A stretch of 62,869 bases of DNA, filler included, from Chlamydiia bacterium (GCA_903848235.1; 5 parts of 5 records of this genome joined end to end with filler, not necessarily neighbours in it); one strand, 5' to 3'. Shown: positions 1 through 62,869, counted from the first letter of the whole stretch. The notes: generated by a model not told the origin, from the sequence alone. Numbers and translations: made by a program.

Positions 1-108
1 CTTGCCATTCCTCAAAATCGCCTCCTCAGATACGCGAGGGGTCTGGTCAACTGCCTTTGGAGTTTTCTCCCCCTCAAGCCTCTCCCTTTAGGGAGGGGTG
101 TGGTTGAC
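1..108 (-). ncRNA. 5' part of IscB/IsrB-type omegaRNA (HEARO-like) / IS200-IS605 transposon end; runs off the window
   Basis: Minus strand reads GTCAACCAC-CCCCTCCCTAAAGGGAGAGGCTTG...GTTGACCAGAC-hairpin-GCGATTTTGAGG. The GTCAAC/GTTGAC stem, CCCTAAAGGG hairpin and GTTGACCAGAC motif are typical of HEARO/omegaRNA. Confidence 0.6.
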
Positions 109-241
109 TCTCCATACACGCCACCTGTTGATAACCATTTCTCAAAATATATTCTCTTTGTTCAAACCTCGCAAGGGAGCCTTCTTGCCTATGTCCCTTT
201 CTTTTCTTAGGCGAGCTTTTTACAAAACTCACACAGATTTT

Positions 242-405
242 TATACCTCTTCTTGTTCAAGAATCGGTTTGATGCTTAAGAAAAAGCTCTCGCGATTCGC
301 CGATCAAAAAAGAGCCAATATTGCAATATGGGCCCTTTTTTGATCGATTGAATCCCGAGGCTTTTTCTAAGCGTGAAATCCGATTTTTGAATAAGAAGAG
401 GTATA
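242..405. repeat. Palindromic MITE/RPE-like element, family A, full length (164 bp)
   Basis: TIRs TATACCTCTTCTTGTTCAAGAATCGG / CCGATTTTTGAATAAGAAGAGGTATA with an inner hairpin; other copies in the window. Confidence 0.85.
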
Positions 406-509
406 ATTTGCACCTAGGACTTGTGCGTGTTTTGCAAAAGACTCTTTACCTCTTCTTTACGACTGTTTGGTATCTGATTCTCGAATTTGTTTTTTCAGGG
501 GGATGAAAC

Positions 510-1892
510 ATGACAGTTGGGATCTATGAAATTCAATCTGAGGCCGCACGGCTATGTTCGGATGCGGAACAGGCATTCGTGGAGCCATATGCTCTTTCCA
601 AAGTCGAAGCTGTGGCAGACCTGGCGGTTGCTCGCTTGTTTAGCCTTGTTGCATGTGCAAAATCCTTTGCTGATACAGTTTTTGTGTTGTGGAGACGTGC
701 GGTGAAAATCATCGCCATTCCTTTTTTGGACTTTTTTTCACTCAACTCTGTCGTTCGTTCCGTCATCGCCACCGTGTTAGGTGTTACTTTGACGGGACTT
801 CGTATTGTAAGCTCTCTGGCAGGAGTGATTTCTCCTGAATTGACATATGGAGTCTTAAGACTTCATCGCTTCTTGCTTCGCCTAGGATTGATCTATAGAT
901 CGCAATTTTCCTACGTGGGAACGCTCCCTCCCCCCTTAAATCAGCTCGAAGGCCGTATCAATGACCAACGATGGCGATGGGGAATCGTGACAAATGCCTT
1001 AGAGAGGATCGATGATGTAGAGGTGCATCATCGACTGCTGCCCAGAGAGGGGTTTGGTATTGACGTGTGGAGTCCTGCAGAACGCCATGCGCTGGCAGAA
1101 GAACTTACCTTTATAGTTGAAGAGTTCGGACGCCCCGTTCAAGTCCCGCATCCCATTCTTGAGGAATTCCAAAAAAGCCTTCCTGCAAATTTCCATAGTG
1201 CTGCCCTGGAATTGTGCCGGCAGGGGATGTACACGAAGGATGAGGTAGAGGACATGGGTACGGCCTTTCTCGCCGTCATGTATAGAGCGACCTACAAATC
1301 AATTGTGGCCTCATTTCGGCTGATAGACAGAGAGCTTTCGGTTCAAAGAGACGAGATTATTTTGACACGTATTCAGGTAGGCGATGGTCAGAGGGTGGTG
1401 CTCAAAGATGTCCGCTTAGAAGACGGCCGCCAGCTCACAGTCAAGGAGGAGCCTGTCCGCAATGGAGCGATCATGAGGTCTGTAACTTTGGTGAGCCCAA
1501 TTGGTATCTCGCATTCCTCTGAAAGAAGAGCATTGCAAGAAGGGGAAAGAGTTTGTCTTGATGATCTGGTGTTAGCAGATGGCCGGCGAGTCGAAGGCAC
1601 AGGTGCAGGCGGGTTAGAGGACTGGAAATCCCAGTTGATAGAAATTCTTCTGCTGTGCCGAGGGATGTCTGCAGCAGATCTTTTTGATCTCTCCTTCTAT
1701 CTTTGCAATGATGAGGAGCGCCTGGCAAGAGCACGGGCTGATCTTCCCATGCTATCTGCCCGCCCAGCCCTTGATCGCTGCTTTAAGCTTATTGTCGAAT
1801 TCTACACCACGTTCGTGGCGCATCATATGCCTTCTAGCGCCACTGCCATGCAAGAAGCGTTTTCACTGCCTGAGATTGCTAATGCGGAATAA
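510..1892 (+). CDS. Hypothetical protein with N-terminal hydrophobic segments (460 aa)
   Basis: Long ORF, GGGGGA RBS-like sequence upstream; no recognised domain. Confidence 0.75.
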   Translation: MTVGIYEIQSEAARLCSDAEQAFVEPYALSKVEAVADLAVARLFSLVACAKSFADTVFVLWRRAVKIIAIPFLDFFSLNSVVRSVIATVLGVTLTGLRIVSSLAGVISPELTYGVLRLHRFLLRLGLIYRSQFSYVGTLPPPLNQLEGRINDQRWRWGIVTNALERIDDVEVHHRLLPREGFGIDVWSPAERHALAEELTFIVEEFGRPVQVPHPILEEFQKSLPANFHSAALELCRQGMYTKDEVEDMGTAFLAVMYRATYKSIVASFRLIDRELSVQRDEIILTRIQVGDGQRVVLKDVRLEDGRQLTVKEEPVRNGAIMRSVTLVSPIGISHSSERRALQEGERVCLDDLVLADGRRVEGTGAGGLEDWKSQLIEILLLCRGMSAADLFDLSFYLCNDEERLARARADLPMLSARPALDRCFKLIVEFYTTFVAHHMPSSATAMQEAFSLPEIANAE

Positions 1893-2062
1893 GGGGTTTA
1901 TTCGCGAGGCCGGCTCTTTGCCCCCTCCGTGCAGTGGGGGCTTTTCTACTTTCTCGCCTTTGCTGCAATGTTTATTTCGTGTATAACTCACGCTTGTTCG
2001 TTCTAATAATAATTAGAAGCGCTTTATAAACTAATTATTTTTATATAAGTAGAGAGATATTT

Positions 2063-3847
2063 ATGAGCATTAAAGATTTCTATCAGAACCTTGGGGGGCA
2101 GCTCGAGATTTTCAAGGGACAGATCTCTGAAGTCGACATGTCTCCAATCCGCGACCGGCTTGCACAGGTGTGTGCCGAATGCTCTGCCGAAAAGACTACA
2201 AAAGAGGCGGCAATCGATGCTCTTTTTGAACTTTCTTCCTATTTTCACCAACGAGCTGCCGAACTTAACCTCCCTGTTTTTTCAGAGACTTTTGATTCCC
2301 TCATCACCAAAAAGATTGAAGTGCTTTCTTCGGGAATTCTTCCTTCTTCTCCAAGGACGCCCTTCGAGGCAATAGAAGGGGAGATTAAAGAGACGGAACA
2401 ACAATTGGCTCAGACTCGAAAATCCATGGACAACTTGCTCTCCATGCAGTCTGGTGATTCTGCTGTACCAGACTTTATATTGGCTGTAGCAAATTGTCTC
2501 GATGATCTTGAGAAGAAGCTAGAAAGACTTATGCGACAGAAAGCTGCTCTCTGTGCTTCACGAAAGATGGAGGCCCCTGTCCCTCTTGGCTGTGCAGGAC
2601 TGAGAAATCGGTCGAATAAATGTTACGCACACGGCTGTTTGAAGGGGTTGTGGGCATCAAAGAAGTTTCGTGAGATTATTGAGCGGAAGGCTTTAGCAAT
2701 TGAAGAATCCCAAAAACACCCAAAAGATGAGGCTCCTCCTCGCCCTCTGACAGCTCTCTACCTTCACCATCTCTTCCTCACCTTTGATGCTACAACGCCA
2801 TCTGAAATCATCGAGCCCGAAGAAAAGGCGATTGGCGATGTCATAAGAGAAATGGCGAAATACCATCCAGGCATTATGGATGGACAAGAAAAGGATTCAG
2901 CAGAATTTCTCAATTGGCTTTTCGATGATATTTTAGATCCACAAGAACACCTGTTTTCGTATGTCGAAGAGAAGCGACGTCCACGGGAGCTGGCCGTTGA
3001 TTTTTGGATTCCGAATATCGATTGCAAAGAGACGACGGACGGAAATCTTTTCATCATTCAACTTCCGAATCAAGAACAGGCACACGTGCGGCCGCAGGCT
3101 GCTTTTGACCCATCTATCGTTGAGGAAGTTATAGACCCTGAAGCCATTCTTAGCTCAGAGAAGAACAAGGAAAAAGATGCGGAGGCCATTTTTGCGAAAT
3201 TGTCTGTGATGCCCCGTTCGGTCCATGTGCGGAAAACAAGACTCTTCCATGGCGAGTCTCCTCCATGTCTCTTTGTCCACCTGTGGCGGCAGATTCATCA
3301 AGTAGATGTACCTCTTGAAAGACTCAAAGAGGATCTTGGGGCACCGTTGATATCAGAACTTCATCTGACCGATGAGGAAGTGCTGAAATTGTGGGGGCGG
3401 AAAGAGAACGTCAAAGTTCCGGTGAAAGTGGAGATTTCGGCACGGCTTTTTATCAATCATGTTGATGGCCACCAGATACCATACACGTTAAAAGGAGTCG
3501 TGGTTCACACGGGTCGTGCAGACGCAGGGCATTATTATGCGTATCTTCCAGTAGATGCGCCGCTCTCCGCCCCTGCGCCTCGGCAGGGCGGTGAGACTCC
3601 TCTCGGTAAAGGAACGCCTGGGGAGCATGGCGACACGGAGGCTGCTCTTCTTGTGGGCAAAGACCGTGAGATGCCATCTGCGCCGCTGCCGTTGAAGCCA
3701 GAGGGGGTCCAGGAGAAGGGTCCTGTTCATGCGCAGTCAGTTGTCCTTCATAATGACCAGCGAGTGGTGCGTTTGCCGTACGGTCCTGATGTGGAGCGGG
3801 AGACTCAAGAACAGGGGTACATCTTGATTTATGATAGGGAAGATTAA
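2063..3847 (+). CDS. USP-family (peptidase C19) deubiquitinase-like effector 1
   Basis: Cys box GLRNRSNKCYAHG, QEKDSAEFL box, His box YTLKGVVVHTGRADAGHYYAY, HND, C-terminal GYILIY. Confidence 0.88.
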   Translation: MSIKDFYQNLGGQLEIFKGQISEVDMSPIRDRLAQVCAECSAEKTTKEAAIDALFELSSYFHQRAAELNLPVFSETFDSLITKKIEVLSSGILPSSPRTPFEAIEGEIKETEQQLAQTRKSMDNLLSMQSGDSAVPDFILAVANCLDDLEKKLERLMRQKAALCASRKMEAPVPLGCAGLRNRSNKCYAHGCLKGLWASKKFREIIERKALAIEESQKHPKDEAPPRPLTALYLHHLFLTFDATTPSEIIEPEEKAIGDVIREMAKYHPGIMDGQEKDSAEFLNWLFDDILDPQEHLFSYVEEKRRPRELAVDFWIPNIDCKETTDGNLFIIQLPNQEQAHVRPQAAFDPSIVEEVIDPEAILSSEKNKEKDAEAIFAKLSVMPRSVHVRKTRLFHGESPPCLFVHLWRQIHQVDVPLERLKEDLGAPLISELHLTDEEVLKLWGRKENVKVPVKVEISARLFINHVDGHQIPYTLKGVVVHTGRADAGHYYAYLPVDAPLSAPAPRQGGETPLGKGTPGEHGDTEAALLVGKDREMPSAPLPLKPEGVQEKGPVHAQSVVLHNDQRVVRLPYGPDVERETQEQGYILIYDRED

Positions 3848-3955
3848 ATTTCGGCGGATTTACTTGTTTAACAAAAACAACAAGAGATGGTAGGTATTGT
3901 AATTTACAATTAATCTGTATATTCATATAATAATGTCCAAATTAAGTGGAGAAAA

Positions 3956-5893
3956 ATGAATATTTCAAGTTTTTGTGATACTCTCTCTTCAAGGTTGGAT
4001 GAGTTTGCGCCAAGTTTCCCTGGCAAGGAGCCTGCTCCAATACACGAGATGCATGTTGCGATAAACAAGTTCAAAGCTTTTTTTGGAGAGCATTCTCCAC
4101 GGGATGCTACGACCAAAGCTCTTGCTGCCCTCTCGATGAATATCCGAATTCAGTCTTCCAAACTGCAGGCAGAGGTCATTTCAGATACATTAGGACTCCT
4201 CATTGCCAAGAAGATCGAGGAGCTGTCGTCCGCAGCGTTTTCTTCCCAGAAAAAGAGCGGAGAGATGCCTCCCTCCCCATCCTCCCCTCCTTCTCCCTCA
4301 CACCCAACACCTTCAGCGCTTGATAGAGAAATCCAGGCGACGGAACAACAGCTCGCTGTAACTCGAAAATCTCTGGCTGACTTCTACGCAAAACCTCCGG
4401 AAGGAGACGAGGCAGAAGCGACCCTTATCGCGATGACAGGAAGTGAGGCTGCTCTCGAGCAAAAGCTCGAACAATTACACAAAGAGAAGTCCCCCCCGCC
4501 GCCACCCGTCCCTCTCCATGCCCCTTCATTTCCAGTGCCTTCAGCGCTTGATAGAGAAATCCAAGCAACGGAACAACAGCTCGCTGTGGTTCGAAAATCT
4601 TTGGCTGACTTCTTCGCAAAACCTCCGGAAGGAGACGAGGCAGAAGCGACCCTTATCGCGATGACAGGAAGTGAGGCCGCCCTTGAGCAGAAGCTCGAAC
4701 AATTACAAAAAGAAAAAGCTCTCGTCAGCACGCCCCCGAGTATTCATGAGTGTGCAGGGTTGAGGAATGAGGGGAATAAATGTTACGTGCATGGCTGCTT
4801 AAAGGGATTATGGGCATCGAAGAAATTTCGTGAGATTGTTGAGCGCAAGGCCGCCGCCCTCGAATCCGCCGAAGGAGCTCCAGTGCGACCTCTTACGGCG
4901 ATCTTTCTGAGCCGGCTGTTTTTGACGTTTGATGCCACGAAGTCATCTGAAATCATCGAGCCGGAAGAACGAGCGATTCAGGAACTTCTCAGGGAAATGG
5001 CGAAATACCATCCTTTTGTCGGAGAGGGGCGGCAGCAGGATGCAACAGAATTTTTAAATTGCCTGTTTGGCGACCTGTTCGATGCAGATGAGGCGTTGTT
5101 TACCTATGTCGAACGAAAACAACGTCCCGTAGCGCTGAAAGATGCTCATTTCTGTATCCCTGCTATCGACCTGCCATCGACCGTCCGAGGAAATCTTTTT
5201 GTCCTTCAGCTGCCAGCCCAAGAGGGGGCTCGGGTGAGCGTTCAGGAAGGTTTTGAGCCAACGTTTATCACAGAAGACATCGAAAAAGAAGCTGTTCTTA
5301 CATCGGATCAGAACAAAGACAAAGACGCAGGGATGATCTTTGAAGAATTATCCAAAACACCTCCAGAAGTAGAGGTGATGCGAGAGCGTATTTTCCAAGG
5401 GACTCCTCCCCCATGCCTGTGTATCCATCTCTGGCGGCAGATTAAGAATGTTGACGTCCCGATGGAAAAAATCAAGAAAGAGGTAGATGCCTCGGTACTC
5501 GCTCTTGGCTTGTCCGATGATGAGCTGAAAAAAATTTGCGGGCGCACGGAGGGAATCAAAGTTCCAGTGTCTGTTGACATTCCTCCTGAAGTGACGATCC
5601 ATCATGCCGAGCTGAACAGGATGCGCTATAAGCTACAAGGGGTGATCATTCACTCTGGACAGGCTGGCTCAGGACATTACTATTCTTATCTTCCAGAAGA
5701 TGGAGCTTCTGCATCTGATAGCCGAGAGCCTGCTGCGGCAGCGGAAGCGGAAGCACCGCGCGATGATGCCGCCAAGGGCCTGTCTTTTGTTCGCCATGAT
5801 GACGCACGAGTGTACTCAGTGCCTTATGACAGGGCGCTGGCGAAAGAAATGGAAGAAAAGGCCTATGTTTTGATCTACGATAAAATAGATTGA
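3956..5893 (+). CDS. USP-family (peptidase C19) deubiquitinase-like effector 2, paralog of 2063..3847
   Basis: GLRNEGNKCYVHG, QQDATEFL, YKLQGVIIHSGQAGSGHYYSY, HDD, AYVLIY. Confidence 0.9.
   Translation: MNISSFCDTLSSRLDEFAPSFPGKEPAPIHEMHVAINKFKAFFGEHSPRDATTKALAALSMNIRIQSSKLQAEVISDTLGLLIAKKIEELSSAAFSSQKKSGEMPPSPSSPPSPSHPTPSALDREIQATEQQLAVTRKSLADFYAKPPEGDEAEATLIAMTGSEAALEQKLEQLHKEKSPPPPPVPLHAPSFPVPSALDREIQATEQQLAVVRKSLADFFAKPPEGDEAEATLIAMTGSEAALEQKLEQLQKEKALVSTPPSIHECAGLRNEGNKCYVHGCLKGLWASKKFREIVERKAAALESAEGAPVRPLTAIFLSRLFLTFDATKSSEIIEPEERAIQELLREMAKYHPFVGEGRQQDATEFLNCLFGDLFDADEALFTYVERKQRPVALKDAHFCIPAIDLPSTVRGNLFVLQLPAQEGARVSVQEGFEPTFITEDIEKEAVLTSDQNKDKDAGMIFEELSKTPPEVEVMRERIFQGTPPPCLCIHLWRQIKNVDVPMEKIKKEVDASVLALGLSDDELKKICGRTEGIKVPVSVDIPPEVTIHHAELNRMRYKLQGVIIHSGQAGSGHYYSYLPEDGASASDSREPAAAAEAEAPRDDAAKGLSFVRHDDARVYSVPYDRALAKEMEEKAYVLIYDKID
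4310..4717 (+). repeat. Near-identical in-frame duplication (180 bp, period 228 bp) of a coiled-coil module
   Basis: 4310-4489 vs 4538-4717 (PSALDREIQATEQQLAV...EQKLEQL.KEK). Confidence 0.9.
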
Positions 5894-5946
5894 GGTGGCT
5901 TTTTTTTAAGCTCTTCCCCTATCTCTCCTCTTATGATAAATGGCGC

Positions 5947-5976
5947 TATACCTCTTCTTGAACAAGAAGAGGTATA
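5947..5976. repeat. Collapsed family A MITE (fused TIRs)
   Basis: TATACCTCTTCTTGAACAAGAAGAGGTATA. Confidence 0.8.
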
Positions 5977-5988
5977 GCATTATCCTTA

Positions 5989-6030
5989 AAACCCAAGTTG
6001 CCACCTATTCGTTAGGGGCAACTTGAGTTT
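5989..6030. repeat. Collapsed copy of the 62491..62652 palindromic element
   Basis: AAACCCAAGTTGCCACCTATTCGTTAGGGGCAACTTGAGTTT. Confidence 0.8.
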
Positions 6031-6085
6031 AAAAGACTGTGCAACGAAAAACGATTTGTGAAATTTACTTGAGGAGTCTTCCCCC

Positions 6086-7159
6086 ATGGGTACAACGGAA
6101 AGAAAACGAGTGATCTCTGGTGACCGGCCTACAGGGCGCCTTCACCTTGGACATTATGTTGGGTCGATTGTCAGTCGAGTTGCCCTTCAGGAAAAATATG
6201 ACTGCTTCTTTTTTATCGCCGATATCCATGCGCTGACAACAAAACGAGAAAAAGAAGAGATCATCCAGATGCGAGAGAACATCCGCGAAATGATGATCGA
6301 CTACCTCAGCTGTGGCATCGACCCCAAGCTCTCTACAATCTACCTGCAGTCTGCCATTCCTGCTGTCTATGAGCTGAACCTTTTGTTTGAGATGTTTGTC
6401 ACGGTAAACCGTCTTGCGGGCTTGCCTAGCATCAAAGAAATGGTGAAAAATGCGCATATAGATCCAGAAAGCGTGCCCTTTGGGCTCATTGGCTACCCAG
6501 TGCTTATGGCAGCTGATATCGTCCTTCCAAAGGCAGATCTGGTGCCTGTTGGCAAGGATAACGAAGCTCATGTGGAGATCACCCGCGACATCGTTCGGAA
6601 GTTCAACCTCACCTATGGATCGTCGTTCCCCCTTCCTGACTTCCTCCCCAGTGAACACCCTGTGCTCATAGGGACCGATGGCAAGGGGAAGATGAGTAAG
6701 TCCGCGGGAAACTGCATCCTCCTCTCCGACGATGCAAAGGCTGTGGAGAAGAAGATTGCTGGTGCATATACAGATCCTAAGAGGATTCATGCCGATGTGC
6801 CAGGAACGGTGGAAGGAAATCCGATTTTCATCTACCACGATATCTTCAACCCTAACAAAGATGAAGTAGCATCCTTCAAAGAGCGATATCAACAAGGGAC
6901 GATAGGCGACGTCGAAGTTAAGCAGTCTCTTGCTGCTGCTATAAACCTCTTCCTCGATCCTATTCGCGAGAAACGACGCGCTCTTGAACGTGAGAAGGGA
7001 TATGTCGAGTCTATCATCTATGAAGGGACAGAGCGTATGGCAGACATTGCTGCCGACACCCTCAAAGAGATGAAAAGTGCTATGGGTCTCTCGGGGACAT
7101 GGAATAAAATATCCCGCATAGCACGGGAGTATGAAGAACGGAAGGCCTCCGCAATATAA
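6086..7159 (+). CDS. trpS: Tryptophan--tRNA ligase
   Basis: [14 protein letters not shown] (HIGH motif), [14 protein letters not shown]. Confidence 0.97.
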
Positions 7160-9145
7160 ATGATGTTTGAACTCGTCACGCCATATGCCCCATGCGGGGA
7201 TCAAGAAGAAGCAATTGAAGCTCTCACACGGGGTGCTGCCGCAGGACTGCCAGCGCAGGTGCTCCTTGGCGTGACAGGTTCTGGAAAGACGTTTACCATG
7301 GCCAACGTCATTGCCAACTGCAACAGGCCGGCGTTGATCATCGCTCATAACAAGACCCTCGCTGCACAGCTCTACCAGGAGTTTCGATCCTTCTTCCCCC
7401 GCAATGCTGTTGAATACTTCGTCTCTTACTACGACTACTACCAGCCTGAAGCGTATGTGCCAAGGACCGACACCTATATCGAAAAAGACTCTGCGATCAA
7501 TGACCGTATTGATACCATGCGGCTGTCTGCTACGCGCTCGCTCTTAGAACGGCGTGATGTGATCATCGTTGCCTCTGTATCCTGTATCTATGGCCTTGGC
7601 CTGCCGGAATACTACCGCCAGATGAACCTCTCCCTTGAGGTGGGGCAGAACAAGAAGCGCGATGAGATTCTCATCCAGCTTGTGGAGATGCAGTATGCAC
7701 GGTCAGACTTTGACCTGACGCGGAAGACATTTCGCTCGAAGGGGGATACCCTCGACATCTTCCCTGCCTATGAAGAGGAGATCGCCGTTCGCATTGAGTT
7801 TTTTGACACTGCTATCGAACGCATTAGCCTCATCGACCCTCTTACCTCCAAGCGTTTGAAAACGCTCTCTACGGTCACCATCTATGCTGGCTCTCACCAC
7901 GTCACGCCAGAGCAGGTGCGGGAGCAGGCTGCCATGTCCATCCGCCAGGAGCTCGAAGAGCGCCATGCAGCGTTTATCAAGGACAGCCGTCTGCTCGAAG
8001 CACAGCGGCTCCATGAGCGCGTCACCTATGACATAGAGCTGCTCAAAGAGGTCGGCACCTGCAAGGGCATTGAAAACTACTCACGCCATTTCAGCCAGCG
8101 CCTTCCTGGGCAGCCGCCGCCATGCCTCCTTGACTATTTTCCTGATGACGTTCTTCTTTTTATCGATGAGTCCCACCAAACCGTCCCTCAGCTTGGTGCT
8201 ATGTGCAATGGAGACCGCGCTCGTAAGCAGTCGCTGATTGAATATGGCTTTCGTCTGCCGTCTGCCTATGACAACCGTCCTCTTGCCTTCGAAGAGTTTA
8301 AAAGTCGTATCAAGCAGGTCATCTACGTCTCTGCAACACCCGCTGCTTTTGAGATTACCCACTCTGGAGGGACTGTTGTCGAGCAGATCCTCCGGCCGAC
8401 AGGGCTCCTCGACCCCGTCATCGAGGTGCGTCCTGCAGCAACACAGGTCGACGACTGCCTCGAAGAGATTCGCCGGGAAAAAGATAAGGGCGGTAAGATC
8501 CTTGTCACCACGCTCACCAAGCGTCTGGCTGAAGAGCTGACAGCCTACCTATTGGAGCTTGGTGTCAAGGCTCGCTACCTCCATTCAGACATCGACGTCC
8601 TCGAACGTTTGCGTATTGTCCATGACTTACGAATAGGCGGCTTTGATGTTCTTGTGGGCATCAACCTCCTCAGAGAAGGGCTTGACATTCCAGAGGTGTC
8701 TCTTGTCACTATCCTCGATGCTGATAAAGAGGGGTTCCTCCGTTCGCAGACCTCTCTTGTCCAGATCTGTGGGCGTGCTGCCCGGAATGCTAATGGCCGT
8801 GTGATCATGTACGCTGATACGATGACCACGTCGATTCAGAATACGATATCGGTCACCACATTGCGGCGCGAGAAGCAATCTGCCTATAACGCTCTCCATA
8901 ACATCACGCCGACAACCATCATCAGAAAGGCGGAGCTGCTGAAGTTTGCTTCAGAAGAGGCTCATATATCAGATGCCGAGCAACTTGTGGATGTTGTTTC
9001 GATCAGAAGATCGATCAAAGAGTGGGAAGCGGCTATGAAAAAAGCTGCTAAGGAATACCGCTTTGAAGATGCGGCTACCGCCCGCGATACCATCCGCCGC
9101 TTACAGCAGCTTGAGATGGGTTGCACCGAAAGTATACCTATTTAA
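7160..9145 (+). CDS. uvrB: Excinuclease ABC subunit B
   Basis: GVTGSGKT, YYDYYQPEAY, DESH, GINLLREGLD, C-terminal UVR motif. Confidence 0.98.
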   Translation: MMFELVTPYAPCGDQEEAIEALTRGAAAGLPAQVLLGVTGSGKTFTMANVIANCNRPALIIAHNKTLAAQLYQEFRSFFPRNAVEYFVSYYDYYQPEAYVPRTDTYIEKDSAINDRIDTMRLSATRSLLERRDVIIVASVSCIYGLGLPEYYRQMNLSLEVGQNKKRDEILIQLVEMQYARSDFDLTRKTFRSKGDTLDIFPAYEEEIAVRIEFFDTAIERISLIDPLTSKRLKTLSTVTIYAGSHHVTPEQVREQAAMSIRQELEERHAAFIKDSRLLEAQRLHERVTYDIELLKEVGTCKGIENYSRHFSQRLPGQPPPCLLDYFPDDVLLFIDESHQTVPQLGAMCNGDRARKQSLIEYGFRLPSAYDNRPLAFEEFKSRIKQVIYVSATPAAFEITHSGGTVVEQILRPTGLLDPVIEVRPAATQVDDCLEEIRREKDKGGKILVTTLTKRLAEELTAYLLELGVKARYLHSDIDVLERLRIVHDLRIGGFDVLVGINLLREGLDIPEVSLVTILDADKEGFLRSQTSLVQICGRAARNANGRVIMYADTMTTSIQNTISVTTLRREKQSAYNALHNITPTTIIRKAELLKFASEEAHISDAEQLVDVVSIRRSIKEWEAAMKKAAKEYRFEDAATARDTIRRLQQLEMGCTESIPI

Positions 9146-9295
9146 GTTCAAGAATCGGCTTTTGCCATAGCCGAAAACCCCATCTTCGCTTCCAGAAAAT
9201 CAGCCCATATATCTAATAGTGGGCCTTTTTTTCGAAATCAAATCTGGAGCTTTCGGCGTTGGCAAATTCTCAATTCTTGAACTTAAGTGGGAATA
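9133..9295. repeat. Palindromic MITE, family A-related variant (163 bp), overlapping the uvrB stop codon
   Basis: TIRs TATACCTATTTAAGTTCAAGAATCG / CAATTCTTGAACTTAAGTGGGAATA. Confidence 0.75.
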
Positions 9296-9417
9296 CTGTT
9301 TAACGCTGCAGAAAATTAAAAAAACATTTACAAATGAGAAAACGATACGGCGAGAGGGAGCTGCTCCATCTTGATATCTTTTTTCTGAAAAACACATTTT
9401 CTAGAGTGGGGGTCGCC

Positions 9418-19689: not shown

Positions 19690-20673
19690 TCAGTTGCAAG
19701 GGCTCTCTTTATGTTGCAAGAGCGCCCGCTGGTAGGACCACGAGTGGATGTCGTGACAAAACAGCGGCCAGTCGCCTGCAGGGGGGATATACGTGGTTTG
19801 CGGAAGATGCTCGAAGAGAGAGCGGGCAATGGCAAAGATCTTCTCGGCACAGAAAACCATCGGGCAATACATCGAACCGAGCTGTCTTGCCGTAGCGAAT
19901 ATGCTGCCCATAATTTTTTGGAAGATGTTCTGTGGTTTTGAAGGATCGCTTAGAAGAGATGTTTGCCTGTCAGACAGCTTTCTCTTTTTGATGATGTGAG
20001 AGATGGTGCTGCAGATCCGTTTGAAAACATATGAAATGCGGGGAACGATATCTCCGAAAGCTACATAATTGCTGACCTTAAAAAAGCCTGAGGACTGTTT
20101 TACAACGCTCGCAGATCCAAAGGTGATAACACTGATCTGCCTGCGCTCTTCAGCGCAGAGCGATGTGCGGAGGGAATTGAGAAGGGCTCCTCCTGCTGAG
20201 TGCGCTATGATGACGAGTCTTGCCCTGGCCTGTGTGCGTTCAGCGTCGGGCTTCGTAGATGGAGCGGCTTCTATTTCGTGAAGATGATGCCGAATTGTGC
20301 TGAGGAGATGAGGGCTGCTGCGAGGCTGGTCAATTTTGGCAATTGTTTTTATCACTTGGAAGAGAGAAATAGGACAGAAGGAATAGTAGACCTTCGAATC
20401 ATTGAAAAGCTTAGAGATGCGAGAGGCGGCGTATTCACACATCGGTTTTGTATAGCCAATGCCATTGACAAAGAGAATGCGAACATTGTGGGCTACATCA
20501 TGCATTCCGACGCTACCATTTTCCGGAAGATGGCGTGAGAAAAGTGCGGCAAATGCATGCTTGATTCTGCTGACTGCTGTAGAGGCAAATCGCGCTACAG
20601 ACATAGGTGCGTGAGCAAGTCTAGATAAACCAGTGCTTACGAAATTTGAGATCCCTGATATTAGACTCGTCAT
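19690..20673 (-). CDS. Alpha/beta-hydrolase-like protein, paralog of 18208..19038
   Basis: LFVNGIG, AHSAGG, ITFGSA, GDIVP, late His. Confidence 0.65.
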   Translation of the reverse strand: MTSLISGISNFVSTGLSRLAHAPMSVARFASTAVSRIKHAFAALFSRHLPENGSVGMHDVAHNVRILFVNGIGYTKPMCEYAASRISKLFNDSKVYYSFCPISLFQVIKTIAKIDQPRSSPHLLSTIRHHLHEIEAAPSTKPDAERTQARARLVIIAHSAGGALLNSLRTSLCAEERRQISVITFGSASVVKQSSGFFKVSNYVAFGDIVPRISYVFKRICSTISHIIKKRKLSDRQTSLLSDPSKPQNIFQKIMGSIFATARQLGSMYCPMVFCAEKIFAIARSLFEHLPQTTYIPPAGDWPLFCHDIHSWSYQRALLQHKESPCN

Positions 20674-20776
20674 TTCCGCAATATTCCAATCTGTTAGATA
20701 TCGGATATGAAGAGCTTATATATATACGTTGCTTTTCCGTAAATTAGGATAGTTGATTTGAAACGTGAGCTGGACG

Positions 20777-22924
20777 TTAGGATGATCGTTCTGAAATGGA
20801 TTTCATTGGCGAATAGCCGGCAAGAATTTTGCGTTTTACCTGGTCGTTGGAAAAGACGACTTCATACGCCGTACCCGCTGAGGTTTCTGTCAGCCCTTCC
20901 ACCCTTCCAATGCCAAACTGGGGATGGAGGACGAGCTGCCCGGCAATGAATTTTTCAGATGATGGACGAGGGGTTTGAGGGAGAGGTTGTGGGGCTGCGG
21001 GCCGTGAGATTGTGGTGACAGCGCCGTGAGGTTTAATACACCCCGGAGGGATTTCTTTCATAAAGCGACTTACCCTCATATGATGGAGTCCGCCAAAGAG
21101 AAAACGACTTTGAGATGCGCTGACGAAAAGACGGTCTTTTGCTCGCGTCATTCCAACGTAGAAAAGTCGCCTTTCTTCCTCGATCTCTTCATTTCCCTTC
21201 TTAGCGTTGATATGGGGAAAGAGGTCTTCTTCAAGGCCTACAATAAACACAACGGGAAATTCAAGCCCTTTTGCATTATGAACGGTGGCAAGGGTGACCT
21301 GTGGGCCGCTGTCCCCTCGCTGATCGCGCGCTCCCTCGAGAACAAGCTCTTCTATGAAGAGCAGCGGGGAGATGCCATCGTGGAGGTCATCCCATTCCTG
21401 AGCGCGGCTTAGCAGCTGCTCTAAGTTCTCGCGCCGTTCGAGAACAGACTCTGGATCTTTTTCCAGGATTTCTTGATATCCGGAGTCGTGGATAGCGGCG
21501 GATATGAGGTCAAAAGCAGATCCTTGTTCTATGAGGCTGCGAAGAGAAGAGATGATAGTGCAGAACTTTGCCAGGCTCTCCTGCTGCTTTTTGGAGACAG
21601 TGCCATTGCCGGCAGCTGCGTCAAGCGCCACATCGTAGATAGGGCGGTTGGTGTCGGTTGCTGTCTGGCGGAGCTTTGCCATGGTGACATCGCCGATGCC
21701 GCGCCCTATTGTTTTTAATGCCCTTTCAAAGGCGATGAGGTCCTGTGGCAATGAGGCGATCTGGAGGAAGCTTAACACATCTTTGATCTCCCTTCTGGAG
21801 TAGAAGGGCGTCCCCCCCCAGATTCTATAGGGAATTCGATATTCGATCAGGCGGTCTTCAAGAGGGCGTGATTGTGCGTTGGTGCGGTATAGGATAGCGA
21901 TATGATCAAAGCCGATGTTCTCTTCTGTCAGCGAGTCAATTGTTGATGTGACAAACTCCGCTTCCTGGCGTTCTGTCTGCCCAATATAGCGAACGATGGG
22001 CTCTCCGCGTCCACGGTCGCTCCAGAGCGCTTTTTCAAGACGTCTCTCGTTGCAGCTAATCAGGGCGTTTGACGCTTCAAGGATGACATTGGTGCTGCGG
22101 TAGTTTTGTTCGAGGCGGATGACAGTGGCATTTGGAAAATGCTGCTGGAAGGAGAGGATATTTGTGATTTTCGCCCCGCGCCATGAGTAGATAGACTGGT
22201 CGGGGTCGCCAACGGCGAAGATATTCATCGTTGTCCCTACCAGTGAGGAGGCGAACTGGCATTGGCTGTCGCTTGTATCTTGATATTCATCGACGAGGAG
22301 GTGGTGCCAACGTTGGTGATATCGGCAGAGGGCCTCAGGAAACTGTTTGAAGAGCTCAATGGGCAGATAGATCAGGTCGTCAAAGTCAACGGCACCAGAT
22401 GTCTTGAGGCGTTGTTGGTACTGTTCAAAGATAGACTGGGTCAGAGAATCAAATGAGAGAAGAGAGGAAGGGTTGTTTTTAATCCGTGACAGAGCGGCTT
22501 TAAAGGTAGATAGCTCTGAGTCTTTGCATTGAATGCCACGATCTTTCAGGCAGTCTTTGAGTGTCTTTTCGCTATCATCTTCCGCATAGATGGCAAAGCT
22601 TTGCGGATATCCGAGCATGTTGATGGACTCTCTTAGAATCCGAGCTCCCAAACTGTGGAAAGTAGAGACTAATACTTCAGAGCCTACCAGATGGTGAACA
22701 CGCTCTCGCATCTCCTTGGCAGCCTTGTTGGTAAATGTCACGGCAGCGATGGTTTGCGGCAAGACGCCGGAGCGTATCAAGTGAGCGACGCGCATGGTGG
22801 CAACGCGCGTCTTGCCAGACCCAGCTCCTGCGATGACGAGGGCAGGTCCTCCAAGGTGGCATACCGCTTGGCGCTGCGCGGGGTTGAGGCGGTCAAACTC
22901 GCGATCGAACTGGGAGTGTTCCAC
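20777..22924 (-). CDS. uvrD: ATP-dependent DNA helicase UvrD/PcrA
   Basis: AGAGSGKT, TFTNKAA, DEYQD, GDPDQSIY, QNYRS, KGLEF, EERRLFYV. Confidence 0.96.
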   Translation of the reverse strand: MEHSQFDREFDRLNPAQRQAVCHLGGPALVIAGAGSGKTRVATMRVAHLIRSGVLPQTIAAVTFTNKAAKEMRERVHHLVGSEVLVSTFHSLGARILRESINMLGYPQSFAIYAEDDSEKTLKDCLKDRGIQCKDSELSTFKAALSRIKNNPSSLLSFDSLTQSIFEQYQQRLKTSGAVDFDDLIYLPIELFKQFPEALCRYHQRWHHLLVDEYQDTSDSQCQFASSLVGTTMNIFAVGDPDQSIYSWRGAKITNILSFQQHFPNATVIRLEQNYRSTNVILEASNALISCNERRLEKALWSDRGRGEPIVRYIGQTERQEAEFVTSTIDSLTEENIGFDHIAILYRTNAQSRPLEDRLIEYRIPYRIWGGTPFYSRREIKDVLSFLQIASLPQDLIAFERALKTIGRGIGDVTMAKLRQTATDTNRPIYDVALDAAAGNGTVSKKQQESLAKFCTIISSLRSLIEQGSAFDLISAAIHDSGYQEILEKDPESVLERRENLEQLLSRAQEWDDLHDGISPLLFIEELVLEGARDQRGDSGPQVTLATVHNAKGLEFPVVFIVGLEEDLFPHINAKKGNEEIEEERRLFYVGMTRAKDRLFVSASQSRFLFGGLHHMRVSRFMKEIPPGCIKPHGAVTTISRPAAPQPLPQTPRPSSEKFIAGQLVLHPQFGIGRVEGLTETSAGTAYEVVFSNDQVKRKILAGYSPMKSISERSS

Positions 22925-22948
22925 GAATAATATCTCCAGAAAAGGGCC

Positions 22949-23181
22949 TATGCCTAAACAAGTTGAAAAATTGGTTTTTGCCTAGTTCTCGACTTTGCAA
23001 ATTTTTGGGCCCATCTTCGGCGAGAAGCTTCCCACAGCTAAATGAATTTCTCAGGAAGGGTGAAAATACCCATTCCTTCGAAATTCATTACGCTGTGGTT
23101 TGCTTCTCCCTCGAATAGAGGGCCCAAAAATTTGCAAAGTCGAGTTGGCCGAAAACCAATTTTTCAACTTGTTTGGGTATG
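22949..23181. repeat. Long palindromic MITE (233 bp)
   Basis: Arms TATGCCTAAACAAGTTGAAAAATTGG..CTCGACTTTGCAAATTTTTGGGCCC and the reverse complement. Confidence 0.85.
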
Positions 23182-23220
23182 TAATTATAGCCGGTAGAGG
23201 GAGGATCTGCAAGGTGAGTT

Positions 23221-23985
23221 TCAGGCTGGAGCGAGAACGAACACCGGTTGGTGTCCAGTATATTCGAAGGTGTTCAAATCACAGGGTGAAAAGCCAAAGG
23301 TGGCGACACATCTCCAGCCTTCAAAGATTTTATTTATGCGCTTTTCGCCGTATTGACGATGAGCATTCCAGAATAAATGATCTTTTCCTACTGGGATGGA
23401 AAGAATGAGAAGTCCCCCCTCTTTGAGCATGCCCTTCGCTTGCCGCATCCATTGAATGTCGCCATCTGGATTGATGGGGTCACCGTATCGGCCAAGCCCA
23501 TCGTGCTCAAGACTAGAGACAGAGAGAACGACATCAAATTTTCGAGGGGTTTTGGCATATTCTTCAACGGTCATCACCTCTAACAATGGATGGTCCGTTA
23601 CAATCTTGTTGTATTCGATTGTGGTGGGTTTTCCATCAAAGCTCAGGACGATAGCTTCATACCAGGGAACCACCGAGCCTATGATGGCAACATCTTTTCC
23701 GGTAATAGAAAAGGTTGAAAGGGCGTTGTAGAGGTATTCGTCGGTCTGTCCGTAATAATTTTGTTCTCGTCGATCTGCTTTTGCTACGAGTTCATCGATG
23801 ACCTCTTTTGAATATACGTTCGGTTCTGTTTGGTTGGTGGTGCCGTCCAGATACATGTTGGTGACGGGGATTTCCCCATTACAGGTAAATCTACTCCACA
23901 GCTCTTCCGGGATTTGCCGAGGGGGCTCGGCGGCAAGGTTATATGTGATCATGAATAATAGACCGAGAATATAGCAGTACTGCAT
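23221..23985 (-). CDS. DUF268-family methyltransferase-like protein
   Basis: IIGSVVPWYE, SSLEHDGLGRYGDPINPDGD, NAHRQYG. Confidence 0.8.
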   Translation of the reverse strand: MQYCYILGLLFMITYNLAAEPPRQIPEELWSRFTCNGEIPVTNMYLDGTTNQTEPNVYSKEVIDELVAKADRREQNYYGQTDEYLYNALSTFSITGKDVAIIGSVVPWYEAIVLSFDGKPTTIEYNKIVTDHPLLEVMTVEEYAKTPRKFDVVLSVSSLEHDGLGRYGDPINPDGDIQWMRQAKGMLKEGGLLILSIPVGKDHLFWNAHRQYGEKRINKIFEGWRCVATFGFSPCDLNTFEYTGHQPVFVLAPA

Positions 23986-24168
23986 TGTCTCACCTTCGTG
24001 ACCGGTCAAAAAAAACGGGAGCTCTTCCTTAGATAGCACAAGATTTTAAATTTTGACAGCGTTTCATTTCGTACTGTCGATTATATCAAGAAATTCAGGG
24101 TTCCGGCTACTCTGCCATTGCAAGGGCCTCGCCCGAGTGCGGCCATGTTTGAAGAGGGGTGTTTTCAG

Positions 24169-25422
24169 ATGATTGTTGCCTGTTATCGTTTCTGTTTTTT
24201 GTATTGCCTTGCAGTTTCTGGCCTCCTTCTGGGGCGTGTAGAGGTTGGTATCGATCGTTTGTTTCAGCCAGAGTATCTTGCCCTTGTCGAAAACAAGAAG
24301 GTTGGCATCATCACGAATCAGACAGGTGTCAATAGCCATCTTGAGGGAACGCTTGATCTGTTTGAGCGACAGCATGCTGCTGGGAAGCTTTCGTTAGTGT
24401 GCGTCTTTGCTCCTGAACACGGGTTGACAGGAGAAGAGTATGCTGGCGACAACGTCATGGATCAAAAGACGGGCAAGGGAATCCCCGTCTACAGTTTGCA
24501 TGGAGCTACTCGCAGGCCAACGGCGCAGATGCTCAAAGGACTCGATGTCATTGTCTACGATATTCAAGATATTGGATGTCGCTCATATACCTTTGCCTCA
24601 ACGCTTTTCTATGCCATGGAAGAGGCGGCGAAAAAAGGCATCGACGTGGTGGTCCTTGACCGGCCAAACCCTATGGGGGGGAAGATAGCCGACGGCCCTA
24701 TGCTTGATAATCGATATCGTTCGTTTGTAGGCTATGTGAACGTAGCCTATTGCCATGGGATGACCATTGGTGAGCTGTCCGAGTTTTTCAACGGGGAATA
24801 CAAGGTTGGATGCAACCTTACCGTGGTGCCTATGAAAGGATGGAAGCGCGGCATGAGGTTTGAAGAGACGGGTCTTGCTTGGATTCCGACAAGTCCTAAT
24901 ATTCCAGAACCGTCCAGCCCCTTTTTCTACCCTGCCACCGGTATCTTAGGAGAGCTGCAGTTGGTGTCAACAGGCATTGGCGGCTCTTTGCCTTTTAAAA
25001 TTGTGGTCGCTCCGTGGATTGACCGCAAGGGGTTGGCGCGGAGGCTTAACCAGGGAGGGCTTGAGGGAGTTCACTTCCAGGAGACGCGAGTCAAGCCGTA
25101 TACTGGAAAGAATGCCGCCAAGCTGTGCGAAGGGGTATTGATCATTCCTACCGACTGGAATCGTTTTAATCCAATACGGGTACAGTACTTGCTGTTTGAC
25201 GTCCTCAAGCAGATGTATCCAAAGCAGTTTCGTCAAGCGCTCTTGGGATTGGGGAAGCAGCTAGAATTTTTCCACCGGGTGTGTGGATCGCCAGCGGTCT
25301 ATGAGATCCTCTTACAAGAGGATCATCTGTATCAGAAGCTCGTTACCCTGCATACTGAAGAGCGGCATACGTTCCTCAAGCTTCGGCAAAAATACCTGAA
25401 TCCTCTCTATTCAGACGGATAG
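24169..25422 (+). CDS. namZ: Exo-beta-N-acetylmuramidase NamZ (DUF1343)
   Basis: ITNQTG, FAPEHG, YDIQDIGCRSYT, LDRPNP, HGMTIGE, TSPNIP. Confidence 0.92.
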   Translation: MIVACYRFCFLYCLAVSGLLLGRVEVGIDRLFQPEYLALVENKKVGIITNQTGVNSHLEGTLDLFERQHAAGKLSLVCVFAPEHGLTGEEYAGDNVMDQKTGKGIPVYSLHGATRRPTAQMLKGLDVIVYDIQDIGCRSYTFASTLFYAMEEAAKKGIDVVVLDRPNPMGGKIADGPMLDNRYRSFVGYVNVAYCHGMTIGELSEFFNGEYKVGCNLTVVPMKGWKRGMRFEETGLAWIPTSPNIPEPSSPFFYPATGILGELQLVSTGIGGSLPFKIVVAPWIDRKGLARRLNQGGLEGVHFQETRVKPYTGKNAAKLCEGVLIIPTDWNRFNPIRVQYLLFDVLKQMYPKQFRQALLGLGKQLEFFHRVCGSPAVYEILLQEDHLYQKLVTLHTEERHTFLKLRQKYLNPLYSDG

Positions 25423-25449
25423 TTGGCAGTCAAAGATCGAGAATGCTAA
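25423..25449 (+). promoter_or_regulatory. CIRCE (HrcA operator) upstream of groES
   Basis: TTGGCAGTC-N9-GAATGCTAA vs consensus TTAGCACTC-N9-GAGTGCTAA. Confidence 0.8.
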
Positions 25450-25465
25450 AAACAAGACCTTTCTC

Positions 25466-25496
25466 TTGACAGAAATCGGGGTCAGCCAGATACAAT
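25466..25496 (+). promoter_or_regulatory. Possible sigma66/70 promoter of groESL
   Basis: TTGACA...TACAAT, but the spacer is a long 19 bp. Confidence 0.4.
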
Positions 25497-25506
25497 CTCC
25501 TTTCCG

Positions 25507-25533
25507 CTAGCACATCGACTTTTGATTTGCCAA
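25507..25533 (+). promoter_or_regulatory. Second degenerate CIRCE
   Basis: TAGCA-N15-TGCCAA. Confidence 0.5.
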
Positions 25534-25546
25534 GCGGAATCAAGTT

Positions 25547-25873
25547 ATGTCAGAAGAACTCGGGAGACCACGAATGATGAAAGTTAATCCTCTCGGCAAC
25601 CGTGTATTGGTGCGACGCTCTACGGTAAAATCAACGAAGGGGGGCATCCTCCTTCCCGATACCGCCCAAGAAAAACCAAAAGAGGGCGAAATTCTCGCTG
25701 TCGGCCCAGGAAAAACGAACGACCGCGGCGAAATAGAGCCTCTTAACGTTAAGATTGGCGATCACGTGATCTTCGGTTCCTATGCAGGGACAGAAGTGAA
25801 AGGAATGAATGATGACAAGGAATACCTTCTCCTCACAGAAGATGAGATCCTTGGAATCGTAACAGAAAAATAA
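25547..25873 (+). CDS. groES: Co-chaperonin GroES
   Basis: PLGNRVLV, TKGGILLPDTAQEKP, YAGTEV. Confidence 0.97.
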   Translation: MSEELGRPRMMKVNPLGNRVLVRRSTVKSTKGGILLPDTAQEKPKEGEILAVGPGKTNDRGEIEPLNVKIGDHVIFGSYAGTEVKGMNDDKEYLLLTEDEILGIVTEK

Positions 25874-25905
25874 TCGGCTCGATGTTTTAGCTACGTATTT
25901 CCTGA

Positions 25906-27603
<1,698 letters not shown>

Positions 27604-27614
27604 ACATATTAAGA

Positions 27615-27654
27615 AGCACAACGCCGCTCATAGCGGCGTTGTGCTCTTTTTTTT
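27615..27654 (+). terminator. Rho-independent terminator of groESL
   Basis: 14-bp perfect stem AGCACAACGCCGCT/AGCGGCGTTGTGCT followed by a T run. Confidence 0.9.
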
Positions 27655-27670
27655 AACCATATGTCATACT

Positions 27671-27913
27671 ATGCCAACATACGAATACCATTGCTCACAG
27701 TGTAACGAGATCAAAGAGATCGTTCAGAAAATCAACGATCCCGAATTGAAGATCTGTCCTGACTGTCACAAAGAGACTCTTACGAAACGGATCTCGTCTT
27801 CTATCAGCCTTCAGTTCAAAGGCTCAGGGTTCTACGCCACCGACTACCCGAAAAAATCCTCATGCTGCGGCGGCTGCGGCGGCAAATGCTCTAAAAAGCA
27901 CGACGCTGAGTAA
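27671..27913 (+). CDS. FmdB-family zinc-ribbon protein
   Basis: MPTYEYHCSQC...CPDC...FKGSGFYATDY. Confidence 0.9.
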   Translation: MPTYEYHCSQCNEIKEIVQKINDPELKICPDCHKETLTKRISSSISLQFKGSGFYATDYPKKSSCCGGCGGKCSKKHDAE

Positions 27914-27978
27914 CGCCCCTTACATTTTCTTAACGTACGATAGATACAGTAAAAATCTATCTACGTAGGGTAAGGGAT

Positions 27979-30316
27979 ATGCAGAAGATTTTTTTTCCAT
28001 TTTTTCTCATTTGTCTATTGATCGTCGCTACTGCCTCTGGGGTAGACCCAAGGGCAGCTCATGTCATGGCTCAGTTGCAATTTCTGCCTCTCTGGTGTCA
28101 ACCTTCACTATTCTTTTTAAAGGATGGCGGCGCTGTTTTTGATGGCTATCGTATCGAAAAAGAAATGGATGGGTGTGGGCATGTTGTTGGGGTGACGTTG
28201 GTGCGGGACAGAGATGGGAGTGTTGAGGAAAGAGTCGATGCTACGTGGGAGAGCGGATGCTCGATGGACCGTCTGGTACGTGTCGCTGGCGATGGGATTA
28301 CGCATCTGTTCGAATATGATGAACACGATTGCGCGGTTCGGCATGTGCTGGTGGGTAATCTCAGTGGGAAGAGCGACGCTTGTGAGGAGTATGAAACGAT
28401 TTTTCGCTTTGATGCCAGTTTCCGCCCTATAGAAATCCAAGAGGAAAATGGCAAGGTACAGCTGTTGAAGTATCCTGACACCGTAAATCCCTTCGTGGTT
28501 GTTGTCGAACGTGGTGTAGGACGCGCTGTTCGCCAGGCGGTTTTCAATGGAGACCTTGAGTTTGAGCAGATAGAAGATGACGGGTGGACGGTTGATATCA
28601 ACGATCTGTCACATGTGAGTTGGCGACGGTGGAAGAAGGCTTGCGTAGAGGATTCTTGGGGGAAGATCTGTCAGACAGTGACCATTGGTGCTTATGACCC
28701 GAAAAAAGGCCAGGACGTCGTGCTCAGACGGGAAAGTTCTCTGCTGGCAACGAATGGCGATGTTCTGAAGACAGAGGTGTTTGACAGTGATGGCGCCCTT
28801 GTGAGCACGACGTTGGGGCGGCAGGATGGTTGTCACCTCGATCCTTCGAGCATTGATGACATCCGCGAATTTATCAGAGAGATTCTTTCGGGAATCCCTT
28901 CGAAGGCCGTGCCAACGAAGAAGCCGTTCGAAGGCGGGGGCGAGCTTGTCTATGCGAGGAATACTTCGCGAAGGCAGTGGGCAAGTGTTATCTATAAAGA
29001 TGGCACGCAGGAGAGCTGTGAATATGACCGTGACGGCTCTTTATCGCAGATTGTCTATAGAGATGGCCGTAGGGTTGTTGTAAAGAGGGAGTGCGGTGGG
29101 CGTTTGTTATCCGCCTTAGAATGGGAAGCAGGAGCCGTAGCCGCTTCTCATACCACGAATGAGTACCAAGGGCCCTTCCTTAGTGCTTGGATGACGGATG
29201 GCGTGGCCGAATGTCGTATGGGAAGAGATTGCTTTGGGCGTGTGACGACGATAGATATCAAGGGGAAGGATGGTGCTTCAGGGTATGCCATACGATACGA
29301 TCTGCTGGATCGAGTCATAGGTGTTGAGGTGACAGGTCGCGATGCGTGGAGCTATGAGAGATTGTTTTCTGTAGATGGAACAGAGGTGACGACAGAGTAT
29401 ACAAACGGCGGTGTGACGACGGTTGTCCATGAGGTAAGAAGCCCTGAGGGAGCTGTACAAACACGAGAAGAAGAGGCCGCTCCCGGGCAGTCATTTCTCT
29501 ATTCCTATGACACAGAAGGGCGCCTGCTGCGCATTGACCGAAGCTTCGATGGAAAAAACTCCATGATCGTTGAGAAGCAGTATGTGAAGGCCGTTGACGG
29601 GACGCTGTATCAAGAGACATCGAGCTTTTCAGATGGAACAACACAGATTGAGGAGCGGAGGGATGCGGGGAAGCTGCTACGCCACATATGGACCAATGCC
29701 GATGGCACTACTGCATTAGAGGAGAAGACAATATCTACCGATGATCGAGGTTCGAAATCTGTCCAGCGTACTGCTGGGACTGAGGTGAGCACCGTTGAGT
29801 GGAAGGTCGGAGACAATGGCCACCTGACGCAGGTTGGAGGGACGACTTTTGAATATGACCCTTCAGGCCGCTGTATAGTAAAGCGCTCTGCAATGGGACA
29901 TGAGGTGCATTATGAGTGGAATGCCAAGAGGCAGATGAAGAGGCAGTTCTGTGTTGACGGATCTATTGACTATCGATTTTCATATGATGATAAGGGGCGG
30001 ATTTGCCGCGCCTTTGATGCTGTTGCACAGAAGGCTGTGATTCGCTCTTTTGATAGCAAGGGTCGTCTGGCGAGCGATGGTGAGACGGCGTCACACGTGC
30101 AGGGCGCCTACGATGATACTGGTGCGTTGCTGCGCCTTGAGCTGCCTGGTGGCGCTGTCCTTCGCTATGATGGCAAGAGGGTCTATAAAGAGGGGGAAGG
30201 ACGGGCATGGAATGTAGAAACAGGCACGACGAAGAGTGTCTTAGGGAAGACAGCTTTGATGTGCTTCGAGGTAGGAGAGATGGAATTCCAGGATCCATTA
30301 GGATGCTGGAAGGAGA
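27979..30316 (+). CDS. Secreted RHS/YD-repeat protein, 3'-truncated by gap
   Basis: Signal peptide; YDxxGR repeats (YDTEGRL, YDPSGR, YDDKGR). Confidence 0.75.
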
Positions 30317-30416
30317 NNNNNNNNNNNNNNNNNNNNNNNNNNNNNNNNNNNNNNNNNNNNTTAATTAATTAANNNNNNNNNNNNNNNNNNNNNNNNNNNN
30401 NNNNNNNNNNNNNNNN
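30317..30416. other. Artificial contig linker
   Basis: N44-TTAATTAATTAA-N44. Confidence 0.98.
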
Positions 30417-30417
30417 C

Positions 30418-31323
30418 GTCTACGGTGATAGCAGAGTGGCTCCAGGGGAGTCCGGTTCATTTAATAGCACGATTCTTGGAGCTATGAACGCAAAGATTGC
30501 AAAACTTCATCCTAAACCAGAAGTTGCCTTTTTTCTTGGCGATTGTGTGCGTCCTGCTTGGTCTCGTGACTACGTTCATAATAATGTTCTCGACTGGAAA
30601 AAATTTATGAAACGCACTCTGGGAGATATTCCATGCTATGTTGCCATTGGTAACAACGATCTATATGGCAATACTGGGTGGACTGAAAAGCCTCTTCAGG
30701 GTGAGTGGCAGGATGCCTTTGATTCATATTCATCGAACGGCCCTGAGAACTACAGAAGCTTGGCCTATTCTATTACACACGGTAAAGGAAAGGAGCGTTG
30801 CCTTTTTGTCGTTCTCGATTCTTTCGGCTTTTATACACAGAACGGTGCGTTGGTCAATTTTGACAACGGTATTGATCAGGAACAGCTGAAATGGTTCGCC
30901 CAAAAAGCGAAAATGAGCAAGGCTCAGTACAAGTTTGTTCTTAGCCACGGACCTGCCTTTTCGATCGAGGGGTGGCCAGTCCACGCTTCGATTCGTAAGG
31001 TTTGGGACCTTATGGGAAAACACCGTTTTGACGGATTTTATTGTGCGCACGAACACATCTTTTCTCGTTGGAACATCACCAAAAGTGTATATCCTAGTGC
31101 CGACCACATGATGGTTCAGACTATTGTAGGCAGCGCAGGATCACCTCTTGATGACATTTCTCTCGTCAAAGTCAATTTTCACAAGGCCCACATCCACAGA
31201 AACTATGCTTTCGTCGTTGTTGATATAGGAAAGCATAAAATGGTGCAGAAGACCTATGCTTTGCTTCCGAACGGTACAGGGTACACTACTCGTCTGATTG
31301 ATAGATTTGAGAGAAAAAAATAG
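30418..31323 (+). CDS. Calcineurin-like metallophosphoesterase, 5'-truncated
   Basis: YGDSR, FLGD, IGNND, LSHGP, AHEH. Confidence 0.85.
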   Translation, partial: VYGDSRVAPGESGSFNSTILGAMNAKIAKLHPKPEVAFFLGDCVRPAWSRDYVHNNVLDWKKFMKRTLGDIPCYVAIGNNDLYGNTGWTEKPLQGEWQDAFDSYSSNGPENYRSLAYSITHGKGKERCLFVVLDSFGFYTQNGALVNFDNGIDQEQLKWFAQKAKMSKAQYKFVLSHGPAFSIEGWPVHASIRKVWDLMGKHRFDGFYCAHEHIFSRWNITKSVYPSADHMMVQTIVGSAGSPLDDISLVKVNFHKAHIHRNYAFVVVDIGKHKMVQKTYALLPNGTGYTTRLIDRFERKK

Positions 31324-31365
31324 GCTAATGTCCAGTTGTAGTCGTATCTTTTCTCCAGTATCATA

Positions 31366-31905
31366 ATGTTGGAGAATTTTGGGTTAATGAAATATTTGTT
31401 AGACGGATACAATATTTTGTTCCGCGAAAGAGATACGAACGGCTCTTTGGAAAGTCAAAGAATGCGGCTATTTGAGAAATTGAATCTTTTGGCTGAGGCA
31501 ACACATCTCAATCTTATCGTTGTTTTAGACTCTCATCAGCAAGCAGGAGAGTTGGAGCGACACCACTACCACTCTCTTGAAATTATCTATACAGATTTTG
31601 ATCAAACTGCAGATGATTATATTATTGAATATGTTGAATGCCTTCCCTTGAGCAAACGGAATCGGGTGAAGGTTGTCTCTTCCGATAGAACGCTGATGCA
31701 AAAAGTTCGTTTCGAACGCGTAGAGGCGCTGTCTGTCCCTGCTTTTTTCAAAGAAGTAGAAAGAAAAGCTCACTCTCTATTGTTGAAAAATACGGAACCT
31801 CACCGATCTGTCCAATCTTCAAAAAAAGCAGAGAAGTGCTCTCACCCTGATCTGAGTGATAAGGCGTTGATCGCACTTTTTGAAGCCCGTGTTAAACAGC
31901 CTTGA
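31366..31905 (+). CDS. NYN/YacP-like ribonuclease domain protein
   Basis: LLDGYN, VVLD, TADDYI, VVSSD. Confidence 0.85.
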   Translation: MLENFGLMKYLLDGYNILFRERDTNGSLESQRMRLFEKLNLLAEATHLNLIVVLDSHQQAGELERHHYHSLEIIYTDFDQTADDYIIEYVECLPLSKRNRVKVVSSDRTLMQKVRFERVEALSVPAFFKEVERKAHSLLLKNTEPHRSVQSSKKAEKCSHPDLSDKALIALFEARVKQP

Positions 31906-31977
31906 TCTTGCCGCTAGATTTCAAAGATGTTTTGTGTAAAATTTTGGCTTCATTTTGAAACATATCGGGAGGACGTT

Positions 31978-32817
31978 ATGGTGGGTTTTGCTCTTGTGGT
32001 GCTTGCTGCACTAAGCTTTTGTTCTTCTACGGAGTGTTCGGTACTTCTGCGCAGGCAGCAGAGGACCCATCTGACCAAATTTTCGGGAAATCGGGAGTAT
32101 ATGCAGGCCTTTCCCCTCGAAAAGTATCAGATTTACACTGTTCCACGGCAGGGGAAGTTCTACATAGATACCACGTGTGATTGCATCAAGGGTGTTCTCG
32201 CTCGAGGAGAGCCTTGGGAGTCTGAAATAGATGGTGTCATCGCTCAATACACAAAGTCGAGAACGGTAGCGCTTGACATTGGGGCACATATTGGTACCCA
32301 TACCCTAGGCCTCTCCAGGGCTGTTGGGGCCGATGGGGTGGTGATTGCCTTTGAGCCAAATCCCAAAATATATCGAGAGCTGTGCATGAATTTAACGCTT
32401 AATGGATGCACGAACGTCATCCCCGTGCAGTGTGCTCTCGGTGATCACGATGGTCAGATTGGGATTTTGACCAATATCTACCAAAACGAGGGGTCATCGT
32501 ATGTTGGCGCAGGAAATCAGATCGTAGAGCTACGGAAGCTCGATGATTTTGGAATTCGAAACATTTCCTTCATAAAGATGGATGTTGAGAATTATGAAGA
32601 CATGGTTCTTATCGTAGGTAGCAGGACGATTGCGGCATCTAGACCGATTATCTTCCTTGAGATTCAGGGCAATGTTGAGCAACGCGCGGCTTTTGGTGGA
32701 GACGGAAAAATAAAGACAGCGGCAACGATTTCCTTGCTAAAGAAAATGGGGTACGATGCGGCTCGCTTTGACGGAGTTGATTATTTAGCGACACCCGTCG
32801 GGCACTCTGGTAGCTAA
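31978..32817 (+). CDS. FkbM-family methyltransferase
   Basis: LDIGAHIG, AFEP, IKMDVE. Confidence 0.9.
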   Translation: MVGFALVVLAALSFCSSTECSVLLRRQQRTHLTKFSGNREYMQAFPLEKYQIYTVPRQGKFYIDTTCDCIKGVLARGEPWESEIDGVIAQYTKSRTVALDIGAHIGTHTLGLSRAVGADGVVIAFEPNPKIYRELCMNLTLNGCTNVIPVQCALGDHDGQIGILTNIYQNEGSSYVGAGNQIVELRKLDDFGIRNISFIKMDVENYEDMVLIVGSRTIAASRPIIFLEIQGNVEQRAAFGGDGKIKTAATISLLKKMGYDAARFDGVDYLATPVGHSGS

Positions 32818-32824
32818 ATTTTTT

Positions 32825-33979
32825 ATGGGAGACTATAAATTGAGAGCCCTTCTTTGCATCTTAGGTCTATTTTTCAGCACCTTTTCGGCATATGCTGAAG
32901 AGCCCGTTAAAAAGCTGCGTTTCTTCAACCTTGATCTTCATATTTCCGTTATAGCAGATGTGCGAAACATTTTTGAGGAACAGGGACATGAAGTTGTAGA
33001 CTGGAGTATATCGGGGCATACTTGGGTATTTGGAAAGGGGAGAGCGCCTGTTGACGTCGTAAATCAAAATACCTGGATGAACTTAACTCCTGAGATGTGT
33101 GACCAGTTTTATGAGCACTACAAAGAGTATCTAAGCCAATTTGATGGATTTATTGTAACCCATACACCTGCTTTTGCACTGCTCTACGAAAAGCTCAATA
33201 AGCCTATTATTATTGTAAACTCAACACGGTACGAACAACCATTTACGCAATCTCCTGAAAAATGGAAATGGCTCAACAGCTGCCTTAAAAAGGGTGTTGA
33301 AGAGAAAAAAATATTTTTCGTTTCCAATAACAAGGGGGACCAAAAATACCTTCAGCAACAGGCGGGCATCGAGAGCGAACATATCCCTAGCCTCTGTCTC
33401 TATACTAATGCGACCTATACAGGGTCTAGAGATGGATTTATTGTCCGATGCCCATTTATGGATGCACTCAAGCGAGGTATTTCGTGCCAGAATCTTATTC
33501 AAAACGACCAGCTTCCCTCCCCGCACAGCTGGCAAGAATTGTATGCTTTTAAGGGAATTGTCCACTTTCCCTATAACATAAGTACAATGTCAGTCTTCGA
33601 GCAATACAGTGCCAACGTACCGCTTTTCTTCCCGTCAAAAGATTTTTTGCGCACGCTCTGCGCCATTTACCCTGATAATATCCTGAGCCAACTCTCTTTT
33701 TTTCAGATTTTTCATTTAAATCCTCCTAGTACACCTGAAGACCTGAATAACATCCAAGATAGAAAAAGTTTGAACTGCTGGATCGATTCTGCCGATTTTT
33801 ATGATGTTGAAAACATGCCGTATATTCAATATTTTGACTCATTTGACCACTTAGAGGAGCTGCTCCTAACAACTGACTGCAACGCCATCAGCCAAAAGAT
33901 GAGAGAGCATAATGAAAAACGCAAACAGCTCGTGGTTGAAAAATGGCAAAAGATTTTATCACAGATCGGTGCGCCGTGA
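32825..33979 (+). CDS. Glycosyltransferase-like exported hypothetical protein
   Basis: Signal peptide; GT-B-like VHFPYNISTMSVFEQYSANVPLFFPS; follows the FkbM gene. Confidence 0.55.
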   Translation: MGDYKLRALLCILGLFFSTFSAYAEEPVKKLRFFNLDLHISVIADVRNIFEEQGHEVVDWSISGHTWVFGKGRAPVDVVNQNTWMNLTPEMCDQFYEHYKEYLSQFDGFIVTHTPAFALLYEKLNKPIIIVNSTRYEQPFTQSPEKWKWLNSCLKKGVEEKKIFFVSNNKGDQKYLQQQAGIESEHIPSLCLYTNATYTGSRDGFIVRCPFMDALKRGISCQNLIQNDQLPSPHSWQELYAFKGIVHFPYNISTMSVFEQYSANVPLFFPSKDFLRTLCAIYPDNILSQLSFFQIFHLNPPSTPEDLNNIQDRKSLNCWIDSADFYDVENMPYIQYFDSFDHLEELLLTTDCNAISQKMREHNEKRKQLVVEKWQKILSQIGAP

Positions 33980-34015
33980 TTGAGGTAGCTTTTGCAAAAG
34001 CCTCTTAGAAGGTGA

Positions 34016-34178
34016 TATATCTCTTCCAATTGAAAGTTGGAGTTTTTTGCCCCGTTAAAGACTCGATCTTTGATCCATCAAAAAACATTTAATAGTACAC
34101 TATGGGGTGTTTTTTGACGGTCAAATCTCGTGTTTTTTCCGCGACAAAAAACCTCAACTTTCAATTGTCACCGGCATA
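34016..34178. repeat. Palindromic MITE, divergent subfamily (163 bp)
   Basis: TATA..CAATTGAAAGTTG / CAACTTTCAATTG..CATA arms with an inner hairpin. Confidence 0.75.
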
Positions 34179-34278
34179 TATCGATTTTTTGCTGATTTTT
34201 ATTTCGAAAATAAACATGCAATGAGCTTCTGGAGTGCTATCTGAAGTCATGTGCGCCTCTGCAATCGTGTACAGCTAC

Positions 34279-34346
34279 TTCCTGAAATTCATCTTGCCGC
34301 AGAAAGCTTCTTACCGACGATGGGCCCAAAAGTTATTCAAAGTCGA
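34279..34346 (-). repeat. Degenerate internal fragment of the 22949..23181 element
   Basis: Aligns with the reverse complement of about 22991-23057. Confidence 0.6.
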
Positions 34347-34458
34347 TACAGATTCTAAGATGTTTCCTCTCTATGTTGTTCATGGAATCCTCTTGCAAAA
34401 AGCGGTCAGGGAGAATTACAATTTTTTCTCATAATATTTTAATTGTTGAGGAACTCGT

Positions 34459-34692
34459 ATGGCTGCCCACCTTTCAGATTCTGTTCGTCACGACGTGAAC
34501 CGTATTGCGCATGAGGGCGATGTGAAACAAGGCTTTGTGTCTCCGGACGAAAGCGGAGAAGGGAGAATCGACGACAGACGAGTCTCTCTCCTCAAAGACA
34601 TTGCTTTGCCCATCGCGGTGCAAGTGGTCGCTGTTGTTTTTGAGATGTATCTGCTCGATAAATTTTTTTTTGTTGCGAATAATAAATCGTAA
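34459..34692 (+). CDS. Small hypothetical protein with C-terminal hydrophobic helix
   Basis: GAGGA RBS; 77 aa. Confidence 0.5.
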   Translation: MAAHLSDSVRHDVNRIAHEGDVKQGFVSPDESGEGRIDDRRVSLLKDIALPIAVQVVAVVFEMYLLDKFFFVANNKS

Positions 34693-34757
34693 ACTCGCCT
34701 TGACGCTTACATAAAAACCGACAACCCGTATGCTGTGGCGAAAAGGCGATTTTTCAT

Positions 34758-36506
34758 ATGGCAAACGCAGAGCAACATGAACGAGGCATTATGTCGACAC
34801 GGCCAGTACTTGAATCCAACCCCTTGGTGGTTCTTGATGAAGTGAGCAAAAGGCTTGAGATAGATACCTTGGATACGCTTGATCTCTGCCTCCTCGACAA
34901 ATGCCCCTTCAAAGCTGACAACCCAGGGAAATGGCCATCCTGGGAGGATCTAGATATAAGCTCCTACAGGCAAGGCAATCCCTCCGATAGGGGAGGTGTG
35001 ATAAAAGCCATACATGATCTGTGTTCGAAGGTTGACCTGATGCTAGATCGTCCTGCATGCCAAAAAGCATTAGGGGCTGAAGCGGTAGACCGCCATCGTG
35101 CAGGAGTAGTCTTAGTAAGGAAGAAATTGGCTTTGTTGGAGGATGTCCTCTCTCCGACCGATCCATGGCCTCTGCTGACCGCCCTTGATGAGACGGACAA
35201 AAGATTTACGCGTATCGATCTGAATAACCCCGAGGTTAGCATCCTTGATGCGTTTGTGTTCCGCTCTGGCACGCCCGGGCTTTTTACAACATGGACAGCC
35301 TTAGATATGACGTCTGTTGAGGCTGGCGCCCCCTCCAACAGAGGGGCTGTGATAACGGCTCTACGCGACCTTCTTTCTAAAAGCGATCAGATGTTGGCTC
35401 GTCCGGCCTGTCAGAGGGCATTAGGGAGTACAACTCTAGAGAAATATCAATCTATCATGATCGCCATCAGCGAAAAATTGGCTTTGTTGGCAGACACACT
35501 GTCACCGCCTAATCTTCAGCCCCTGTTGTCTATGCTCGATGAGGTAGGGCGAAGATTCGAAAATATTGCCTTAGAAGTACCAGATCTGAGCATTCTTGAC
35601 TCCTTTGCCTTTCACCCGGGCAAACCTGGGCTGTTTACGGTATGGACAGACCTGGATGTAGCGAACGGCAGAATGGGTAGTCCTAATAACAGGGGCGCGG
35701 TGATCATGGCTGTCGACGATCTATTGCGCAAATTCGATCGTATGCTGGCTCGTCCAGTGTGCCAAAAAACGCTGGAGATGACAGCGATACAAAAATATCG
35801 CTCCCTGAGAAATACTGTTGGAGAAAAATTAAACCTATTAAAAAATTCGATTGAGCCTACACATCCCATTCTCCCACAGACCGTCTCTTCTGCAGCAGTA
35901 CCTTTTCTCATTGCGTCCCCTTCCCCCAAGGCGCATGCCGAACTTTCTCTGGAGCAAGAGAAGATAGATGTCGTCAAAAGAAGGATTGGGGATCAGATTC
36001 CAATCGTGCGCCCCGCACTTTTTTCTCGAGCAGCTTGGCTAGAGGCTGGGGCGGTGGCTGGAAGCTCGATGATGGCGGCCATTCTCTTTTCGGTAGTTTT
36101 CCATTCTTTTGTCAGAGCTATTCCAATTGTTGGAGTGATGGCATTTGTATTCTCATTTATACGCAGGAAGGGCCTCGTTACTGCTACAGAAAAAAGATGT
36201 GTGCTAGCTGAGGATCTCTATAAGAAAGCGATTACAAACAATGATATCCTGAATGTTTTCCCACTGCTGACAAGATACGCTCAGGCACAATTTCTTGTTG
36301 GGCTGGATTCGAAATTTCGAGAGAACATTGCAGAAAGGTATGCGAGTCTGAAACATATGTGCACACGCATCGATGCCTTTCTCTTAAGTTGTCCAGAGAG
36401 TCTTGATCGAGTAAATGCCCTGACCCGCTTTCCTAAGGAAGGCCTCGGAGAACAAGTTGTCTATGTGCTGACAGAGAAAGAGGTTGGCAGGAATATTCAA
36501 GGGTAA
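34758..36506 (+). CDS. Hypothetical protein with three ~117-aa repeats and an Inc-like hydrophobic hairpin
   Basis: Repeats begin 34821, 35169 and 35520; bilobed hydrophobic stretch about 36033-36161. Confidence 0.8.
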   Translation: MANAEQHERGIMSTRPVLESNPLVVLDEVSKRLEIDTLDTLDLCLLDKCPFKADNPGKWPSWEDLDISSYRQGNPSDRGGVIKAIHDLCSKVDLMLDRPACQKALGAEAVDRHRAGVVLVRKKLALLEDVLSPTDPWPLLTALDETDKRFTRIDLNNPEVSILDAFVFRSGTPGLFTTWTALDMTSVEAGAPSNRGAVITALRDLLSKSDQMLARPACQRALGSTTLEKYQSIMIAISEKLALLADTLSPPNLQPLLSMLDEVGRRFENIALEVPDLSILDSFAFHPGKPGLFTVWTDLDVANGRMGSPNNRGAVIMAVDDLLRKFDRMLARPVCQKTLEMTAIQKYRSLRNTVGEKLNLLKNSIEPTHPILPQTVSSAAVPFLIASPSPKAHAELSLEQEKIDVVKRRIGDQIPIVRPALFSRAAWLEAGAVAGSSMMAAILFSVVFHSFVRAIPIVGVMAFVFSFIRRKGLVTATEKRCVLAEDLYKKAITNNDILNVFPLLTRYAQAQFLVGLDSKFRENIAERYASLKHMCTRIDAFLLSCPESLDRVNALTRFPKEGLGEQVVYVLTEKEVGRNIQG

Positions 36507-36639
36507 AAATGTTCGAGCCGGACGCCGTTTCGGAACGTGTAATCACGTCTTAGTTGAAAAAAAAGGCCTTACACTGGACTTTAGTATTTTTTTGGCCCGA
36601 TTTCGCATTCGTTCTCTTTCAGACTTTTTGCATGTATCA

Positions 36640-36659
36640 TATACCTCTTCTTGTTCAAG
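36640..36659. repeat. Solo family A TIR
   Basis: TATACCTCTTCTTGTTCAAG. Confidence 0.7.
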
Positions 36660-37126
36660 GCATACTGCCAGAGGTGACGTAGAATCACCATCGTTATGCT
36701 TATTGAAAGAACTATCCAGATCGTGTTGCAAAACCAGCAACTCCAGCAACTACACATAATCAGCCTCAAGAAATGTTCTCATAAGTATTGCACACGCATT
36801 ATTTGGCGGCAAGGGGCATTGGAGGCCATTGGGCTGAGGCCGCTGAGCAAAAAAAGCCTTAGAATATGCTAGAAAGAATATAGAAGCGTGTTTTCCTCTG
36901 CCGTCTGAAAAAAGAGATGCGGAACATGAGGTAAGGATGGAAGAGGCTGTCATCGAACGGTCTGCCCAGCGGACATCGGTTATTTTTGATCTGTGTTGCA
37001 TTGTGGTCAGATTCTAAAAATCTTTTAGCCTAGAAACGAATATCGTCTGGCGTGATGAAACGACGAAATGAGGCTGTTTAAAATGAGTTCGAAATATTCT
37101 ACGATCCACGGTACAATAGCTGCCGT

Positions 37127-38110
37127 ATGGATGAATCTACGCTCTTTCTCCCAGCCATAGCAGATAGTGAAGATAAAAGCTGCCCCCTGAAAAATCGCAT
37201 TCGAAAAAACTATCGTCATGTCCGCAAATGGGCTAAAAGGACACACACTGATTGTTTTCGAGTGTATGATCGCGATATCAAAGAATATCCTCTGGCTATC
37301 GATTTTTACGCTGGCCGGTTTAGCGTTCAATACTTCTCATACAATCGCGAAGACGACAATCCTCCTTCTGACCTCGAAAACGAGGTTCTCCAAGCCCTCT
37401 ATTCTATTTTTGCCATTGATTCCGATGTGATCTATTGGCGTACTCGTGTGCGACGTACGAAAATGCAGCAGTATGAAAAACTCAACGAAGAGAAGCAGTT
37501 TTTTATCGTTCATGAATATGGAGTGAAGCTGAAAGTTAATCTGCACGATTATTTAGATACGGGGCTCTTTCTCGACCATAGAGAAACGCGGCTGAAAGTC
37601 GCTTCCCTCGCTCGTGGAAAAAGTGTTTTAAATCTTTTCGCCTATACCTGTGCTTTTAGCGTGCAAGCAGCCTACGCTGGAGCGGCGTACACGAAGAGTG
37701 TTGATTTATCCAACACCTATACGGAGTGGGGGAGGGAGAACTTTCTTCTGAATTCACTCTCACTTGACAACAACGAAGTGGTGCGAGAGGACTGCCTGAA
37801 GTTCCTGGACAGGGAAATAGCGTCGAGAAGGAAGTATGACATCATCGTCATAGACCCTCCAACGATATCCCGCTCGAAGAAAATGGATCAGATGTTCGAC
37901 ATTCAGCAGGACTACGTTTTCTTGCTGTCGAAAGCACTCCGCCTTCTTGTAAAGGGAGGAACGATATTTTTTAGTACGAACTCTCGTCGATTTTCGTTCG
38001 ACCAAAGTCTTTTTGAATCCTGTTCCATACAAGACATATCAAAAAAAACAATTCCCATCGATTTTCACAATCAGAAGATCCATCGCTGCTGGCAAATTTC
38101 AGCCACTTAG
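37127..38110 (+). CDS. 23S rRNA methyltransferase, stand-alone RlmK-like (RlmI/K family)
   Basis: YLDTGLFLDHR, LNLFAYT, VDLSNTY, IDPPT, FSTN. Confidence 0.88.
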   Translation: MDESTLFLPAIADSEDKSCPLKNRIRKNYRHVRKWAKRTHTDCFRVYDRDIKEYPLAIDFYAGRFSVQYFSYNREDDNPPSDLENEVLQALYSIFAIDSDVIYWRTRVRRTKMQQYEKLNEEKQFFIVHEYGVKLKVNLHDYLDTGLFLDHRETRLKVASLARGKSVLNLFAYTCAFSVQAAYAGAAYTKSVDLSNTYTEWGRENFLLNSLSLDNNEVVREDCLKFLDREIASRRKYDIIVIDPPTISRSKKMDQMFDIQQDYVFLLSKALRLLVKGGTIFFSTNSRRFSFDQSLFESCSIQDISKKTIPIDFHNQKIHRCWQISAT

Positions 38111-38151
38111 GAGTCTAGATTATTTAAACATGACTCCTTAGCTCGGCTTCC

Positions 38152-38982
38152 TTATCCCGTAGTTCTTTCAAAGAAGAATTTTTTGTCTCTTACAACAAGA
38201 ATGGCGGCAACGATGAGCATGAGGATGGTGGCGATGCATTTGGTAAAAGGCTCTGTTCGAAAGATGACATAGAAAATATCGAGCATGAAGTGAAATATAA
38301 TTGCGGAAGCAATGCTGCGGCTGTTTTTGAAATAAATCCAGTTCATCAAAATCGAGGCTGCTTGGATGCTAACGAAGAAATTGATGACATAGAGGAAATT
38401 CGTCTCCCACAATACATGGTGATAGTAGCCATTGATGAAAAATAATGGCAGATGCCACATCGCCCAGAGAAAACCAAACAGCAGCGAAGTCCTAAAGAGA
38501 TTGAAATAGGACCTGAGGCTATCCACACCATACCCACGCCAACCCAGCTCTTCAAATATTGGGGCGAGGGAGAGGATGAACAGGCTGATCACAGCATGAT
38601 CTTTGAGGACTTTGTACTCCTCTGACAAGCAAAATTGAGCGGGCGACAGCCCGAAGAATAGTGAAAGTGCTGTTGCGAGAAGTATGATGACTGGCACGAT
38701 CAAGAATAAGAAGGGGAGGAAACGGGGTTTGATTATAATCAAACGCAATCTGTCCCAGAAATCTTTCCGTAACTCTTTGTTATCGGGGCCTGAAAGCATG
38801 ATCAAAGCTGCGACACTTGGGCCAAACAGACCGGGGATTATGAGGAGCATTTGATACTTGTCCATCCCTTCCTGATAGCTGAAATAGGCTGCGAGGAACC
38901 AGGAAATCCATGAGATAAGAAAGGTGATGAGAAAAAAACGAATTGGCCTATACGCGTGTATTGATTGCGTAGCTGTCCTCAT
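38152..38982 (-). CDS. CPBP/Abi (CAAX) intramembrane protease
   Basis: EELGWRGY, WAMWHLP, IIFH; multiple TM helices. Confidence 0.9.
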   Translation of the reverse strand: MRTATQSIHAYRPIRFFLITFLISWISWFLAAYFSYQEGMDKYQMLLIIPGLFGPSVAALIMLSGPDNKELRKDFWDRLRLIIIKPRFLPFLFLIVPVIILLATALSLFFGLSPAQFCLSEEYKVLKDHAVISLFILSLAPIFEELGWRGYGVDSLRSYFNLFRTSLLFGFLWAMWHLPLFFINGYYHHVLWETNFLYVINFFVSIQAASILMNWIYFKNSRSIASAIIFHFMLDIFYVIFRTEPFTKCIATILMLIVAAILVVRDKKFFFERTTG

Positions 38983-38998
38983 GCGTTCCTCAGTGAAT

Positions 38999-39739
38999 CT
39001 AGATTTCAATGTCGATTTGGAGGGCCCATCTCCATTTTCCGTAGGTGGCCCAATCAATGAACCAAATGGGGCCTGTCTGGAGGCAGATCCGTTTTGTGAA
39101 ATAATATTTAATGGAAAACCCTCCGCCTCCAATCGAGTTTTTTCCAGAAGCGTAATCGGCCATGAAGAGCCATTTGTCATATTTCTTCCCATGAGAATCT
39201 GTAGCTTCGCGGAGGGTGCGCGAATATCCAATCATCACCCCTTTTCGATTTTTGCCCATCGCGGAACTTCCGGAAAAAAAACCAAGTGTGAGCACTCCTC
39301 CAATCTTCTGAGGAAGCGACATGCCGAAAAGGAAATCGACGATGTTTTCGTTTGTACGACGCAAGCCGCTCGTTCGCGTTCCCACATTAAAGATACCCAC
39401 ATTCACGGCAGGCGCATTTTCAAAAAGAACCCCTTCGCCAAAGCCTATTTTTCCGTTAAATAGAAAAGGATATGACTCTCCTGTGAGATAGTCGGCACCA
39501 ACTTCCCCTTGCAGGCCATTCCAGGAAAAGGCCCCTACCGTGCATCCAAAGTCTTGGATCAAAGTGCGCCCTTTTTTTGGGGAATGGCATGTACGAAGGA
39601 AGGCGTCATAGGTTAGAAGTGCTGTCTCCATTTCTTGGATATCGGTGTTGCAGTTCGTCCAAAAAAGGGAAGTGGGGGTTGCTTCAAGAAGGAAAAAGGA
39701 AGACAGTGCCCAAAGAATTAGGGAGAAAAATCGTTTCAT
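38999..39739 (-). CDS. Hypothetical exported, probable outer-membrane beta-barrel protein
   Basis: Signal peptide, TPTSLFWT, Gly/aromatic-rich strands, C-terminal WALQIDIEI. Confidence 0.6.
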   Translation of the reverse strand: MKRFFSLILWALSSFFLLEATPTSLFWTNCNTDIQEMETALLTYDAFLRTCHSPKKGRTLIQDFGCTVGAFSWNGLQGEVGADYLTGESYPFLFNGKIGFGEGVLFENAPAVNVGIFNVGTRTSGLRRTNENIVDFLFGMSLPQKIGGVLTLGFFSGSSAMGKNRKGVMIGYSRTLREATDSHGKKYDKWLFMADYASGKNSIGGGGFSIKYYFTKRICLQTGPIWFIDWATYGKWRWALQIDIEI

Positions 39740-39937
39740 TGTCTCTCCATGAGTAAAGCATATTTCTTTACGCCTCGACGAAATTTTGATAAAGCCTGTT
39801 TTGCCTTTGATAGAGTTTTCAGTGCGCGACAAGCCAATGCTTCAATGTGTTTGGGTGTATCAAGAAAATAATCTATTTCGGTAGGGTGTGGGTAGTGGGG
39901 CCTTAGTCTGGCAACCATTACAGAAAGGAGATATCCT

Positions 39938-41191
39938 ATGTTCGTCACCTTCGTTAGCCTGATTATGGCTGTAGCGTTAGTCGTTGGTATGGATCTGGTG
40001 CCAGGGGTTGAGAGCATGATGGTGATTTCAAAGGATTACTTTGAATTGTATTTCGGGGTCTGTTTTTCTCTCTCATTACTTCCATGGATGTGCATGCTCT
40101 TTCTATCCCAAGGAGCAGAAACACAGCCAATTACGATAGCGGCGCTCCGGTCAAACCTCGACGACCGGAAGCTGTATGTCTACGCAGTGAGTATCGTAGT
40201 AGTATCCCTCATCGGCATGATCATCGTATTGCAGCCACTGTATCCAGAGAGCTGGTCTTTTGTCGGTTCGGTTCTCTGTGCTGGAATCCTTGTTGACCTC
40301 TTTCGAATGTCGTATTGCCGTGTGCAATTTCGGCGAACACCAGAGGGGCTTGTAGAGTGGTTTATCGAAGTGATGAGAAAATCTGTGAAGAATGGGGATG
40401 AAAAGTGGCATACCATATCCCTGGAAATTCCCTTTGGATTGATGGTATTTTATATGAAAAGTGGAGCCTACGGCTCTCTTCGTCTCTTTTGCCACGGTAT
40501 TGTTGAAATATCCGACTTGTGGCTAGGATCGATAGCCCGTCTTATCATGTTCCAACTTCCCGGTCAGTACGAGGAAAGTCTGTTGGACCGGTATTCGCAG
40601 GCTGAGGTGTCGACAGCCAAACGCTTTTCGTGGATTATCCAGGAGGCGTGTGCCTTAGGGAGCCTTACTGCTGTTGAAGAAGCAACGCGACTGGCTGGTA
40701 AGCTATTTATCACGTTTCACAACCATCACGAATCGCTCGGCTACATGTTGTTAGGAACACTGTCGCAGGCATCACAGAAAGACTGCGGAAGAGTGAGCCG
40801 TAGAGATCTTGATATGGAAGTGGTGTCGGCGTTTTCTGAAGTGATTAAATCATTAATCGAACAAAGCGTTCGTCGAAATGCGCCTGAAACTACCGCGATC
40901 CTGAATGTGTTGGCGATCCTTGAGAATACATTGAAAGAGATTTCACGACGCGACAAAACGATACCGAACGCGCTGCTACTCCACCCCTTGGCGAGAATCA
41001 GTCAGATGCTCGAATATCATCGGTATCGCTCTTTCCCAGGCCGTGAAGAAGTTGAAGCAGATCTCCGGCGTATTGTGGCTCATTTCTTAGTGTTGGAGGG
41101 AGTCTCTGGCCGCCTAGTAGAGGGTGCGGGGGCAATGGATAGTGAGACTTCTTTCAACGAAGGCTCGCCCTTTAAACCGAAGATTCACTAA
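39938..41191 (+). CDS. Hypothetical membrane protein (N-terminal TM helices, helical C-terminus)
   Basis: AAGGAG RBS; hydrophobic N-terminus. Confidence 0.75.
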   Translation: MFVTFVSLIMAVALVVGMDLVPGVESMMVISKDYFELYFGVCFSLSLLPWMCMLFLSQGAETQPITIAALRSNLDDRKLYVYAVSIVVVSLIGMIIVLQPLYPESWSFVGSVLCAGILVDLFRMSYCRVQFRRTPEGLVEWFIEVMRKSVKNGDEKWHTISLEIPFGLMVFYMKSGAYGSLRLFCHGIVEISDLWLGSIARLIMFQLPGQYEESLLDRYSQAEVSTAKRFSWIIQEACALGSLTAVEEATRLAGKLFITFHNHHESLGYMLLGTLSQASQKDCGRVSRRDLDMEVVSAFSEVIKSLIEQSVRRNAPETTAILNVLAILENTLKEISRRDKTIPNALLLHPLARISQMLEYHRYRSFPGREEVEADLRRIVAHFLVLEGVSGRLVEGAGAMDSETSFNEGSPFKPKIH

Positions 41192-41260
41192 CCTATAAAA
41201 CGAGAATTGCTCCTTGTGTCGTATCACGGAGGACTGCTCGAACTGAAGAGGGACTGCGCA

Positions 41261-41646
41261 ATGGAATCTTCCTTGAATGTCACAGAGCAAGATCGTGAAT
41301 ATATGCGTGAAGCATTTCGGTATATGCGTCAGGCAGGGCTTATCGACAAGACGGGCGGCCCTTTTGGTGCAGTGATCGTTCAAGATGGCAAGGTCATCGG
41401 TGCTGGCGGCAACACGGTGATCAGGGATTCTGACCCTACCGCTCATGCCGAAATCAACGCGATTCGTGCCGCATGCCGCACATTGCATACCGTGAACCTC
41501 GCTAGAGCTGTTCTCTATACCAGTTGTGAATGCTGTCCTATGTGCTACGCTGCCGCATATTGGGCACGCATAACCAAGATCTTCTATGGGGCATCGTGGA
41601 CTGACTACAACGATATCTTCGATGATTCGCAAATCTGCCAGGATAG
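41261..41646 (+). CDS. Nucleoside/guanine deaminase, 3'-truncated
   Basis: GGPFGAVIV, DPTAHAE, CECCPMC. Confidence 0.9.
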
Positions 41647-41746
41647 NNNNNNNNNNNNNNNNNNNNNNNNNNNNNNNNNNNNNNNNNNNNTTAATTAATT
41701 AANNNNNNNNNNNNNNNNNNNNNNNNNNNNNNNNNNNNNNNNNNNN
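41647..41746. other. Artificial contig linker
   Basis: N44-TTAATTAATTAA-N44. Confidence 0.98.
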
Positions 41747-41984
41747 AGCCAAATCTTCTTTCTGATCATGGATTGAAAATCGGGCATACGCCATTGTAGG
41801 TAGATCTTCAAACCGACTGGAAGAACGTTTTCGAGAATGTAGAGATGATACGGCGTACCGACGCCGGCCTCCGGGCGTCCTTTGAGAGGGAGCCAACATT
41901 CCTTGACACCCCCAACGACGGAGCGTTTGAGGTGAGACTTAAAAAAAAGTCGGGGGCTTTTCCGATGCCTAAAAACTTAGTCAT
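41747..41984 (-). pseudogene. tnpA: IS607-family serine transposase TnpA, frameshifted and truncated by gap
   Basis: MTKFLGIGKA..|VSPQTLRRW..RTPGGRRRY..AYARFS..QKEDL, with a frameshift at the T8 run. Confidence 0.85.
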
Positions 41985-42033
41985 ACTGACCAAATATGAT
42001 CAGGTATGATTAACTACAGAAGAAACTGTTAAG

Positions 42034-42141
42034 GCCCCAACTCTCACCCTTTCTAATCAGGCTATTGCCCATTATGAATCGGAGACTGGCGCCCAGTTTT
42101 CTAACGTAGGACCAACGCTTTCAATCATAAAAATCCAATAA
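42034..42141 (+). pseudogene. Orphan 3' gene fragment abutting the IS607 end
   Basis: Open frame APTLTL...LSIIKIQ* begins at the GG junction and is followed by a hairpin. Confidence 0.45.
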
Positions 42142-42170
42142 CCCAACCAGAAAATCATACGTCGGGTATG

Positions 42171-42194
42171 CAGGAGGCCTTGAAGGGCCTCCTG
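42171..42194 (+). terminator. Terminator-like hairpin
   Basis: CAGGAGGCC...GGCCTCCTG. Confidence 0.5.
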
Positions 42195-42394
42195 TTGCCA
42201 TCTATTTCCCCCCTAAAAAATCAATATCACGTGAAATTTACTCAATCGATGTTTGACAGATTTAGCCAATAGGTGGGAAAGTCTCCGTCCGTCCCTTGTT
42301 TTTTTCCAAGTTGTCGGCTGCTTTATTGTTGCCTGAGCAACATGTAGAATTGACACCTTGGCTCAGTAATAAACCCCAACGGTGGAGGTATGGT

Positions 42395-43165
42395 ATGTCC
42401 TGCTTCGGTTGTTCATGTGTACAATCATTCGAAAATAGCGTGAAAGAATGCACTTCGTCTGTCGAGCAAGCCGTTGAACACGGCCTATCCGCAGTACAAA
42501 ACGCACCAGAATATTGGTCTGAACGGGTCAGATATGTGTTTGAAAAAGTCACAAATGCTCCTGCCTACTGGGGAGAAAAGGCTGTCGATACCCGCGACTA
42601 TTGGGCAGCGCAAGTCCAAAATGCCCCTGCATATTTGGGCGACAAGATACAAAAAGCGCCTGCTTTTTGGTGGGGACAGATAGCAGCAGCGCCTGCCTAT
42701 TGGACAGCTCAAATGCAGGACCGCGTACAATGCTGTTTGATGGCAGCGAATTCCGCAGCAGGGATCAACGTCTCACAGATGGCTGATACTATTGCCAGAC
42801 TAGGGCAGGAGCTGGAACAATCTCGACGCACAGCTGACGAATGCTTAGATGCTCTGAGTTCTAGCCAGATCAGGCTTAATGAAAGGAGCGCACAAGTCTA
42901 TTCTCTAGAAGAAGCTGCAGCGCAACTTGCAGATAAAAATAGAGCATTACTGAGTGATGCAGCTCTCCAGAAAGAAGCTTTCGCTGGACTGCAGGCAGAA
43001 AAAGCAGCAGTCGAGGAAAAGGCACAGAGACTCTCCTCGCAAATCGAAGAGCTCAGAGCGCAAAAAACTAGGGGACATCACCACTCAAAGGGTTCTGCCG
43101 AGAAGACAGCAGCGGCAGAAACAGCTCCCGCGGCAACACTTCTCCCTGAATTTGCTAAACCATAA
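42395..43165 (+). CDS. Hypothetical protein: Cys-rich N-terminus, 11-aa repeats, coiled coil
   Basis: GGAGG RBS; APAYW-type 11-mers. Confidence 0.8.
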   Translation: MSCFGCSCVQSFENSVKECTSSVEQAVEHGLSAVQNAPEYWSERVRYVFEKVTNAPAYWGEKAVDTRDYWAAQVQNAPAYLGDKIQKAPAFWWGQIAAAPAYWTAQMQDRVQCCLMAANSAAGINVSQMADTIARLGQELEQSRRTADECLDALSSSQIRLNERSAQVYSLEEAAAQLADKNRALLSDAALQKEAFAGLQAEKAAVEEKAQRLSSQIEELRAQKTRGHHHSKGSAEKTAAAETAPAATLLPEFAKP

Positions 43166-43181
43166 AAATTCCACCCTGCCA

Positions 43182-43214
43182 TCCGCTCCTGGGCATTCTG
43201 TGCCCAGGAGCGGA
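43182..43214. terminator. Perfect 14-bp intergenic hairpin without U-tract
   Basis: TCCGCTCCTGGGCA-N5-TGCCCAGGAGCGGA. Confidence 0.5.
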
Positions 43215-43240
43215 ATCCAAGGCTTAAAGGAGGTTGCCAG

Positions 43241-44299
43241 ATGGCACGACCAAAAACGAATCAACGTCTTGTCAATGCCTGCCGCTGGTCATCCTCACGA
43301 GAATCCACCTTTCTAGAGTGTCAGAAGAAGTACTGGTATTCCTATTATGGAGCCTGGGAAGGATGGCCGAAGACCCCCTTTGACACACGAGAGAGCATCG
43401 ATCCTCTTGCCTCATATCTGTACATGCTGAAAAACATGCAGCCAGCGTGCATGTTCATGGGATCCATGGTCCACAAAGTGATCGAAGAGTGCCTCAAGAG
43501 CATCCAGCACACAAAAAAAGCTCCCCCACTCGAAGACCTTCTAGCACAGACCTCTCAGCGGTTTGACAAAGGGATGGAAGAGTCTTTGCAGCATCTGTGG
43601 AAAAAGCATCCAAAACACCATACCAACATCTTTGAACATTTCTACGGGCTTGCCTTTGGCGAGAATGAGGAGAAGGAGGGAAAAGAAAAAGCCCTCTCCT
43701 GCATCAGCAATTGGCACTCCTCACCGTGCATTCAAAATATGGCTCTCCATCCGAAAGCAGAATGGATGGGGATAGAGACAACACAGACATTTTCCGTTGA
43801 AAATGGGATTGAAGCGATTGTAGTGTATGACTTTTTTCTCCGTTGGCCTAAAGCTGACGGCTCTAAAATCATGATCATTTTCGACTGGAAGACAGGGCAA
43901 GAGAGCAAGAAAATCGAAGACCAGCTGTCTGCCTATGCTCTTGCAGCACACACACTGTTTTCCGTGGCAATCGAGAATCTGATCATATCCCCCTTTTATC
44001 TCATTGCCGGGCCTTTAGGATATAAAAAGTATGGTGCTGGCCAGGAGAATGGGCTAGACAATTCCCTGCTTGCCATCACACGATCCCGAATTATTACATC
44101 TACCCATCAGATGCTTGCCCTTCATCCTGCAGCTGATGAACATGGCATTGTCCCCACTCCTGATCCCGTGCTTTTTTCATACCCTGCTGATCGGCGCGGC
44201 TGTCGGCGTTGCCCATTTCAACAGCTGTGCGTTGCCGCTGACTTTCAGCAGAAGAGCTGCGCGGAACTTCGCACTCTTATTCCAAGCACCTCGGATTAA
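43241..44299 (+). CDS. PD-(D/E)XK nuclease, RecB/AddB-like, with Fe-S cysteines
   Basis: S.SR...C, GSMVH, IFDWKTG, QLSAY, CRRCPFQQLC. Confidence 0.85.
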   Translation: MARPKTNQRLVNACRWSSSRESTFLECQKKYWYSYYGAWEGWPKTPFDTRESIDPLASYLYMLKNMQPACMFMGSMVHKVIEECLKSIQHTKKAPPLEDLLAQTSQRFDKGMEESLQHLWKKHPKHHTNIFEHFYGLAFGENEEKEGKEKALSCISNWHSSPCIQNMALHPKAEWMGIETTQTFSVENGIEAIVVYDFFLRWPKADGSKIMIIFDWKTGQESKKIEDQLSAYALAAHTLFSVAIENLIISPFYLIAGPLGYKKYGAGQENGLDNSLLAITRSRIITSTHQMLALHPAADEHGIVPTPDPVLFSYPADRRGCRRCPFQQLCVAADFQQKSCAELRTLIPSTSD

Positions 44300-44395
44300 A
44301 AAAGCCTGTCTTTTGAGGCTTCAAGGATCACTTGAGTTTCAAGGAAATCTGATTTTCTGTATCGTGCAAAGAAGACGGGGGGAGACGGTACTATT

Positions 44396-45328
44396 GTGGA
44401 ATTAGACTATCTGCAGTTATTTTTAAAAAATTCATCGGGAGGAAAGGGAAATCTATCCGTTCTCTCTATGTGCTTTTTGGTTGTAGGGCGGATCGGTCCG
44501 ATTATTGGGCTTTCTCCTTTTTTTGGCGCTCGCATTCTGCCATCTCCTGTGAAGCTCGCCCTTGCCGTCAGCCTCATGGCCATTATTCTCCCCAAGCTGC
44601 TCATCACCGTTAGCACTCCTCTGACATTCGACCTGAATTTAGTCTGCCTGATGCTGCGGGAAGTCCTGATAGGAAGCATCTTTGGGTTTTTCCTCGGGCT
44701 TCCATTTCTCATTGTTTCTTCTGCTGGCGTGTTCATTGACCACCAGCGCGGCGCCGCCAGCCTAATGACAAATGACCCGACGATTCAAAATCAGTCATCA
44801 CCTATTGGCACCCTCTACAACATGATGCTCATTGTCATTTTCTGGGCTGTGAACGGACCTTTTTACGTGATAGACTCTATCTTTCTATCATATGACCTTC
44901 TGCCCCCTGATCGATGGGCATTTCCTTCCTTTCTTCTTGAAAACAGCCTTCTCCACGATCGCCTCATGCATGTCCTCTATATCTTTGCCACGCTCTCGCT
45001 GCAACTGTGTATGCCTGCCTTCCTTGCTATGTTAATGACAGATACGTTCCTTGGCATCATCAACCGCTTAGCGCCTCAGGTGCAGATCACCTTCCTTGGC
45101 ATGGGATTAAAATCGTGGTTTGCCATTCTCATGGTATGCATTGGCTTCACACCCTTTGTCGGCCAGCTGACAAAGCAGGTAGAAAGCTGGTTAATAGAAT
45201 TCCAGGAGGTCGTCATGGAGTGCTGCTCGCAGGAAGGTGAGCTGCCGGGACGTGAGACAGGTAAAGTACTGCAAGAACAGCCTCAGGCTCTGAGCATGCA
45301 GCACGGCAAATTCACAGTTCAGTGGTAA
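44396..45328 (+). CDS. sctT: Type III secretion export apparatus protein SctT
   Basis: GRIGPIIGLSPFFG, IDHQRG, QSSPIG, GIINRLAPQVQI. Confidence 0.9.
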   Translation: MELDYLQLFLKNSSGGKGNLSVLSMCFLVVGRIGPIIGLSPFFGARILPSPVKLALAVSLMAIILPKLLITVSTPLTFDLNLVCLMLREVLIGSIFGFFLGLPFLIVSSAGVFIDHQRGAASLMTNDPTIQNQSSPIGTLYNMMLIVIFWAVNGPFYVIDSIFLSYDLLPPDRWAFPSFLLENSLLHDRLMHVLYIFATLSLQLCMPAFLAMLMTDTFLGIINRLAPQVQITFLGMGLKSWFAILMVCIGFTPFVGQLTKQVESWLIEFQEVVMECCSQEGELPGRETGKVLQEQPQALSMQHGKFTVQW

Positions 45329-45345
45329 TCCCACCCACCGCTGCC

Positions 45346-47010
45346 TTAAGGCCGGGACTCTCTCAAAATTTGTTTTGCAATGACTCTGGCCAACATAAAT
45401 GATGGAGCCGACGTATTGCCATCGTTCGGAAACGGGATAATAGACGTGTCTGCAACGATAAGATTCTTGACTCCATACACATGACCATACTGATCAACAA
45501 CACCGCCTTGATCTCTTGGGGCCATTCTGCATGATCCAGTCCAGTGATGGGGGATATTCGCATTGGCCATTATGAAGTCAGTGAGCTTAGCGTCGTCATT
45601 GATGATATCCAAGGTAGGGGAAACAAGCTGATAGGAAGGGTCAATAGCAGCAAGTTGAGTAGCGATATTCGTGATGTACACCCTAAAAATGTTTTTGAAT
45701 GCATTTAAATCCTCTGCGTTGGACAAGATGTTGTCACAAGCCAATACAGGTTTCAGGGCGTCACTACTCTGAATTTCCACTTGACCTCTACTCTTTGGAG
45801 TAAGCAACAGAGCAGTCACTGCAAACGTACCTTGTGCAGGAGACATTCCGATAAGTTGCACAGTTCTTGTATTTTGGTCACTACCAAGAGTCGGGTCGGG
45901 GAGAAAGGCTCCTCCGGCATAAAGAGCATTTGGGTCATCAGCAGGAACACCAGCGTCTTGAAGATTGGCGGTAAACAAGGCCGTGATGAGGACATGGTTA
46001 GCAAGTGCTTTTCCAACATTTGGGCTATCGACGAGAGGTTCAATGCCCTGAGAGCGCAACAGTTTTTTCGGCCCTATACCTGACAGTAAAAGCACTTTCG
46101 GACTAAAGACTCCGGCAGAAAGAATTATCTTCTTCTTTGCCATAACCTTGTAAAAGGTCCCCTCCCTTTCAATCAGCACTCCGATAGCTTTTTTGTGCTT
46201 ATTGAAGAGGATGCGAAGCACTGTGGCCTTGGAGAGAATCTGAAGCTTGCGCTTGTCTTTCCCTTTCGTTCTTCCAATGCCTTCTAAATAGGCTCTTGAA
46301 GAATTCTCTCTGGTTCCGTTTGGATCTTGATACAGCTGCCACCGTGTAAAAGGCCCAAGCGGCGTGTTGGGATCGTTATAATCTAGAATTTCGGGGAAGC
46401 CGGTGGCAACGGAAACAGCTGTGACAAACTTCTGCGCCATTACCGAGGGACTTTTTGGCGCTTGCCGAATGTCGACGGGGCCAGACGTTCCTCTTGCGGA
46501 TGGATTGGTCGTGTTGCCGTTATACTTCTCTAATGCTTTGTATGCTCTTCGTATCCTTTGGACAGACCAGGCAGACCCAAGCAGGTCTTGCCATTGTTGA
46601 AAATTTTGGTTTGTGCCCTGAACATACTGCTCCCCGTTGATCGAAGAGCCTCCCCCCCACAAGTATCCGGTTGTGTAATGGTACTGCATTCCGTTGAAAG
46701 GTTCTGGCTTCTGTTCTTGCTGATAGAAATACGTGGCGTAATAGGAAGGCTCTAGATCATTGGCCATAAATGAGTTGCGGATAGGTGCATCACTGTCTTG
46801 ATTTCGGCCGGCGTCAAGACCGATGACAGAGTTTTTCTGGTTATCGGAGAGAAGCTTTGCAATTCCGGCACCTGCAGTGCCCATTCCAACAACAACATAA
46901 TCTGCATGGAATGATTTTGCGATCTTATGATCTGTAGATTGCAGCGAGGACGTACCTACGAATAAGCAGGTGCCAACCATTACAAGAGCGCGTAAAAAAG
47001 CTATTCTCAT
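45346..47010 (-). CDS. Secreted GMC-family FAD oxidoreductase
   Basis: Signal peptide, DYVVVGMGTAG, GGGSSING, SPKVLLLSGIGP, HHWTGSCRM, GNT. Confidence 0.92.
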   Translation of the reverse strand: MRIAFLRALVMVGTCLFVGTSSLQSTDHKIAKSFHADYVVVGMGTAGAGIAKLLSDNQKNSVIGLDAGRNQDSDAPIRNSFMANDLEPSYYATYFYQQEQKPEPFNGMQYHYTTGYLWGGGSSINGEQYVQGTNQNFQQWQDLLGSAWSVQRIRRAYKALEKYNGNTTNPSARGTSGPVDIRQAPKSPSVMAQKFVTAVSVATGFPEILDYNDPNTPLGPFTRWQLYQDPNGTRENSSRAYLEGIGRTKGKDKRKLQILSKATVLRILFNKHKKAIGVLIEREGTFYKVMAKKKIILSAGVFSPKVLLLSGIGPKKLLRSQGIEPLVDSPNVGKALANHVLITALFTANLQDAGVPADDPNALYAGGAFLPDPTLGSDQNTRTVQLIGMSPAQGTFAVTALLLTPKSRGQVEIQSSDALKPVLACDNILSNAEDLNAFKNIFRVYITNIATQLAAIDPSYQLVSPTLDIINDDAKLTDFIMANANIPHHWTGSCRMAPRDQGGVVDQYGHVYGVKNLIVADTSIIPFPNDGNTSAPSFMLARVIAKQILRESRP

Positions 47011-47478
47011 ATAAACACCTCATTGTACAACTGAATTCGGACCCTAGCAGAGGATTTTGTTTGTGTCAATTGATGAGACGCGCGTCTTTTGTCATTGCGG
47101 GCATCGAAGAATTCGTGACTCCTACTGAACTTGTCACGAAGATTCTTGTAATACCTGAAGCAAAAAAAGAAGAGGGAGAGCAAAGAAAATGTGCCTTAAA
47201 TCGTGCACTTTTGTGATCCACCTTGCGCACGATTGCTTTGCGTGGATGTGCCACTGCCACCCCAGAACCACTATCTTTCCCATCAATGAACTTGAAGAAC
47301 GGGTTCACCGAGTAGCGCAGGGACAGATAGTTCCTATGGAAGGAGGCTCCACTTTTACCAATCAGCATCAGGTTCACTGGGCCGATTTAGAAATTTATCC
47401 TGGCATTATTTTGCCTCAACAAAGGCTCTCTCCTCTCCCGCATGTTTCTCCGCCACCCGGGGCAGTCGAATTTTTAAA

Positions 47479-47564
47479 TTAGGAAAAGCCTCGGGATTTG
47501 ATCGTCGAATCGCGAGAGCTTTTTTCTTAAGCGTCAAACCGATTCTTGAATAAGAAGAGGCATA
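47479..47564. repeat. Partial family A MITE
   Basis: Nearly identical to 49065-49150. Confidence 0.85.
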
Positions 47565-47721
47565 GTCTACCTGATGCCACGAGAGATAACGTCGGCGGAA
47601 TTAGAGATCTATGCCGCTCTCCTCGTAACAGGTCCAGGCATGTAGGCTATGATCTTTACCTCTTTTTTCCTTGAAAATTTATATTCGCATTCAACAAAAT
47701 CAAGGTAAAGCGGAGGATGCT

Positions 47722-48984
47722 ATGGTTGAACAAAAATGTATGGTGCCGAGATATATTGAAAGAGCTCTCTCCAAACGGCTCCTCTCTCTCACCAAGCAGT
47801 TTCCCTGCGTGGTCCTTGTAGGTGCTCGCCAGGTTGGAAAAAGCACTCTTTTGCAACATCTTTTCAAAGACTTTCAATATGTGGTCTTCGATCCCGTTAT
47901 CGATGTGGAAAACGCAAGGAGTGATCCAGAACTCTTTCTTAATAACAGAGTGTCGCCTCTGATTTTAGATGAAATTCAATACGCCCCAGAAGTATTGGCT
48001 CCTCTCAAGCGACGCATTGATAAAGCCCAAAAACCAGGACAGTATATTTTGACAGGTTCTCAGCAATGGGGCGTGATAAAAAATATTGCAGAAAGTTTGG
48101 CAGGTCGAGCTGTTTTCCTCGATTTAGAAGGGTTTTCTCTTTCAGAAATAGCCGAGTCCCCCTCTCCAGAGTCGGGGTGGCTTGCTCGCTGGCTGAAAGA
48201 TCCCAAAGAATTTATTGCGCAACCTTCTCATCGACTTAAACTGCCCTACACGTTGTATGAACACATATGGCGTGGAGGATTTCCTAAAGCGCAATTTCTT
48301 CCTTTGGAAAACATAGGCGATTTTCACGCTGCCTATCAACGCACCTATATAGAGAGGGATGTTCGTCTCTTGGCAAACATATCTGACCTCCAGCTTTTTG
48401 GCCGATTTGTTCGCTTGATGTCAGCTCTTTCGGCTCAGGAGATAAATTTTTCAGAGCTCGGGCGAGATCTGGGTATCCATTCCGTCACCGCCAAAGGATG
48501 GCTGAGCCTCCTTAAAGAAGCTTTTCAATGGTTTGAATACCCCGCCTATACAGGCAATGTCTTGAAACGAATCAGTATGAAACCAAAAGGATACTGTTCT
48601 GACACCGGACAAGTCTGTTTTGCACAAGCGATTTCGAGCCCCCATGCTTTAGGGGGGCACCCCCTATGGGGAGCTCTTTTCGAAACAGCCGTCGTCAATG
48701 AAATTCGAAAACAAGCAAGCTTTTTATCTTCTTCTCCCAACATATACCATTGGCGTAGCCACGGAGGAGCAGAATGCGACCTCCTACTGGAACGGGATGG
48801 CATTCTGTATCCCATAGAGATTAAGGCATCCAGTAGGCCCTCGCGAGGGGATACGTCGGGTCTGCGAGCATTCCGGGAAACCTACCCATCTCTCCAAATT
48901 GCTCCCGGACTTGTCATTGCTCCCATTGAACGGTTTCAACAGCTTTCCGAAAATGATTATGCCATACCATGGGACAGCATCTAA
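47722..48984 (+). CDS. AAA_14 ATPase with DUF4143 domain
   Basis: GARQVGKST, LDEIQY, LTGS, ESLAGR, GGFP, ECDLL..IEIK. Confidence 0.92.
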   Translation: MVEQKCMVPRYIERALSKRLLSLTKQFPCVVLVGARQVGKSTLLQHLFKDFQYVVFDPVIDVENARSDPELFLNNRVSPLILDEIQYAPEVLAPLKRRIDKAQKPGQYILTGSQQWGVIKNIAESLAGRAVFLDLEGFSLSEIAESPSPESGWLARWLKDPKEFIAQPSHRLKLPYTLYEHIWRGGFPKAQFLPLENIGDFHAAYQRTYIERDVRLLANISDLQLFGRFVRLMSALSAQEINFSELGRDLGIHSVTAKGWLSLLKEAFQWFEYPAYTGNVLKRISMKPKGYCSDTGQVCFAQAISSPHALGGHPLWGALFETAVVNEIRKQASFLSSSPNIYHWRSHGGAECDLLLERDGILYPIEIKASSRPSRGDTSGLRAFRETYPSLQIAPGLVIAPIERFQQLSENDYAIPWDSI

Positions 48985-49029
48985 GGGGCTGTAAAAGAAT
49001 ACCATGTACAAGTTGGGTGAGCAGTGATT

Positions 49030-49150
49030 TATACCTCTTCTTGTTCAAGAATCGAATTTCACGCTTAGAAAAAGCCTCGGGATTTGATCGTCGAATCGCG
49101 AGAGCTTTTTTCTTAAGCGTCAAACCGATTCTTGAACAAGAAGAGGTATA
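49030..49150. repeat. Family A MITE, internally shortened (121 bp)
   Basis: Both TIRs present; lacks the inner hairpin of the 242..405 copy. Confidence 0.88.
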
Positions 49151-49342
49151 TCATGCAATCGCCTTGGACGAAAGTTCCGTCATGGCACGAAGGATAATAT
49201 CCTTGCACTCACTCATCCAATGACGGCAAGGAGACCCAATCCTTTCAGGGATGGGAGGAATTGCCGCTATTTTTGATAGCATGAATTTTGTATAAAAGAT
49301 ATTCTTTCTGGCTATGAAGCGCACAGTAGCATTGAACCTCAC

Positions 49343-49442
49343 NNNNNNNNNNNNNNNNNNNNNNNNNNNNNNNNNNNNNNNNNNNNTTAATTAATTAANN
49401 NNNNNNNNNNNNNNNNNNNNNNNNNNNNNNNNNNNNNNNNNN
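49343..49442. other. Artificial contig linker
   Basis: N44-TTAATTAATTAA-N44. Confidence 0.98.
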
Positions 49443-50329
49443 GAAGAAATGTTGAGCACAAAGAAGCGTCGATCGTCTAGATCCATTGGAACTGCCCACT
49501 CTTCGTTACTTGACACAATCAGATGGCGGCAATTATCGATGGGAATCGCGTCCTTGCCCTTGCCTTCGATGATGATTGAAGGATCGGTTATGAATGCCTT
49601 TAAGGCTCCGATTTCCTTCCTAGAACCACCCCAAAGAGCTTCGTTGGCATGCACCAAGTAGGCGTACTTCAAGTGACTGTTGAACTTGCCCATAAGATGC
49701 TCTAGGCTCGTTACCGTGAGAAAATAAGGGCCAAAAATCCTGCCGAAACACTCTACAAATCTGTTTTTACCCGTTCCTTGAAGCCCTCGAAGTACGAGTG
49801 CCGTTGCTAAGAGGGTTGGTTTTTGAATGACACATGCCATCCATTTTCGAACATATTGATAGCTCGGTTCATCGTTGCTGCAGATCACTTCCTTCACATG
49901 TTTCCAATAGAGGCTGCAGTCTCCTTTTTGAGGAGCAACGGCAAATCCCTTGAAGATGTTAAAGTTATGGTCATAGTCTCCGTGCCGTGCAGGATCGAAG
50001 ACAATATTCTCAAATGTTCTTCTTAATGGGTGTTTAAGCCAAAACACAGCTTTATTTCTGGATTTCCCATCAGAATTGATAAAGAAGTCGTTCTCATGGA
50101 AACTCTTAAAAGAGCTTCTGGTGTCCAGCTCAAAAGCCGTATCAGATCTTTGAAACAAAATATGAGTCGTCGAGGTCCGTACGATAGCGTATCTCTTATT
50201 GAACTCCCGAAGAACCTTTTCCTCGGGAGTTAAGGAAAGCTCTATCAGCTTCTCTGCTTGCGATTCTGAAAGCGCCCTGTACTCGGAATAAGGGATCTGC
50301 CTTCCTCGTTCGTTTGTTTGCGCAGCCAT
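49443..50329 (-). CDS. SF3/primase-associated helicase (DUF5906-like), 3'-truncated
   Basis: RGLQGTGKN Walker A, KFNSHL, ANEA, EGKG, SSNE, DDRRF. Confidence 0.85.
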
Positions 50330-50333
50330 ACAC

Positions 50334-50900
50334 TTACCCTATCGTCAGCTTGAGTGCGGATGCATCAAAGGTCTTAAGGTCTATGAGCACCTTTCGACCA
50401 ATTCGTTCCTCACAGTTGCCTACAAGGAAGGTGTCTTTGAAGAAAATGTAATAACGAACGCTATAGGAAGAAAAACTCGCTCTTCCACTAGGAACAGCTT
50501 CACAGGAAGCTATATTTGAGTGGAGTGGAAAATCATGGCTCAGCATCGCCCCCAAGGGGGAAAAAGGCTTAAACTTTTCTAGTGTCTCCGGAGCCGGTTT
50601 TAGACCAGTGAACACCTTTCCGGGTTGCGGGTTTTTTTCTCCCAGACCCCGTACTCGCTTCTGCCTTTTCAATTCCTCGCATAGAAGATAAATGTCTAAG
50701 TAAATATCCAGGGGCATCCCTTTCTCGTACATCTCTTGAAGGGAGCGAAAGAGACATTGATGGTCTTTTGAATGAAGATCTTCCTTCTTCAAAAGAGCAC
50801 AAACAGATTGAACCCCATCGATGCTTGTGATTCCGTATCCTAAGACTGCTAACCCAGATTGTTGAGAAAACGGGAGATCGTTCAGAATGCTCACCTGCAA
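50334..50900 (-). CDS. DnaB N-terminal-domain protein, possibly degraded
   Basis: LPFSQQSGLAVLG..LKKEDL..HQCLF..MYEKGMPLDI..LCEELKR; C-terminal half unrecognised. Confidence 0.6.
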   Translation of the reverse strand: MQVSILNDLPFSQQSGLAVLGYGITSIDGVQSVCALLKKEDLHSKDHQCLFRSLQEMYEKGMPLDIYLDIYLLCEELKRQKRVRGLGEKNPQPGKVFTGLKPAPETLEKFKPFSPLGAMLSHDFPLHSNIASCEAVPSGRASFSSYSVRYYIFFKDTFLVGNCEERIGRKVLIDLKTFDASALKLTIG

Positions 50901-51103
50901 CCTCCATTTTCAGTTAAAGTAGCGCTCTCGACATACCTCTCGAAAGCAGCCACATCGATTAAGTATCTTCCTCCAATTTTCTTCACACATGCCTTCGCAA
51001 CCGGCGCTTCAACATAAATCCAATGATGCCATTGCGGAAGCCGAGGCCATTTATGGCTCCTACAGTATTCCCGAAGCGGGACGATCGTTTCTAGTGTCTG
51101 CAT
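50891..51103 (-). CDS. Excisionase-like small DNA-binding protein
   Basis: 70 aa, AGGAGG RBS, VKKIGGRYLIDVAAFERYV wing motif. Confidence 0.65.
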   Translation of the reverse strand: MQTLETIVPLREYCRSHKWPRLPQWHHWIYVEAPVAKACVKKIGGRYLIDVAAFERYVESATLTENGGCR

Positions 51104-51106
51104 AAC

Positions 51107-51126
51107 ACCTCCTGACAATTGAGACG
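51107..51126. repeat. 20-bp perfect inverted repeat, left copy
   Basis: ACCTCCTGACAATTGAGACG; reverse complement at 56776-56795. Confidence 0.9.
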
Positions 51127-51127
51127 C

Positions 51128-51172
51128 TACGCAATGTAACATTGCGTGTAATTTTACGCAATGCAACATTGC
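51128..51172. promoter_or_regulatory. Tandem palindromic operator-like sites
   Basis: TACGCAATG(T/C)AACATTGC at 51128 and 51155. Confidence 0.65.
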
Positions 51173-51459
51173 ACAAACTGAGATTTTATGTGTTAGGCAT
51201 AACCCTGGACGTTTTTAGAAACATCTCAATATAACTAATTATCGCCAAGAGACACCCTATAGGCATGGCGCACAAGAGTGCTGACCCATCCATATGTAAG
51301 GCATTATCTCATGAAAATGCCCGGACATTGGCGCTGTAATACTGACATCTATTCCAAAACCAGGATTCTAGAAGAAAAAGATCTCTCTATCACAAACTCT
51401 GTTTGGCAAAATTCTTCCGGCCTTGGTAGATTTTCCATTTTAAAATTAAGGCTTTCATC

Positions 51460-54165
51460 ATGAGTCGGATTATTATTCTCCTCCTTCTTTCTCTCCCACT
51501 TCTTGGCGAAAATAATTCGGTTTTAAACTGGTATTCCACGCCGTCAAAGACCGGAAGCGGTAGTCTCACAAACTGCCGCCCTCGCTTGACACGAAAATTG
51601 CACGTGAATCGTTTTTTCCTTGAGACGCAAAGCCCCATGCAGGCCACTCAGACACGATTATTTTACAATTTATTGAACGTCCTGTATGGCCGTCAGCCCA
51701 TCTTCCACATCAACTCAACCAATCCTATTAACAAATCTAAGCTTGAAAACCTCTTCGATCAGGTCAAGAAATCTGTTCTAAAAGCATCTCCGAAGTATTC
51801 ATTTCGAAAAATATCAGATCTTGCCAACATCGATCTTGAGAACCAGGATCAACAATTCATCTTCTTCCAACTTCTGAAGGGTGGCTGCGGGCAATTTATT
51901 CGAGGAGGATGCTGTACCCTTCCCCCTCTCCTCAACTATCTGAGCATAAAAAAACGTCAGAGCTGCCTCGACGTTTACACGGCCTCCAAGTCTGTGCTCT
52001 TTGCTCTTTTTGGAAGCGACGCTGTTGTAAACGATATCCTTTTCCATCGAGCAGAGCTTGAAAAAAGCGATCGAACTGACACTCAGTCTGCTGAAGCAGA
52101 ATTTCGACAAAAATTTGAGCAGTACATTCTTCCACAGATCAATCCGTGTTTTGTCAGTTTTCGAGTCCCCCCATCGATGTCAATACCAAAAGAGGCTAAC
52201 CGGGATTCTGACGAGCCTGTAGCTAGACATGCTATGAGCCGAGATTATTGGAACGAGGAAAGTTATCACTGCTGTCCGCTACATTTTGATGACGCAGTAG
52301 AGATAGCGAATGAAGGCGAAGAAAACGATGAATCAGAATTCATTTCCCAAGATCTAACTATTCAACAAGAGCTTCTTTCTAAAATCCCTGCGATGGGGCA
52401 ACCATGTGATGATTGCGGGGCACCGTCCATATACATAGGCTATTTGGATCGCGACTCAAGAAAACACATCGATCATCTGGAGCGAGAACTTCGTTACACT
52501 CAGGCCCACCCAGAGTGCACGTGCTTATGGCCCGAACTCTCCGAAGAAGCCTCACAAATAAGTGAAGAAGCTTATGGCTTGTATAAACACCTTGTAACCT
52601 CATCACCTCTTGCGGACATGCTTTCGGACTCTGAAGAACAAAAGAGATTCCTTAAGGTTGATAAAGGAGACTTGAACGCTCATGGAGTGGCGGTGTCATT
52701 AATCGCCCTTCAGTTTCGGTTTTCTGATTTTTATGAATTAAAAGAGGAACTTTGCAAATACGCACTGGAAATGTTCGGTAAAAGGCAAATAGGCAGGTAC
52801 TTCAAAATAAAGAGCGAGTTAGACGCTATCTTGGCGTCGCTATATACGAGGTACCTTGATCTTTACAGTAATTGCTTGACAAAGCATCCGACCCCAGAGA
52901 TTGAGCAAGAGATTCTTTTCATGTACCTCCTTGCAGGAAACGGATCTGCACTAGATTCCCCATCCTCTGAAGCTTCCACTCCGATGCGAAAGGGAAGACC
53001 GGCTACCTATCATGTGTTGAAACACAAACACAATAAACAAAAGGCAGTCATTGCAAAGAGCAAGAGGAAGGACGCGTTTTCACTTCAAGCAAGAATTCTT
53101 CTAGAAAAGGGTACGCTATTAAACGATCTTCTTCGATATGAAGAAAGCGTCAAAATATTAAGCGACTCCATTCGGTTGGATCCCTCCAATCGAAACGGCT
53201 ATATAGAAAGAGCATATGCATACCTTGAGACAGACCAAATCTCTCTTGCCCTAGAAGATTATAAAAAAATTAAGGCGTTAAACATTATCCCTCCTTTTGT
53301 ATTTCCAGCCTACCAAAAGGGAGCTGTCGTGGCAAAGGGAGCGGCCTTTTGGTATACAGAAGAAGAGTTAGAATTCCTTTCAGGCATAATCGATGGAATC
53401 GTAAGCAAAGCTGATGAAAGGGTCGAAGAACTTCCTTCTTCGCTTCGCGATTCGTTCACCGATGTAAGCAACGGATTATGGGCATATGTCACAGATCCAG
53501 AGGAAGTGGCACGAGAGTTTACTCTGGCAGCTTATGCTTTAGGAAAATATTGCTATCAACATTATGATGACGATTGGATTCAATATTCCTCAGATCTCCT
53601 AAGAGAGCTTGCTGAGTCATGGACTGATCTTGGCAACTATGAGCGAGGAGAATACCTCGGCAGCATTATTGGCGAGTTTGGGATCGACTTCTTTGCATCT
53701 GCAGGAACACTCAAGGGGGTTCAATATTTTCGAGATCTGAAACGCGCCAATACAGTCTTGACTCTTGAAAGATTGTCTTCTTCTAAAGCCAATGAAATAA
53801 AAATTCTTGAACAAACTAGCAAGGCTGCGACAGCTAGAAGAAAGTTGATTGACGTCGCGAAATCAGGGAAAATCATCGGAAGAAGCATCAATCAACGACA
53901 TCACATAATGCAATCTCATCATGCTTGGGAACGACTCGTTAATTTAACAGGAAACGAAGAAAAAGATTTTAAGGCCGTAGTGAAGTTCCTAGAAGAGAAT
54001 GGAATTTTTAGTAAAGAATTCGAACTTGAAACAAGAGTTGTTAATTCTACTCGGATAAAAATTTATAGAAAGAAAATCGGCAGTGAAACGGTCAGACTGG
54101 AATTTATCAAAAACCCTTCGTCTGATGTGTTTCTTTTGAACAATGGGTGGGTCGAAACGAAATGA
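51460..54165 (+). CDS. Secreted TPR-containing polymorphic toxin with Ntox35-like RNase tip
   Basis: Signal peptide, TPRs (YEESVKILSDSIRLDPSNRNGYIERAYAY), pre-toxin helices, HHIMQSHHAW...NNGWV tip. Confidence 0.7.
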   Translation: MSRIIILLLLSLPLLGENNSVLNWYSTPSKTGSGSLTNCRPRLTRKLHVNRFFLETQSPMQATQTRLFYNLLNVLYGRQPIFHINSTNPINKSKLENLFDQVKKSVLKASPKYSFRKISDLANIDLENQDQQFIFFQLLKGGCGQFIRGGCCTLPPLLNYLSIKKRQSCLDVYTASKSVLFALFGSDAVVNDILFHRAELEKSDRTDTQSAEAEFRQKFEQYILPQINPCFVSFRVPPSMSIPKEANRDSDEPVARHAMSRDYWNEESYHCCPLHFDDAVEIANEGEENDESEFISQDLTIQQELLSKIPAMGQPCDDCGAPSIYIGYLDRDSRKHIDHLERELRYTQAHPECTCLWPELSEEASQISEEAYGLYKHLVTSSPLADMLSDSEEQKRFLKVDKGDLNAHGVAVSLIALQFRFSDFYELKEELCKYALEMFGKRQIGRYFKIKSELDAILASLYTRYLDLYSNCLTKHPTPEIEQEILFMYLLAGNGSALDSPSSEASTPMRKGRPATYHVLKHKHNKQKAVIAKSKRKDAFSLQARILLEKGTLLNDLLRYEESVKILSDSIRLDPSNRNGYIERAYAYLETDQISLALEDYKKIKALNIIPPFVFPAYQKGAVVAKGAAFWYTEEELEFLSGIIDGIVSKADERVEELPSSLRDSFTDVSNGLWAYVTDPEEVAREFTLAAYALGKYCYQHYDDDWIQYSSDLLRELAESWTDLGNYERGEYLGSIIGEFGIDFFASAGTLKGVQYFRDLKRANTVLTLERLSSSKANEIKILEQTSKAATARRKLIDVAKSGKIIGRSINQRHHIMQSHHAWERLVNLTGNEEKDFKAVVKFLEENGIFSKEFELETRVVNSTRIKIYRKKIGSETVRLEFIKNPSSDVFLLNNGWVETK

Positions 54166-54755
54166 ACAATAAATTACACCATATCATTTTAAGCAAACAA
54201 TGGCAGCAACTTACAGACGAACATACCCCCCAATCTGCTGCTCAGTGTCTTTCATTTGAAGAAGCAATGTCAGTGGCTTACGACATGTTTTTCGAAAATT
54301 TTTTGGATTCCCCCAAAATTCGTGATTTCGCATTGAATTTGTTTTTTGCAATCAGAAAACATTATATCCAGAATTGGGACAAAGATTGGAAAAATGATAT
54401 TTTTTTAGCAGATTTATGTAGGATCGGCTACAAATACGATGAATGTTATCATTGCTGTATGAGGGCATATAAGAAGTTCAACGATCCACCGTCTGCGATT
54501 CTTCTTGCTTTAGCAGGTTGTTATAATGTTCCTAAGCCTCTGGTTTCGATAGATGAAGTTGAATTGTGGCTACAACAAGCAATTCAAAAAGAGCTTTCAT
54601 ACGAAGCTGCATTGCAATTAAGGGGTATTTATCTGGATAAAGAGGATCAAGCCCAAATTGATCATTGGACGAAAATAGCTGATGAAGCCGAACGAAATAA
54701 CATTCATACAGCCTCATGCACTCCAGATATTTTCAAGGATAAGCCAACAGGATAG
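54162..54755 (+). CDS. Putative cognate immunity protein (helical, TPR-like)
   Basis: ATGA overlap with the toxin stop; AT-rich. Confidence 0.65.
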   Translation: MNNKLHHIILSKQWQQLTDEHTPQSAAQCLSFEEAMSVAYDMFFENFLDSPKIRDFALNLFFAIRKHYIQNWDKDWKNDIFLADLCRIGYKYDECYHCCMRAYKKFNDPPSAILLALAGCYNVPKPLVSIDEVELWLQQAIQKELSYEAALQLRGIYLDKEDQAQIDHWTKIADEAERNNIHTASCTPDIFKDKPTG

Positions 54756-54772
54756 AGTCGAAAACACCCCTT

Positions 54773-55657
54773 TTAGATGTTTTTCGTGAATTCTTTGAAG
54801 GTAAACTCGGGATCTAAGCCCAATTCAGCAGCAACTTTCTTCAGAGCCCGAAATGGTGTCGTTGTTGAAACTCTTTCCTCGTCCTTTCCGGCAAAAACAT
54901 AGCCTTTCTTGCGACCCTGGGTATATTTCTTAATATCTTCAAAAAGATGCCGAGGATAAGACACTTGTTCCAAGAGGTTGATCTTAAGCTGCGAAAAATC
55001 CACTTCCTCGATTTTTACTGAAAGAACCTCTTCTAAAGCTCGCTGTCCCCCCAGGTAAAACATCTTCGCCAGGATTTGCTCACGAAGATCGAGATGGCCC
55101 AAAACTTTTAGATAGGTCTCAAAGGCAATTGCTCTCTTAAAAGAGGCAAGGCGATCAAAGTCTTTAGCTTCAGAATTATACCCGCTGGTTTTCTTGGAAA
55201 GCCATTTGGAAAATTCCTGATACAAAAGAACTGCCTCCTCTCGTTTATGAATCGGCCAATCTTGAAAACATCGAATGTCCTCGATGATTCGAGAAGGGTC
55301 CTGAGAAGAGAGATCTTGAAGAGTGGTTGTTTTCTTTTTATTGAGAGTAAGAGGCAGCAGACCGGACTGCACAAGGTCGCGCATGATGTCGAGATGCCGC
55401 TTCCCAAATGTTTTGTCGGCGCTCACCGCTTCGCCCCATAACAATACCATTGCAGAAAGAGGAGAGCTGGCTATGCTCTCCTTAAAAGCGGCTACTTTTT
55501 GTTGAAGATCTTGGGAGGTCTTTACAAAATCTGACGTGAGGACGAAAATCTTCTTTTCGTCCTGCTGAAGATCAATGGAAAGGCAGGACCTGAGCAGTTG
55601 CTCATACGCCTCTCTTTCCTTCGAATGCTCTTCTATGCCTTTACGTATACGCGCCAT
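54773..55657 (-). CDS. Chlamydial plasmid pGP7/pGP8-like recombinase-fold protein lacking the catalytic C-terminus
   Basis: REQILAKMFYLGGQRALEEVLSVKIEEVDF, VSYPRHLFEDIKKYTQGRKKGYVF; ends before HxxR/Tyr. Confidence 0.65.
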   Translation of the reverse strand: MARIRKGIEEHSKEREAYEQLLRSCLSIDLQQDEKKIFVLTSDFVKTSQDLQQKVAAFKESIASSPLSAMVLLWGEAVSADKTFGKRHLDIMRDLVQSGLLPLTLNKKKTTTLQDLSSQDPSRIIEDIRCFQDWPIHKREEAVLLYQEFSKWLSKKTSGYNSEAKDFDRLASFKRAIAFETYLKVLGHLDLREQILAKMFYLGGQRALEEVLSVKIEEVDFSQLKINLLEQVSYPRHLFEDIKKYTQGRKKGYVFAGKDEERVSTTTPFRALKKVAAELGLDPEFTFKEFTKNI

Positions 55658-56720
55658 GACTTGCTATCCCTAAAACTTCTTCATTCATCCGGCACACAAT
55701 TCTTGCTGTTGAAGAAACAGACAAGTGACTATACCGCTTGATCATCGCCAACGTTTTGTGACCCAATACGGCCCCTACTTCAATCGCAGAAGCCCCTTCC
55801 ATGGTTAGATGAGAAGCGGCTGTATGTCGTAAGGTATGGAAGCAAATTTCAAGGCCTGCTTCCTTAACGGCCATCTCCCAAGCAGCCCTAATATCAGCTG
55901 GCTTCTCTCCATTTCCGCTCGGGAATACGTACGGACTGAGAATAACTCTTTTCTTTTTCTCTTCCAAGAGACAACTTGCCAAAATTGGACTTAAGGGGAT
56001 CGTTCGATCCTCTCCATTTTTCGTGTCTCGAAAGGTTGCGGTGTTCCTCGAAAAATCAACGTCGTCCCAGGTAAGACCTAAGATCTCTCCCTTTCTAGCA
56101 CCGCTGCACACGGCAAACAAGGCCACAGGGTACAGGTGAGAGCTTTTGCTCTTTTTACATGCCGATAAAAGCCTTTCGATCTCTTCCCTGCTCAAGAACC
56201 TCTCTCGAGACCTTCCCTCCTTGTAACGGGAAATCTTCGACACTGGATTTTCCTTAAGCCAGTTCCATTCTCGTACGGCAATGCTGAATGCACCGCTTAA
56301 GGTCGCTAGATACCGATTTGCTGTGGATTGAGACCGAAAGGTTCCCTGGGGAGTCTTCTCCTTCAGCAGTTGCTCTTTACAATCAGAAATTACCGATGGT
56401 GAAATGTGACAGAGGTAATAGTCTTCGAGATGGTTTTTCCACCACAGAAGCTGCATCTTATATTTTGCAAAAGACTTGGACTTGGTGTGAACCGCGAGTT
56501 CCAAATATCTATCGACAAGTTCGGAAAAAGTATGCTCTTTGCTTTCCGCTTTGCCAAAGTATCGACCTTGCCGAACGTCTGCTTCCATTTTGGAAGCCCA
56601 CTCTTTGGCCTCGCGTCGTGTCGGAAAACTCTCGGAAACCAGAGGGGATCCTGACAACCGAATGCGGACACGATAGGTCGTTGTTCCCGATGGATGAACT
56701 CTTTTTTGAATGGACGCCAT
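55641..56720 (-). CDS. int: Tyrosine integrase
   Basis: SGARKGEI, TKN, FHTLRH, LGH, KRY; N-terminal arm-binding domain. Confidence 0.95.
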   Translation of the reverse strand: MASIQKRVHPSGTTTYRVRIRLSGSPLVSESFPTRREAKEWASKMEADVRQGRYFGKAESKEHTFSELVDRYLELAVHTKSKSFAKYKMQLLWWKNHLEDYYLCHISPSVISDCKEQLLKEKTPQGTFRSQSTANRYLATLSGAFSIAVREWNWLKENPVSKISRYKEGRSRERFLSREEIERLLSACKKSKSSHLYPVALFAVCSGARKGEILGLTWDDVDFSRNTATFRDTKNGEDRTIPLSPILASCLLEEKKKRVILSPYVFPSGNGEKPADIRAAWEMAVKEAGLEICFHTLRHTAASHLTMEGASAIEVGAVLGHKTLAMIKRYSHLSVSSTARIVCRMNEEVLGIASHGAYT

Positions 56721-56775
56721 AAACACTTCTCCTGATTTTTCCCGTACTGGACCACCAGTGGACCAATACGCAATT

Positions 56776-56795
56776 CGTCTCAATTGTCAGGAGGT
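56776..56795. repeat. 20-bp perfect inverted repeat, right copy
   Basis: CGTCTCAATTGTCAGGAGGT. Confidence 0.9.
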
Positions 56796-56828
56796 CATGC
56801 TTTTGCATAACCCATTCATACTTAACGA

Positions 56829-56911
<83 letters not shown>

Positions 56912-57159
56912 AGATAAAGAAAAGCGACTTTTTTCCCTCTCGACCATAAACCCACACTCTCTTGGGGGTGGATGAGCCTGCAAAGCGATTCTGTCGATGC
57001 ACATGGAAAACGTCACAGGTACTTTAGCATCTCACCATTTCTGGACTCAAGAGACTTTTCTTGTCCCTAGCGGTTGACTTCCCTCTTCTGGATCATCAAT
57101 ACTAGGACGTTGAGGCACAAGAATCAAACGACGTTCAGTAACCAAAAGATACTAAATCT

Positions 57160-58192
57160 ATGCCAACATATACCCTTCACCTCTTCGATACCCTTCTTCG
57201 ACAAGACGAACCCATCCTTCCCTCTGATGGGACAACCATTCGACTCTATACCTGCGGGCCTACAATCTATGACGTGGCTCATATCGGAAACTTCAGAACT
57301 TTTCTCTTCGAAGACCTACTGCGACGTACCTTGAAACTCTTCGGATTTTCTGTCTGCCAGGTGATGAACCTCACAGATGTCGATGACAAGACCATTCGCG
57401 GAGCTACGCAAAAGGGGATCTCTCTGAAGGAATATACCACCCCTTACAAAGAGGCCTTTTTTCAGGATCTTGATGCATTGCGAATAGAACGCGCAGAGCA
57501 CTATCCAGAAGCTACGGCCTATATCCCTGACATGATTGCAATGGTCCAAGAGCTTGAGAAAAAAGGAGCTGCCTATCGCCATACTGACGGCAGCATCTAT
57601 TTTTCTCTAGCCATGGCAAAAAACTATGGAAAGCTCTCTCACCTTGACCTAGAGTCTCTTCAACATGAAGGCTCAGGCCATTCTCTAGGTGATGACTACA
57701 CAAAAGAGGGCATCGCCGATTTTGTCCTTTGGAAAGCATATGATGAAAAACGCGATGGCTCTGTCTCTTGGGAAAGCCCCTGGGGGAGGGGACGCCCAGG
57801 ATGGCATCTTGAATGCTCTGTCATGGCCAGATTACTCCTCGGCGATACCATCGACCTCCACGCCGGAGGCGTCGACCTTATCTTCCCTCACCATGAAAAC
57901 GAGATTGCCCAATCTGAGACATGCACCGGAAAGCCATTCTCCCTCCACTGGGCCCACGCAGAGCACCTGCTAGTCGACCATAAGAAGATGTCAAAAAGCT
58001 TAGGAAACTTTTACACCCTCCGCGATCTTCTCACCCAAGGGTATTCCCCAATCGCCATTCGCTACTTCCTGATCAGCAACCACTATCGAACTCAACTCAA
58101 CTTCACCACACAAGCTCTCGAAGCCGCATCGGCAAGTGTGAAAAGAATCAGAGATTTCTCAGATCGTCTCAAAGGAAGCGCAGGGACTGAGA
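57160..58192 (+). CDS. cysS: Cysteine--tRNA ligase, 3'-truncated
   Basis: CGPT, HIGN, GRPGWHLECS, FPHHENE, KMSKS. Confidence 0.97.
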
Positions 58193-58292
58193 NNNNNNNN
58201 NNNNNNNNNNNNNNNNNNNNNNNNNNNNNNNNNNNNTTAATTAATTAANNNNNNNNNNNNNNNNNNNNNNNNNNNNNNNNNNNNNNNNNNNN
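58193..58292. other. Artificial contig linker
   Basis: N44-TTAATTAATTAA-N44. Confidence 0.98.
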
Positions 58293-59070
58293 CATCAACC
58301 CGGGCTCTTGTCATTACGGTGCCGCCGTGCTCGGTGACATAATCCCGAAGCATGTCTGCCACATGCTGCGGCCCTCCCTTCGGATAATAGCCGCCTACAA
58401 CGAAATAGCTCAAACAAGCGCCAACGACAGAGGCGGCTGGTACCTGATCAGCTTTCGCTCCCATATATCCTAGAAGGGAACAGAAGAACGCTTTTAGCTC
58501 AGGCTCACGAAAAAACTGATCAAGCTTCTCCTGATATTTGACTGACTTCCAGTTTTTAAGAAGCTCGGGATCTTTTCCATGGAGGACAGAATCCACTTCG
58601 TCCAAAAACGCCCGAATGGCATCTGCAGCGTCAGGGAAAGCTGCGCAAAGAGCGGAAATAGTTCCTTCTTTCGTACCATCGAGGATGAGCTTCTTATCGC
58701 CAATGACGAACAACCGTCTGTTCAACACGAAGAGATCATCTTTTTTCAGATCAAGTGCCTTCAGAAGGCGTCCCGTCTTTCCATCGTCAACGCCGCTCAC
58801 ATCTTCGACTCCTGAGGTGAAGGTAAAACCACGCCGTTTGAAGGAAGAGCAGAAACCCCCGACTTGAAAGTGCTGTTCGAGAACGAGCACTTTGAATCGG
58901 TGCTTGGCGAGAAGGGATGCGCAGGTAAGACCGCCGATTCCTGAGCCAACGACAATAGCGTCGAAGTCACAAAGACTTTTTTTAACCGAAGCCTGCCATA
59001 TGTTGGGCGTTGATACGTCAAACACCCCTGACAGTGGAGCGCCGCCATCACAAACAACTTTTGATGCCAT
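58293..59070 (-). CDS. Phytoene-desaturase-family FAD oxidoreductase, 3'-truncated
   Basis: DAIVVGSGIGGL, LEQHFQVGG, YYPKGG. Confidence 0.85.
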
Positions 59071-59213
59071 ACATACCTCACTTTTTTTTATTATTACCAC
59101 TAAGGCTTGCCCTAGCGAAGAATGAACCATATTATATGTCTATTAGACACATATTGCAAGCGAAAAAAGGTGAAGACACGATGGCTTACATTCAAAAATT
59201 TACAGAATTTCCG

Positions 59214-60425
59214 CTATTCAACCATGCGCCAGAAAGGATTTTGCTCCCACTTTGCACGAAGCTTTTCAACACTCTCATCAATTTCTGGCAGGTGTTGCTC
59301 CAGACGAGCGTCCCACGAATGTTCAGTCTCCAGCCACGGGAGAATTAAATCTGGGTCATAATGACGTCGCTGTGCTTCTTGAAGTTGATGTTCAAGATCT
59401 TCCAAGGCATTGCTTGTATACCCAACAACACGGCCGGCCTTCTCCACCCATGCGGGAAGGCGAACCCCTTTTCCAGTTAGTGTCACCGCCCCTGAGGCTA
59501 AAGAGAGGAAGAGCCTCTCATGATATCCTTTGCGAATATGAGGAATGCTGTTGATCACCACTTTCGACATCCGGCAGATATCTGCCACCTGCTGAAATGG
59601 CACTGGAGGATGAAACGTACAGCCCCTTGCCGCCTCTTCCTTAGACCAAAGAGCAGCATCTTCTGTCTCTGTGAAGATGTTGACCGTGACCCCCTTAAGA
59701 CCCAGGAGAAGCCTTTCTCTGTCAAGCCCTCTGGCATAGCGCTCAATATGATTTGCAAGCGCAAACGAAGAGAGCTCTGTCTTCTCAATGACCTCCCTCA
59801 CACTTGGAGTCTCTTCAATATAAGCTAACGCCTCTGCGAGCAAAAGAACCGATGGATCCTCAAGGGAGCGTTCGGCTATAGAGACGAACTCTATAACATC
59901 CGATGGCGCAAAAAGATCCTCCCACACTGTTTTCGCCCTTCTGTGGTCGAGAAACGATCCTATTAAAGAGACATCGTATGGCCGGTCTTTCATGGGGATA
60001 ATTGGCGATGAACGCATGTAGTCAATCACCTCTTTGGCGATGCCATGAGGAAACCAATGCACAGGATTATCGCTATAGACAGAAAACAGATCGCACGATG
60101 TCTTGTCAACAAATAAGCTCACAGTGCTCTGCTGTGAAAACGTCTCCTGATCAGAATAGGTGACAGCGTCTACGCCCAGACGTACATGAGGAATGCCTAG
60201 GGGAAAGAAAAAGCAGTGCTCATCGACAAATGTATTGATTCCCCAGGTACAGTCAGGATTATCCTGGCGTACTTGCTCTGTCAGTTCTGCAGGGGACGCA
60301 TTCAAAAACTCCCTGATTACAGCTTGGATTCCGAGGCGTTCGAAAGCTGCTTGCAGCTCGTGGATCATCTGCCCTAATACACCATATTTGCTGGTGGGAT
60401 GAAGAAATAAGACGACTTTTCGCAT
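59214..60425 (-). CDS. Glycosyltransferase (CgeB/Glyco_trans_1_2-like)
   Basis: SKVVIN..GYHERLF...GA, HSWDAR. Confidence 0.75.
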   Translation of the reverse strand: MRKVVLFLHPTSKYGVLGQMIHELQAAFERLGIQAVIREFLNASPAELTEQVRQDNPDCTWGINTFVDEHCFFFPLGIPHVRLGVDAVTYSDQETFSQQSTVSLFVDKTSCDLFSVYSDNPVHWFPHGIAKEVIDYMRSSPIIPMKDRPYDVSLIGSFLDHRRAKTVWEDLFAPSDVIEFVSIAERSLEDPSVLLLAEALAYIEETPSVREVIEKTELSSFALANHIERYARGLDRERLLLGLKGVTVNIFTETEDAALWSKEEAARGCTFHPPVPFQQVADICRMSKVVINSIPHIRKGYHERLFLSLASGAVTLTGKGVRLPAWVEKAGRVVGYTSNALEDLEHQLQEAQRRHYDPDLILPWLETEHSWDARLEQHLPEIDESVEKLRAKWEQNPFWRMVE

Positions 60426-60538
60426 AGGTATACCCACTCCTTAGGGACTAAAAAAAGAAAAAAGTCCCTTAATTCAACAATCCGACGAAATCTACTACCC
60501 CAAAAACCCTCACTCTTGGCAAACTCTAGACCGTATTT

Positions 60539-60613
60539 CGGAGCATAGCGCAGCCTGGCTAGCGCGGCTGCTTTGGGAGCAGTAGGTCGGGGGTTCGAAT
60601 CCCTCTGCTCCGA
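60539..60613 (+). tRNA. tRNA-Pro(TGG)
   Basis: CGGAGCA..GCTGC-TTTGGGA-GCAGT..GGTTCGAATCC. Confidence 0.96.
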
Positions 60614-60747
60614 TTCACAAGAAGAGGCTTTTTCGTACAACAAGATCACCTATATGCTCTCGTTGTACGGAAGTCCTCCCTTCTTCGCATGGTACAAATG
60701 TCACCAATTTTCACTGTAGCTATTCTTTTTTTTCATAAGAGATTTGG

Positions 60748-61605
60748 ATGATCGCCTATTTCGTCTGGAATCCTTCGCGTGAAGCCTTTGTCATCCCCTA
60801 CATAGACTTTCCTATCTACTGGTACTCTCTGTGGTTTGCCATTGGTTTCTACGGCGCTGTCGTTATTGCCAGGCATCTGCTGAAAAGCCGTGCATGTGCC
60901 ACTGTCGGCGAGCAAGCAGCTGATGTGCCGGCTATCGACCGATACATAGAACGGTTAGCGCTCTATGGCTTTCTCGGCGTGGTGATTGGCGCTCGCCTTG
61001 GACACATCCTCTTCTATGAGCCTTCCTATTATTTTCACCATCCTCTCGATATCCTTAACTTCCGCCAGGGAGGGCTGGCAAGCCACGGCGCTGTGATCGG
61101 ACTGTGCTTTGCTCTCTGGCGCTTTCAAAAACGACGGTCCTCTCTGCCTTACCTGCCGTATGGCGCCGACCTCCTTGATCTTCTTGCCATCAGCTCTGCG
61201 TGGACCGCAGGGTGTATTCGGGTAGGAAACTTCTTTAACCAAGAGATTGTCGGCTTTATCTCCGACTTGCCTTGGGCTGTGATTTTTATCTCTCCTCTGG
61301 ATGCGGAAGGCGGCGTGCCTCGTCATCCAGCACAACTTTATGAAGCACTCGTCTCCTTCCTCTTGCTGATTCCTCTTCTTATTCTAGGAAGAAACGGGCG
61401 CTTTGCCACCGACGGGCGTATCGCAGGGTGGTATCTGATCATTACCTTTACCAGTCGCATTGCCTTAGAGACCCTCAAAGCCCCCCAATGCAGCTTTGAC
61501 ACGGGGACTCTTCATATGGGGCAGCTGCTCAGCATTCCTGTTATACTTTTTGGAATTGGATTGCTTACTCGAGCTCATTTCAAGAACAAGCTCTCGCATT
61601 TGTAA
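60748..61605 (+). CDS. lgt: Prolipoprotein diacylglyceryl transferase
   Basis: IYWYS, GARLGH, GLASHG, RVGNFFNQE, RHPAQLYE. Confidence 0.96.
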   Translation: MIAYFVWNPSREAFVIPYIDFPIYWYSLWFAIGFYGAVVIARHLLKSRACATVGEQAADVPAIDRYIERLALYGFLGVVIGARLGHILFYEPSYYFHHPLDILNFRQGGLASHGAVIGLCFALWRFQKRRSSLPYLPYGADLLDLLAISSAWTAGCIRVGNFFNQEIVGFISDLPWAVIFISPLDAEGGVPRHPAQLYEALVSFLLLIPLLILGRNGRFATDGRIAGWYLIITFTSRIALETLKAPQCSFDTGTLHMGQLLSIPVILFGIGLLTRAHFKNKLSHL

Positions 61606-61612
61606 GGGACTG

Positions 61613-62869: not shown

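What the first reader, a model, noticed from the sequence alone, without database searches (positions are those of the whole stretch)
51107..56795. Perfect 20-bp inverted repeat couples the xis RBS to the tRNA trailer/integrase leader
Seen: ACCTCCTGACAATTGAGACG (51107-51126) and its exact reverse complement (56776-56795), 5.65 kb apart. The left copy contains the AGGAGG Shine-Dalgarno of the xis-like gene. The right copy lies 33 bp past the tRNA 3' end, so a tRNA read-through/int leader RNA carries a perfect antisense to that RBS. Inference A: an integration-state sensor, in which host tRNA read-through silences the excision/replication operon. Inference B: recombination sites for inverting the toxin-immunity-pGP8-int block, switching tRNA read-through from int to the toxin.
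Basis: partly seen in the sequence, partly recalled or inferred. Interest (0 to 1): 0.85.

Follow-up and report, generated by a model that had tools for sequence, protein, structure and literature searches.

The report
Matched int and xis leader elements
The 20-base inverted repeat is real and belongs to a conserved pair in a family of mobile islands inserted at a leucine tRNA gene in environmental chlamydiae, where the start of the integrase message is complementary to the start of the excision and replication message, most likely so that the two RNAs control each other.

Summary
The repeat is confirmed: 20/20 at 51107-51126 and 56776-56795, with only these two copies in the 2.35-Mb genome and none in shuffles. 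Both lie in one 8,750-nt contig of a linker-joined pseudo-molecule.

It is not a local oddity. All 23 homologous tRNA-Leu(UAA) islands examined, from Chlamydiota MAGs, carry the same pair. Copy S starts 3-11 nt after the -10 of the xis-operon promoter. Copy S' is inverted and sits 47-58 nt upstream of int.

The 14 nt before the SD differ between islands but match within each island: 12.1/14 against 7.4/14, with 0 of 20,000 permutations as high. S' is also predicted to pair in cis with the int SD in 23/23 leaders, and each island's own pair is more stable than cross-island pairs.

Best reading (about 0.45): an RNA-RNA module in which the tRNA-trailer/int leader is antisense to the xis-operon 5' end.

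Inversion (inference B) is not supported. All 23 islands have one orientation, no strand-switch joints were found, and the pGP8-like protein lacks the catalytic tyrosine region.

The main rival is a shared protein-binding DNA site. No RNA data exist.

The parts
51107..51126 (-). S: the 5' end of the xis-operon leader. On the minus strand it reads CGTCTCAATTGTCAGGAGGT, then GTT, then the ATG at 51103. It contains the xis SD.
   Evidence: S starts 6 nt after the predicted -10.
56776..56795 (-). S': the exact complement of S on the strand of tRNA-Leu and int. It reads ACCTCCTGACAATTGAGACG (anti-SD plus an island-specific tail). It lies 31 nt after the tRNA 3' end and 55 nt before the int ATG.
   Evidence: It pairs in cis with the int SD in the MFE fold.
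51133..51161 (-). Predicted xis-operon promoter: -35 TTGCGT (51161-51156), a 17-nt spacer, and -10 TACATT (51138-51133). It is overlapped by two palindromic operator-like sites (ACGCAATGT-T-ACATTGCGT and a weaker one, about 51127-51175).
   Evidence: Read. The layout is conserved in homologues. It falls below the strict consensus scan.
50891..51103 (-). 70-aa xis-like winged-helix protein, the first gene of the operon.
   Evidence: AlphaFold model pLDDT 77.5. Six of the top 8 structural matches are excisionases/RDFs or P2 Cox, Z 4.6-6.0. No Pfam or PHROG hit.
50334..50900 (-). 188-aa protein with a DnaB N-terminal-like domain.
   Evidence: Pfam PF00772, E 4.2e-6.
49443..50329 (-). DUF5906/VapE-like primase-helicase, cut by the contig end. 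Its C-terminal part is on contig C161 of the same genome.
56827..56912 (-). tRNA-Leu(UAA). Its 3' half (about 55 nt) is the att core of the island family.
   Evidence: attR copies of the 3' half are seen in L046 and L034 and in the own genome on C60, C81 and C129.
56794..56811 (-). Trailer hairpin GTTATG-N6-CATGAC abutting S'. In most islands it reads GTTATG..CATAAC.
56747..56765 (-). Conserved TGGNCCA-N4-TGGNCCAG element between S' and the int SD. It is either a predicted RNA hairpin or a double protein site.
   Evidence: RNAalifold: 10 pairs, 5 of them with changes on both sides.
56729..56735 (-). int SD region TCAGGAG, complementary to CTCCTGA inside S'.
55641..56720 (-). Tyrosine integrase, 359 aa.
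   Evidence: Pfam Phage_integrase 1.2e-28 and Int_N. R209, H295, R298, H321 and Y330 are invariant in 14 homologues.
54773..55657 (-). pGP8-like, recombinase-derived protein (294 aa) that ends before the catalytic HxxR..H..Y region.
51460..54755 (+). Cargo on the opposite strand, between the pGP8-like gene and the xis promoter: a 901-aa protein with weak TPR matches, and an overlapping 202-aa ORF.
   Evidence: Absent from the compact homologous islands.

Best explanation
**What the two copies are.** They are the two halves of an RNA-RNA regulatory pair. The pair belongs to a family of small P4-style integrative islands at tRNA-Leu(UAA) in Chlamydiota.

**Island layout.** tRNA-Leu > S' > int > pGP8-like > (cargo) > Pxis > S > xis > DnaB-N-like > primase-helicase.

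- S is the first ~20 nt of the xis-operon mRNA. It runs from the predicted transcript start through the SD towards the AUG.
- S' lies in the tRNA trailer, which is also the int 5' leader. It is the exact complement of S.

**Proposed mechanism.** Within the int leader, the CCUCCU core of S' folds back on the int SD and start region, keeping Int translation low. Against the xis-operon mRNA, the whole of S' can form a 17-26-bp duplex covering that mRNA's 5' end and SD. That would block its translation, or trigger decay or termination. The excision/replication operon would then stay silent while leader RNA is in excess. That is the condition expected when the island sits behind a host tRNA gene.

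**Shown here.**
- The pair exists, is conserved and co-varies.
- The position of S relative to the -10.
- The predicted cis pairing and its island-specific stability.

**Inferred.**
- That both RNAs are made.
- That they meet.
- The direction of the effect.
- That the tRNA promoter feeds the leader.
For: 1. **Universality.** 23 of 23 islands that have both int and xis carry the pair. The best ungapped inverted match is 14-33 nt. S' sits 47-58 nt before the int ATG (alignment).
2. **Co-variation.** For the 14 nt 5' of the SD, within-island identity is 12.3/14 against 8.8/14 between islands (23 islands). With 11 representative leader types it is 12.1 against 7.4, and 0 of 20,000 partner permutations reach the observed sum. 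In L039 both copies changed together, even in the SD core (CGGAAG in both; 25 of 26 identical).
3. **Duplex energy.** S' against its own xis leader averages -34.9 kcal/mol, against -21.9 for cross-island pairs. 0 of 5,000 permutations reach that.
4. **S tracks the transcript start, not the start codon.** Identity begins 3-11 nt after the predicted -10 in 22 of 23 islands (median 6). In the 23rd, L036, the script chose another hexamer, and TACATT lies 7 nt upstream by eye. This holds in L040, L041 and L048, where S lies 57-76 nt upstream of xis.
5. **S' acts as RNA in cis.** In 23 of 23 MFE folds of the int leader, SD-region bases pair with S' (2-10 of 13 nt; at least 5 in 22 of 23). Own S' 5'-half against the int TIR averages -16.8 kcal/mol against -13.2 for cross pairs, with 0 of 5,000 permutations. 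One example is AUAGCC/GGCUAU in L071 against AUAACC/GGUUAU in L058.
6. **The Xis DNA-reading surface does not vary with S.** W19, P20, R21, W25 and I29 are invariant. L22, Q24, H27, W28, Y30, K41, K42, G44, G45 and R46 are at least 90% conserved in 20 homologues, while the S tail varies. So Xis is an unlikely reader of the variable tail.
7. **S' goes with int.** The two xis-bearing loci without this int nearby (L044, L049) have no inverted copy; best scores were 11-12.
8. **No terminator or strong promoter.** No terminator-like or strict promoter-like site lies on the minus strand between the tRNA and int.
9. **Precedents.**
   - Host tRNA promoter-driven int with inhibitory 5'-UTR stem-loops in ICEKp1 (PMC13023037; abstract and section 22 read).
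   - Antisense CI RNA immunity over the P4 replication operon (passage in PMC4825925).
Against: - **No expression data.** No listed run that holds the stretch is on record as RNA. Neither transcript has been seen.
- **Mismatches show no clear RNA signature.** There are 16 wobble-compatible transitions, 11 incompatible transitions and 17 transversions.
- **Activation of int is not supported.** In RNAcofold, the S:S' duplex forms (gain of 7.8-29.1 kcal/mol in 22 of 23). But the int SD region is left with 3 or fewer of 13 nt paired in cis in only 2 of 23.
- **The closest relative has drifted.** In L034/G002 (same genus, Int 91% identical), S' differs from S at 4-5 of 20 positions.
- **Read-through may be blocked in one island.** L042 has a ~75-nt insertion with two terminator-like hairpins between the tRNA and S' (read).
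- **A protein-site reading fits the position too.** A site at +1 to +25 of a promoter is also the classic position for a repressor, and the xis-like protein has a DNA-binding fold.
- **Few independent events.** The co-variation tests count related islands, and the number of independent events is small.
Confidence: 0.45

Rival explanations
1. S and S' are two copies of one protein-binding DNA site. An island protein would bind both just downstream of the xis promoter (autoregulation or roadblock) and in the int-proximal att arm (directing excision and/or repressing int). The candidates are the xis-like winged-helix protein and the catalytically dead pGP8-like recombinase relative. This resembles P4 Vis, P2 Cox or 186 Apl.
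For: - The xis-like protein has an excisionase-type fold. The top matches are P2 Cox (4lhf, Z 6.0), a putative excisionase (2kvv, Z 5.7), RdfS (Z 5.4), GIsul2 Xis (Z 5.2), Tn916 Xis (Z 5.2) and Pukovnik Xis (Z 4.6).
- S lies at about +1 to +20 of its own promoter.
- S' lies inside the island arm, 31 nt from the att core.
- The P4 excisionase Vis represses the P4 int promoter (passage in PMC7286903).
- That Cox and Apl bind both att and promoter DNA is recalled, not read here.
- The pGP8-like protein is present in the islands and is divergent (26-78% identity), so it could co-evolve with a variable site.
- The mismatches show no wobble bias.
Against: - The Xis residues expected to read DNA are invariant or nearly so, while the 12-14-nt tail of S differs between islands.
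- Only one copy of the site is present at each place, not an array of boxes.
- Identity within islands is near-perfect over 17-26 nt with sharp edges. That is more than protein sites usually need.
- The site always carries the SD/anti-SD, which a DNA site has no reason to keep.
- Conserved candidate protein sites exist separately: TGGNCCA x2 in the int leader and the palindromes in Pxis.
Confidence: 0.3
2. S' is only a cis-acting anti-SD that attenuates int translation. Its likeness to the xis leader is a by-product of an old duplication of a translation initiation region, with no interaction between the two.
For: - Cis pairing is predicted in 23 of 23 leaders, and own pairs are more stable than cross pairs.
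- The right copies keep a perfect GGAGG complement even where the left copy's SD has decayed (L040, L048).
- Structured int 5' UTRs that lower int expression are known in ICEKp1.
Against: - This does not explain why the 12 nt 5' of the SD match the xis leader (11.2 of 12) and not the int TIR (3.7 of 12).
- It does not explain why that tail differs between islands yet stays matched within each.
- A neutral duplicate would have decayed over a divergence at which Int is only 53-59% identical.
Confidence: 0.12
3. The repeats are recombination sites for inverting the segment between them (int, pGP8-like, cargo, Pxis). That would disconnect the promoter from xis, as in an inverton.
For: - The repeats are inverted, 17-26 bp long and perfect or near-perfect. 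They flank a segment that holds a promoter and recombinase-like genes.
- Concerted evolution of the two copies is what crossover sites show.
Against: - 23 of 23 islands from independent assemblies have the same orientation.
- No strand-change joint was reported in the contigs of 4 runs from 3 studies. This evidence is weak, because contigs drop rare forms.
- The pGP8-like protein aligns to Int only up to residue 291. It ends about 12 residues later, before Int H295/R298/H321/Y330, in all 20 members.
- S has no dyad symmetry around a spacer beyond CAATTG.
- The inverted state would aim the promoter at the antisense of an essential tRNA with no conserved ORF. ATG is followed at once by a stop in L040, L042, L045 and L050, and there is no ATG in L035 or L036.
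Confidence: 0.03

Closest known systems
Phage-plasmid P4 immunity (CI RNA with seqA/seqC) and the P4 layout
   Same: - A small integrative element at a tRNA-Leu gene, with int next to att. P4 integrates in a leucyl-tRNA locus with int near attL (passage in PMC7286903).
- One operon headed by a small excisionase-type gene and ending in a primase-helicase.
- Replication genes proposed to be kept silent by a short antisense RNA that pairs with the leader of that operon (P4 CI RNA; passage in PMC4825925).
   Different: - In P4 the antisense RNA is cut out of the same operon's leader and causes termination at two targets. Here the complementary element lies in the int leader/tRNA trailer, kilobases away. 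It covers the 5' end and SD, and it also pairs with the int SD.
- No sequence or Rfam relationship was found.
- The integrase has no DUF4102-type hit.
- The P4 operon order is recalled, not read here.
State-dependent int transcription in ICEKp1 (host tRNA promoter plus inhibitory 5'-UTR stem-loops)
   Same: int lies directly downstream of, and in the same direction as, a host tRNA gene. The ~100-nt leader is predicted to be highly structured. The PubMed Central paper PMC13023037 reports that the integrated element uses the tRNA-Asn promoter and that leader stem-loops lower full-length int mRNA.
   Different: Nothing in what was read of that paper (abstract and section 22) describes complementarity between the int leader and the excisionase or replication operon. 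Here that complementarity is the conserved, co-varying feature.
Dual-function excisionases (P4 Vis; P2 Cox and 186 Apl from recall)
   Same: A small winged-helix protein, first in its operon, next to sites in both a promoter and the att arm. P2 Cox is the top structural match. Vis represses Pint.
   Different: Those proteins bind arrays of short boxes. Here there is one 17-26-nt element at each place, its variable tail does not track the invariant Xis helix, and it contains SD/anti-SD.
Lambda sib retroregulation of int (recalled textbook case)
   Same: An RNA element whose linkage to int differs between the integrated and circular forms could make Int/Xis expression depend on integration state.
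   Different: sib acts in cis at the 3' end through RNase III. Here the element is at the 5' end of int and is complementary to another operon's leader.
Tyrosine-recombinase invertons (fimS type)
   Same: Short inverted repeats flank a promoter-bearing segment next to recombinase-like genes.
   Different: Only one orientation was seen (23/23). The nearby recombinase-like protein lacks the catalytic tyrosine region. The segment is 2.4-5.6 kb and holds the island's own integrase.

Membership tests
Antisense-RNA control of a translation initiation region or leader (IS10 RNA-OUT, P4 CI RNA type) | Extended complementarity covering the target's 5' end, SD or start | tested here: met
   20/20 in the window and 14-33 nt in 23/23 islands. 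Own-pair duplex energy averages -34.9 kcal/mol.
Antisense-RNA control of a translation initiation region or leader (IS10 RNA-OUT, P4 CI RNA type) | Regulator and target co-vary across relatives | tested here: met
   12.1/14 within islands against 7.4/14 between, with 0 of 20,000 permutations. No wobble bias was seen: 16 compatible against 11 incompatible transitions.
Antisense-RNA control of a translation initiation region or leader (IS10 RNA-OUT, P4 CI RNA type) | Both RNAs are transcribed, and pairing changes expression | not testable with these tools
   No RNA run holds the stretch. The only indirect evidence is the promoter position and the cis structure.
Invertible promoter switch (tyrosine-recombinase inverton) | Inverted repeats flank a promoter-bearing segment | tested here: met
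Invertible promoter switch (tyrosine-recombinase inverton) | Both orientations occur in nature | tested here: not met
   0 of 23 islands are inverted. No strand-change joint was found in contigs of 4 runs, which is weak evidence.
Invertible promoter switch (tyrosine-recombinase inverton) | A dedicated, catalytically complete recombinase | tested here: not met
   The pGP8-like protein ends before the HxxR..H..Y region in 20/20 members. Int is complete, but its core site is the tRNA 3' half.
Excisionase/RDF with dual att and promoter binding (Vis, Cox, Apl type) | Winged-helix excisionase fold | tested here: met
   Model pLDDT 77.5. Six of the top 8 VIA matches are excisionases/RDFs or P2 Cox, Z 4.6-6.0, a middling range. 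No Pfam, PHROG or PDB-sequence hit.
Excisionase/RDF with dual att and promoter binding (Vis, Cox, Apl type) | The repeated element is the protein's binding site | tested here: inconclusive
   The position fits, but there is a single copy at each place, and the recognition residues are invariant while the site tail varies.
tRNA-promoter-driven int with an inhibitory leader (ICEKp1 type) | int is directly downstream of and co-directional with the tRNA, with no terminator between | tested here: met
   The gap is 100-110 nt in most islands. No terminator-like site was found in the window. The exception is L042, which has two terminator-like hairpins.
tRNA-promoter-driven int with an inhibitory leader (ICEKp1 type) | The leader has no promoter of its own | tested here: inconclusive
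   The strict consensus scan finds none. But an AT-rich, -10-like hexamer lies 5-14 nt after the tRNA end in many islands (by eye).
tRNA-promoter-driven int with an inhibitory leader (ICEKp1 type) | Structured 5' UTR that sequesters or attenuates int | tested here: met
   As a prediction only: the SD is paired in 23/23 MFE folds, and a conserved hairpin shows two-sided changes in 5 of 10 pairs.

The most novel reading that the evidence does not exclude
The pair is a topology sensor.

**Integrated state.** The host tRNA-Leu promoter makes a trailer RNA carrying S'. This acts as an immunity antisense RNA on the island's excision/replication operon, and the same sequence keeps int closed in cis.

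**Circular state.** All genes point the same way, so a read-around transcript from Pxis would carry S at its 5' end and S' in front of int on one molecule. The balance between Xis and Int would then switch according to whether the element is in or out of the chromosome.

This would be a new, RNA-only way for a mobile element to know its own integration state and to tie excision to the activity of a host tRNA promoter.
Probability: 0.2. Interest if true: 0.8.

Novelty: new variant of a known kind. Interest (0 to 1): 0.6.

Why it matters
How integrative elements keep excision and replication genes silent while integrated, and set the ratio of Int to Xis, is understood for only a few model phages and ICEs.

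Here a whole family of small islands in an understudied, mostly uncultured phylum carries a simple, sequence-readable device. It is a ~20-nt element in the int leader that matches both the int SD and the 5' end of the excision/replication operon.

If it works through RNA pairing, it links two ideas. One is the recent finding that host tRNA promoters drive int. The other is P4-style antisense immunity. It also gives a compact, portable switch that could be tested in E. coli with reporters and compensatory mutations.

It also defines a previously undescribed island family that carries variable cargo. In this family I found:
- attL and attR sites;
- tandem copies;
- an empty-site form in the same metagenome study.

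I found no description of the family in the literature searches.

Tried and rejected
- **Chance or assembly artefact.** Rejected.
- **Inversion.** Contigs of runs X1, X2, X5 and X6 were laid on the 8,750-nt contig. The only joint was a 73-nt skip in cysS in X5, and none was at S or S'. Coverage was thin (depth about 3-6) and came from contigs only, so rare forms would be missed.
- **RNA evidence.** No RNA holder is listed for the stretch.
- **A small ORF started by the SD+ATG of the right copy, reading outward through the tRNA.** Rejected. ATG is followed at once by a stop in L040, L042, L045 and L050. There is no ATG in L035 or L036.
- **Known RNA family.** Rfam found only the tRNA at threshold, plus a sub-threshold mir-33 match over the palindromes.
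- **Wobble bias as an RNA signature.** Not significant (16 against 11).
- **Opening of the int SD by the xis leader in cofold.** Seen in only 2 of 23 islands.
- **The pair in more distant relatives.** 46 of the 80 loci were tested. These had Int 36-45% identical, plus L070. Loci that were short or had only partial matches were left out. Best inverted scores were 8-14, against 7-13 for the reversed control. Several of these loci instead carry two ATGGTGCAA repeats upstream of int.
- **Sequence-family searches for the xis-like protein.** Pfam, PHROGs and the PDB profile found nothing. Foldseek had no match at E <= 0.001.
- **Earlier notes of this scan.** Nothing was returned.
- **Literature.** Four searches found no paper describing this island family or an int leader complementary to an excisionase leader. 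Supplements were not opened.
- **Loci dropped from the 23-island count.**
  - L033, L047 and L009: the contig is too short to hold both ends.
  - L044 and L049: no int of this family nearby.
  - L061, L063 and L068: no xis on the contig.
  - L070: decayed island that keeps S' but has a broken int and no xis.
Full report
**1.

The 20-mer ACCTCCTGACAATTGAGACG is at 51107-51126. Its exact reverse complement is at 56776-56795, with 5,649 nt between them. None of 100 dinucleotide-preserving shuffles gave a match (pair I7). In the whole genome that holds the window (2.35 Mb, 284 contigs) these are the only two places with up to 3 mismatches. The reversed control found none.

Contigs are joined by N runs around TTAATTAATTAA at 49343-49442 and 58193-58292. 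Both copies lie in one 8,750-nt contig, which is cut in a primase gene on the left and in cysS on the right.

**2. Anatomy, reading the minus strand**

| Feature | Coordinates (strand) | Evidence |
|---|---|---|
| tRNA-Leu(UAA) | 56912-56827 | |
| Spacer | 31 nt | |
| Right copy, S' | 56795-56776 | |
| Leader between S' and int | 55 nt | |
| int | 56720-55641 | Phage_integrase 1.2e-28; |
| pGP8-like gene | 55657-54773 | |
| Two cargo ORFs | 51460-54755 (+) | |
| Promoter-like region with two palindromes | see below | |
| Left copy, S | 51126-51107 | |
| 70-aa xis-like gene | ATG at 51103 | |
| DnaB-N-like gene | 50900-50334 | |
| DUF5906 primase-helicase | 50329-49443, cut | |

The promoter-like region reads -35 TTGCGT (51161-51156), a 17-nt spacer, then -10 TACATT (51138-51133). 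This is read.

The xis label rests on fold, not sequence.
- Pfam, PHROGs and a PDB profile search found nothing.
- A model built on 20 homologues reached pLDDT 77.5.
- Its best full-library matches are P2 Cox, a putative excisionase, RdfS, GIsul2 Xis, Tn916 Xis and Pukovnik Xis. These score Z 4.6-6.0, a middling range.

**3. This is a family, and the pair is part of it**

- The xis-like protein has relatives in 37 of 401 genomes sampled from the same order.
- A search with an alignment of the integrases returned 80 loci. Their record titles name Chlamydiota MAGs (Rhabdochlamydiaceae, Parachlamydiales and others) for the close ones.
- Counting the window, 23 islands hold both int and xis on the DNA fetched.
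- All 23 have the order tRNA-Leu(UAA) > int > pGP8-like > xis in the same orientation.
- The att core is the 3' half of the tRNA. It recurs as a direct repeat at the far end of the island in L046 and L034. So S' lies inside the island, in the int-proximal arm.
- In every one of the 23 islands, the best inverted match between the tRNA-int spacer and the xis upstream region is this same element. It is 14-33 nt long, and S' sits 47-58 nt before the int ATG.

**4. The two copies co-vary**

The SD part (TTAGGAGG or TCAGGAGG) is shared by most islands. The 12-14 nt on its 5' side differ between islands, for example:
- GTCTCAATTGTC
- TTCCAGTTATT
- TAGCACYCGTTGTT
- GTTTCGAKAGTT
- TGATCCAATGRTT
- TTGATYTCAATGGTT
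- TGTTACCAYTCTTC

Within each island the two copies agree.

- Over the 14 nt before the SD, within-island identity is 12.3 of 14, against 8.8 between islands.
- With one representative for each of 11 leader types it is 12.1 against 7.4. None of 20,000 partner permutations reaches the observed sum.
- In L039 even the SD core changed in both copies together (CGGAAG). 25 of 26 positions are identical there.
- The edges of identity are sharp.

A neutral duplicate would not survive a divergence at which the integrases are only 53-59% identical. Something selects for the match.

**5. Where S sits**

S begins 3-11 nt (median 6) after the best -10-like hexamer in 22 of 23 islands. In L036 the script chose another hexamer, and TACATT lies 7 nt upstream. 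That is where the transcript should start.

In L040, L041 and L048, S is 57-76 nt upstream of the xis start but still directly after the -10. So S tracks the 5' end of the transcript, not the start codon.

**6. S' behaves as an RNA element in cis**

- Folding 105 nt upstream plus 15 nt of int puts bases of the int SD region into a helix with S' in 23 of 23 islands. At least 5 of 13 nt are paired in 22 of them.
- The 5' half of S' plus its upstream hairpin arm pairs with its own int initiation region at -16.8 kcal/mol on average. The figure with other islands' regions is -13.2. 0 of 5,000 permutations among 14 representatives reach this.
- Examples of two-sided change: AUAGCCUCCUGA/UCAGGAGGCUAU in L071 against AUAACC../..GGUUAU in L058. 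The UGA/UCA extension is confined to one clade.
- The number of independent events is small, so this is support, not proof.
- RNAalifold also finds a conserved hairpin (CUGGNCCA-N4-UGGNCCAG) between S' and the int SD. Five of its 10 pairs show changes on both sides. The same sequence could equally be two protein sites one helical turn apart.
- The tail of S' matches the xis leader (11.2 of 12) and not the int region (3.7 of 12).

**7. What this most likely means**

S' is an anti-initiation-region element with two possible partners.
- One is the int SD on the same RNA (7-12 bp).
- The other is the whole 5' end of the xis-operon mRNA (17-26 bp; -34.9 kcal/mol for own pairs against -21.9 for cross pairs).

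The simplest consequence is that leader RNA silences the xis/replication operon. It could do so by covering the mRNA's 5' end and SD, or by causing decay or termination. Int itself would be kept low by the cis fold.

- In ICEKp1 the integrated element uses the host tRNA-Asn promoter for int, and stem-loops in the int 5' UTR lower expression. I read the abstract and section 22 of PMC13023037.
- In P4 an antisense CI RNA pairs with the leader of the replication operon to keep it off. I read a passage in PMC4825925.

I could not show that either RNA exists. No RNA run holds the stretch.

I also could not show that the tRNA promoter feeds the leader.
- No terminator-like site lies between the tRNA and int in the window.
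- However, L042 has two terminator-like hairpins there.
- Many islands have an AT-rich -10-like hexamer just after the tRNA end, which could be an int promoter (by eye).

One tempting extension is that the xis leader opens the int SD. Cofolding does not support it. The duplex forms in 22 of 23 islands, but the int SD region is freed in only 2 of 23.

**8. Rivals**

*(a) A shared protein-binding DNA site.* This is the serious rival.

In its favour:
- The xis-like protein has a DNA-binding excisionase fold.
- S covers +1 to about +20 of its own promoter.
- S' lies in the att arm.
- P4 Vis represses the P4 int promoter (passage in PMC7286903).
- The mismatches between copies show no wobble bias: 16 compatible against 11 incompatible transitions.

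Against it:
- The residues of the Xis helix and wing are invariant or nearly so in 20 homologues, while the tail of S varies.
- Each place has one copy, not an array of boxes.
- The element always includes SD/anti-SD.

The more divergent pGP8-like protein (26-78% identity) cannot be excluded as a reader of the site.

*(b) A cis-only anti-SD.* This does not explain the matched, variable tail.

*(c) Inversion.*
- 0 of 23 islands are inverted.
- No strand-change joint appeared in contigs of four runs, though depth was thin and the data are contigs only.
- The pGP8-like protein aligns to Int only through residue 291. It stops before H295, R298, H321 and Y330 in all 20 members.

*(d) An outward ORF from the right copy.* This is not conserved.

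**9. Limits of the family**

- In 46 more distant loci (Int 36-45% identical, mostly Proteobacteria and a few Chlamydiota), no inverted pair stands out from the control.
- Several of these carry two ATGGTGCAA repeats upstream of int instead.
- Two loci with the xis homologue but without this int (L044, L049) have no inverted copy.
- A decayed island with a broken int and no xis (L070) still has S'.

**10. Novelty**

Antisense control in mobile elements, structured int leaders and tRNA-driven int are all known. A conserved, co-varying complementarity between the int leader and the excision/replication operon's 5' end was not found in four literature searches. Supplements were not read. I therefore rate it a new variant of a known kind, in a newly delineated island family. 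The mechanism is a testable hypothesis, not a result.

Noticed in passing
window 49343-49442 and 58193-58292: N runs around TTAATTAATTAA are contig-joining linkers. The window is a pseudo-molecule, so the neighbouring contigs need not be adjacent in the genome.
   Followed up: partly
window 56827 (tRNA 3' end); own-genome contig C60 (L132): A 534-nt contig of run X2 runs from 57181 through the whole tRNA-Leu. It then continues into sequence that, in the own genome, follows an attR copy on C60. This is an empty-site (attB-like) form. X1 shows the same loose end. The island is therefore polymorphic or excising in that study's samples.
   Followed up: partly
own genome contigs C60, C81, C129 (three copies), C259 (L132-L137): There are further copies of the 55-nt 3' half of tRNA-Leu. 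Those on C60, C81 and the first on C129 are preceded by near-identical island-end sequence. Two on C129 are followed by S'-like elements (ACCTCCTATCCATTRAATCAAC) and degenerate int starts. This suggests tandem or multiple islands of the family in one genome.
   Followed up: partly
window 51127-51175 and homologous loci: Two palindromic operator-like sites (ACGCAATGT-T-ACATTGCGT and a weaker one) overlap the -35 and -10 of the xis promoter. The TTGCG/CGCAA half-site is conserved across islands. In the window's clade a half-site also abuts S'. The binding protein is unknown.
   Followed up: no
window 56747-56765 and all 23 islands: TGGNCCA-N4-TGGNCCAG is conserved between S' and the int SD. It is either an RNA hairpin with covariation or two palindromic protein sites 11 bp apart, candidates for Xis or the Int arm-binding domain.
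   Followed up: partly
window 54773-55657: The pGP8-like protein is a conserved family of 281-319 aa. It keeps the first catalytic Arg motif but ends at ...LDPEFTFKEFTKNI, before the HxxR..H..Y region. It is probably a DNA-binding relic rather than a recombinase. In L071 only an 18-aa ORF was recovered where the pGP8-like gene should lie.
   Followed up: partly
The 901-aa protein has only sub-threshold TPR matches. Neither ORF has a PHROG hit, and the 202-aa ORF has no Pfam hit either. The toxin label is unverified. Other islands carry different or no cargo at this position.
   Followed up: no
L034 (same genus) 18487-18840: After attR there is a remnant of a second island. It has the tRNA 3' half, S', a deleted int and a 3' fragment of the pGP8-like gene. 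In this genome S' differs from S at 4-5 of 20 positions.
   Followed up: partly
L053 and L108: The xis homologue looks broken in both. L053 has an N-terminal frame change. L108 has a stop after 29 codons. S and S' are still present in both.
   Followed up: no
L047 (G176:C253) about 1150-1190: The xis leader itself carries ATAACCTCCTCC just upstream of GGATAGGAGGT. This could act as a local anti-SD within the xis leader (output). The contig is too short to see int.
   Followed up: no
window 49030-49150: An imperfect 49-nt inverted repeat (78% complementary, 23-nt loop) lies in the neighbouring contig, downstream of the DUF4143/AAA ATPase gene (I4).
   Followed up: no
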